A stretch of DNA of 64,000 nt, taken from NCBI GenBank assembly GCA_038087875.1, contig CM075996.1:560001-624000 (forward strand), given 5' to 3'. Positions 1 through 64,000 of the stretch are shown piece by piece (positions within the stretch are counted from its first letter, which is position 1; each line of letters opens with the position of its first letter). The notes below the pieces were generated by a model. That model saw only the letters and a program-made list of their open reading frames with translations. It made no database searches and was not told where the DNA came from. The stretch is from Malacoraja senta (lineage: Eukaryota). The translations under genes were made by a program, and so were the position numbers.

Positions 1-2503
1 CAAATAAATCGCTGAAAGTTGCATCCATGATGGGGATGACAGCGGCTTTGTGATCAAGTTACAAGTAATCTAGAAGTCTGTACAAACAATCCAAAGGTCA
101 GACGTTAGTTTAGAGATACAGCACAGAAATAGACCCTTCGGCTCACCAGGTCCACGCCAGCCATCGATCACCCATTCACACTAGTTCTATGTTATCCCTC
201 TTTCTCATCCACTCCCTACACACTAAGGCAATTTACAGAGGCTGATTAACCTATAAACCTGCACGTCCTTGGGATGTGGGAGGAAACCGGAGCACCCGGA
301 AAAACCCCATTCGGTCACAGGGAGAACGTGCAAACTCCACAGAGATAGCCCCCAAGGTCAAGATCTCCTGAGAAGCCGGGTCTCTGGCACTGTGAGGCAT
401 CAGCTCTACCAGCTGCGCCACTATGCAGCCCTAATCTCCAGGTGTTCCGGTTTCCTCCCACACGCCAAAGACGTACAGGCTTGTAGGTTGACACAGAATA
501 CTGTAGTAACTCAGCGGGACAGGCAGCATCTCTGGAGAGGAATGGGTGACGTTTCGAGTCAAGACCCTTCTTCAGTCTGAGAGATGCTGTCTGTCCCGCT
601 GAGTTACTCCAGTATTTTGTGCCTACCTTTGATTTAAACCAGCATCAGCAGTTCTTTCCTAGACAGCTTTGTAGGTTAATTTGCTGTGATAAGTTGCAAA
701 ATTGTCCTTAGTGTGTGCAAGTCAGTTGGTCTATAGGGGGATCGGTGCAGACTCGGTGGGCCGAAGAGCCTGTTTCCACGCTGTTTCTCTAAAGTCTAAA
801 AGTTCTGGCAACATCCTCGTAAACCTTCCCTGCACTCTTTCCAGCATCAATTTGCCTTCAGCCAGTTTGTCTCTTGCCTGACTCAGCCTTGTTTATGACA
901 GATGCACTTTGCTTTTTGACTGAACACAAAATCAGCCTCCTTGTAATTGCACCGTGTTCGTGCTTTGCTTTAAAGCTTTTCTCAGCAAACAGGGGAGGAC
1001 AACAGCTGCTCCAAGCAGGTTGCCACCCTCCACTCAGCATCTTTTTTGAGACAACTAACTGCATGCATCTTCAGCACAGGGGGAGCAATGAGGCTATCTC
1101 CCGAAACATCTTCATCGTCCAAGTTATCAAATTCTTGCAATTTCTCAATTCAACAAATGACAGGTCCGGAACGCTTGAGTCCCTCCCTCCAAAAGCGAAA
1201 ACTGCAAATCTTGGAAATCTGAAATGAAAATAGAAAACGTTGTACTCGGCTGGTCAGGCAGCTTCTGTGGAGGGAACATTTCACAGATGCTGTCCGACCT
1301 GCTGAGTGTTTTCAATATTTTCTGTTTTTCATTTTAAATCTTTATCTGCTTTCACCTTGAAACCTCCTTCCTGACTGCAGGTACTATCACAACTTTAAAG
1401 AAACATTTAGGCATGTACATGTTTAAGAAGGAACTGCAGATGCTGGAAAATCGAAGGTAGACAAAAATGCTGGAGAAACTCAGCGGGTGAGGCAGCATCT
1501 ATGGAGCGAAGGAAATAGGCAATGTTTTGGGTCGAGACCTTTCTTCAGACTGGATAGGATAGATAGACTGGTACACGGACAGGATAGGTTTAGAGGGATA
1601 TGGGCCAAACGCAGGCACGTGGGACTAACGTAAATGGGACATGTTGGTCGGCCTGGGCAAATTGGGCCAAAGGGCCTGTTTCCACGCTGTATTTCTACAA
1701 CCAAGCTATTAGGACATGCATTAGGACAACCATTGGTGTCAAATTTCTTTCCATATTCCTACCTTCCATCAAGCCTTGTTCACACATTGGGCCAATACTT
1801 GTAATGCCCACATTGCAAATTACTAGACTGGAAACCAATCTTTTTTTTACAAAATCCCTCCTCTTTCAACTTTGCAGTGCTCTGAGGTATCCTCACATCT
1901 CCACCTTTGTCATTTTGCAAATCCCCAATTTTTAATGCTCTGCCATTGTTAGTCTTCAGCCTAAATTCTGGAATACTCACCCTAAAACTCTACTTTTTTT
2001 CTTAAGACACTCCTGAATATATAGAATATGGAACGGTACAGTTCGGAAACAGGCCCTAAAACCCACAATGTCTGTGCCGAACACGAGTTAAACCAGTCTC
2101 CTTTGCTTGCAAGTGATGTATATCTCTCCATTTCCTGCCCATAAAAAAGCCTATTAAATGCCACAAACAAATCTCCCTCCACCACCACCCCAGCATGCTT
2201 TCCGGGAACCCACCATCCTCCGTTTAAAAAACGTCCAATATCTTGACACAAACCTCCGCTCATTTATCTCTAAAGAGATTTTCAAAGAGAAATTCTTTGA
2301 GGAGTTCGACATTTTAAAGGCTTTATATAATGTAATTTATTTTTAGGATGCCAACTTTTAAAAATATATATTCTCATGATCAGCCTCAATTGTCAAGACC
2401 TGTTAAATAAGAATTTGCTGCCTTATTTATTTACAAGGCCCAAAATGCATCAACTGAGAGAACGGGAATATAGTTTTGACGTAGAGGGTTGTTGGGCACA
2501 TTG

Positions 2504-2808
2504 GGCGGCACAGTGGTGCAGCAGCGGTGGAGTTGCTGCCTTACAGCGCCAGAGACCCGGGTTCGATAGTGACTATGAGTGCTGTCTGTACGGAGTTTGT
2601 GCATTCTCCCTGTGACCGCATGGATTTTCTCTGGGTCCTTCGGTTTCCTCACACACTAAAAAGACATACAGGTTTGTAGGTTAATTGGCTTCGGTAAAAT
2701 TGCAAATTGTCCCTAATATGTAGATAGTGCTAGTGTACGAGGATGGCTGGTCGGCGCAGACTCGGTGGGCCAAAGGACATGTTTCTGCTCTGTATCTCTA
2801 AAGTCTAA
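2504..2808 (+). mobile_element. HE1/V-SINE-like tRNA-derived SINE (representative)
   Basis: tRNA head gtggtgcagcagcggtggag...gggttcgat, V-domain tttcctc..cac..aaagac, CR1-like tail gggccaaagg...tgtatctctaaa. Other copies near 107-424, 3155-3437, 23365-23915, 25510-25805, 26540-26858, 28801-29100, 30335-30636, 33950-34246, 35527-35855, 38653-38963, 43224-43480, 61414-61710. Confidence 0.85.
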
Positions 2809-2915
2809 AGATCAGTCTGGATGGAATTGAATGGTAAAGCAAGCTTGAAGTTCTTCAAATAAACATCACCTCTGGAGTTTTTTCCAATGCTAAAAAAACA
2901 GATTAATAGACCTAC

Positions 2916-2995
2916 CAAGGTATAATTTTTCAGAAAATGAGCACTTTCACTACGGAATACTTGCACCAAAGCACTTTTCCCAACAGTGGAGTCGC
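2916..2995 (-). CDS. IFT27: IFT27 (RABL4) coding exon 2
   Basis: Reads (G)DSTVGKSALVQVFRSESAHFLKNYTL, a Rab-like P-loop matching human IFT27 [27 protein letters not shown]. Flanked by tttag acceptor and gtagg donor; 80 nt, phase-compatible with exon 1. Later exons not found in the window. Confidence 0.93.
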
Positions 2996-4816
2996 CTAAA
3001 GGAGAGAGTTGAACAATGATGTTAAAAAGACATACAATACACACAATTTAGTGGAATATGGTTAAATAAAAAATACTGGGGGAAACACAGCAGGATAGGC
3101 AGCATCAGTGGAAAGAAAAACCTTATGTTAACAGTGCATAATTCTTCATCACAGACGGTACGGTGGCGCAGTTGCTGCCAGGGACCCGGGTTCGATCCTG
3201 ACTACGGGTGCTTGCCTATACGGAGTTTGTACGTTCTCCCCGTGACCTACATGGGGTTTTTCCGAGATCTTGGGTTTCCTCCCAAACGCCAAAGATGTAG
3301 TTTGTTGGTTAATTGGTATAAATGAAAAAATTGTTCCTAGTATATGTACGATAGTGTTAATATGTGGAGATCGCTGGTCGGCGCAGACCCGGTGGGCCAA
3401 AGGGCCTGTTTCCATGCTATATAACTAAACTAAACTAAAAATCAGAAACTTTGGCAAAGGATTCTAGATCTGAAAAATTAACTATTGATCTTTCCACAGA
3501 TGCTGCCGGACGTAATGTTTCCAACATTCTTGATTTATATTTCGGATTTCCAGCATGTGTATTTTTTTCTGTATACTGAAATATGGTAGAATATGACTGT
3601 ACCAGTAATCCAGAAGTTGCTATTAATAATCCAATTTAAATCTCAGTAAACTAGACTTTCCTCTCAGCAGTTCACCACTTGATTCGTCTGCGCACTTCAT
3701 GGCGAACTTAATTTTTGTAGACCTTTGTCCCGCTTGTCCTAACATTGACAGTTTGATTGATTGAAAGATACAACATGAAAACAGGCCTTTCGGTCCACTG
3801 AGTCCACACACACTATCAATCACCCGTTCAGACTAAATGTAGAAACAAAGAACTGCAGGTGCCGATTTATACCAAAGAGAGACACAAGGTGCTGGAATAA
3901 CTCAACGGGTCAGGCAGCATCTCTAGTGGAAAAGGATGAGTGACCTTTCGGGTTGGGACCCTTCTTCAGTCCCGACCCGAAACATCACCCATCCTTTTTC
4001 ACCAGAGATGCTGCCTGACCCGCCGAGTTACTCCAGCACTTTGTGTCTACCTGTTCACTAGTTCTACGTTATCTTACTTTCACTCCATTTCTTACACACA
4101 CACAATGAGCAATTTACAGAAGCCAACTCATCTACAAACCGGCACGCCTTTTGGACGTGGGAGAAAATTGGAGCATCCAGTAAAAAGTCACAGGAAGAAC
4201 GTGCAAACTCCACACAGACATCTCCCCAGGTCAGGTTTCTGATGCAGTGAGGCAGTGCCTCTACTAAATGGAGAGGTATGAAAAGGTTCAGAACAAATCA
4301 GAGCCTATTTAAATACAATTCTGTTTCTTAGGAGGCACAGGGAAGGTTCCTATTGTACTGAGGTCAACAGGTCCTCTCTGCAATCATCATTAAAGGAAAA
4401 ATAAAATACACAAAGTGATGGAGGAACTCAGTGGGTCAGGCAGCATCTCTGGAGACCAGGACCTGACTGATGAAGGGAGGAAGAAAGCTGGATGAGAGGT
4501 GGAAGAAAACCAAACCTAGATAGTATTTGGTTGATACAGGTGTGGGGAAGGAAAGAAGGGTTCCGACCCAAAAATCATATATCTCCATTAAACTTTGTCC
4601 CCCTCTCACATTATAGCTATACCCTCTAGTGTCCCGCTGAGTTACTCCAACATTTTGTTGATTTATGAATTATGATTTCAGGAGATCCCGGTCAGCAGTG
4701 AGAGGCTTGGACATGTCTTGGCGAGGCAGCAGGCGCTACACAAACGCAGCTTCACTCAGTCTGAAGAAGGGTCTCGACCCGAAATGTCCCCCATTCCTTC
4801 TCTCCAGAGATGCTGC

Positions 4817-4870
4817 GGGGTGGAAGATTGCAACCTTCACGTGGTCCGCCCTGTTTCGACAAATGCAATC
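4817..4870 (+). ncRNA. Minimal HDV-like self-cleaving ribozyme (predicted)
   Basis: P1 GGGGUGG/CCGCCCU with G1-U wobble; J1/2 AA; P2 GAUUGCA/UGCAAUC; P3 ACC/GGU; L3 UUCACGU; P1.1 G; P4 U-UUCG-A; J4/2 CAAA. Confidence 0.8.
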
Positions 4871-4964
4871 AACCTGCCGTGCACAATCGAATAAGATCAA
4901 ATAGAACAAGTTGTCCTACAACTTTAGGCTGTGCACGCCATACGCAAGAAGAAGAAGAAGAAGA
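4817..4964 (+). mobile_element. Short non-autonomous retroelement with 5' HDV-like ribozyme and (GAA)n tail, copy 1
   Basis: Flanked by 11-bp TSD agagatgctgc (4806-4816 and 4965-4975); ends in (gaa)n; the first 54 nt fold as an HDV-like double pseudoknot. Confidence 0.85.
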
Positions 4965-5014
4965 AGAGATGCTGCCTGTCCCACTGAGTTACTCCAGATT
5001 TGTGTGTCTATCTT

Positions 5015-5068
5015 GGGGTGGAAGATTGCAACCTTCACGTGGTCTGCCCTGTTTCGACTAATGCAATC
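5015..5068 (+). ncRNA. Minimal HDV-like self-cleaving ribozyme (predicted)
   Basis: Same fold as copy 1; P1 3' strand CUGCCCU (G-C changed to G-U); J4/2 CUAA. Confidence 0.8.
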
Positions 5069-5148
5069 AACTCGACGTGCACAAACGGAAGATCAAATAG
5101 AACAAGTTGTCCAACAACTTTAGCTGTGCACGCCACACGAAAGAAGAA
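5015..5148 (+). mobile_element. Short non-autonomous retroelement with 5' HDV-like ribozyme and (GAA)n tail, copy 2
   Basis: Flanked by a different 11-bp TSD gtgtctatctt (5004-5014 and 5149-5159); same body as copy 1 with several substitutions. Confidence 0.85.
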
Positions 5149-5348
5149 GTGTCTATCTTCATCATCAATGGACCACAGTGGGCTCCACTTTTCTTTGATC
5201 GGTGCCAGCTCTGATTTGTTCTGAACCTTTTCATACCTCTCCAGAGATGCTGCCTGACCCGCTGAGTTACTCCAGCACTTTGTGTCTATCTTCGGTTGAA
5301 ACCAGCATCTGCAGTTACCTTCCTGCACATTCCGTTCACTCAACTTAC

Positions 5349-5382
5349 CGGCCAGGAGGCATTTGGCGCGCAGTTTCACCAT
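5349..5382 (-). CDS. IFT27: IFT27 coding exon 1
   Basis: ATG GTG AAA CTG CGC GCC AAA TGC CTC CTG GCC G|gtaagt = MVKLRAKCLLA(G), cf. human MVKLAAKCILAG. Confidence 0.93.
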
Positions 5383-5389
5383 GCCTGCC

Positions 5390-5700
5390 ACTGGTAGCGG
5401 ATTCCCGGCTCGCTAGCCGGTTATCTTGATCAACGCAAACCCAACATTGAAAAATTATGATCGCAATTTATCAATAAGCTGCTCTTCCAAACCTCCCCAG
5501 CTCCGCTTCAGGCCTCCAATGCGGCCTTGGTTACCGCTCCCCCGGCAACCGCCGAACCCGCCCCTTCTCCAGATATCCCGCCCACAATCCTCCTTCTCAT
5601 TGGTCACCACCCGTGTCGCTCATATTCCCCGCCGTTTAATTGGCTTATAGCCTGTCATTCAAACTATTCGCACCGCCCCTACTTCCTCTGGTCCTGGAGA
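5390..5700 (-). promoter_or_regulatory. IFT27 CpG-rich promoter
   Basis: CpG-rich unique sequence directly upstream of exon 1 with GC boxes (cccgccc), two CCAAT boxes (attgg near 5599 and 5639), an ETS-like acttcc and an X-box-like gctcccccggcaac (5536-5549). Confidence 0.65.
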
Positions 5701-6048
5701 AGAACCCTGCAAATGCCTGTGGTGGCAATATTTACATTTCACAAAGAACTATTAATGCTTGTGAACTTCCATTTTACATTCAAGATAGCTTTATTATTTA
5801 GCAATCAACCTCTTGGGTCAGGGAAACAACACAGGCACATCTTAACATCTTATCTGCAGTTCCTTGTATCCACATCTAAACTTGGTCTCCAGTGTAGGAA
5901 GCAAAGATGCTAGAGGCTCCTCTAGTATCTTTGGTAGGAAGGAACTGCAGATGCTGGTTTACACCAAAGATAGACACAACATGCTGGAGTAACTCAGCGG
6001 GACAGGCAGCACCTCTGGATAGAAGGAATAGGTGAATAGGAATAGAAG

Positions 6049-6663
6049 ATCATCCACACATTTATCTCCTCCCGCCTAGATTACTACAACTCCCTTTACA
6101 CTGGCATCAACCAATCTTCCCTGTCCCGCCTGCAACTGGTCCAAAACGCCGCAGCAAGACTCCTGACGGGCACCCAAAAAAGGGACCACATCACCCCAAT
6201 CCTGGCCTCTCTCCACTGGCTCCCTGTGCGGTTCGTATACATTTCAAGATCCTCCTGTCTACAAAGCCCTCAATGGGCTTGCCCCCACCTACATTAAAAG
6301 TCTTCTCACCCACCACTCCACCTCCAGGTCCCTCAGATCGGCCGACTTGGGGTTGCTGAATATCCCGCGGTCTAGGCATAAGCTCAGGGGCGACCGCGTC
6401 TTTGCGGTTGCAGCTCCTAGACTGTGGAACAGCATCCCCCTTCCCATCAGAACTTCCCCCTCCATCGACTCCTTTAAATCAAGACTAAAAATGTATCTAT
6501 ACTCCCAAGCCTTTCTTGACGTCCTCTGAACGAGGGCTATATGTATGTATATATGTATGTAGTTTGTTTGTTTATACTACTCTTATAACAAATGTAAAGC
6601 ACTTTGGCCAACGAGTTGTTTTTTAAATGTGCTATATAAATAAATGTGACGACTTGACTTGAC
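6049..6663 (+). mobile_element. L2 LINE 3' fragment
   Basis: Translates to IHTFISSRLDY...LQLVQNAAARLLTG...DHITPILASLHWLPV, the L2 ORF2 C-terminus; tail tgtaaagcacttt...gctatataaataaa followed by (gactt)n. Confidence 0.85.
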
Positions 6664-6861
6664 ATGGATAGGAAAAGTTTTGTGGGATATGGGCAGGTAC
6701 GACTAGCGTAGCCATGGTCAGCATGGGCAAGCTTGGCTACTCTCTTCAATACGCCTGTCAGTCCCATTCCCAAATATTTGCAGTAAACCTGCAAATTATT
6801 TTGCCTTGTCCCTAGTTTTTCTTTTAAAGTACAGATTTCCACCTTCCTTAGCCTGATACCT

Positions 6862-7420
6862 ACAAATGTTTCCACTAGTGGTAGAGTCTAGGACTAGAAG
6901 ACATAGCCACAGAATTAAAGGTCATTATTTTAGGAAGATGAGGAGAAATTTCTTTAGTCGGGCGAATCAGAGGAATTCTTTGCCACAGAAGGCTGTGGAG
7001 GCCAAGTCAGTGAATATTTTTAAGGCAGAGAAAGATTCTTAATTAGTAAGGGTGTCAGGGTTCATTGGGAGAAGGTAGAATGGGGTTTGGAGGTGGGAGA
7101 TAGATCAGCCATGATCGAATGGTGGAGTAGACTTGATGGGCCGAATGGCCTAATTCTCAGGCTATGACTTCTAGACCTACTCTCCCACTAGTGGAAACAT
7201 CCTCTCCACATCCACTCTCTCCAAACCTTACACTATTCTGCATGTTTCAATGAGGTCCCCTCATTCCTCTAAACTCCAGCGACTACAGGCCCAGTGCCGA
7301 CAAGCGCTCATCATAAGTTAACCTACTCATTCCTGGGATCGTTCTTGTAAACATCCTCCGTGACCCTTTCCAGAGCCAGCATATCCTTCCTCAGATATGG
7401 TGCCCAAAATTGCGCACAAT
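6862..7420. mobile_element. CR1/HER1-like LINE fragments in both orientations
   Basis: Typical CR1 3' sequence (gagtctaggactaga..., gggccgaatggcctaattct) followed by an inverted CR1 ORF2 piece (CAQFWAPYLRKDMLALERV). Confidence 0.75.
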
Positions 7421-9593
7421 GCCTAAAATTGCTTAAAAGAGCAAGGCGTAGAAGAATATGGAAATAATGCAGATAGGCATTATGGTTTGCACAGTGGGCC
7501 AATAGACCACAGTAGGAACATTTTCTTTGCAGTGCCGAAATATGGCGACTGTGCATTTGTGGGTTGTGCAAAGAACTTTAGTGTGTATACGTGACAATAA
7601 AGAACCATTGAAAGGACCTCTATCTCTGCTATATAACTGACTAAAACATATTAGTGTCAATAATTTGCAATTCTTAATACCCACCCCCACCAAACAATGA
7701 TAGCATCAATAGTACCAAATGTTTTACCCATGACATCTATTTTGCCAATTATGTTAATTCTGGATATTTAAGCAGATTTTTTTAAAGTGACAATTTGCAT
7801 GCGACATCTTGAAGAGATCCAGTCAAACTTTCAAATGTTCAATCCGAGTTTGATAATCAGAAAAACACTCTTGACTCATAAACTCACATCAATGTAGTTC
7901 AGCAGAAGATACTGGGAATCTCTTAAAAATTCAATCACTCCAACCTAAATATTTGCAGCCCTACATTCAAGTTTCCAGTCTTGTACAGCCCTTTGCCTCC
8001 ACCACTAATTACAATTCCATATCGTGGCTCCAAACTCAAATTCAATCCAGAAATGTTACCATTACATTTTCCACTTTTGAGTTTTCATTCATTCCATCTC
8101 ATTGTCTGATAAGAGCCAGCAATAAAAGCAGAATACCCAAAGCACATTGCAATTCAAACAGCATCCACGATGAAAGTTAATTTCAGATCAAGGACTTTAT
8201 GGGACAGAGATTGGTGGTGGTAGATTGACAATGTATATATGTTGTGGTTATCACAGGTACTGACCTCACCATCAAAGGAGTCTACAAGAGTTGCTGCCTC
8301 ATAAAGGCAGCCAGCACCAGAGACCCACACCACCCTGGCCACTCTCATTTTACTAGTGCCATTGTGAAGTAATGGTGAATTAAAATGTAACGTCCAAGAG
8401 TAGCTTCTTCCCTCCAACCATCAGGCTATTAAACACTACAACCTCCAAATAGGCTCCAAACTATATAGACTTGGGGGCATTATTGTTGACTTTGCACTAT
8501 TAGTTTATTTATTCGAGTTTGCTTTTTTATAGATATCCTGAACTTTTTTTATTGTTGCTTATTATGGCATTTGCAGAGTACTAAGTTTACATACATGTGT
8601 GGCTGCCAGTAGGAATTTCATTTTTCAGTTTTGGGACTGATGACAAAACATTTTTGGCCTACAATGGGATGCTCAGTTATAGACTGATATATAATGGGGA
8701 CTATTCTAAAATAGTTTTGTTTTACATTTGGAAACCCTGGTTAAGGGGGGAAAGTAGCAATGGGATGTGGACATGGATTTCCGTGATTCATTCAAATGAC
8801 CTGTGTATTGAAGATCAGAAGTGGTAGAGAGAAAATTATGTTTGTCACAAAGAGGGGTTGACTGGATAACAGTAATGTTACTGGATAAGTTGTCACAATT
8901 ACTTTAAAACCAGTAGTTCGAGATAGAAGAGCAAAACAATTTTAAAGTTACAGCCACATCTGTAGAGAGGTTGCCCAAAGCTGTGGGCTGCAACATGCCT
9001 ACGAGAAAAATGCGCTAGTACAAATTTATATTTGGGTATTACTGGAGCGATGTAGGAGACTAAAGAGCCAAGGATTGTGGGATGGGCAATTAACGAGTCA
9101 ACTAGGGTCACTCTTGCAGGCTAATGAAGATTTGCCGCACTCGATCTGTACATGATTTTGCAATGTAGAATCCTAGCATCAGCAGTGCTTTGCCACAAGA
9201 ACTGAAACTATGGCCATGTGTTGAAATTGAAAGTAATCTTTAGACTTTTAATCCTAAAATGCAACAAAGACAGTGGTATACCAGCACCAACATAAGAAAG
9301 CTTAAGCAATACACTGCTGTTATGGTACAAAGCTTGATATGGTTATCCCTATGGCTAAATCCAATTACGTTGAAAAACCAGATGGCAAGAGCAGCAGGGG
9401 AAAATATGACACCATGCCAAGCCAAGAACGGGGACAGCTGTAATTATCCCAAAAGGAATACTGTGAACCTTTGGAAACTCACAGTAAGGGAAATGAAAAG
9501 GTTATAGCAGGCAACAATCAGGTCAGAAGCAAACTTTTGAACATAAATGGACCAAATATTCTTAAAGATGTAAATTGCTTTTTGAAAGCAGTA

Positions 9594-9599
9594 TTTATT
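9594..9599 (-). terminator. RPL3 polyadenylation signal AATAAA
   Basis: tttatt on the plus strand, 55 nt downstream of the RPL3 stop codon. Confidence 0.75.
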
Positions 9600-9654
9600 G
9601 AAGAATACAATCACAGCAGGATCAAAGTTACAATTGACAAAATTGGCCCATGGT

Positions 9655-17069
<7,415 letters not shown>

Positions 17070-17084
17070 CTTGCACTCGGGCCT

Positions 17085-17150
17085 GAGAAAGAGAGGAGGC
17101 TTTGGCCCCGCGTTCGCCCTTTTATACCGCGGTGGCAACGTCACTTCCAG
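17085..17150 (-). promoter_or_regulatory. RPL3 core promoter: 5'TOP/TCT initiator, TATA box, ETS-CRE
   Basis: Minus strand reads GGAAGTGACGT (17138-17148), TATAAAA (17120-17126), CCTCCTCTCTTTCTC (17085-17099). A YY1-like cgccatttt lies in intron 1 at 16888-16896. Confidence 0.88.
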
Positions 17151-17203
17151 GAACCAAGTCCAGTGCTGCCATCAATCAAAGATCAACACATACAACTAAA
17201 CTT

Positions 17204-18655
17204 GTTTTGTATTGTATTGTATATTGTATTGTATATCTTTAATGTCATTTCCTGAGTATTCACGTACCCAGAGGAAACAAAAAAACGTTCCTCAACCAGT
17301 GTCCATTTCAGTGTGCAGTAAAAAATAAATAGAAGTAAAAATACATATATCATGAACAAATTAACACTCTACTCTCTACTAAACATCAACAGGCGTTCCG
17401 ATCGGCAGCGGCACGACAGTGGCTCTGCTGCCGTGTGTCCAGGTTGGTGGTTGGTACACGATACTTTGGCAGGGGGGAAAGTCCATTTATCAGTCTTATA
17501 ACCTGCGGGAAGAAGCTGAGGAGCATCCTGCTGGTTTTGCACCTAAAGGCTCTGTCTTACCTGTTTGCGGTCATCGGCGGTGAAGCGCGGCGTCGCCGGT
17601 AGCGAGGACCGCGCGGCAACGGCGAGAGCATCGAGCCTATCCACCGGAGCGCCGCACGGATGTTGCGCGGGGGCCGAGTTAATTCAAACACGGCGGGTCC
17701 CACGTGCTTGCGGTAAGTAAAAAAAGGGCGGGCCGACTGCGATGACGTCAGCCCGCCGCACGTGACTCACCAGCGGCGGCTGTGGCGGCGGCCATCCTGA
17801 TCGCGGCGCTGTAGCGGTGGCTGTGACTGCGGCCGCGCAGCACACGTGCCTCACTGGCGGCGGCACGTGCCTCACTGGCGGAGGCTGTGGCAGAGGAGGT
17901 TTGACGCACGGTGCTCGACCCACACTGGCGGCGGCCCGTGCGAGCGGCCGTGCCGCACTTGTGCATCACTGGTGGAGGTTGTGCGGTGAGTATAGTGTTT
18001 TCGACATTGTCGATTTTATTTTAGCACCGCGCGGTGTTGGGAACACCGTCGCACGGCCCCGGGAATTGTACTTTCTCACGAGTGCGCGGTCTATGGCGGC
18101 AGATTCTTCCCGTTTCGCCGCCAATGACCGCAGATTCGTGAGACAGGCCTTTAATGCTCCTGTACCTCTTCCCAGATGGCAGGATGGAGAATATGTGATG
18201 TAATGGGTGGTAGGGGTCTTTGATGATGGAGATGGCTCTGCTGATACATCTCTTCCTGTATATGTCCAGCAGGAAAGGGAGTGGAGCACCAATAATCCTG
18301 CTGGCGGTCTTCACAATCCTGTCTAGTTGGTGCCGTTCGTACGCCTTGCAGCTCCCGAACCAGGAAGTGATGCCATAGGTTAATGTGCTCTCGATTGTCC
18401 CCCTATAAAAAGTTCGTAGGTGTGTAGTGGGGAGACCTGCTTTACGTAGTCTTCGGAGAGGGTGTAGTCACTGCTGGGCTCTCTTGACCAGTGCTGTGGT
18501 GTTGGTCGTGGACGTCAGGTCATGTGACAGGTGGAGTCCTAGGAACTTCACGCTGTTGACCCTTTCCACATCAGCTCCATCGATGTGCAGAGGTGTATGG
18601 TGTTGTTTTCCCACCCTCCTGAAGTCAACCACCATCTCCTTAGTCTTTCCCACGT
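17204..18655 (-). mobile_element. Rex1/Babar-type LINE 3' fragment interrupted by a MITE
   Basis: KTKEMVVDFRR...VERVNSVKFLGLHLSHDLT...KRAQQ and KDPYHPLHHIFSILPSGKRY motifs; (tattg)n tail near 17204-17232. Confidence 0.8.
17547..18151. mobile_element. GC-rich PIF/Harbinger-like non-autonomous DNA transposon
   Basis: Imperfect ~40-bp TIRs (aggctctgtcttac...tgcggtcatcggcgg and ccgccaatgaccgca...gtgagacaggcct) and TAA target duplication within the Rex1 host. Confidence 0.7.
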
Positions 18656-19026
18656 TGTTTTCTTCTTTTCAACTTGTTTTCTTCTTTTCAATGCATTTTA
18701 TTATATTATTTTTCTCATTGGGTTTCTTGGTTAAACATTTAGCTTGTGTGTTTGTTAACATGTAGATAGCTTATTATTGAATATGAAGTTAGTTATTGTC
18801 CTATAGCATTGGTCAAGTCAATTTTATTTCTATAGCACATTTAAAAACAACTCTCGTTGACCAAAGTGCTTTACATTAGTGCAGGTACTAGCTTGCTACA
18901 AACTGTGGTACAGTAGTTTATGGTTTAGTTTGGCATTGGACTTGGGTTGTTCTTGGTTGCGCACCGATCCTGTCTTAGCACGTACTTTGTGTTTTACCAG
19001 TAATTTATACTTTCACCTTTATTTAT

Positions 19027-19765
19027 AGTCATACAGCATGGATACAGGCCCTTCGGCCCAACCTGCCCACTTTAGCCAATATGTCCCAGCTACACTAGTC
19101 CCACCTGCCCGCATTTGGTCCATATCCCTCCAAACCTGTCCATCCTTGTACCTGTCTCAGTGTTTTGCGATAGTCCCTGCCTCAACTACCTCCTCTGGCA
19201 GCTTGTTCCATACACCCGCCGACCTTTGTGTGAAAACGTTACCCCTCAGATTCCTATTAAATCTTTTCCCCTTCATCTTAAACCCATGTTCTCTGGTCCT
19301 CGATTCCTCTACTCTGGGCAAGAGACTCTGTGCATCTACCCGATCTATTCCTCTCATGATTTTATTCACCTCTATAAGATCATCCCTCATTCTCCTGCGC
19401 TCAAAGTCCCTTTGTTTACCTTTATTCCCATATTTTCATTCATATGTCACTTCCTGTATTAGAGCATGGAACAGCACAGACCCTTCGGCCCACAATGTCT
19501 GTGCTGAGCATGTTGCCAAGACCACATCTACCTGCACATAATCCATATCCCTCCATTTCGCTGCAAATCCCTATGCCTATCCAAAAGCCTCTAATTGCCA
19601 CTATTGTATCTGCCTCAACCAACAATCCTGGCAGTGAATTCCAGGCACACACCACCCTCTGTGTAAAAAGTTGCTATGCACATCTGCTTTAAACTTTGCT
19701 CCTCTCACCTTAAAGCTGTGCCCTCTAGTATTTGATTTTCCCATTCTGGGAAAAAAAAGTTCTGA
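19027..19765 (-). mobile_element. CR1/HER1-like LINE 3' fragments
   Basis: RDDLIEVNKIMRGIDRVD...SRTREHGFK...FTQR...WNKLPEEVVEA motifs. Confidence 0.8.
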
Positions 19766-21944
19766 CCTAGCTGTGCCAACCAAAGCTATGCCTCTCAAAA
19801 ATCTCAGTGAGAAAGGGAAAAATATATATTTTGTCCTTTTTTCACAAAGGTGATGTCCCTTTACTATTTTCACAGATTCAATGATATTTTATTGTCACAT
19901 GTACCAAGTGAAATGCTTTGTTTTGCATACAACCTGGTAAAATCATACAGCAGACCTCACCTAGGCAGTACACAAGAGTCAGCAACACAAGATGGAACAT
20001 GGACATTGCTGATAGGTCCAACAGTCTGAAGGAGAATCTCGACCCGAAACGTCACCTAGCCATGTTCTCCAGAGATGCCGCCTGACCCGTTGAATCACTC
20101 CAGCACTTTGTGTCCTTTTGTGTATTAACCAGCATCTGCAGTTCTTTTCTTGATTAGTACGGGTGTCAGAGGTTATGGGGAGAAGGCAGGAGAATAGGGT
20201 TAGGAGGGAGAGATAGATCAGCCATGATTGAAAGGCGGAGTAGACTTGATGGGCCGAATGACCTAATTCTGCTCCTATCACTTATGATCTTCGTTCCAAC
20301 ATTTGCTTCGTTTGGGCTCATGTTTGAAGCAGTTAAGATAACTTCTCACCTTCTTGGTTGAGAAATGGTGGTCATGCAAAGAAAATGCATGTGACGAAGA
20401 GCAATTGGGGGGCAGCCCGTGTGCGGCTGAAGCTCCCTGACAGCTGCGGCCCTTGGTCAACCGAACGCAAGACCCAGCAGACCACTGGACTGGTAGCGGG
20501 AGCCCGCCAAGCTGGCCCCTGCTTGTGCCCCGAAGACCAGAGGAGGGAACCGGTGACAATGACGGGCGAGGAGCATGGCCGGTAGGAGAAGAGAGGCAAC
20601 CGAGGGTCTGGCAACCGCGCCCTCAAGGTCGACTGCAGGAGGCGCCCCGGGGGAACAAAGGTGGACGGGCGAGGAGAGGGTTTGTCGCATCCAGGGAAGG
20701 CGACGGCTGGAGGGCCCTGCAGCAGCCTGGGACTCGCCTAGAACTGGCACCGCTCATGGGAACTAGAACGTGGACTGGACTTTGAAAATGGCGTCTTGCA
20801 AGCGGGCTCGGTAGATTATTTCTGTACACATCAAGGATGGGCTTAGGGTATGGCGATTCTCTACTGGACTGTTTGTAAGAAAAAATCTCACTGTGCGTTT
20901 GCACTTCGCATAATAGACAATAGGCAATAGATGCAGGAGTAACCATTCGGCACATTCGCTATTCAATGTGATCATGGCTGATCATCCCTAATCAGTACCC
21001 CGTTCCTGCCTTCTCCCCATATCCCCTGACTCCATTATCTTTAAGAGCCCTATCTAGCTCTCTCTTGAAAGTATCCAGAGACCTGGCCTCCACCGCCATC
21101 TGAGGCAGGAGAATTCCACAGACTCACTTATAAGTGACAATAATTTGTGGAATTCTCTGCACAGAAGGCAGTGGTGGCCAATTCCCTGGATGTATTCGAG
21201 AGAGAGTTTGATATAGCTCTTAGGGCTAACGGAATCAAGGGATATAGGGGAAAAGCAGGAAATGGATACTGACTCTGGATGATCAGCTATGATCATATTG
21301 AATGGCGGGTGCTGGCTCAAAGGGCTGAGATGGGCCTACTATTGTCTATATTTCTAAAGCACCATTGAAGTCGATTTGAGGTAAAATAGTGCTCCAGTAA
21401 AATAGGAAAAGAGTAGATCGAGAACTTCAAATGCTGCCTCTTTGTGTTTGTATTTTGTTTAGTTCTGAATGATTGCTTTCTTCCTCTTGATTGAATGTTG
21501 TTTGAGTTAATGTAACATGTCTTTGACTGAAGTGATTTAAAATATTGGGGCAGACCAACTCCCAGTTTCTGTCACTAACTATTCCGAATAACCGCTTTCA
21601 TTAACCCCTCGAGAATACTACACCATTCAATTAGATCACGGCTGACCTGTATCACAATCCTAACCACCTGCCTTGCTTCCCTAACCCTTAATCCTACTGC
21701 AGAAAGCAAAACCCAATCAATCTCGGTATTAACATTTCAGCTGTGGCTGCCAAAGTTCCGGATTTTCACCACATATTTTTTTAAACAAAGCAGTGCCTCC
21801 TGTTATCTTTCCAAAACAGCCCAGCTTCCATTTTAAGGTAATTCTTCATATATCTGGATGACATTCGGCCATTCAGCACATCAAGTCTATGCCACTCTCA
21901 GAGGTTGTGCAGCACAGTGGCGCAACGGTAGAGTTGCTGCTCTA

Positions 21945-22241
21945 AGGGCCTGTCCCACTTACGTGACCTTTACAGGTGACTGCTGACACCCGTGGTAGGT
22001 CGCCGAAATTTTCAACATGTTGACCATACAGGCATGTTGACCATACAGGCGACCCCTGGCGACATGTCGTGGGTGACCTCTCACGACCACATAGCCTGTA
22101 TGGTCGTGAGAGGTCTCCTATGGTCGTGAGAGGTCTCCAAAGAGTCGTAGCGTCTTTCTGGTCGCTGCTGAATTTTCAACATGTTGAAAACTTCGGTGCC
22201 AGCCAGTCGCCTGTAAAGGTCACGTAAGTGGGACAGGCCCT
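21945..22241. mobile_element. Harbinger-like MITE inserted in an HE1-like SINE
   Basis: Near-perfect ~38-bp TIRs agggcctgtcccacttacgtgacctttacagg and cctgtaaaggtcacgtaagtgggacaggccct; 3-bp TWA-like flanks; SINE sequence resumes after the element. Confidence 0.85.
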
Positions 22242-24865
22242 TTACTGCACCAGAGATTCAGGTTCGATCCTGGCTGCGGGTGCTGTGTGTACGAACTTTG
22301 TACGTTCTCCCCGTGACCGTGTGAGTTTTCTCCGGGTGCTCCGGTTTCCTCCCACACTCCAAAGACGTCCAGGTTTAAATGGACTTTGATCTGGACTCCA
22401 GATTTTTGAAATTTTGCTCAAAATAAATTGAGGACGTTAAAAGCTTTTCTTTAAAGACAGTAGTTATGATCTGGAGGAAAAAGGAACCGCAGATGCTGAT
22501 TTGCAACAAAAAAGACACAAGGTGCTGGAGTATGTCAGCAGGTTAGGCAGAGTCCCTGAAGAACATGGATAAGATGACGTGCCGGGTCGAGACCCTTCTT
22601 CAGACCTGGTATTTACTGCCTGCGGTGGAGATAGAATCAAGCGGGATCTTTCAAAAGAGACACAAGATGCTGGAGTAACTCAGTGGGTCAGGCAGCATTT
22701 CTGCAGGAAAGGAATGGGTGATGTTTTGGGTTGGAACCATTATTCAGACTGAGAGTCAGGAGGGAGGGAAACTAGAGGTATGGAAAGGTTCAGAACAAAT
22801 CAGAGCTGGCTCCGATGATCGAGGAAAGGTGGAGCCCACAATGGTCCATTGTTGATGAAGATAGACACAAAATGCTGGAGAAACTCAGCGGGACAGGCAG
22901 CATCTCTGGATAGAAGGAATGGGTGACGTTTTGGGTCGAGACCCTTCTGGCCAGTCTAGCAACCAACAAGGTTGCTCTACAAAGCGCTGGCACGAACACA
23001 AGGGGGCCTAGTGGTCTCTTCCCGTAGAGTAACAATACTATCATTCCACAATTTCCCCCATTAAATGCTTTCTCCCCACCATTTATAAACACTGATAAGA
23101 CTGTTCCACAACCTGCATGGAACATGGAGCGTAGAACAGTACTGCCTAGGAACAAGCCATGGGGCCCACAATGTCAGTGTCAAACATGATGCCAAAATAA
23201 ATTAATCTCATCTGCCTGCACATGATCCATATCCTTCCATTCCCTGCTTACCCTCGAAAACTGAGAGAAAGAAGCTGCATCTCTTCCTGATTACCATAGC
23301 CCTCTACAACGCTAATCATTCTACTAAGCACAATCTAGCCCTGCAGAAACTCAGTATTTGGAACAGGCGGCACATTGGCGCAGTGGGTAGAGCCGCTGCC
23401 TCACAGCACCAGAGACCCGGGTTCGATCCTGACCTTGGGTACTGTTTGTGTGGAGTTTGCATGTTCTTCCTGTGACCGCATGGATTTCCTCCTGGTGCTC
23501 TGGTTTCCTCCCACATTCCCAAAGACATGCAGGTTTGTAGGTTAAGTGGCCTCTGTAAATTGCCACTAGTGTGTAGGGAGTGGATGAGAAAGTGGGTGAA
23601 TGTAGAACTAGCATGCAAAGCGACACAAAGTGTTTGCTCATGGTCCTGTGAATATTATGCTTCAAGTGGACGGCATGGTGGCACAACGGTAGAGTTGCTG
23701 CCTCACAGCACCAGAGACCCCGGGTTTGATCCTGACATTGGGTACTATCTGTGTGTTGTGCACACGTTCTCCCTGTGACCACGTGGGTTTCTTCCTGGTG
23801 CCGCAGTTTCCTCCCACATCCCAAAGGTGTGCAGGTTTGTGCGTTAATTGACCTCTGCAGATTGCCCCTAGTGTGCAGGGAGTGGATGAGAAAGTGGGAT
23901 GACTTAGAAATAGCGTGAAAAAAGACACAAAGTGCTGGAGTAACTCAGTTGGTCAAGCTGCATCTCTGGAGAACGCGGATAGGTGACGTTTCGGGACTCA
24001 AAACGCCACCTATCCATGCTGCATCTTTCGTTCAACATCTCTGGTGCCCATGGATAGGTGACTTTGGAGACGTTAATCCATGTTCTCCAGAGACGCTGCC
24101 TGACCTGCTGAGTTACTCCAGCACTTTGTGTCTTTTTGTGCATTAACCGGCATCTGCAGCTCTTTGTTTCCACGTAGAACTAATGTGAAAGGGTGATCGG
24201 TGGCCGTCGTGAACTCGACGGGTCGAAGACCCCCCCTTTCCATGCCGTGCCTTTCGATCGAAGACCCGAAATCTGTCTCGGCAACCTGACGGATTTGAGG
24301 CCGTGGTAATCTCACCCTCTTCAATTACAGCCTCTTCCCTCAGGCTTCAAGGAGCGATCTGGCTGATAAAACAGGCACATAAATTAATATATGTGTATAT
24401 CACTGGAGGAGGCCGAATCATTGAAGCAGCTCAGATTAATGGCTGCGTCTATAGATTTCAATTTAACTCCCTGCTGCTCCAAGGGCCTCGTTCAATGCTT
24501 GCGGCCAGTTCCATTCTGATGTTGCTTCCGCACATGGAAATATTAAATCAACCATAGCATACATCAAGGCTCAATGTTCATGAAGCTTTTAAATTAGATT
24601 AACTTCTCCTTTAAAGATTTTGTTCACCTAACGACAATTTCTCGTTAAGTGTTATCTAGGACAATCCAAAAATGTTTCGTTACAGAAAGACACAAAATGC
24701 CGGAGTAACTCAGCGGGTCCGGCAGCATCTCTGGAGGAAAGGAATAGGGGACGTTTCGTCCCCTATTCCTTTTCTCCAGAGAGGCTGCCTGATCCACTGA
24801 GTTACTCTGGCATTTTGTGTCTATCTTCAGTGTAAACCAGCATCTGCTGCTCCTTCCTACACAAT

Positions 24866-25490
24866 GTAAGTAAGTAAGTTTATTGGCCAAGTATTCACAT
24901 ACAAGGAATTTGCCTTGGTGCTCCGCCCACAAGTAACAACATGACATACAGTGACAGTTACAAATGACTCAGAAAACACTAAACATTAATAATAATAAGA
25001 CATTAATGATAAAACACCATTGATCAAGCATGTGAACCAACAAAATACCAGATCAAAGGGAGGCTACAGATTTTTGGCTGTTGAGTAGAGCAACTACTCG
25101 TGGATAAAAACTGTTTTTATGTCTGGCTGTGGCAGCTTTGACAATCCGGAGTCGCCTTCCAGAGGGAAGTGATTCAAAGAGTTTGTGGCCAGGGTGAGAG
25201 GGGTCAGAGATGATCTTGCCCGCTCGCTTCCTGGCCCTTACAGTGTACAGTTCATCAATGGAGGGAAGGTTGCAGCCAATAATCTTCTCTGCTGATCGAA
25301 CGATTCGCTGCAGCTTCCGGATGTCGTGCTTGGTGGCTGAGCCAAACCAGACCATGATGGAGAAGGTGAGAACAGACTCTACGATGGCCGTGTAGAATTG
25401 GACCATCATTGCCTGTGGCAGATTGTGCTTCCTCAGCTGCCGCAGGAAGTACATCCTCTGTTGTGCCTTTTTGACCGTTGAGTCCCCCAC
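24866..25490 (-). mobile_element. Rex1/Babar LINE 3' end, 5'-truncated
   Basis: Open ORF KKAQQRMYFLRQLRK...FYTAIVESVLTFSIMVWFG...SHPGHKLFESLPSGRR; (CTTA)n tail. Confidence 0.88.
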
Positions 25491-25937
25491 TTAAGGTCCT
25501 TGTTTTGTTTGGTTTAGATTAGTTTAGAGATGCAGCGTGGAACAGGCCCTTGGCCCACAGAGTTTGAGCGACCAGCGATCCCCATGCACTAGCACAATCC
25601 TGCACACTGGAGACAATTTTATAATCTCACCAAAGCCAATTAACCTACAAACCTGCACACCTTGGAATGTGGGAGGAAACCGGAGAAAACCCTCGCGGTC
25701 ACGAGGAGAACGTACAAACTCCCTACAGACAGCACCCTTAGTCAGGATTGAACCCGGGTCTCTGGCGCAGTGAGGCAGCAACTCTACCGCTGCGCCACTG
25801 CGCTGCCCCGTTACTGTATGAATTAAAAATGAAATATTAATCAAAGTAGCCAGCATTCACATAGAATTCTTATGACTTCAGAACATCCCAAAATGTTTTG
25901 AACTCTAGATGTTTTAGTAACGTACGAATTATGGCAG

Positions 25938-26277
25938 CTCTAGTTTCGAATTATGGTCAGTTTCCATTTAGATTGACTACCGAATGTTTTACTTATTTAG
26001 GCATTAAGATTACCAAGAAACTCCAGGATATATTTAAAGCTAATTTTACGCCTCTAATTGACCATATCAAACAACAGTTTACTAAATGGTCACCAATGTC
26101 CTTATCTTTAATCGGCCGAATCAATGCTATTAAAATGTTTATTTTACCTAATTTTTTTTTTAATTTCAGACGATACCAATTTTTATTACTAAATCTTTCT
26201 TTGATATTATTGACTCCAAAATTTCTTCATATATATGGCAGAATAAAAATTCCAGACTAAATAAAAAATACTTACAG
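25938..26277 (+). mobile_element. L1 ORF2 fragment
   Basis: FTYLGIKIT...KWSPMSLSLIGRINAIKMFILP. Confidence 0.8.
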
Positions 26278-27821
26278 AATTATGGCAGCTGATTTGCCCC
26301 CATAATGAGCAAACATATTAACTCCATTGGCATTTATCAAATTTACCATCGAAATTCACCAAGGCACTAGGAGGAAGTCAAGTGCTCTTTATGTAGTAAT
26401 GTGGCATTTTTTGTACAGGCAGATAGTCATAGAGTCATACAGCACAGAAACAGACCCTTCAGCCAAGCTTGTCCATGCTGACAAAGATGCCCCATCTAGG
26501 CTCGTCCTATTTACCCTTGCTTGGCCTCTAAACTCCTGAGGGCGGCCACGGTGGTGCAGTGGTAGAGTCGCTGCCTTATAGCGCTTGCGGCGTCGGAGAC
26601 CCGGGTTCAATCCCGACAACAGGTGCTGTCTGCACAGATTTTGTACGTTCTCCCCGTGGGTTTTCTCTGAGATCTTCGGTTTCCTCCCACACTCCAAAGA
26701 CGTACAGGTACTGCATGTAGGTTAATTGGCTTGGTGTATGTGTAAATTGTCCCTAGTGTGTGTAGGATAATGTTAATGTGGGGGGGGGGGGGAATCGCTG
26801 GTCGGCGCGAACTCGATGGGCCGAAGGGCCTGTTTCCGCACTGTATCTCTAAATTAAACCTTTCTTATCCATGTAGCCAAGTGTCCAGTGTTAGCCTTGT
26901 TTAACATCTCATGTAACATTCAACCCATTGGTAGGAACAATGCTGCTTTAGAACTGCTCCATGTACACAAGTGTAACATTTCCATCTCAAGCAATGGATA
27001 GCGATCCGTATCTGTTACAGACTCCTTGATTACACCTCTGCTCCCTTTGTCTAGTTTCCATGGCCCCTTGCTGCTGTTCTGATCACACCACTGTCCGCAC
27101 ACCATTGCTTCAGAGATCTGTAGGGAAGGAACGGCAGATGCTGGTTTACACCGACGGCAGACACAAAATGCTGGAGTAGCTCAGCGGGACAGGCAGCATC
27201 TCTGGAGAGAAGGAATGGGTGACGTTTCCAGTCGAGACCCTTCTTCAGACTGTTCCTTTTTCCTTAACCATAACTTCCCCTCCACCAGACTGGTCAGGAT
27301 CAGGACTGTCAACAATGCGGTGCAGGCTCGATGGGCCAAATGGCCTCCTCCTGCACCTATTTTGTATACTGGTTATGGGTCCCACACTCCTGCAGGTATA
27401 GAGTCAAAGAGCCAGACCGCACGTAAACAAGCCCTTCAGCCCAACTGGCTCATGCTGAACAAGATGCCTCATCTACACTAGTCCCTCCTGCCTGCATTTG
27501 GCCCATATCCCTCTAAACCGATCCTATCCATGTACCTATCCAAATGTCTTTTAAATGTTATCATACTACCTGCCTCAACAACCTCCTCCGGCAGCTCATT
27601 CCATATACCCATCACGGTCTGTGTGAAAATTTGCCTTTTAGGTGTCTATTAAATCTTTTCCCTTCACCTTAAGGGGGAAAAGTCCTCCCATTTTTGATTT
27701 CCCCTACTCTGGGTAAAAGACTGTGCATTCACTCTATCTATTCCCCTCAATATAGTATACACCTCTTTAAGATCACCACTCATCCTCCTGCGCTCCAAGG
27801 AATAAAGTCCTTGCCTGCCCC

Positions 27822-28557
27822 AGCCGGGCTCAGGCCTTCAATGGCTGCCACGCCATCAGTCTGTCTGTCCATTCTTCTTTTTGTTATTTTTAGTATGTGT
27901 TAAAAAGTATGTTTTAGTGTTCCTTGGTTTGTTTTATGTGAGGGGCGGGTGGGGGGGGGGGAGTTTGGGGGAAACTTTTTTTCAATCTCTTACCTTGACG
28001 GAGATGCGATTTTTTCCATATCGTATCTCCGTCTGCACTGCGGCCTAACATCGTGGAGTTGCCGGCCTTTCCTGGAGGCCGATGGGCGCTCCAAGCCGCG
28101 GGAGTCTACGGGACTTTAACATCGCGGAGCTTACGATCCCTTTGCTGGGGATCGAAGTTCCCAACCGCGGGGCCTGTGGACTTTAACATCGTGAAGCCTG
28201 CGGTCTCTGGTAAGAAGAGGCCGATTCGTGGCCTCCCTGCCGCGGAGAGTTTCAACTGCTCCGACGCGGGAGTTTCAATCACCCCGACAGGGGCTTCGAT
28301 CATCGGCTGCGGGGGCTTTGATCGCCCCGACTGCGGATGGTTTGACTGCCCCCACCGCGGGAGAACAAAGAGGAAGTAGATTGAACTTTATTGCCTTCCA
28401 TCACAGTGAGGAATGTGGAATCCACTGTGATGGATGTTTATGTTAACTTTTATGTGGTTGTGTGTCTCGTTGTTTTTCACTTAGTATGGCTGTATGGTAA
28501 CTCAAATTTCACTGCACCTTAATTGGTACATGTGACAATAAACTGACCTTGAAACCT
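27822..28557 (+). mobile_element. GC-rich non-coding retroelement family member with Rex1-like tail
   Basis: Shares modules (atggctgcc, poly-G, ttgccttccatcacagtg) with elements at 31450-32210 and 32297-32697; ends gtacatgtgacaataaa. Confidence 0.6.
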
Positions 28558-31500
28558 TCAATTCTTAGCAACATTGTCGTAAATCTTTTCTGCACTCTTT
28601 CCAGCTGAACAACATCCTTCCTATAGCATAGTGACCGAAACTGAACACAATACTTCAAATACTGTCTCACCAATGTCTTGTATAGAGTTCCCCTTGTACT
28701 CTCCTTCCTCCCCATGGCCCACGTTCCTCCCATGTTTTTCACTACCAACACAATTAGACGATCCTTCCCTCTGTTTTTATCCTTTGTCAGTTATCTTAAA
28801 GGTGGCACGGTGGCACAGCGGTAGAGCTGCTGCCTTACAGCGCCAGAGACCCGGGTTCAGTCCCGACTGCAGGTGCTGTCTGAACGGAGTTTGTTCATTC
28901 TCCCTGTGACGTGGGTGGGTTTTCTCAGAGATCTTCGGTTTCCTCCCACACTCCAATAACGTGCAGGTAGAATCATTGGCTTGGTGTATGTGTAAACTGT
29001 TCCTAGTATGTGTAGGAAAGTGTTAATGTGCGGGGATCGCTGGTTGGTGTGGACTTGGTGGGCCGAAGGTCCTGTTTCCGCGCTGTATCTCTAAACTAAA
29101 CCATTTTAAAGTTACTTTGGGAATTGACAAGCAGAAGAAAAAAAGCTGTCTTAGTTTAAAAAAAAGTCTAGAGGGAAAAAAAACTGTTCCCATGCACCCT
29201 CCCTACAGTAATCAGTGACCAGACACCTTTATCACTTAAGAACACAGATACTTTAGCTACAGGTATCCGCTGAATTTGACAAGCAGCCACTCCTGTTGAT
29301 AACTGTGGAACTATACCCTTAATGCAACATACGACCTTCAGCATTTTTATCTTGCAGCAACACATGTAAACATATTGCAGGCATCTCGCGTTTTACGCGG
29401 GAGTTACGTGCTGGCAAAGCAGCGCGTCATTCAAAAATGCGCAAACTAAACATATAGGCGACGACTCTGCTGTCAGCAGTAAATCTGAGCACGTTATTCC
29501 AAAAGTACCAGCGCATAAATCAACCCTCGATATTCAAGTGTGTTATTTCAAAAATGCATCAACCAAACACTCATAAAACACGAAATGTCTGTGCTATTGA
29601 AAAGAGCTTTATTCTTGAAAATCCCGTGGGAAAAACGAACTTTGTTGTCGCGAGTCTGAAAGTCTCCGGCCCTTCACCTCCTTATCCCAATGATGCAAGT
29701 ATTTATAACACCATTTTCTATAACTTTTTTTTGTTCATACATTGTAGGGGCAGAATTAGGCCATTCGGCCCATCAAGTCTACTCCGCCATTCAATCATGG
29801 CCGATCTATCTCTTCCTCTCAACCCCATTCTCCTGCCTTCTCCCCATAACCCCTGACACCCGTACTAATCAAGAATCTATCTATCTCCGCCTTAAAAATA
29901 TCCCTTGACTTGGCCTCCATAGCCTTCTTTGGCAAAGAATTCCACAGATTCACCACCCTCCGACTAGAGAAATTCCTCCTCATCTTTCTACAGATATGTT
30001 CTTTTATTCTGAGGCTATGGTCTCAGGTCCTAAAATGTTTCTTAGGAATGTAACTATCATGTTACAGTAGCACTGCATTCGGTGATAGTACTGTGGTCAC
30101 TTTCACATCGAGACCAAATGTAGATTGGGCAACTTCCTTGCAGAATACCGCCGTTCAGCCCACCGGCCCCTCAGCCTCCATTTTCCTGCCCCTTGAAATT
30201 TCCATCCAAGCCATTCTCTGACATCTTTGACATTGGATGCTTGCATTACCCCAGTAAGGCCAGATGTGTTTTGCAGGAACTCATCTCACCTACTGTCTCA
30301 ACTACTGGCCTTTGTGCCTCAATAGGGACTTGATGGCACTGTGGAGCAGCGGGAGGGTTGCTGCCTTACACCACTAGAGACCCGGGTTCAATCTGACTAT
30401 GGCTGCTGTCTGTTGGGGATTTGTGCTTTCAACCACTGACCACGTGGGTTTTCTCCGGGTGCTCCAGTTTCCTCCCACACTCTGAAGTCGTACAGATACG
30501 TAGGTTAGTTGGCATTGGTAAAATTGTAAAAATGGTCCCAAGTGTGTAAGATAGTGCTCGTTCACAGTGATCGTTGATTGGCGTGGACTCAGTAGGCCGA
30601 AAAGCCTTTTTCCACACCGTATCTCTAATGTCTAAATAATAGCTAGTCATTCAATCTGGTACTGGCTAACAGCTGAGAAGACACTGTCCATGAGTCTCGA
30701 AGTGTGCGTTTCTCAACTTCTATACCTTGCCTGATGGGAGAGACGAGAAGAGGGAGTGACCGGGGTGAGACCGGCCCTTGGTTATGCTGGTGGCCTTGCA
30801 GAGGCAGCGTGAAGTGTGGATGGAGTTGGTGGAACGGAGGTTGGTTTGTGTGATGGTCTGGGCCACATCCATAGGCCTCTGCAATTTCTTGTGGTCTTGG
30901 ATTGATTGGATAGTTTAGAAAGTGTTATAGTTTTGGATGAAGCTAATTCACTTTCTACCTCAATAAATAAATCTACCGTGTTATGGTTAACACTTTAATA
31001 GAGGACCCCGTGTGTTATGATTAGATTTGAACATACAGCATAGAAATAGGCCCTTCAGCCCACGTCAACCATCAGATCACCCGTTCAAACAAGTTTTATA
31101 TTATCCCACTTTTGCATTGTAATTGTAATTAATTTATTAGCCAAATACGCAAACATACAAGGAATTTGATTTGCCAACAGTCATTCAAAAAAGCAACAAG
31201 ATATATAACCACATAAAAATTAAACAGAGACTTAAGCAGCCATCACAACGGCGTGTGAGAATCCCCACAACATAAGCGGAGACCCACAGCCATCAGTGCA
31301 ATGTCCGGGCCGCACACACGCTCCTTCACCGTGATGTGACCAGAGTAGTACCGACCGCTGTCACTCTCTCTGCATTCCCTGTCCGCCCGAACAGTCGGAA
31401 AGACGTCCGCACTCGCGCCAGACTCCGGGATGTCCTCATGGAGCCATGAGTAGTAGTAGTAGTCGTAGTCAGATTTATTCGTCACATCCACAATGAAGTG

Positions 31501-32831
31501 CAGTGAAATGAACTTGCCAGCAGCGGTACAATAAAAAAGAACACACAATACACAATAAAAATTGAACACAAAAACATCCACCACAGCATTCATCACTGTG
31601 ATGGAAGGCACAAAGTTCAGTCAGTTCTCCTCCATTTTGCCACAAACCTCCGCAGTCGCCGCTGCGGGCGGCCAGATGTACAGGCCCTCTCGTCTGGAAG
31701 GTAAGTCCCGAGTCGGTGCTTCCCTACCGGAGACCGCGGCTTCAAGATGATGTAGGCTGTAGGCCGCAGGCCGCGGGCCGGCGGTTGGAGCTCTTCTCCT
31801 CCGGGGTCCCCAACGAGGGATCCCAGGCTCCGCAGACCGCGGCTTCAGGATGTAACAGTCGGCGGGCCAGCGATCGGAGCACTCCCTTCTGGCGACCCCC
31901 GGCAAGGGCTCGACTGCTCCGCGATGAAAAGTTCACGCTGCGCCCGCTGCTGTAGCTCCGGGCCCGACTCCGGGAAAGGACGCACCAATCCTTGTTGTTA
32001 GGCTGCGAAGGAGGCGACATGGAAAACGTTGCCTCTCCGTGGAGGAGTTGACCGAAAGCAGTTCCCCCTTTAACCCCCCCCCCTCACCAACCCCCACACA
32101 AGACACACCGAGAGACATTAAAACAATCATTTGGACATACTAAAAAAACAAAAAAAGTAGAAATGACCAACACGCTGCTGGCAGGGCAGCCATCTCGCAG
32201 CGCCCCCACCGAGATCACCGAGGTCACTGCACTCACGGCACTCCCTCCGATTCCTCACCAGTGCAGGCAGCACGTCCATCTTGTTTTCTCAGCGACCTCA
32301 CATTCCCCACTGTGATGGAAGGCGAATAACGTATACCATCTTTCCTCCTTTTCTCCTGTGGTCGGGGCGATCGAAACTTCCGCAGTCGGGATGATCGAAG
32401 CTCCTGCATCGGGGGCGATCGGAGCTCCCGCGGTCGGAGCTCCCGCAGTCGATCCCTAACAAAGGGACCGCCAGCTCCACGATGTTAAAGCCGCAGCGCA
32501 GACGGAGATACGATGACAAAGTCGCATCTCCGTCGAGGAAAGAGATTAAAAAAAGGTTTCCCCAAACCCCCCCCCACCACCACATAATACAAAAACTAAA
32601 GATACTCTAAAAACATACAAGTAAATAGAGACCAAACCAGCAAAAGATGAGACAGGCTGTTGGCGTGGTTGCCACGTAAGGATGTATGGCGCCACCTAGA
32701 GGCAGACCCCCGACACACTAGGGTCAATTTACAGAAGCCAATTAACCTGCAAATGTGGTAGGAAACCTGAGCACCCGGAGGAAACCCACACGGTCACAGG
32801 GAGAACATGCAAACTCCACACACACAGCACG

Positions 32832-33817
32832 GGGAGGAGGAGCCATCTTGGGGAACGGCTGCTAATCAGCAGCCGTCCATTTAATTCACTTTTTTTTTGC
32901 AGTTTTAGTGCGTCCTATGTACTGTCTGTGGGAGATATCGACTTTTAATGTAGGGCGAAGGGGGTAACCGTATTTCTAGGTCCCTACCTGGTCGGGGAGG
33001 CAGCTTTTTCTCCAGGCTGCCCCGTCGACCCGTCCTCGTGGCCTACCAGCGGGCATGGAGCGCCGTTTCCTGGCGGGGACCGCCCAGCACCTCGGCTTCG
33101 GTGGCGGCACAGCGCTGGAGCGCTGTCGCGGAGGGGTGCGGGCGATGCCTTGCCTGGGTTGCCACGCTGGATCGACGCGCTGGAGCTCCGGTGAGCTGTG
33201 ACCGCCGAGCTCGACACCTCCGGGCTGCGGGTCTGTGGAGAGGAGCGGGCGGCGCCGACTTTAACATCGGGAGCCTGGGAGCTTCAAACCGGCGCGCCCC
33301 TGTCGGCTTCGGAAGCCGCGGTCTCCAGTAAGGAATGCAGCCGTTCCAGGTGGCCCAGCCGCTGAGAGGACTCTCCCGACGCCGGTGCAACAGCACCCGG
33401 TGAGAACGGCCAGGAAAATCGGGCCTCCGTAGAGGCAATAGCGGAGCCCTCAATAGGCCTGACTTTGGGAGAACTGGGGATGGGGACTGGACATTGTGCC
33501 TTCCCCCACAGTGGTAACCATTGTGGGGGGATGATTTTTGTCTGTAGTGTCTATTTTTAGTCTGTGTCCAAGATGGCGGTCGGAAGGGAGAATGGACGCT
33601 GGCGCGGTTTAGCTGCCGCTGCTCTCTCTTCACATTGTGTTTCTGATTTTTTTATGTCTTTGAATCGAATTCTGTCTTTAATTTGTATATTGGTGATGTC
33701 TTTATAACTTATTTTACTCCGATTATATGTTTCTCTGTTATATTCTGTAAGGTGTCCTTGAGACTTTTGTATAGGCGCCCACAAATAAAATGTATTATTA
33801 TTATTATTATTATTACT
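32832..33817 (+). mobile_element. GC-rich non-coding retroelement with L2-like tail
   Basis: Homologous to 37588-38457(-), 39555-40222(+) and 56795-57676(-); ends tgtaaggtgtccttgag...ggcgccc...aataaaatg(tat)n. Confidence 0.7.
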
Positions 33818-36610
33818 ATTTTTCCTAGTTCTGACAGAATATCACCTAGAAGAAGTATTAGCTCTGCCCCTCTCTCCAGGGGTACTGTTCGACCGGAAGA
33901 GGATCCCCAACATTTTATGCCTTTTGTGGCTGCTTGTCCTCATGTATTTTAGTTTAGTGACACAGCGTGGAAACAGGCCTTACGGCCCACCGAGTCCGTG
34001 CCGACCAGTGATCACCCCGTACACTAGCACTGTCCTACACGCTAGTGACAATTTACAGACGCCAATTAGCCTACAAACCGGCGCATTTTTAGGGTGTGGG
34101 AGGAAACCGGAGCGCCTGGAGAAAACCCACAGGGTCGCAGGGAGAACGTGCAAACTCCTTACAGACAGCACCTGTAGTCAGGATCGAACCCGGGTCTCTG
34201 CCGCTGTCGAGGCGGCAACTCTACCGGTTGTGCCAACGTGCCGCCCTTCTGGAGCAGGTATGAAACCCGTGACCTTCTGACTCACTGCTGTCTCCAGGGA
34301 GTTGTCGATGAAGTCTCACTGACTTCATTCAAGGTTGGGATCAATAGGTTTTTGGAGTCTATGAGATTCAAAGGATAAGTGAAATATCCAGGCAGAGGAG
34401 TAGGCATAATCTTGTTGAAAAGCAGAGCTTGCTCAGCCCATGTGGCCAGCCGACATCTGCTGCTGTTTTACTGTGGAATTCTTTGCGTCTTTGTGCTCCC
34501 CCCTCCCCCCTCCATCCCGTGGTCCCCCCCACTCAGGGTCCTCCATGTTCTATACACCCCCCCACAGCGCCCCCCCCCCCCCCACACAGGGTCCTACTTT
34601 CTTCCTTCCCTCGGCAGTGGTGTCCTCACTCCACGTGGTCCATCCTCGTCTGTCTCAAGATGGCTATCGGATCGTGGGACGCTCGGAATGGAGGCGACGG
34701 CTACAACGGGCCCTCGTGGGACTGTAAAATGGCTTCAAAATGGCACCTCTTGCATATGGGCTCAGTGGGCTGTTGTGTACGTTCTATACCAACCGGGGGG
34801 ATTGTACTCATGTATGGTGATAGTCTTGTTGAGCTGTGAGGAAAAAATGTATTTCATTGTACCTGGTAAACGTGATAATAAAGAACCCATTGTTCTTTAT
34901 CTCTCTACATCATCGTCTATATCTCCCGTTTCCCTTATCCCTAACCAGCCTGAAGGTCTCGACCGAAACGTCACCCATTCCTTCTCTCCAAAGATGCTGC
35001 CTGTCCCGCTGAGTTACTCCAGCATTTTGTGTTATTTCTACTCCAGCAATAGGATTACTGGAGTAGAAATAAAGAACTGCAGTTGCTGGCTTATGCCAAA
35101 GGTAGACACAAAGTGCTGGAGTAACTCAACGGGCCAGGCAGAGTTTCTGGAGAACATGGACAGGTGACAAGTCTGTGGAATTCTCTGCCTCAGAGGGCGG
35201 TGGAGGCCGGTTCTCTGGATGCTTTCAAGAGAGAGCTAGATAGGGCTCTTAAAAATAGCGGAGTCAGGGGATATGGGGAGAAGGCAGGAACGGGGTACTG
35301 ATTGGGGATGATCAGCCATGATCACATTGAATGGCGGTGCTGGCTCGAAGGGCCAAATGTCCCTTCGAGCCAGCACTGCTTCAACTATTGTCTATTGTCT
35401 ATTGTTGACATTTCAGATCCCCAACTAAGAAGGGACCCGACCCGAAATGACACCCATCCTTTTTCTCCAAAGATGCTGCCTGACCCGCTGAGTTACTCCA
35501 GCACTTTATGACTTGGGTTAGCGTAGGTTTAGTTTAATTTAGAGATACAGCATGGAAACGGGCTCTTCAGCCCACCAGGTCCACGTCGACCATCGATCAC
35601 CCGTCCACACTAGTTCTATTATATCCCACTTTCTCATCCACTCCCTACACATTAGAGGCAGTTTACAGAGGCCAATTGGCCTACAAACCCGCACATCTTT
35701 GGGATAAGGGGGGAAACCGGATCACTAGGAGAAAACCCACGCGGTCGCAGAGAGAACGTGCAAACTCCACACGGACAGCACCCGAGGTCAGGATCAAACC
35801 CTGGGTCTCCGGCGCCGTGAGGCAGCGGCCCTACCAGTTGCGCCAATGCGCTACCCTAAAGGATTAGGAAATAGTATTCAATGGGCTGAAAGGCCTGTTT
35901 CCATGTGTAGGAAGGAACTGCAGATGCTGGTTTAAACCGAAGATAGACACAAAAAGCTGGGGTAACTCAGCGGGACAGGCAGCATCTCTGGAGAGAAGGA
36001 TTGGGTGACGTACTGGGTCAAGACCCTTCTTCAGACTGGTTAGGGATAAGGGAAATGAGAGATAGAGACGATGATGGCCTGTTTCCATGCTGTACCGCTC
36101 TCTATTGCTCTGACTTTAAAAATGAAATCAGTTTTAAATTAGTCCAGAGGGGATAGTGAGGCAGATGATCATGTAGAGACAGCATTAGAACAAATGGATT
36201 TTGACATGATATTTAGCCAAGTCACAATTAAAACTCCATCCACATGAAGATATGCTCGCGCTACCAATCAAGCCAATTCCCGGCAGAAATATAATTATTA
36301 TATCACCATTCATCATTGTTATTTGGAAAGTCACATTCACCTAACCCTGAGATCGCACCTTCAGGAGCACCGAACACATGGTTTGGTTTGGGATATTCTT
36401 GACTTTCACTTGACTGTTGAACAGGGAGTGCTGTTGTTTTATTAATGAGGAAACCAAATAAGATTCAATTATAGATTGAGTAAGAGTGCAAGGAATGAAG
36501 GGAGATTAAAGAAACATCTCCACCAGCAGGAACTGGCTGGGAATTGATCTGTAAACACTTAAGTGCGCAAAAGGTTTTCGTATGAAAGGCACTGTACAGC
36601 TTCCAGTATG

Positions 36611-36831
36611 TTGGAAGGAACTGCAGATGTGTAGGGAGATACTGCAGATGTGTAGGGAGGAACTGCAGATGTGTAGGGAGGAACTGCAGATGTGTAGGGA
36701 GGAACTGCAGATGTGTAGGGAGGAACTGCAGATGTGTAGCGAGGAACTGCAGATGTGTCGGAAGGGATTGCAGATGTGTCAGAAGGAACTGCAGATGTGT
36801 AGGGAGGAACTGCAGATGTGTAGGGAGGAAC
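36611..36831. repeat. 21-bp minisatellite, about 10 copies
   Basis: Tandem unit tgtagggaggaactgcagatg, derived from the end of the abundant aggaaggaactgcagatgctgg repeat. Confidence 0.9.
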
Positions 36832-37587
36832 TAGAGTCATAGAGTGATACAGTGTGGAAACAGGTCCTTCAGCCCAACTTGCCCGCACCGGCCAACATGT
36901 CCCAGCTACACAAGTCCCCCCTGTCTGCATTTGGTCCATTTCATCCAAACTTGTCCTGCAGATGTGCAGGAAGGAACTGCAGATGATAGTTTACAGCGAA
37001 GATAGACACAAAATGCTGGAGTAACTCAGCGGGACGGGCAGCATCTCTGGAGAGAAGGGATAGGTGACGTTCTGGGTCGAGACCATTTCTTCAGACTGAA
37101 GGTTCTTCACACCTTTGTACCCCTCCACGCCCATCTCAATGTGTTTTGGGCCCGCAATGACATAAATATTTTCTTCCATCGTCTCCGTGCCTTTTTCTAT
37201 GAGAAGGAGTCCTCACCACCCAGTGATGACCCCTTCTTCCGTCTCCAACAGGTCCGCCTCCTGAAGGACTTCTGAAGAAGGTTCTCGACCTGAAACGTCA
37301 CCCATTCCTCCTCTCCAGAGATGCTGCCCGACCCGCTGAGTCACACAAGGAACTGCAGATGCTGGTTTATACCAAAGATTGACACAAAACGCTTGAGTAA
37401 CGCAGAGGGTCAGGCAGCATCTCTGGAGATTTATTTAGAAAAAAGGTCTAGAGAGGGTAGAAGACCGTCTGGAGGAGGGGGGGGGGGGTGGGGGACGTTA
37501 GAGATGGGAGAAAAGGGTGATAACTGTGTGGTGAGGACTTCTCATAGAAAAAGACACAGAGGTGGAGTTGACGGAGAAAAGCTCTAC

Positions 37588-38457
37588 GTAAAGTAAAGTA
37601 AAGTATTTTTATTAGTCACATTCACATGCACCCAGGTGTAGTGAAGTGAAATGCTTCTTGCCATTATGCAGCACACAAAAGAAGTGAATACAGACATAAC
37701 ACCAGGAGAGTCTTAACACAAAGAACATCCCCCCACAATGGCTCCCACCATGAGGGAAGGCACAAAGTCCAGTTCCCAACCCCAGTTCACCCATAGTCGG
37801 GCCCATTGAGGCCTCCACAGTTGCCTCTACGGAGGCCCGCTGTTCCAGGCCGTTCTCGCCAGGTGATGTTGCTCCGGCGTCGGGAGAGTCCTCCCAGCGG
37901 CCTGGGAACCCTGGAACGGCCGCTTCCGCACTGGGGGGCCACGGCTTCCGGAGCCAGCAAGGCCGCGCCGGTTGGAGCTCCACAACTGGCGATCTCATCT
38001 AGAGATCCCAGGCTCCCGGCGTAAAGTTCAGCGCCGCCGCCCGCAGCTGGTCGCTCCACAGTCCCGCAGCTCCGCGATGTTTTCCCCAGCGATCCTCAGC
38101 TCACCGGAGCTCCAGCACAGCGACCCGGGCAAGGCATCTTCCGCTCCGCGATAGCGCTCCAGCGCTGTGCCGCCGCCGAAGCCGAGGTTCTGGGCGGTCC
38201 CCGACAGGAAACGCCGCTCCAGGCCCGCTGGTAGGCCGCGAGGACGGGTCGAAGCTGCAGCCCGGAGAAAAGCTGCCTCTCCAGCCAGGTAGGGACCCTG
38301 AAAGGTAGTTTCCCCTTCCCCCCCCACACCCCCCCACCCCCCACACAAAAAAGTCTAGACCTCCAAACAAAACACTTAACTAACTAAAATAAAAAATAAA
38401 AGATGAAAGGACAGACAGCTGCTGGCTGGGCAGCCGCACACAGGACAGCGCCCCCTA
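37588..38457 (-). mobile_element. GC-rich non-coding retroelement with Rex1-like tail
   Basis: Same body as 32832-33540 but ends gcatgtgaatgtgactaataaaaa(tactt)n. Confidence 0.7.
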
Positions 38458-39554
38458 ATGTCATGGTGGGGCAGAGAGGTACAAAGTCTGAAGAAGGGTT
38501 CAGACCCGAAATGTCACCAAATCCTTTTCCCCAAAGATGCTGCCTGACCTGCTAAGTTACTCCAGCATTTTGTATCCAGCTTCCAGACTTTATTGTTTTT
38601 AGTGTTAAAATCTTGGGCTGCTCCAGCATTCCCTCTCCAAATGATCTTTCTTAGGTTTTAGACTTTAGAGACACAGTGTGGAAACAGGCCCTTTGGCCTA
38701 GCGACTCCATGCTAACCAGCGATCATTCCACATGCTAGCACTATCCTATACACTAGGGACAATTAACAATTTTTACCAAAGCCTAATGAACCTACAAAAC
38801 GGCACTTTTTTTTTTTGAAACGTGGGAGGAAACCGGAGCACCCGGAGAAATCCCACGCGGTTCCGGGGAGAACGCGCAAAATCCGAACTGACAGCACCCA
38901 AGGTCAGGATCGAACTTGGATCTCTGGCGCTGTAAGGCAGCAACTCTACCGCTGCGCCACCGTGAACCTTTTGTATCCCAAAGTCAGGGTCAGCATTGAA
39001 AAGAGTGGAGTGAGGGACAGGACAGGTGTCTAATGGCACAAGGTCAATAAATAACATGTCCAGAAGATGAAGGAAAAGAGTGGTGAGAATGTGGAACGCA
39101 CAACCTCAGAGGCTGGTTGAGGTGATACATGCGGATGCATCAAAGGAGAGGTTGAACATGAAGGAAATAGAGGCCACAATGATCGGTTTAATTGAAGAAT
39201 GGAGGAGGTTCAACAAGTATAAGTGCTAACATGAACTTGTTTAGTTTAGTTCGGTTTGTTTAGTTAACTTTAGTTTAGTTTAGTTTAATTTAGTTTAATT
39301 TAGAGACACAGCAGGGAAACAGGCCCTTCGGCTGGAAGGATCTGACTGGGAGGGCTCCCCTCACCGCCAGCCAAGCCAGGTCTTGGTGCTTGTTGGTGAG
39401 TTCTGGCGATGAGGCATTTTGCCAGACAAGCTGGGCAGTCTGCTCTGGGAACCACGACACAGGATCCATGGAGTCCTTTCCCTGCAGTGTCTGCAGGATG
39501 TTCCGTGCTGATCACTGCCCGATGGACTTGTGGTCAAAGGTGTTGGTCCGGAAG

Positions 39555-40222
39555 AACCTTGCCTGGGTCGCCGCGCTGGATCGACGCGCTGGAGCTCCGG
39601 TGAGCTGGACCGCCGACTTCAACACCTCCGGGCTGCGGGACTGCGGAGCGACCAGCTGCGGGCGGCGGCGCCGACTCCAACATCGGGAGCCTCGTGGCTC
39701 CAAATCAGCGCGGCCCTGTCGGCTTCAGGTGCCACGGACTCCGCTGGGAAACCGGCCGTTCCAGCCGCTCCGAGGACTCTCCCGACGGCCAGGAACATCG
39801 GGCCTCTGTAGAGGCAACTGTGGAGGCCTCATTGGGCCTGACTCTGGGGAGAACTGGGTTGGGGACTGGACATTGTGCCTTCCCCCACAGTGGTGGTCAT
39901 TGTGGGGGGATGATTTTGTGTGCTGTGCCTGTGCCTGTGCCTGTCAGTCCGTGTACAAGATGGCGGTCGGAGGGGAGAGTGGACGCTGGTGCGAATTGGT
40001 CGCCGCTGCTCTCTCCTCAAATTGTGTTTCTTATTTTCTTTTGGTGCTTTTGAAATTGAATTCTGTCCTTGATTTGTGTACTGTGGTGTTTTTTTTTAAT
40101 TTTTAATTTTTTTTAATTTTTTCCGATTATGTGTTTTTTGTTTTGTTGTGATTCTATGCATTGTAAGGTGTCCTTGGGTTTTAGAAGGCGCCAGCAAATA
40201 AAATGATTATTATTATTATTAT
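39555..40222 (+). mobile_element. GC-rich non-coding retroelement, 5'-truncated, L2-like tail
   Basis: Homology to 33148-33817; (att)n tail. Confidence 0.7.
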
Positions 40223-40630
40223 TACTCCTCTTATGCTCGCATCCTTCCTGATGGACTCGGCAAAAGGTTCAATACAGCAGACAAACAAGACAGGAGAGAG
40301 AGGGCACCCTGCCTGACTCCAGACCTTACAGGGAAACTGTCTGATTCCCACCCATTGATTGGACTGCACTACGGATATTGGTGTAGAGCAGTTTGATCCA
40401 ATTTCGGATTCCCTCCCCAAAACCCATTTTGGAGAGCACGTCCCTCATGTACGTGTGCGATATCCTGTCGAAGGCTTTCTCCTGGTCCAAGCTGACTAGG
40501 CAGGCATCCACCCGTCTGTCCTGCACGTAGGCGATGGTGTCTCTCAGCAGCGCCAGGCTGTCTGAGCTTTTCCTGCCAGGTACAGCACAGGTTTGGTCCG
40601 GGTGGATCACCTGTCACCGAGCAGACTTGA
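40223..40630 (-). mobile_element. L1/Tx1 reverse transcriptase fragment
   Basis: IHPDQTCAVPGR...LVSLDQEKAFDRISH...GCPLSPVLFVCCIEP, frameshifted. Confidence 0.85.
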
Positions 40631-40989
40631 CATCGGAGGTTTTAATGTTCAACATTGTTCAACAGAGCAGGATCTGAACCAACAATCTCCTGACTCAGAA
40701 CCCAATGGTCTATGGTTTGAGCCATGCTGGGGTACAGCTGAGTGTGTGTCTTGAGTATACCTATAACTACAAAGTCACATTACATTGCAGGCGAACAGGA
40801 ACCTCACCTTACAGCTCCTTGCTCTCTCTGTGTTGTGACATTAATGTCCTTTAAGTAGGTTCCCATTAACAAATGTATATTTTAACAGAACATCAGACTA
40901 ATTGGGCCATAGATGTGCCCTAACCTTAGGGATTACGTTATAGGGGAACTCAGTGAATTTTAGCTGGCCGCAGGCATTCAAATCAGGAA

Positions 40990-41755
40990 CAGGAAGGCAG
41001 ATTACTATCTAAATGGCGTCAAGTTGGGAAAAAGGGGAAGTACAACGGGATCTGGGGGTCCTTGTTCATCAGTCTATGAAAGTAAGCATGCAGGTACCAC
41101 AGGCAGTGAAGAAAGTGAATGGCATGTTGGCCTTTATAACAAGAGGAATCGAATATAGGAGCAAAGAGGTCCTTCTGCAGTTGTACAGGGCACCTAGTGA
41201 GACCACACCTGGAGTATTGTGTGCAGTTTTGGTCCCCTAATTTGATGAAGGACATTCTTGCTATTGAGGGAGTGCAGCGTAGGTTTACAAGGTTAATTCC
41301 CGGGATGGCGGGACTGTCATATGCTGAGAGAATGGAGCGGCTGGGCTTGTACACTCTGGAGTTTAGAAGGATGAGAGGATATCTTATTGAAACATATAAG
41401 ATTGTTAAGGGTTTGGACACGCTAGAGGCAGGAAACATGTTCCCGATGTTGGGGGAGTCCAGAACCAGGGGCCACAGTTTAAGATTAAGGGGTAGGCCAT
41501 TTAGAACGGAGACGAGGAAACACTTTTCTCACAGAGAGTTGTGGAATTCTCTGTCTCAGAGGGCGGTGGAGGCCGGTTCTCTGGATACTTTCAAGAGAGA
41601 GCTAGATAGGGCTCTTAAAGATAGCGGAGTCTGGGGATATGGGGAGAAGGAAGGAACGGGGTACTGATTGGGGATGATCAGCCATGATCACATTGAATGG
41701 TGGTGCTGGCTTGAAGGGCCGAATGGCCTACATTGCACCTATTGTATATTGTCTA
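40990..41755 (+). mobile_element. CR1/HER1-like LINE 3' portion
   Basis: RPHLEYCVQFWSP...EGVQRRFTRLIPGM...RGYLIETYKI...SRTRGHSL; tail tattgt. Confidence 0.88.
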
Positions 41756-42007
41756 CAAATTATTATAATTTAATTGTTACATAGGATTTTGTGCCATATA
41801 CAGCAAAGTTGCAGGCCAATCGGCCCCATCAGGCAAGAAGTGCAGACGTGTGAAAATGCAAACCAGATTCAGGGGCGTTTGTTTCCAGCGTTATCAGGCA
41901 ACAGAACCATCCTCTCATCAGCTAGAGAGCGGTCCTGAACTACCATCTACCTCATTGGAGACCCTCAGACTATCTTTAATCGGACTTTATCTTGCACTAA
42001 ACGTTAT

Positions 42008-42373
42008 GAGGGACGACAGATGGCGCAATGGGCTAAGTGTTCGGCTGGCAACCGGAAGGTAGCCGGTTCGAATCCCGCTTGGAGTGCATACTGTCGTTGT
42101 GTCCTTGGGCAAGACACTTCACCCACCTTTGCCTGCATGTGAATGTGTGTGATTGTGTGTGAATGTGTGTGAGTGATTGGTGGTGGTCGGAGGGGCCGTA
42201 GGCGCAGATTAGCAGCCACGCTTCCGTCAGTCTGCCCCAGGGCAGCTGTGGCTACAGAAGTAGCTCACCACCACCGAGTGTGACTGAGGAGTGAATGAAT
42301 AATGCGATGTAAAGCGCCTTGAGTATTAGAAAGGCGCTATATAAATCCCATCCATTATTATTATTATTATTAT
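42008..42373 (+). mobile_element. tRNA-derived SINE with L2-type tail
   Basis: A box tggcgcaatggg, B box ggttcgaatcc, central gtgtccttgggcaagacactt, tail tgtaaagcgccttgag...gcgctatataaat(att)n. Confidence 0.8.
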
Positions 42374-44977
42374 TCCCATTATCCTGTATCTGTACTCTGT
42401 GGATGGCTCGGTTTTAATCATGTACTGTCTTTCCGCTGACTGACTAGCACACAACAAAAAGCTTTTCACTGTACCTCGGTACATGACAATGAACGAAGCA
42501 ATATGAAAACTAAACTTAACTAAACTAAACTAAGGTTAACTAAACAAACTGAACTAAGCCCTTCAAGCCAGCACCACCATCCAATATGATCATCTAAAAT
42601 CAGTATCACGTTCCTGCTTTTCCCCCCATATCCCTTGATTCCTTTAGCCCTAAGAGCTAAATATAACTCTCTCCGTTGAAAACATCCAGCGAATTGGCCT
42701 CCACTGCCTTCTGTGGAAGAGAATTCCACAGATTCACAACTCTCTGGGTGAAACAAAGTGTGCAGGATAGGGCTGGTGTTCGGGGTTGATCGCTGGTCGG
42801 CGCGGACTTGGTAGGCCGAAGGGCCTGTTTCCGCGCTGTATCTCTAGAGGAAGCAAGCAACACAGGGATGGCAGATGCTGGAATCTTGAGCAAAACAAAA
42901 CCCAACTGCTGGAGGAAGCCAGTGGATGTCAGCAGCATCTGAGGAGGGAAATGGTCAGGCGATGTCTCCGATCATGACCCTTTCTACACGCTGGCTTCTG
43001 AAGAAGTGTGCGGACTGAATTCAATATAATCTGCCTGGGCCAGGCCTTTTTCTGCTGACGATCTGCCCGTTTGGTAGCAATCTACAAAACACACTTGCTG
43101 CAACTGGCCAAGGCATCTTCAACCACACCTTGCAAGTGCCTGTTGTTATCGTAAGGTCGGCAGAACGAGGGTAGGGACAGCAGGCATGTGGGCGCACCCC
43201 TGTTTGCAAGTTCCCCTCTATTAAGGGCGGCACGGTGGCGCAGCAGTAGATTTGCCCCCTCACTGCGCCAGAGACCCGGGTTCGATCCTGACCACGGGTG
43301 CTGTCATACGGAGTTTGTACATTCTCTCTGTGACCATGTGGGTTTCCTCCGGGTGCTCCGGTTTCCACCCTCAAACCAAAGATGTGCAGGTTTGTAGGTT
43401 AATTGGCTTTGGTAAAAATTGTGAATTGCCACTGATGTGTAGGATAGCTGAAGGGCCTATTTCCATGCTGAATCTCTAAAGTCTGAAGTCATACGCTGTA
43501 CCTTCCCAACCTGGAAACACTTCATATCACTAGGCCTCAAATCCTGGATCCTCCCTGTGCGCTCTGCAGAATTGCAAATACAGTAAACCCTCGTTATACA
43601 CGTGACAATAAACTAAACTCAACTGGTGTCCGTTATTGCCGATTATCAGCTATAACCGAATAAGGTATTGTCATTGTGTCAGTACATGGATAGGATAGGT
43701 TTGGGTACAGGGTTATGGGCAAGCGTGGGCAAGTGGGACTAGCATCGATCTGGCATGTAGGTCGGCATGGGCAAGTCAGGATGAAGGGCCTGTTTCCACG
43801 CTATATGACTATAACTCTAAGTATTGGAAACAAACAACTGCAGATGCTGGTTAATACACAAAAGGGACACAAAATGCTGGAGTAACTCGGAAGGTCAGGC
43901 AGCATCTCTGGAGAACACGGATAGGTGATGTTTCGGGTTGGGACATTCCTTCAGACTCTCGGTCTGGAACTGGACCTGGAGGAGTACAGGTGTGTTGATG
44001 ACAGCCTGGGATTCAATTAGATCGAGCGCAGATCCAAGTGTCTAAGCGCATGTTTCGTTAAGCAAGAGCAACGGTGGGGGACACCCACAGTATCACCTGG
44101 CCAGGCTGAGCCGGCAAACTCGGACACAGAGCCACCACCAGGACAATGGACATTAATGCCCATTAAGAACTTGAACTCTGAACTTTAAGGGTAACAAGAT
44201 GGCGATGGAAACGTGGCGACCCTAATAATGCACTTCCTCAGAGCAATGTACTTACGATCTTGCTTAAGATAGACACAAAAAGATAGAGTAACTCAGCAGG
44301 ACAGGCAGCATCTCTGGAGAAAAGGAATGGGTGACGTCTCGGATCGAGACCCTTCTTCAGACCTGTACAAGAAGGGGCAGAGCCGGCTGTACTTTTTGAG
44401 AAGGCTCTGTTCCTTCAACGTCTGCAGTAAGGGCTCCGCTCCGCTCCGTCAACTGCGGAGCATCCTGGACAATACAGTTCACCCCCTCCATAACACCCCC
44501 TCCCCCCCCCCCCCCCCCAATCTTCACATATCCCCAATCATTTCCACTCCTTACTTTAATTTCATGTTTCATGTATTTTGTGGTTTTGTGTTTTATGACT
44601 GTTGGCAGATCAATTTCCCTCCTGGACTAAATAAGTTCTATCGTATCGTAGCGTATTGTATTTGCTGTAGAGTAGTTTTGGGACGTCAGAAAGGTACTGT
44701 GGGAATGTAAATCTTTCATCATCATAACCTTGTGGGAGGCAGAATAAAGCAAATGATTTATATTGATCCAATCTCTTCCTCTGATTATCACCTACTCACA
44801 GTAATGCTAATGATCACATTATTCACAATATTTCATTTGACTAATGAACTCAACGCATTACATATTAATCTATTACCTTAGTTATCAAATTATTTAATAA
44901 TGCATTTAAATAAAGATTATTTTTTATGTTAAATTGAAAGCATTTTTGGTATATTGCTTATTGTAGAATATGCTTAA

Positions 44978-44979
44978 TA

Positions 44980-45020
<41 letters not shown>

Positions 45021-45202
45021 TTATTGGCCAAGTATTCACATACAAGGAATTTGCCTTGGTGCTCCGCCCACAAGTAACAACATGACATACAGTGACAGTT
45101 ACGAATGACTCAGAAAACACCAAACATTAATAATAATAAAACATTAATGATAAAACACCATTGATCAAGCATGTGAACCAACAAAATACCAGATCAAAGG
45201 GA
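44978..45202 (-). mobile_element. Rex1 3' UTR, nearly identical to 24866-25062
   Basis: Direct sequence match plus an expanded (TAAG)n tail. Confidence 0.85.
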
Positions 45203-45755
45203 GATATTTAAATATCTTTAAATAACTATCAAATATAAATGTTAACGTACATTTTAATCTAATTTGCACAGGTATTTTCATAATACTCACATTACTTACT
45301 CAGGTATTACAAATATTAAACAATTATTTAATATGCATATCAATATTTTGTGCTTTATACATCTCAATTTATTTGACATACATTATAGTATTTCACAGAT
45401 TATTTTAACAAATATTTTTAATACCAGTTTATTTAGCAGATAACATGACATATTTATACTTAATGTAGAATACCAAAATATATTTACAAGTTAATTTTCC
45501 ATATCTTGTGACTTTTTTGAACAGTTGGTAATGTTTATTTACAGGATTACTTCATATTCATACTTCCAAAAAAATGCAACAGTGATTAACAGGCTAAACA
45601 ATCAAAAGTATATAGATTTTTTAGATTATCATGCACATCATTTTAGGCTACAAAGACATTTAATATGGACGATAATAAAAAATTTATTTATAGTATTATT
45701 TAGCAGAGATGGTAGTATTTAAATAGTGAATTATAACACAATATGTTTGTTAATA

Positions 45756-45758
<3 letters not shown>

Positions 45759-45830
<72 letters not shown>
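45759..45830. repeat. (TA)n microsatellite in an AT-rich domain
   Basis: Pure TA run inside the ~2.4-kb very AT-rich block 44800-47200. Confidence 0.95.
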
Positions 45831-45838
<8 letters not shown>

Positions 45839-46300
45839 ATATAATTATATTAACAAATATATTAATATTTGTATATATATAATACTCTATATATACATAC
45901 ATTTAATTGTTAGATAACACAATATATGTATTAATAATTATATATATAATACAATGATATAATTATTGTTAATATGAATATATATGTACATATAACATTG
46001 TATTAAAAAATATGTTAATATTTATATCCATATATAATACAATGCATAATACAATTTTTTTAAATACTAGATAATAATATATTTATCAATAGTTATATAT
46101 AGTACAATGACATAATTATTGTTAATATTATTACATTAATGTATATATAACATTATATAAATAAATATATTAATATATCTGTACATACAGTATATAATAT
46201 ATCTGTAAATATAGTATAATATAGCTATAAATATATATCTGTAAATATAGTATAATAAAGTATCATTCATATAATAAAATATATATAACACCATATATAT

Positions 46301-46506
46301 CAGGGGTTCCCAACTTTTTTTGTCCCGTCTACCCCTGCAACTTTAATAGCACATAACAATGTTACTTTACTTATTTATGGACAACTAATGATGAACAGAT
46401 ACCAGAACCAAACACAGTCAGTCAATGAGAAAAAATATGTACAAATCCGGAATCAACAAATTTACCCCCTGGGTAGGCAAAATTTACCCCAGGTTGGGAA
46501 CCGTTG
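46301..46506. mobile_element. hAT-family MITE
   Basis: TIRs caggggttcccaac and gttgggaaccgttg with an 8-bp TSD atatatat. Confidence 0.8.
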
Positions 46507-47329
46507 ATATATATATAATACAATATATATATATATTTAAATACTAGATAATAGCACCATATATTTATTAATAATTATGTATAATACAATAGTATGATTA
46601 TATTAATAATTATATTAATAATCATACCATTGTATTATATATATTTATTAATAGATATAAAACAATTGTAAAATTATTAATAAATTAATAGCATTTATTA
46701 ATAAATATATATTGCATTATGGTATAAATGGTATAATTATTATTATAATAGAATATAAATTCACATATAACAATATATAGAATACTGTATATATAATACA
46801 ATGTATATAGCAATTCCTTCCCTCACATATATATTTAAATACTAGATAATAACACCATATATTTATTCATATTTATATAACATACAAGGCTATAATTATA
46901 TTAATAATTAATATTAATATTTCAATACTAGATAATAATACAATATATTAATATAATTATACAAGAGTCAAGTCAAGAGTGTTTTATTGTCATATGCCCC
47001 AGATAGGACAATGACATTCTTACTTGCTGCAGTACAACAGAATATGTAAACATAGTTCATAACGGGAGAATATAGATATTTCAATACTAGATAATAACAC
47101 ATTATATTAATATAATTATACCATTGTATTATATTAATATTACCATTGTATTAATATAATATTAATAATATAATATGATATATTTATGTCATACGAAATA
47201 TGAACAATGAGGGTAATTTGCTTCTAAAATATCTTGCAATTAAAGGTTTATATTGTTGCAATGGAATTATTTTTGCATGGATTATTTTGCATTTGCATTA
47301 TTGTGGATTTGTTGCCCCCCCTGCATCCA

Positions 47330-47493
47330 TTCTGACGGCGAATCGCCTTTCCTCCACCTCCTGTCCCATCACTGGCCGCGTACCCTGGTCCAGGCGGCTT
47401 CCGTGCCTGGCAGTGTGCGCGTCCCCGCGGCGCCCGGGCGCGCTCCCGAGGCCCAGGCGCGCCCCCGCGGCTGTGAGAAGAGGCTGGAGGAAG
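47330..47493 (+). promoter_or_regulatory. SYNGR1 CpG island / 5' UTR
   Basis: Abrupt CpG-rich stretch (cgcggcgcccgggcgcgc) directly before the ATG. Confidence 0.6.
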
Positions 47494-47634
47494 ATGGAGA
47501 CTGCAGCAGGAGCAGGAGCAACAACAGCAGCAGCAGCAGCAGCAGCAGCTTATGGAGCCGGCAAGGCTGGCGGAGCCTTCGACCCCCTCACCTTCGTCAG
47601 GCAGCCGCAGACCATCCTCAGGGCTGTCAGCTGG
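47494..47634 (+). CDS. SYNGR1: Synaptogyrin-1 coding exon 1
   Basis: METAAGAGATTAAAAAAAAYGAGKAGGAFDPLTFVRQPQTILRAVSW|gtgagt, cf. human MEGGAYGAGKAGGAFDPYTLVRQPHTILRVVSW. CpG island upstream; head-to-head with RPL3 as in human. Exon 2 not seen in the window. Confidence 0.9.
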
Positions 47635-49817
47635 GTGAGTGAGTGAGTGAGTGAATGAGGGGAGGGAGGTTTAGGAGAGAGAAAGGGGGGAGGGGGGAGG
47701 TTAAATTAAGATGGGGAAGAGATTGGATTAAATCAGGTTGGTTGAAGGCTGTGGGAGGTGGGGAATTCAGATCAGCCTGGGAGGAGGACGGTGGGTGACA
47801 TCAGACACACAGGCCAGGGGTTAAACCAGACTAGATTGTGGGCAGAGGGGTGGATGCAGGTGAGGTGGCTGGGGAAATTGGGAAGGGTGTTAACACAGGC
47901 TGGGCTGTGACAGTGGGGATTAATGCAGGGTTAGGGTCTAGGAGGGATTAATGCAGGGTCAGGGTCAGGGTCAAGGAGAGGGGTTGATGCAGGGGTCAGG
48001 GTCAGGGTCAAGGAGAGGGGTTGATGCAGGGGTCAGGGTCAGGGTCAAGGCGAGGGGTTGATGCAAGGGTCAGGGTGCAGGGGAGGGGGTTAATAAGGTT
48101 AGAGTGTAGGAGAGGGTTTCATTCAGTTCGGGGGTACGAGAGGGCTTAATTCAGGTGAGGTAGCTGGGGAAATGGTTTGTGGGCAAGGGTGTTAAGGATA
48201 GGCTGTTGGAGAGGGGGTTGATATAGGGTTGGGATATAGGAGGGGTTAATGCAGGGTTCAGCTGTGGGAGAGGGGGAACTGCAGGGGTTGGGTGCAGGAG
48301 AGGGGTTGTTGCAGGGGTGGGGAGTAAGAGAGGGGTTAATGCAGGGTTAGGGGATGGGAGAGGGGCTATGGATGGGTCAGTTGTCGGAGAAGGGGTTATT
48401 CCAGGGTAGGTTGTTCGTGAGGGGTAGGCTGTTGGAGAGGGGCTTCATGTGAAAGAGAGAGTTAACGTGAGTAGCTTGTGGGAGAGGAGTTCATTTGGGG
48501 TGGATTCTTAAAGAAGGGGGTTATTGCAAGGCAAGATATGGGAGAGCGGTTAATGAGGGATTGGTTGTTGGAGAGAGGGTTAATGAAGGATGAGAGGGTG
48601 GTGAATCTGGAATTCATTGCCACGGACAGCTGTGGAGTCCAAGTCATTGGGTATTTTTAAGGCGGAGGTTGACAAAGATTCTTGATCAGTACGGGTGTCA
48701 GGGGTTATGGGGAGAAGGCAGTAGAATGGGGTTGAGGGGGAAAGATACATCAGCGGTGATTGAATGGCGGAGTAGACTTAATGGGCCAAATGGACTAATT
48801 CTGCTCCTATGACTTGTGAAATGATAGGGTTGTGAGAGGGGAGGTTAATAGGTTGTAGGAGTGGGGATAATACAGGGGTGGGTTGTAGGTGAGGATATTT
48901 AGTGTGAGGTAGATTGTGGGAGGGGGAGGGGGGGGTTAAGGCAGGGGTAGGCTGTGAATGGGGGATTACCAGGGGCCAGGCCTGTGGGACAAGTTGGAGG
49001 TTAACGTGGTAATGAGTGGGGGAGGGAGAGGGGTTAATGTAGGGAATGGGCAAGAGGGGGGGGGAAGGGGTGGTTAGTAAAGACTGCCTGAGGGGGGGGG
49101 GTGTAGTTGAATGAGACAGCAAGCAGTGGTTAAGGTGTCTGCGTGGGGGAATTTAAATGAGTTTGACTGGTGGGGAGGGGAGCCCCTGTGCATTGGGCAG
49201 CCCAGACAAGGAGGGGGTCAGGGGAACGGCAGCTTGTTGAAGGGCGAGTTCGTCCTGTTTACGAACGAGTGCTGGGTTTGCCAGATAGTGAGAGGAGAGG
49301 GCCAATGTCACCTCACCGTGAATGCAGATAAGACGCCAGTTTGACAGGGAGTTGTGTAAAATGTCCTGATAATTTGGTGTTCTGTGTTAATTAAGAATCA
49401 GTACACGCCTGGCGTGCCTCCCCCCCCACGCTGCTAATGTGTGGTATACACCACGGCAATCTGCTGGATTGCAATTAACACAGTTTGTTGACCTTGTTTG
49501 TACAACATGGAACGTAGAACAGTACAGCACAGGAACAGGCCCTTTAGCCCTCTTCTCCTACTAAACACGATGGCAAATTAACCTGATCTCTTCCACCAGT
49601 ACATGAACTGTATCCCAGTGCATGTCCGTGCCTAGCTAAAAAGGCTCCTAAACACCACTGTCGTATTTGCTACCACCACCACCCTACACTGTCAGCCCAT
49701 AGAAACATAGAAACATAGAAACATAGAAAATAGGTGCAGGAGGTGGCCATTCGGCCCTTTGAGCCTGCACCACCATTCATTGTGATCATGGCTGATCGTC
49801 CCCAATCAATAACCCTT

Positions 49818-52800
49818 GACCCGAAACGTCGCCCATTCCTTCTCTCCAGAGATGCTGCCTCACCCGTTGAGTTACCCCAGCATTTTGTGTCTGCATGGGA
49901 TTATATGGATATTGAAGTATTCGTATTTTGAGCAGATGCTGTAGGCAGGTGGAATTTGTTTAGTCAAAGGGTGGTCAATCTGTGAATGCCAAGTCATTGG
50001 GTATTTTTAAGGCGGATATTGACAGATTCTTGATTAGTACGGGTGTCAAGGGTTACGGGTAGAAGGCAGGAGAATGGGGTTGAGAGGGGAAGATAGATCA
50101 GCCATGATTGAATGGCGAAGTAGACTCGATGGGCCGAATGGCCTACAATCTGATATCTTTGATGATAGTGGCTGATATCTTTTGGGTTGCTTTGGAGATT
50201 TGTGAACCGTTAAGCTTGAGGAGATTTCGCAGTGGAGCAGACAAAATATGTAGGAAGAAACTGGCTTTAGGGGCTTAATTGACTCGTACAGCACGGAAAC
50301 AGACCTTTCGGCCCAACATGGCCGTGCTGACCAAGATGCTCCATCTATGCTAGTTCCAACTGTCTGGGCTTGGCCCATATTCCTGTTATCTTTACTATTC
50401 TTGCATGGTATACCGGACATTGGTCAGCACATTGAGTGAAAGATTCAAATATCCTGTCCCTTATCTGAATTCATATATTTGTATAAATCACTGTCCAATA
50501 CTGGCAAGAGAACAATTGAACCGAGTAAAGAACCTCCAAATCAATTACATGATATCACAGGATAGACAGTCAGAACCTTTGTCCCAGTCTGGAAATATCA
50601 AATAGTAGAGGGCATAACTTTAATGTGTGAAGGGCAAAGTTTAAAGGAGATGTGCGGGGTAAGTATTTTTGACACAGGGGGTGTTGTTGTGTATCGAGGA
50701 CCCGAAACGTCGCCCATTCCTTCTCTCCAGAGATGCTGCCTCACCCGCTGAGTTACTCCAGCATTTTGTGTCTACCTTCGATTTAAACCAGCATCTGCAG
50801 TTCTTTCTTACACAGATAAGAGCTGGCCTTGGAATCATTTTTGGACTGGACTATGTGAGCCGAAAGGCCTGTTCCAGTGCTGTACTGTTCTATGTTAGTC
50901 CGTGGCAACATTCTGATCTGTGTGTGTGTGTGTGTCGGGGTTACATATATTGAGTGATGGGGATTAGTCATAATCGCAGGGAGTCATGATGATGACTTGG
51001 ACAACTTCATAGCTGAGTGTCTGTGTCTTGGAAATCCAATATCCCTCTTGTGGATTTTGAGTCCACCACTCACTGACCATTACAAAGTTAAAGCAAACTG
51101 ACTTGAATTCCTACATCAGGAATCAAGAGTAATTATACCTCTTCCTGATAGCAGGAGTGAAATAAGAGCGTGGCCAAGGTGTGGTGTGGCTGATTATGCT
51201 GGCTGCCCCTTTGCGGCAGCGATTCCTGCAGATAGACACAAAATGCTGGAGCAACTCTGTTGGACAGGCAGCGTCTCTGGATAGAAGGAATGGGTGATGT
51301 TTCAGGTTGAGACCCTTCTTCTGACACCTGTAGATCCCTTCGATGGTGGGGAGGCCAGTATCTGTGATGGACCGGGCAGTGTTCGCCACTTTTTGCAATC
51401 CTCTTGGTTCCTGGGCATTCGAGTTGGCCGTGATGGAAAAGCAGTCAATGTGCTCTCTACATTGTACACCTCTCACTATAGATCTTTCACATCCTCCATC
51501 CCCCTCCCCTTCCCCAACACCGCCCACTTTTTGTGATGGTATTGCGTTATCTCGGGCATGGATGTTGGCGGAGTTGGGCAGGGACCTGTTCCTGCCCTAA
51601 CACTGCTTCAACTGCGTGCATTCAATCCCGGCCTCTGGTGCTCTCTTCGTGGAGTTTGCACGCGTTCCTTGTGACTGCGTGGGTCACGGTTCCCTCAGGG
51701 TGCTCCACTTCCCCTCACATCCCAAAGGTGTACGGGTTGGCAGGTTAAATAGCTGCTGTGAATTGCCCTGAGGGAGTTGCCGTGCGGGAGACTATGGAAC
51801 GAGTTGATGTGAAGTTGGAGAGAATAAAATGGGATTAGTTTCAATGAGTAATTCGATGGTTAGAATGGACTCAGTGGGCTGAAGTGCCTGTTTCTCTACA
51901 TTCCACAGTTAAACATAATGAGATAACATGTCTGTGGTACAAGAGGTGGTCTTCCCCTTCCCAGTTCTCCCACTAGTCTTACTGTCTCCAACTACATTCT
52001 ATCTGTGTCCTGCCCCCTCCCCTGACGTCAGCCTGAAGAAGGGTCTCGACCCGAAACGTCAACCATTCCTTCTCTCCAGAGATGCTGCCTCACTCGTTGA
52101 GTTACCCCAGCATTTTGTGTCTGCATGGGATTATATGGATATTGAAGTATTCGTATTTTGAGCAGATGCTGTAGGCAGGAGGAATTTCTTTAGTCAAAGG
52201 GTGGTCAATCTGTGAATGCCAAGTCATTGGGTATTTTTAAGGCGGATATTGACAGATTCTTGATTAGTACGGGTGTCAAGGGTTATGGGGATAAGGCAGG
52301 AGAATGGGGTTGAGAGGGGAAGATAGATCAGCCATGATTGAATGGCGAAGTAGACTTGATGGGCTGAATGGCCCACAATCTGATATCTTTGGTGATAGGG
52401 TTGCTTTGGAGATTTGTGAACCGTTAAGCTTGAGGAGATTTTGCAGTGGAGCAGACAAAATATGTAGGAAGAAACTGGCTTTAGGGGCTTAATTGACTCG
52501 TACAGCACGGAAACAGACCTTTCGGCCCAACATGGCCGTGCTGACCAAGATGCTCCAGCTATGCTAGTTCCAACTGTCTGGGCTTGGCCCATATTCCTGT
52601 TATCTTTACTATTCTTGCATGGTATACCGGACATTGGTCAGCACATTGAGTGAAAGATTCAAATATCCTGTCCCTTATCTGAATTCATATATTTGTATAA
52701 ATCACTGTCCAATACTGGCAAGAGAACAATTGAACCGAGTAAAGAACCTCCAAATCAATTACATGATATCACAGGATAGACAGTCAGAACCTTTGTCCCA

Positions 52801-54262
52801 GTCTGGAAATATCAAATAGTAGAGGGCATAACTTTAATGTGTGAAGGGCAAAGTTTAAAGGAGATGTGCGGGGTAAGTATTTTTGACACAGGGGGTGTTG
52901 TTGTGTATCGAGGACCCGAAACGTCGCCCATTCCTTCTCTCCAGAGATGCTGCCTCACCCGCTGAGTTACTCCAGCATTTTGTGTCTACCTTCGATTTAA
53001 ACCAGCATCTGCAGTTCTTTCTTACACAGATAAGAGTTGGCCTTGGATTCATTTTTGGACTGGACTATGTGAGCCGAAAGGCCTGTTCCAGTGTGTACTG
53101 TTCTATGTTAGTCCGTGGCAACATTCTGATCTGTGTGTGTGTGTGTGTCGGGGTTACATATATTGAGTGATGGGGATTAGTCATAATCGCAGGGAGTCAT
53201 GATGATGACTTGGACATGACTTCATAGCTGAGTGTCTGTGTCTTGGAAATCCAATATCCCTCTTGTGGATTTTGAGTCCACCACTCACTGACCATTACAA
53301 AGTTAAAGCAAACTGACTTGAATTCCTACATCAGGAATCAAGAGTAATTATACCTCTTCCTGATAGCAGGAGTGAAATAAGAGCGTGGCCAAGGTGTGGT
53401 GTGGCTGATTATGCTGGCTGCCCCTTTGTGGCAGCGATTCCTGCAGATAGACACAAAATGCTGGAGCAACTCTGTTGGACAGGCAGCATCTCTGGATAGA
53501 AGGAATGGGTGATGTTTCAGGTTGAGACCCTTCTTCTGACACCTGTAGATCCCTTCGATGGTGGGGAGGCCAGTATCTGTGATGGACCGGGCAGTGTTCG
53601 CCACTTTTTGCAATCCTCTTGGTTCCTGGGCATTCGAGTTGGCCGTGATGGAAAAGCAGTCAATGTGCTCTCTACATTGTACACCTCTCACTATAGATCT
53701 TTCACATCCTCCATCCCCCTCCCCTTCCCCAACACCGCCCACTTTTTGTGATGGTATTGCGTTATCTCGGGCATGGATGTTGGCGGAGTTGGGCAGGGAC
53801 CTGTTCCTGCCCTAACACTGCTTCAACTGCGTGCATTCAATCCCGGCCTCTGGTGCTCTCTTCGTGGAGTTTGCACGCGTTCCTTGTGACTGCGTGGGTC
53901 ACGGTTCCCTCAGGGTGCTCCACTTCCCCTCACATCCCAAAGGTGTACGGGTTGGCAGGTTAACTAGCTGCTGTGAATTGCCCTGAGGGCGTTGCCCTGC
54001 GGGAGACTATGGAAGGAGTTGATGTGAAGTTGGAGAGAATAAAATGGGATTAGTTTCAATGAGTAATTCGATGGTTAGAATGGACTCAGTGGGCTGAAGT
54101 GCCTGTTTCTGTACATTCCACAGTTAAACATAATGAGATAACATGTCTGTGGTACAAGAGGTGGTCTTCCCCTTCCCAGTTCTCCCACTAGTCTTACTGT
54201 CTCCGACTACATTCTATCTGTGTCCTGCCCCCTCCCCTGACGTCAGCCTGAAGAAGGGTCTC
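49818..54262. repeat. ~2.2-kb tandem duplication, two units
   Basis: 49818-52047 is nearly identical to 52048-54262; ORF pairs offset by 2214-2215 (50405/52619, 51928/54143). Confidence 0.93.
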
Positions 54263-54275
54263 GACCCGAAACGTC
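54248..54275 (+). ncRNA. Minimal hammerhead-like motif in a Penelope-type repeat (representative copy)
   Basis: CUGAAGA-A-GGGUC-UC-GACCC-GAAA-CG-UC; many more copies on both strands. Confidence 0.55.
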
Positions 54276-55296
54276 ACCCATTCCTTCTCTCCAGAGATGC
54301 TGCCTCACCCGCTGAGTTTCTCCAACATTTTGTGTCTACCTTCGATTTAAACCAGCGTCTGCACTTCTTTCTTACACAAGAGGCGGTCAGTAATGTTCCG
54401 TTGCCGAGGTAGGATTCGGGCTGTGCAGGTCAGCTCGAGAACCTGATGGTTGCAGGAAAATAGCTGTTCCTGAACCTGGTGGTGTGGGACTTTGGGCTTC
54501 TGTCCCTCCTGGCCTGAGGCAGCGATGAAGAGGGCATGTGCCTCATTGAGGCAGCGCCTCACTTAGATGCTTTCAATGGTGGGGAGGGCTGTACTCTTGA
54601 TGTGCCGGGCTGAGTCCACCACTCCACGGCCTCTTGCGTTCCTGTGTGTTGATTGGAATTGCCATACAACCTTGATGCAACCAGTCAGGAGACTTCCCAC
54701 AGTGCGTCTGCAGAAGTTTGTTATGGAGGTGTCAAACCTCTTTAAACTTCTAAGAAGCTCGCAGGTGATCGGAATACGAGCTGAACTAAGAGGAGAGTCG
54801 GTCCTCAGAGAATCGAGGAAAATGGGGAGTAAAAGAGTAGATAAACCAGTTTTTTAGTGTAGGTAAGAGGCTTGGCATACCGGCAACTCTTAAAAAGTTA
54901 AGCGTCATTATTTTGTTTTCTGGTCCAGATTTAGACAGGTACATGGATAGTGCAGGAAGGAACAGCAGCAGATGCTGGTTTAAACCGAAAATGGACACAA
55001 AAAGCTGGAGCCACTCAGCGAGTCAGACAAGGCTTTGAATTGTTGATGTCCCTACTATTTTTTTTTTCCTTTTATTTTTTTTAAAATTTTGTTTTTATTC
55101 TGCTGATATGTTTTGTAATCTGCTTATTAAATTCTGTAAGGCGTCCTTGAGAGTCTTTGAAAGGCGCCCATAATTATAATGTTAATAATTTAAAAAAAAT
55201 AATACCATCTCTGGAGAAAAGGAATAGGTGACGTTTCGGGACGAGACACCTTCTTCAGAGAAGGATCTTCACCAGAAACTTTGCCTATTCCATTTA

Positions 55297-56058
55297 GAGT
55301 CATACAGTGTGGAAACTGGCCCTTCGGCCCAACTTGCCCACACCGGCCAACAATGTCCCAGCCACACTAGATCCACTTGCCTGCACTTGGTCCATATCCC
55401 TCCAAACCTGTCCTATCCATGCACCTGTCTAACTGTTTCCTCTGGTCCTCGATTCCCCTACTCTGGGCAAGAGACTCTGTGCGTCTACCTGATCTATTCC
55501 CCTCATGATTTTGTACAACTCTATAAGATCACCCCTCATCTTCCTGCGCTCTAAGGAATAGAGACCCAGCCTGCTCAACCTCTCCCTATAGCTCACACCC
55601 TCTAGTCTTGGCAACATCCTCGTAAATCTTTTCTGTACCATTTCAAGCTTGACAATATCTTTCCTATAACATGGTGCCCAGAACTGAACACAATATTCTA
55701 AATGCGGTCTCACCAACGTCCTATACAACTGCAACATGACCTCCCAACTTCTATACTCAGTACTCTGACTGATGATGGCCAATATGCCAAAAGCCTTTTT
55801 GACCACCTTATCTACCTGCGACTCGACCTTCAAGGAACCATGCACCTGCACTCCTCGATCCCTCTGCTCTACAACACTCCCCAGAGGCCTCCCATTTACT
55901 GTGTAGGTCCTGCCCTTGTTAGACGTCCCAAAATGCACACTTCTCCGTATTAAATTACATCAACCATTCCTCAGCCCACCTGGCCAATCGATCCAGATCC
56001 TGCTGCAATCTTTCACAACCATCTTCACTATCTGCAAAACTACTAACTTTTGTATCAT
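55297..56058 (-). mobile_element. CR1/HER1-like LINE 3' portion
   Basis: ORF 55429-55938: LQLYRTLVRPHLEYCVQFWAPCYRKDIVKLE...RGDLIELYKIMRG. Confidence 0.88.
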
Positions 56059-56311
56059 TTCTCCAGAGATGCTGTCTGACCTGCTGAGTTATTCCAGCTT
56101 TTGGTGTCTATCTTAGGTACATGGATAGGACAGGTTTGGTGGGATGTGGGCCAAATGCAGGCAGGTGGGACTAGTGTAGATGGACATGTTGGTCGGTGTG
56201 GGCAAGTTGGGCCGAAGGGCCTGTTTCCACGCTGTTTAGTTTATTGTCACGTGTACTGAGGTACAGTGAAAAATCTTTTTTGTTGCGTCTGGTAATAGCC
56301 CTGTCTGGTAA

Positions 56312-56631
56312 TAGCCCTGTCCCACGGTACGAGTTCATTCCTAGAGCACTCCTGAGTTTGCCCTGATTCGAACTTGGAGATTTACGGTAATGGCCACTCG
56401 TCGGTATTCGGGGCTCTCGTGGACACTTTTCATCATGTTGAAAAATCTTCACGAGTCTTCCCGCGCTTACCTGCCGTTAGCGAGTCTTCCCGAGTACCTG
56501 CCGTTAGCGCTAAGAGACGTCCCCGAGCTCCGACGTACCCGCTACGTTCATTCTCCGTGCTTATCACGAGTTTGATTTTTTTTTAACTCGGGAGAGCTCT
56601 TGGAATGAACTCGTACCGTGGGACAGGGCTA
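56312..56631. mobile_element. Harbinger-like MITE
   Basis: TIRs tagccctgtcccacggtacgagttcattc and gaatgaactcgtaccgtgggacagggcta; taa/tta flanks. Confidence 0.85.
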
Positions 56632-56794
56632 TTACCAGTCAGCAGAAAGGCAATACATGGTTACAATCGATCCATTTACAGTGTATTGATATATGATAAG
56701 GGAATAACGTTTAGTGCAAGGGTAGTCCGAGGGTCACCAATAAGGTAGAAAGTAATTCAGCACTGCTCTCTGGTTGTGATTGGGTCTACGCTGT

Positions 56795-57676
56795 ATAATA
56801 ATAATAATAATACATTTTATTTATGGGCGCCTTTCAAAAGTCTCGAGGACACCTTACAAAGTTTAACAAATAGTGGAAATATGTAAGCGGAATGAAATAA
56901 ATAATAAAGACATCACGAGTACACAAATTAAAGAGAGAATTCAATCCAAAAACAAAAATCAAAAACACAATATGGAAGAGAGAGCAGCGGCTGCTAAAGC
57001 GCGCCAGCGTCCACTCTCCCCTCCGGCAGCCATCTTGGACACAAAATAAAATATCATTTACACACACAAAAAAAATCATTCCCCCACAATGATTACCACT
57101 GTGGGGGAAGGCACAATGTCCAGTCCCCAACCCCAGTTCACCCAAAGTCAGGCCTATTGAGGCCTCCACAGTTGCCTCTACGGAGGCCCGATGTTCCTGG
57201 CCGTTCTCGCCGGGTGCTGTTGCCCCGGCGTCGGGAGAGTCCACGCAGCGGCTGGGACGGCTGGAACGGCCGATCTCCTATTGGAGTCCGTGGCACCTGA
57301 AGCCGACAAGGCCGTGCCGATTTGGAGCTCCGAGGCTCCCGATGTTAGGGTCGGCGCCGCCGCCCGCGGCTGGCCGCTCCGCAGTCCCGCAGCCCGGAGG
57401 TGTTGAGCTCGGCGGTCCAGCTCACCGGAGCTCCAGCGCGTCGATCCAGCGCGGCGACCCAGGCAAGGCATCGCCCGCTCCGCTGCACGATAGCGCTCCA
57501 GCGCTGTGCCGCCACCGGAGCTGAAGGTGCTGGGCAGTCCCCGCCAGGAAAACGCCGCTCCACGCCCGCTGGTAGGCCGCAAGGACGGGTCGACGGGGCA
57601 GCCCGGAGAAAAAGCTGCCTCACCGACCAGGTAGGGACCTAGAGATAGTTTCCCCCTTAACCCCCCCCCACATTAA
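56795..57676 (-). mobile_element. GC-rich non-coding retroelement with L2-like tail
   Basis: Reverse-complement homologue of 32940-33817. Confidence 0.7.
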
Positions 57677-58226
57677 AAGTATGACTCCATGTGACACGAA
57701 TGTTTATTGATCCTGAGTGCTGGGACTTTTGTTGTGTACAAATAATGCACTGAGTTAAGCAATGAATGGTTTGGCCTCCGAAATGTAAATCAAATGGCCA
57801 TATACCATGAAATGTATTGATATTCCCATTACAATAAAAGGAAAATGTTTCACAAGTGCATAGATTGTAAGTAGGTTATGATTAGTGCAATGTAATGCAT
57901 CATCTTTTTCAAATTCTCTTGCATTTTGTTTAAAAGCCAATGAATCTCTTCAAACGGAATGATCACATTGCTCGGTTATTTTGCTGAGAGATACAGCACA
58001 GAAACGGGTCCTTCGGCCCATCGAGTCCGTGCCGACCAATCTTCACCCATACACTAGTTCTACGTTATCCCAATTTTTGCATCCGACACTCTAGGAGCAA
58101 TTTTACAGAAGGCAATTAACCTACAAACCCGCATGTCTTTGGCAAGTGGGTGGACACCAGAGAATATTCGGAGAAGACCCACGCGGTCACAGGGTTGAAT
58201 GTGCAAACTCCGCAGTGGCAGCACCC

Positions 58227-58694
58227 ATATAACCATATAACCATAACAGCACGGAAACAGGCTATCTCGGCCCTTCAAGTCCGTGACGAACATTTTTTTT
58301 AATTTTTTTTTTTTAAATTAAAAATAAATACTTCCTCCTAGTCCCATCTACCTGCACTCAGACCATAACCCTCCATTCCTTTCCCGTCCATATACCCATC
58401 CAATCTATTTTTAAAGGATAACATCGAACCTGCCTCCACCACTTCCACTGGAAGCTCATTCCACACAGCCACCACTCTCTGAGTAAAGAAGTTCCCCCTA
58501 ATGTTACCCCTAAACTTCTGTCCCTTAATTCTCAAGTCATGTCCCCTTGTTTGAATCTTCCCTACTCTCAATGGGAAAAGCTTATCCACGTCCACTCTGT
58601 CTAACCCGCTCATAATTTTAAAGACCTCTATCAAGTCCCCTCTTAACCTTCTGCGCTCCAAAGAATAAAGACCTAAGACCTAACTTGTTCAACC
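58227..58694 (-). mobile_element. CR1 3' fragment nested in a SINE
   Basis: ERRRLRGDLIEVFKIM...TRGHDLRI...FFTQRVVAVWNELP; (ggttatat)n tail. Confidence 0.85.

Positions 58695-64000: not shown

What the first reader, a model, noticed from the sequence alone, without database searches (positions are those of the whole stretch)
4817..5148. Ribozyme-headed mini-retroelement: minimal HDV-like ribozyme plus (GAA)n tail, two independent insertions
Seen: two ~135-150-nt copies, each with its own 11-bp TSD (agagatgctgc; gtgtctatctt), no ORF, no Pol III A/B boxes, ending in (GAA)n. The first 54 nt fold into a complete HDV-like double pseudoknot: P1 GGGGUGG/CYGCCCU with G1-U wobble, P2 GAUUGCA/UGCAAUC, P3 ACC/GGU, L3 UUCACGU, a vestigial UUCG-capped P4, and J4/2 C-A/U-AA containing the catalytic C. 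In both copies the element starts exactly at G1, the predicted cleavage site. Known: HDV-like ribozymes define the 5' ends of R2, RTE and L1Tc LINEs and of R2 short internally deleted elements; (GAA)n tails occur in RTE-clade LINEs. Inference: a promoter-less SINE that cuts its own 5' end out of host read-through transcripts and borrows an RTE-type reverse transcriptase. I do not know of such a family described in elasmobranchs.
Basis: partly seen in the sequence, partly recalled or inferred. Interest (0 to 1): 0.92.

Follow-up and report, generated by a model that had tools for sequence, protein, structure and literature searches.

The report
Ribozyme-headed short retroelement family
Two copies of a very young, roughly 7,000-copy short retroelement sit here, and its first 54 bases fold like a minimal HDV-type self-cutting RNA that would trim the element's own 5' end, a known trick seen here in a new, abundant family.

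Summary
Two copies (4817-4964 and 5015-5148) each have their own 11-bp target-site duplication, and both sit inside one older repeat whose uninterrupted paralogue lies at 5237-5301.

They belong to two subfamilies of one family. A head 16-mer occurs 6,960 times and a body 16-mer 6,528 times in the 1.94-Gb assembly. The best copies are 96-99% identical. In 52 of 60 copies examined, the duplication abuts G1 directly.

The first 54 nt fit a P4-less HDV-like double pseudoknot: G1·U36, a 7-bp P1, a 7-bp P2, a 3-bp P3, an L3 of UUCACGU, and C44 in J4/2. My descriptor matches by chance about 2e-6 per position, yet here it starts on the element's first base. Rfam's only related hit (RF02682) spans exactly these 54 nt but scores far below threshold.

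There is no tRNA, 5S or 7SL similarity, and no A/B boxes beyond chance.

Weak points: no covariation (the family is too young), no cleavage data, and RNA contigs cannot show ends. No partner LINE was found, and the RTE attribution is unsupported.

Ribozyme-headed non-autonomous retroelements are already known (R2 SIDEs, NARTc). This is therefore a new, unusually abundant member of a known kind.

The parts
4806..4816 (+). Upstream target-site duplication of copy A (AGAGATGCTGC)
   Evidence: sequence. It repeats at 4965-4975. family D8 shows the same host-repeat sequence uninterrupted at 5237-5253.
4817..4870 (+). Copy A head: predicted P4-less HDV-like ribozyme. P1 is 4817-4823 with 4846-4852. 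P2 is 4826-4832 with 4864-4870. P3 is 4833-4835 with 4843-4845. L3 is 4836-4842. The putative catalytic C is at 4860. The predicted cut lies 5' of 4817.
   Evidence: RF02682, 14.4 bits, model positions 1-74, exactly these coordinates; descriptor hit; 95.6% of cells paired in 89 copies.
4871..4945 (+). Copy A body: long hairpin with an outer stem (CGUGCACA / UGUGCACG) and an inner hairpin (AAGUUGU / ACAACUU). Presumed RT-recruitment module.
   Evidence: inverted repeat I1; fold of 4871-4963 (body plus most of the tail), -17.5 kcal/mol, z -1.79. The same architecture appears in copy B.
4946..4964 (+). Copy A (GAA)n/(AAG)n tail. Its boundary with the duplication is ambiguous by 2-3 nt.
   Evidence: TRF finds AAG x7.3 at 4946-4967; tails among the 54 of 60 copies with a detected duplication have a median of 11 nt (range 5-42).
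4965..4975 (+). Downstream target-site duplication of copy A
5004..5014 (+). Upstream target-site duplication of copy B (GTGTCTATCTT)
   Evidence: family D6.
5015..5068 (+). Copy B head: the same ribozyme fold, with U31 (G6·U31) and U45. The putative catalytic C is at 5058.
   Evidence: RF02682, 14.2 bits.; loose ends pile up at 5013-5015 in three runs.
5069..5139 (+). Copy B body hairpin
   Evidence: fold of 5069-5148 (body plus tail), -14.6 kcal/mol, z -1.08.
5140..5148 (+). Copy B short tail (AAAGAAGAA)
5149..5159 (+). Downstream target-site duplication of copy B
   Evidence: table 5: one X23 contig skips 5010-5154 (145 nt, which equals the 134-nt element plus the 11-nt duplication).
5237..5301 (+). 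Paralogue of the host repeat without either insertion. It serves as an 'empty-site' comparison.
   Evidence: D2 (59 nt, 85%) and D8 (17 of 17).

Best explanation
These are two copies of a currently or very recently active family of 135-148-nt non-autonomous non-LTR retroelements.

Each element has three modules:
1. A 54-nt head that folds into a minimal, P4-less HDV-like (delta) self-cleaving ribozyme.
2. An ~80-nt structured body, a long hairpin.
3. A (GAA)n tail.

Proposed cycle:
- A copy lying in any transcribed region is carried in a host read-through transcript (inferred).
- The ribozyme cuts immediately 5' of G1 and so creates the element's exact 5' end (inferred from fold and position).
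- A LINE reverse transcriptase supplied in trans recognises the 3' hairpin and/or the (GAA)n tail. It primes on a nicked TY|AG target by target-primed reverse transcription (inferred from the duplications and the target consensus).
- The cDNA runs to the cleaved 5' end. Every new copy therefore starts at G1 and still carries an intact ribozyme (the uniform start is shown).

Shown: the family, its copy number, its youth, the duplications, the uniform 5' end, fold compatibility, and the lack of a Pol III-type head.

Not shown: cleavage, the source of transcription, and the partner LINE.
For: **Family and youth**
- With copy A as query, the genome search gave 1,072 first-look candidates. The 40 scored were 96-98% identical, and 37 of 40 began at query position 1 and 3 at position 2.
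- With copy B as query, it gave 2,271 candidates. The 40 scored were 99-100% identical (one is the query itself), and all 40 covered 1-134.
- Exact counts: the head 16-mer occurs 6,960 times (reversed control 2) and the body 16-mer 6,528 times (control 0). There is thus no excess of 3'-only fragments.

**Retrotransposition marks**
- Of 60 copies examined, 54 have a recognisable duplication. In 52 it abuts G1 directly, and in 2 it is offset by 1 nt.
- 39 exact duplications measure 9-20 bp, with modes at 11-12. Around the start of the duplication, T occurs at -2 in 25 of 39 and a pyrimidine at -1 in 34 of 39. At +1, A occurs in 31 of 39, and at +2, G in 21 of 39.

**Independent data**
- In contigs of three runs, loose ends with unrelated flanks pile up at 5013-5015. 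Counts are 63+176+208 for X23, 29+29 for X2 and 3+7+4 for X7.
- One X23 contig joins across copy B plus one duplication, which is an empty site.

**Fold**
- All HDV-like elements are present.
- The descriptor chance rate is about 2e-6 per position, against a start exactly at element base 1.
- Rfam's HDV-F-prausnitzii model aligns end to end on 4817-4870 and 5015-5068, with C44 on the model's J4/2 C.
- L3 is UUCACGU, the heptamer found in a mouse CPEB3-ribozyme primer printed in PMC10274809.
- The core CCUUCACGUGG differs at 2 of 11 positions from the R2 consensus CCUCCUCGUGG (PMC5035012).
- In 89 heads, 95.6% of cells pair in register, against 26-43% when the partner is slid.
- The only head variants at 10% or more in other runs are positions 31 (C/U), 32 (G/A) and 45, the J4/2 N. 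All are compatible with pairing.
- Heads of A and B differ at 2 of 54 positions. The bodies differ at about 9 substitutions plus 2 indels in about 80 nt.

**A missing P4 is tolerated**
- Minimal drzs lack P4 (PMC10879173).
- Silkmoth R2 ribozymes lack P4, and the one tested (S. cynthia) self-cleaved (PMC3774820).

**No Pol III-type head**.
Against: - **No covariation.** Zero of 18 pairs change on both sides, and the shuffle control is not exceeded. The one-sided changes at positions 31 and 32 are ordinary CpG decay products.
- **No relatives with a different P1.** A search for the same core with a different P1 gave 23 hits. Twenty were deleted copies of this family and 3 looked random.
- **Rfam scores are far below threshold.** 14.4 and 14.2 bits against a gathering score of 44, E about 5.
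- **Energy is unremarkable.** The nested MFE of the head has z 0.12, although pseudoknots are not modelled.
- **The descriptor alone would match by chance thousands of times in 1.9 Gb**.
- **Some contigs bridge the G1 junction into upstream flanks.** These include X8, the only run on record as RNA (1 loose end at 5014), and X7, whose RNA label is a guess (14). Cleavage, if real, is therefore not complete, or these contigs come from DNA or pre-mRNA.
- **No partner LINE was identified**.
- **A uniform 5' end is also what a fixed transcription start would give.**
Confidence: 0.7

Rival explanations
1. This is an ordinary SINE whose 5' end is set by a transcription start. The promoter would be an unrecognised Pol III or snRNA-type element in a head of unknown small-RNA origin. 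The HDV-like fold would then be coincidental or inactive.
For: - Uniform 5' ends and full-length copies are what any promoter-driven SINE shows.
- Weak A-like and B-like boxes lie at positions 5 and 37, with typical spacing.
- There is no covariation.
- Rfam scores are sub-threshold.
- Junction-bridging contigs exist in RNA-labelled runs.
Against: - Each box match has 3 mismatches, which is the mode in 500 shuffles.
- There is no tRNA by ARAGORN, and no tRNA, 5S, 7SL or snRNA hit at E up to 10.
- A full descriptor match starting exactly at base 1 has a chance rate of about 2e-6.
- L3 is identical to CPEB3's, and the core is close to R2's.
- The head is about 3-4 times more conserved between subfamilies than the body.
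Confidence: 0.13
2. This is a short internally deleted element (SIDE) of an autonomous LINE in this genome that carries the same ribozyme head and the same 3' end. The head would be inherited from that LINE rather than being a stand-alone SINE module.
For: - This is how R2 SIDEs and NARTc arose (PMC3414825; PMC3383444, abstract in the listing).
- The element looks like a head, a 3' hairpin and a tail with nothing in between.
Against: **Boundary patterns that require non-family sequence next to a family segment**
- They gave 3, 2, 86, 2 and 5 hits.
- All 3 hits and the 30 inspected of the 86 were indel or truncated copies of the family.
- The other 56 of the 86 were judged only from the 9 nt printed after the head. 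No downstream sequence recurred apart from a few pairs, two of them confirmed as duplicated loci (L078/L079, L085/L086).
- The hits were judged from the printed matches only.

**Other searches**
- There were no partial hits in about 250 kb of sampled genome.
- The head and body counts are nearly equal.

A LINE whose ribozyme and tail have diverged beyond these exact patterns is not excluded.
Confidence: 0.15
3. The head is a ribozyme-derived structure kept for another job, and cleavage is slow or lost. Candidate jobs are binding the partner's protein (as the R2 5' pseudoknot does) or acting as an internal promoter at the DNA level (as L1Tc Pr77 does).
For: - Both dual roles are documented. See the passages read in PMC6765202 and the abstract of PMC3383444 in the listing.
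- Junction-bridging contigs are present.
- P1.1 would have only one Watson-Crick pair, C22-G37.
Against: - All catalytic landmarks are intact and at least 90% conserved: G1·U36, U20, G25, C22-G37, and C44 followed by N-A-A.
- A fixed 5' end at the predicted scissile bond is the simplest consequence of cleavage.
Confidence: 0.08

Closest known systems
R2 SIDEs and R2/R1 hybrid SIDEs of Drosophila (Eickbush & Eickbush 2012, PMC3414825; passages read)
   Same: - They are short non-autonomous non-LTR elements made of a 5' HDV-like ribozyme joined to a LINE-type 3' end.
- They rely on co-transcription plus self-cleavage rather than on Pol III.
- In the hybrids the head is combined with the 3' end of a different LINE.
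- The catalytic core is close: the R2 primer reads CCTCCTCGTGGT, and this element reads CCTTCACGTGGT.
   Different: - SIDEs sit only in 28S rDNA sites, at low copy number, and have recognisable parent R2 and R1 elements.
- This family is dispersed genome-wide at about 7,000 copies.
- It has a 54-nt P4-less head and a (GAA)n tail.
- No parent or partner LINE was detected.
L1Tc/NARTc and other Pr77-bearing trypanosomatid elements (PMC3185411, PMC3383444, PMC4035085; abstracts seen in the listing)
   Same: - The HDV-like ribozyme occupies the first nucleotides of dispersed elements, including non-autonomous ones.
- It releases the element RNA from co-transcripts.
   Different: - Those elements are protist elements with a 77-nt head that doubles as a promoter.
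- NARTc is a truncated L1Tc that shares sequence with its LINE.
- Here no shared LINE was found, and promoter activity is untested.
Minimal (P4-less) HDV-like ribozymes, including theta ribozymes (PMC10879173; passages read) and P4-less silkmoth R2 ribozymes (PMC3774820; passages read)
   Same: They have the double pseudoknot without a P4 domain, and the minimal and theta ribozymes are of similarly small size. Self-cleavage was shown in vitro for theta ribozymes and for the S. cynthia R2 ribozyme, which has a large J1/2 loop.
   Different: - The minimal and theta ribozymes come from metagenomes and phages, next to tRNAs.
- The silkmoth ones are in rDNA-specific R2.
- The present one heads a dispersed short retroelement of a large eukaryotic genome.
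CPEB3 ribozyme (mouse primer sequence in PMC10274809)
   Same: The L3 heptamer is identical (UUCACGU). That the GU following P1 also matches is recalled, not tested.
   Different: - CPEB3 is a single-copy intronic ribozyme with a full P4.
- P1, P2 and P3 have different sequences.
- The Rfam CPEB3 model gave no hit at E up to 10.
Ribozyme-bearing SINE-like elements of Schistosoma (hammerhead Sm-alpha; twister variants, PMC8501958; abstract in the listing, and review passages)
   Same: They are short, abundant non-autonomous retroelements that carry a self-cleaving ribozyme.
   Different: They use a different ribozyme class. According to the review, Sm-alpha is transcribed by Pol III and the ribozyme resolves multimers.

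Membership tests
HDV-like (delta) self-cleaving ribozymes | Nested double-pseudoknot order P1-P2-P3-L3-P3'-P1'-J1/4-(P4)-J4/2-P2' | tested here: met
   The descriptor scan hits 4817-4870 and 5015-5068. In 89 copies, 95.6% of cells pair in register, against 26-43% when slid.
HDV-like (delta) self-cleaving ribozymes | Cleavage site at the 5' end of P1, with a G1·U wobble closing P1 | tested here: met
   G1·U36 is present in both copies. Among 47 distinct sequences, the pair is GU in 36, AU in 4 and unpaired in 7. Cleavage itself was not testable.
HDV-like (delta) self-cleaving ribozymes | Catalytic C in J4/2 (C-N-R-A before P2') | tested here: met
   C44 is at least 90% conserved, A46 is invariant, A47 is at least 90% conserved, and position 45 is free. 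C44 aligns to the C of the RF02682 consensus.
HDV-like (delta) self-cleaving ribozymes | L3/P1.1 core (7-nt L3 with U20, C22 and G25; the J1/4 G pairs with the L3 C) | tested here: met
   L3 is UUCACGU. C22-G37 is CG in 46 and UG in 1 of 47 distinct sequences. The heptamer is identical to that in a mouse CPEB3 primer. The second P1.1 pair would be U·U.
HDV-like (delta) self-cleaving ribozymes | P4 helix | tested here: not met
   Only UUUCGA lies between J1/4 and C44. P4 is not essential in minimal drzs or in silkmoth R2 ribozymes.
HDV-like (delta) self-cleaving ribozymes | Score at or above a curated Rfam gathering threshold | tested here: not met
   RF02682 scores 14.4 and 14.2 bits against 44. 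The gathering-threshold scan shows no ribozyme hit in the window.
HDV-like (delta) self-cleaving ribozymes | Compensatory covariation in the helices | tested here: inconclusive
   Zero of 18 pairs change on both sides. The family is 96-99% identical, so there is no power.
HDV-like (delta) self-cleaving ribozymes | Mg2+-dependent self-scission that yields a 5'-OH product | not testable with these tools
   All available runs were assembled contigs, which cannot show RNA ends.
SINE in the strict sense (Pol III-transcribed, small-RNA-derived head) | Head derived from tRNA, 7SL, 5S or snRNA | tested here: not met
   ARAGORN found 0 genes in 4500-5500. Rfam gave no such hit at E up to 10 in 4700-5300.
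SINE in the strict sense (Pol III-transcribed, small-RNA-derived head) | Internal A and B boxes | tested here: not met
   The best matches have 3 mismatches each, which equals the mode of 500 shuffles. The box consensus sequences are recalled.
SINE in the strict sense (Pol III-transcribed, small-RNA-derived head) | 3' end shared with a partner LINE | tested here: not met
   The boundary patterns gave 3, 2 and 5 hits. The 3 proved to be family variants; none gave a recurrent non-family neighbour.
SIDE (short internally deleted LINE derivative) | 5' ribozyme plus a 3' end, each with sequence identity to a resident autonomous element | tested here: not met
   No resident element shares the head or the 3' part at pattern-level identity. 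Diverged parents are not excluded.
RTE-clade-dependent element | Tail and 3' end matching an RTE-clade LINE | tested here: inconclusive
   The Rex3 tail is given as (GAA)2 followed by GATG/GATC repeats (PMC6274825). No RTE element of this genome was recovered. Both RT families sampled are L1-like.

The most novel reading that the evidence does not exclude
This family is a free-living ribozyme-SINE. A 54-nt CPEB3-type minimal delta ribozyme would be the only device that defines the 5' end of a currently active, promoter-less retroelement with about 7,000 copies and no sequence kinship to its LINE helper. Elements of this sort would also be the retroelement stock from which single-copy vertebrate ribozymes such as CPEB3 were exapted, given the identical L3 heptamer.
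Probability: 0.1. Interest if true: 0.85.

Novelty: new member of a known kind. Interest (0 to 1): 0.6.

Why it matters
If the head cleaves, this would be a very abundant and very young retroelement family that amplifies without its own promoter, using host read-through transcription plus a 54-nt ribozyme.

- It would give minimal P4-less delta ribozymes a clear eukaryotic job. PMC10879173 describes their origin and function as still open.
- It would provide thousands of natural sequence variants of one ribozyme for activity mapping.
- It would be a tractable system for asking how a LINE enzyme selects a (GAA)n-tailed template.
- For genome annotation, it means these copies are potential RNA-cleavage sites inside host transcripts.

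Tried and rejected
**Covariation**
- An alignment of 89 heads shows no compensatory change.
- A genome pattern that fixes the P3-L3 core and demands a different P1 gave 23 hits: 20 deleted family copies and 3 apparently random.

**Partner LINE**
- blastn of both copies against the window plus 94 fetched loci (about 350 kb) found one extra old copy (L044:3030) and no fragments.
- Five 'family segment next to non-family bases' patterns gave 3, 2, 86, 2 and 5 hits and no recurrent alternative neighbour. Loci were inspected for the 3 hits and for 30 of the 86; the rest were judged from the printed matches.
- A PF00078 search listed 150 of 159,857 candidates, but no loci could be cut.
- Two small fetches showed a 1271-aa-ORF family ending near an A10 run, and a 1039-aa family with an L1-like Cys-rich C-terminus and (TTGTG)3. 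Neither is (GAA)n-tailed.
- Only 2 non-family (GAA)4-or-longer arrays occur in 357 kb, and neither looks like a LINE end.
- There is no other (GAA)n array in the window.

**Rfam**
- RF00094 over the genome gave 0 matches. Only 84 of 38,783 candidates were scored and the control rang nowhere, so this says nothing.

**RNA ends**
- All 24 runs are assembled contigs, so no statement on cleaved ends is possible.
- That X8 holds family contigs shows presence in an RNA library. It does not show transcription.

**Other**
- The bacterial promoter/terminator scan is irrelevant here.
- Earlier findings of this scan: nothing.
- Ruminski et al. 2011 (PMC3308841), the key paper on RTE and Baggins ribozymes, is not held. 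What it says about SINEs or vertebrates is known to me only through the review passage.

Full report
**What is in the window**

Reading 4600-5400 and the repeat scan confirm two related elements.
- Copy A runs 4817-4964 and is flanked by AGAGATGCTGC at 4806-4816 and 4965-4975.
- Copy B runs 5015-5148 and is flanked by GTGTCTATCTT at 5004-5014 and 5149-5159.
- Both lie inside one copy of an older repeat. A second copy of that repeat, at 5237-5301, is uninterrupted (families D2 and D8). Taking out each element with one copy of its duplication restores the host repeat.
- Copy A ends in (AAG)7. Copy B ends in AAAGAAGAA.
- No ORF of 20 aa or more lies wholly inside either copy.

**The family**

The window's assembly has 1.94 Gb in 6,182 contigs.
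- Copy A found 1,072 first-look candidates. All 40 scored were 96-98% identical, with 37 starting at query base 1 and 3 at base 2.
- Copy B found 2,271 candidates. All 40 scored were 99-100% identical (one is the query itself) and full length.
- These top lists favour full-length copies, so I also counted exact 16-mers. The head word occurs 6,960 times (reversed control 2) and a body word 6,528 times (control 0). There is therefore no surplus of 3' fragments. The family has on the order of 7,000 or more copies.
- Of 60 copies examined, 54 have a recognisable duplication. In 52 its upstream copy abuts G1, and in 2 it is 1 nt away.
- 39 exact duplications are 9-20 bp long, with modes at 11-12. 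The target reads TY|AG around the start of the duplication. This fits priming of a (GAA)n RNA on a nicked target.

Contigs from four public runs were laid on 4985-5175 at 85% likeness or better.
- 10,169 contigs were laid for X23, 814 for X2, 82 for X7 and 3 for X8.
- Loose ends leading into unrelated flanks are concentrated at 5013-5015. Counts are 63+176+208 for X23, 29+29 for X2 and 3+7+4 for X7.
- One X23 contig skips 5010-5154. That is exactly 134 nt of element plus the 11-nt duplication. It is the only cover of the unique flank 5167-5175. Copy B is therefore absent at this site in that sample. The shorter side of the joint is only 21 nt.

**The head**

Numbering from G1:
- P1 is 1-7 (GGGGUGG) with 30-36 (CCGCCCU or CUGCCCU), closed by G1·U36.
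- P2 is 10-16 (GAUUGCA) with 48-54.
- P3 is 17-19 (ACC) with 27-29.
- L3 is UUCACGU.
- G37 can pair with C22 to form P1.1.
- C44-N-A-A precedes P2'.
- Between G37 and C44 there are only six bases, so P4 is effectively missing.

Supporting observations:
- An Rfam scan at E up to 10 gave, as its only ribozyme hits, HDV-F-prausnitzii (RF02682) on exactly 4817-4870 and 5015-5068, covering model positions 1-74. C44 aligns to the model's J4/2 C. The scores are only 14.4 and 14.2 bits against a threshold of 44.
- My own descriptor finds these two sites and one weak site in the window. In 150 shuffles it matches 0.29 times per window in its loose form and 0.07 in its strict form. The fold by itself would recur by chance across a genome. 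What is improbable, at about 2e-6 per position, is that it begins on the first base of a retroelement whose start is defined independently by the duplications.
- The L3 heptamer is the one in a mouse CPEB3-ribozyme primer (PMC10274809, table passage).
- CCUUCACGUGG differs at two positions from the R2 consensus CCUCCUCGUGG (PMC5035012, passage).
- Lack of P4 has active precedents in minimal drzs (PMC10879173) and silkmoth R2 ribozymes (PMC3774820).

**What does not support it**

- The 89 aligned heads are 96% identical on average. They show no pair with changes on both sides, and the shuffle control is not exceeded. Only the slid-register control separates clearly, at 95.6% against 26-43%.
- The common one-sided changes (C31U, G32A) keep pairing, but they are also plain CpG decay.
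- A search for the same core with a different P1 found nothing beyond deleted family copies.
- The nested fold energy of the head is average, with z 0.12.
- Contigs in the RNA-labelled runs bridge the G1 junction. All runs were contigs, so RNA ends cannot be read.

**Against a Pol III SINE**

- There is no tRNA.
- There is no tRNA, 5S, 7SL or snRNA similarity.
- The best A-box and B-box matches have three mismatches each, which is the commonest result in shuffles.
- The head differs between subfamilies at 2 of 54 positions. The body differs at about 9 substitutions and 2 indels in about 80 nt.

**The body and the helper**

- The body folds into a long hairpin with an inner 7-bp hairpin in both subfamilies, with z -1.8 and -1.1. 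It sits directly before the tail. This is the usual arrangement for recognition by a stringent LINE enzyme, which is an inference.
- I could not find the helper:
  - Five boundary patterns showed no element sharing part of the family sequence with other neighbours.
  - About 350 kb of sampled genome (the window plus 94 fetched loci) held no fragments.
  - Only two unrelated (GAA)4 arrays occur in 357 kb.
  - The two intact RT families I could sample are L1-like, without (GAA)n ends.
Rex3 ends in (GAA)2 followed by GATG/GATC repeats (PMC6274825).

**Comparison and verdict**

- Ribozyme-headed non-LTR elements are established, including non-autonomous ones: R2 SIDEs and R2/R1 hybrid SIDEs (PMC3414825), NARTc and other Pr77 elements (abstracts in the listing), and the general statement in PMC6765202.
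- I found no report for cartilaginous fishes.
- This is a new, very abundant and very young member of that kind. Its notable features are a 54-nt P4-less head and no detectable parent LINE.
- I put 0.7 on the ribozyme-processing mechanism. The cleavage assay with the C44U control would settle it.

Noticed in passing
window 4553-4816, 4964-5014, 5149-5301: An older interspersed repeat hosts both insertions. Its core reads ...CTCTCCAGAGATGCTGCCTGACCCGCTGAGTTACTCCAGC...GTGTCTATCTTCGG. Three partial copies lie within 800 bp (families D2, D3, D7, D8). The same motif turns up in the flanks of several fetched loci (for example L032, L039 and L077), so it is itself a high-copy family.
   Followed up: partly
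window 63010-63082 (-) and 12265-12355 (-): A tRNA gene (67.4 bits) and a snoU83B-like C/D-box snoRNA (45.8 bits against a gathering score of 35). These are the only Rfam hits above threshold in the window.
   Followed up: no
window 23386-23934: A 302-bp unit repeated 1.8 times (83% matches). It contains a tRNA-like GGTTCGATCC box-B motif, so it is probably two adjacent copies of a tRNA-derived SINE.
   Followed up: no
window 36609-36832; 45760-47300; 47926-48406: Three features: a 21-nt minisatellite of 10.7 copies, a strongly AT-rich block (GC 0.33 for 44-48 kb) full of AT-rich tandem arrays, and G-rich 30-90-nt tandem repeats.
   Followed up: no
window 49232-49376: A third match to my loose HDV descriptor. 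It has a GU-rich P1, a 6-bp P2 and is 145 nt long. This is at the level expected by chance, 0.29 per window.
   Followed up: partly
joint 5082->5015 (runs X8 and X2): One contig in each of two runs carries the first 68 nt of an element followed directly by a full element starting at G1. In X2 the depth is 737. This could be a head-duplicated variant, an insertion into another copy, or an assembly join at the repeat.
   Followed up: no
L096 (G000:C2:44047300-44050300), L097 (G000:C395:62947-65146): The genome holds many intact L1-like LINE copies. An RT-bearing ORF of 1271 aa recurs at more than ten places and is followed about 300 nt later by an A10 run. A second family, with a 1039-aa ORF, has an L1-type Cys-rich C-terminus.
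   Followed up: partly
39 family insertion sites (loci L001-L059): The target-site consensus is T(-2) Y(-1) | A(+1) G(+2), with duplications of 11-12 bp. The leading AG matches the (GAA)n tail, which suggests microhomology priming.
   Followed up: partly
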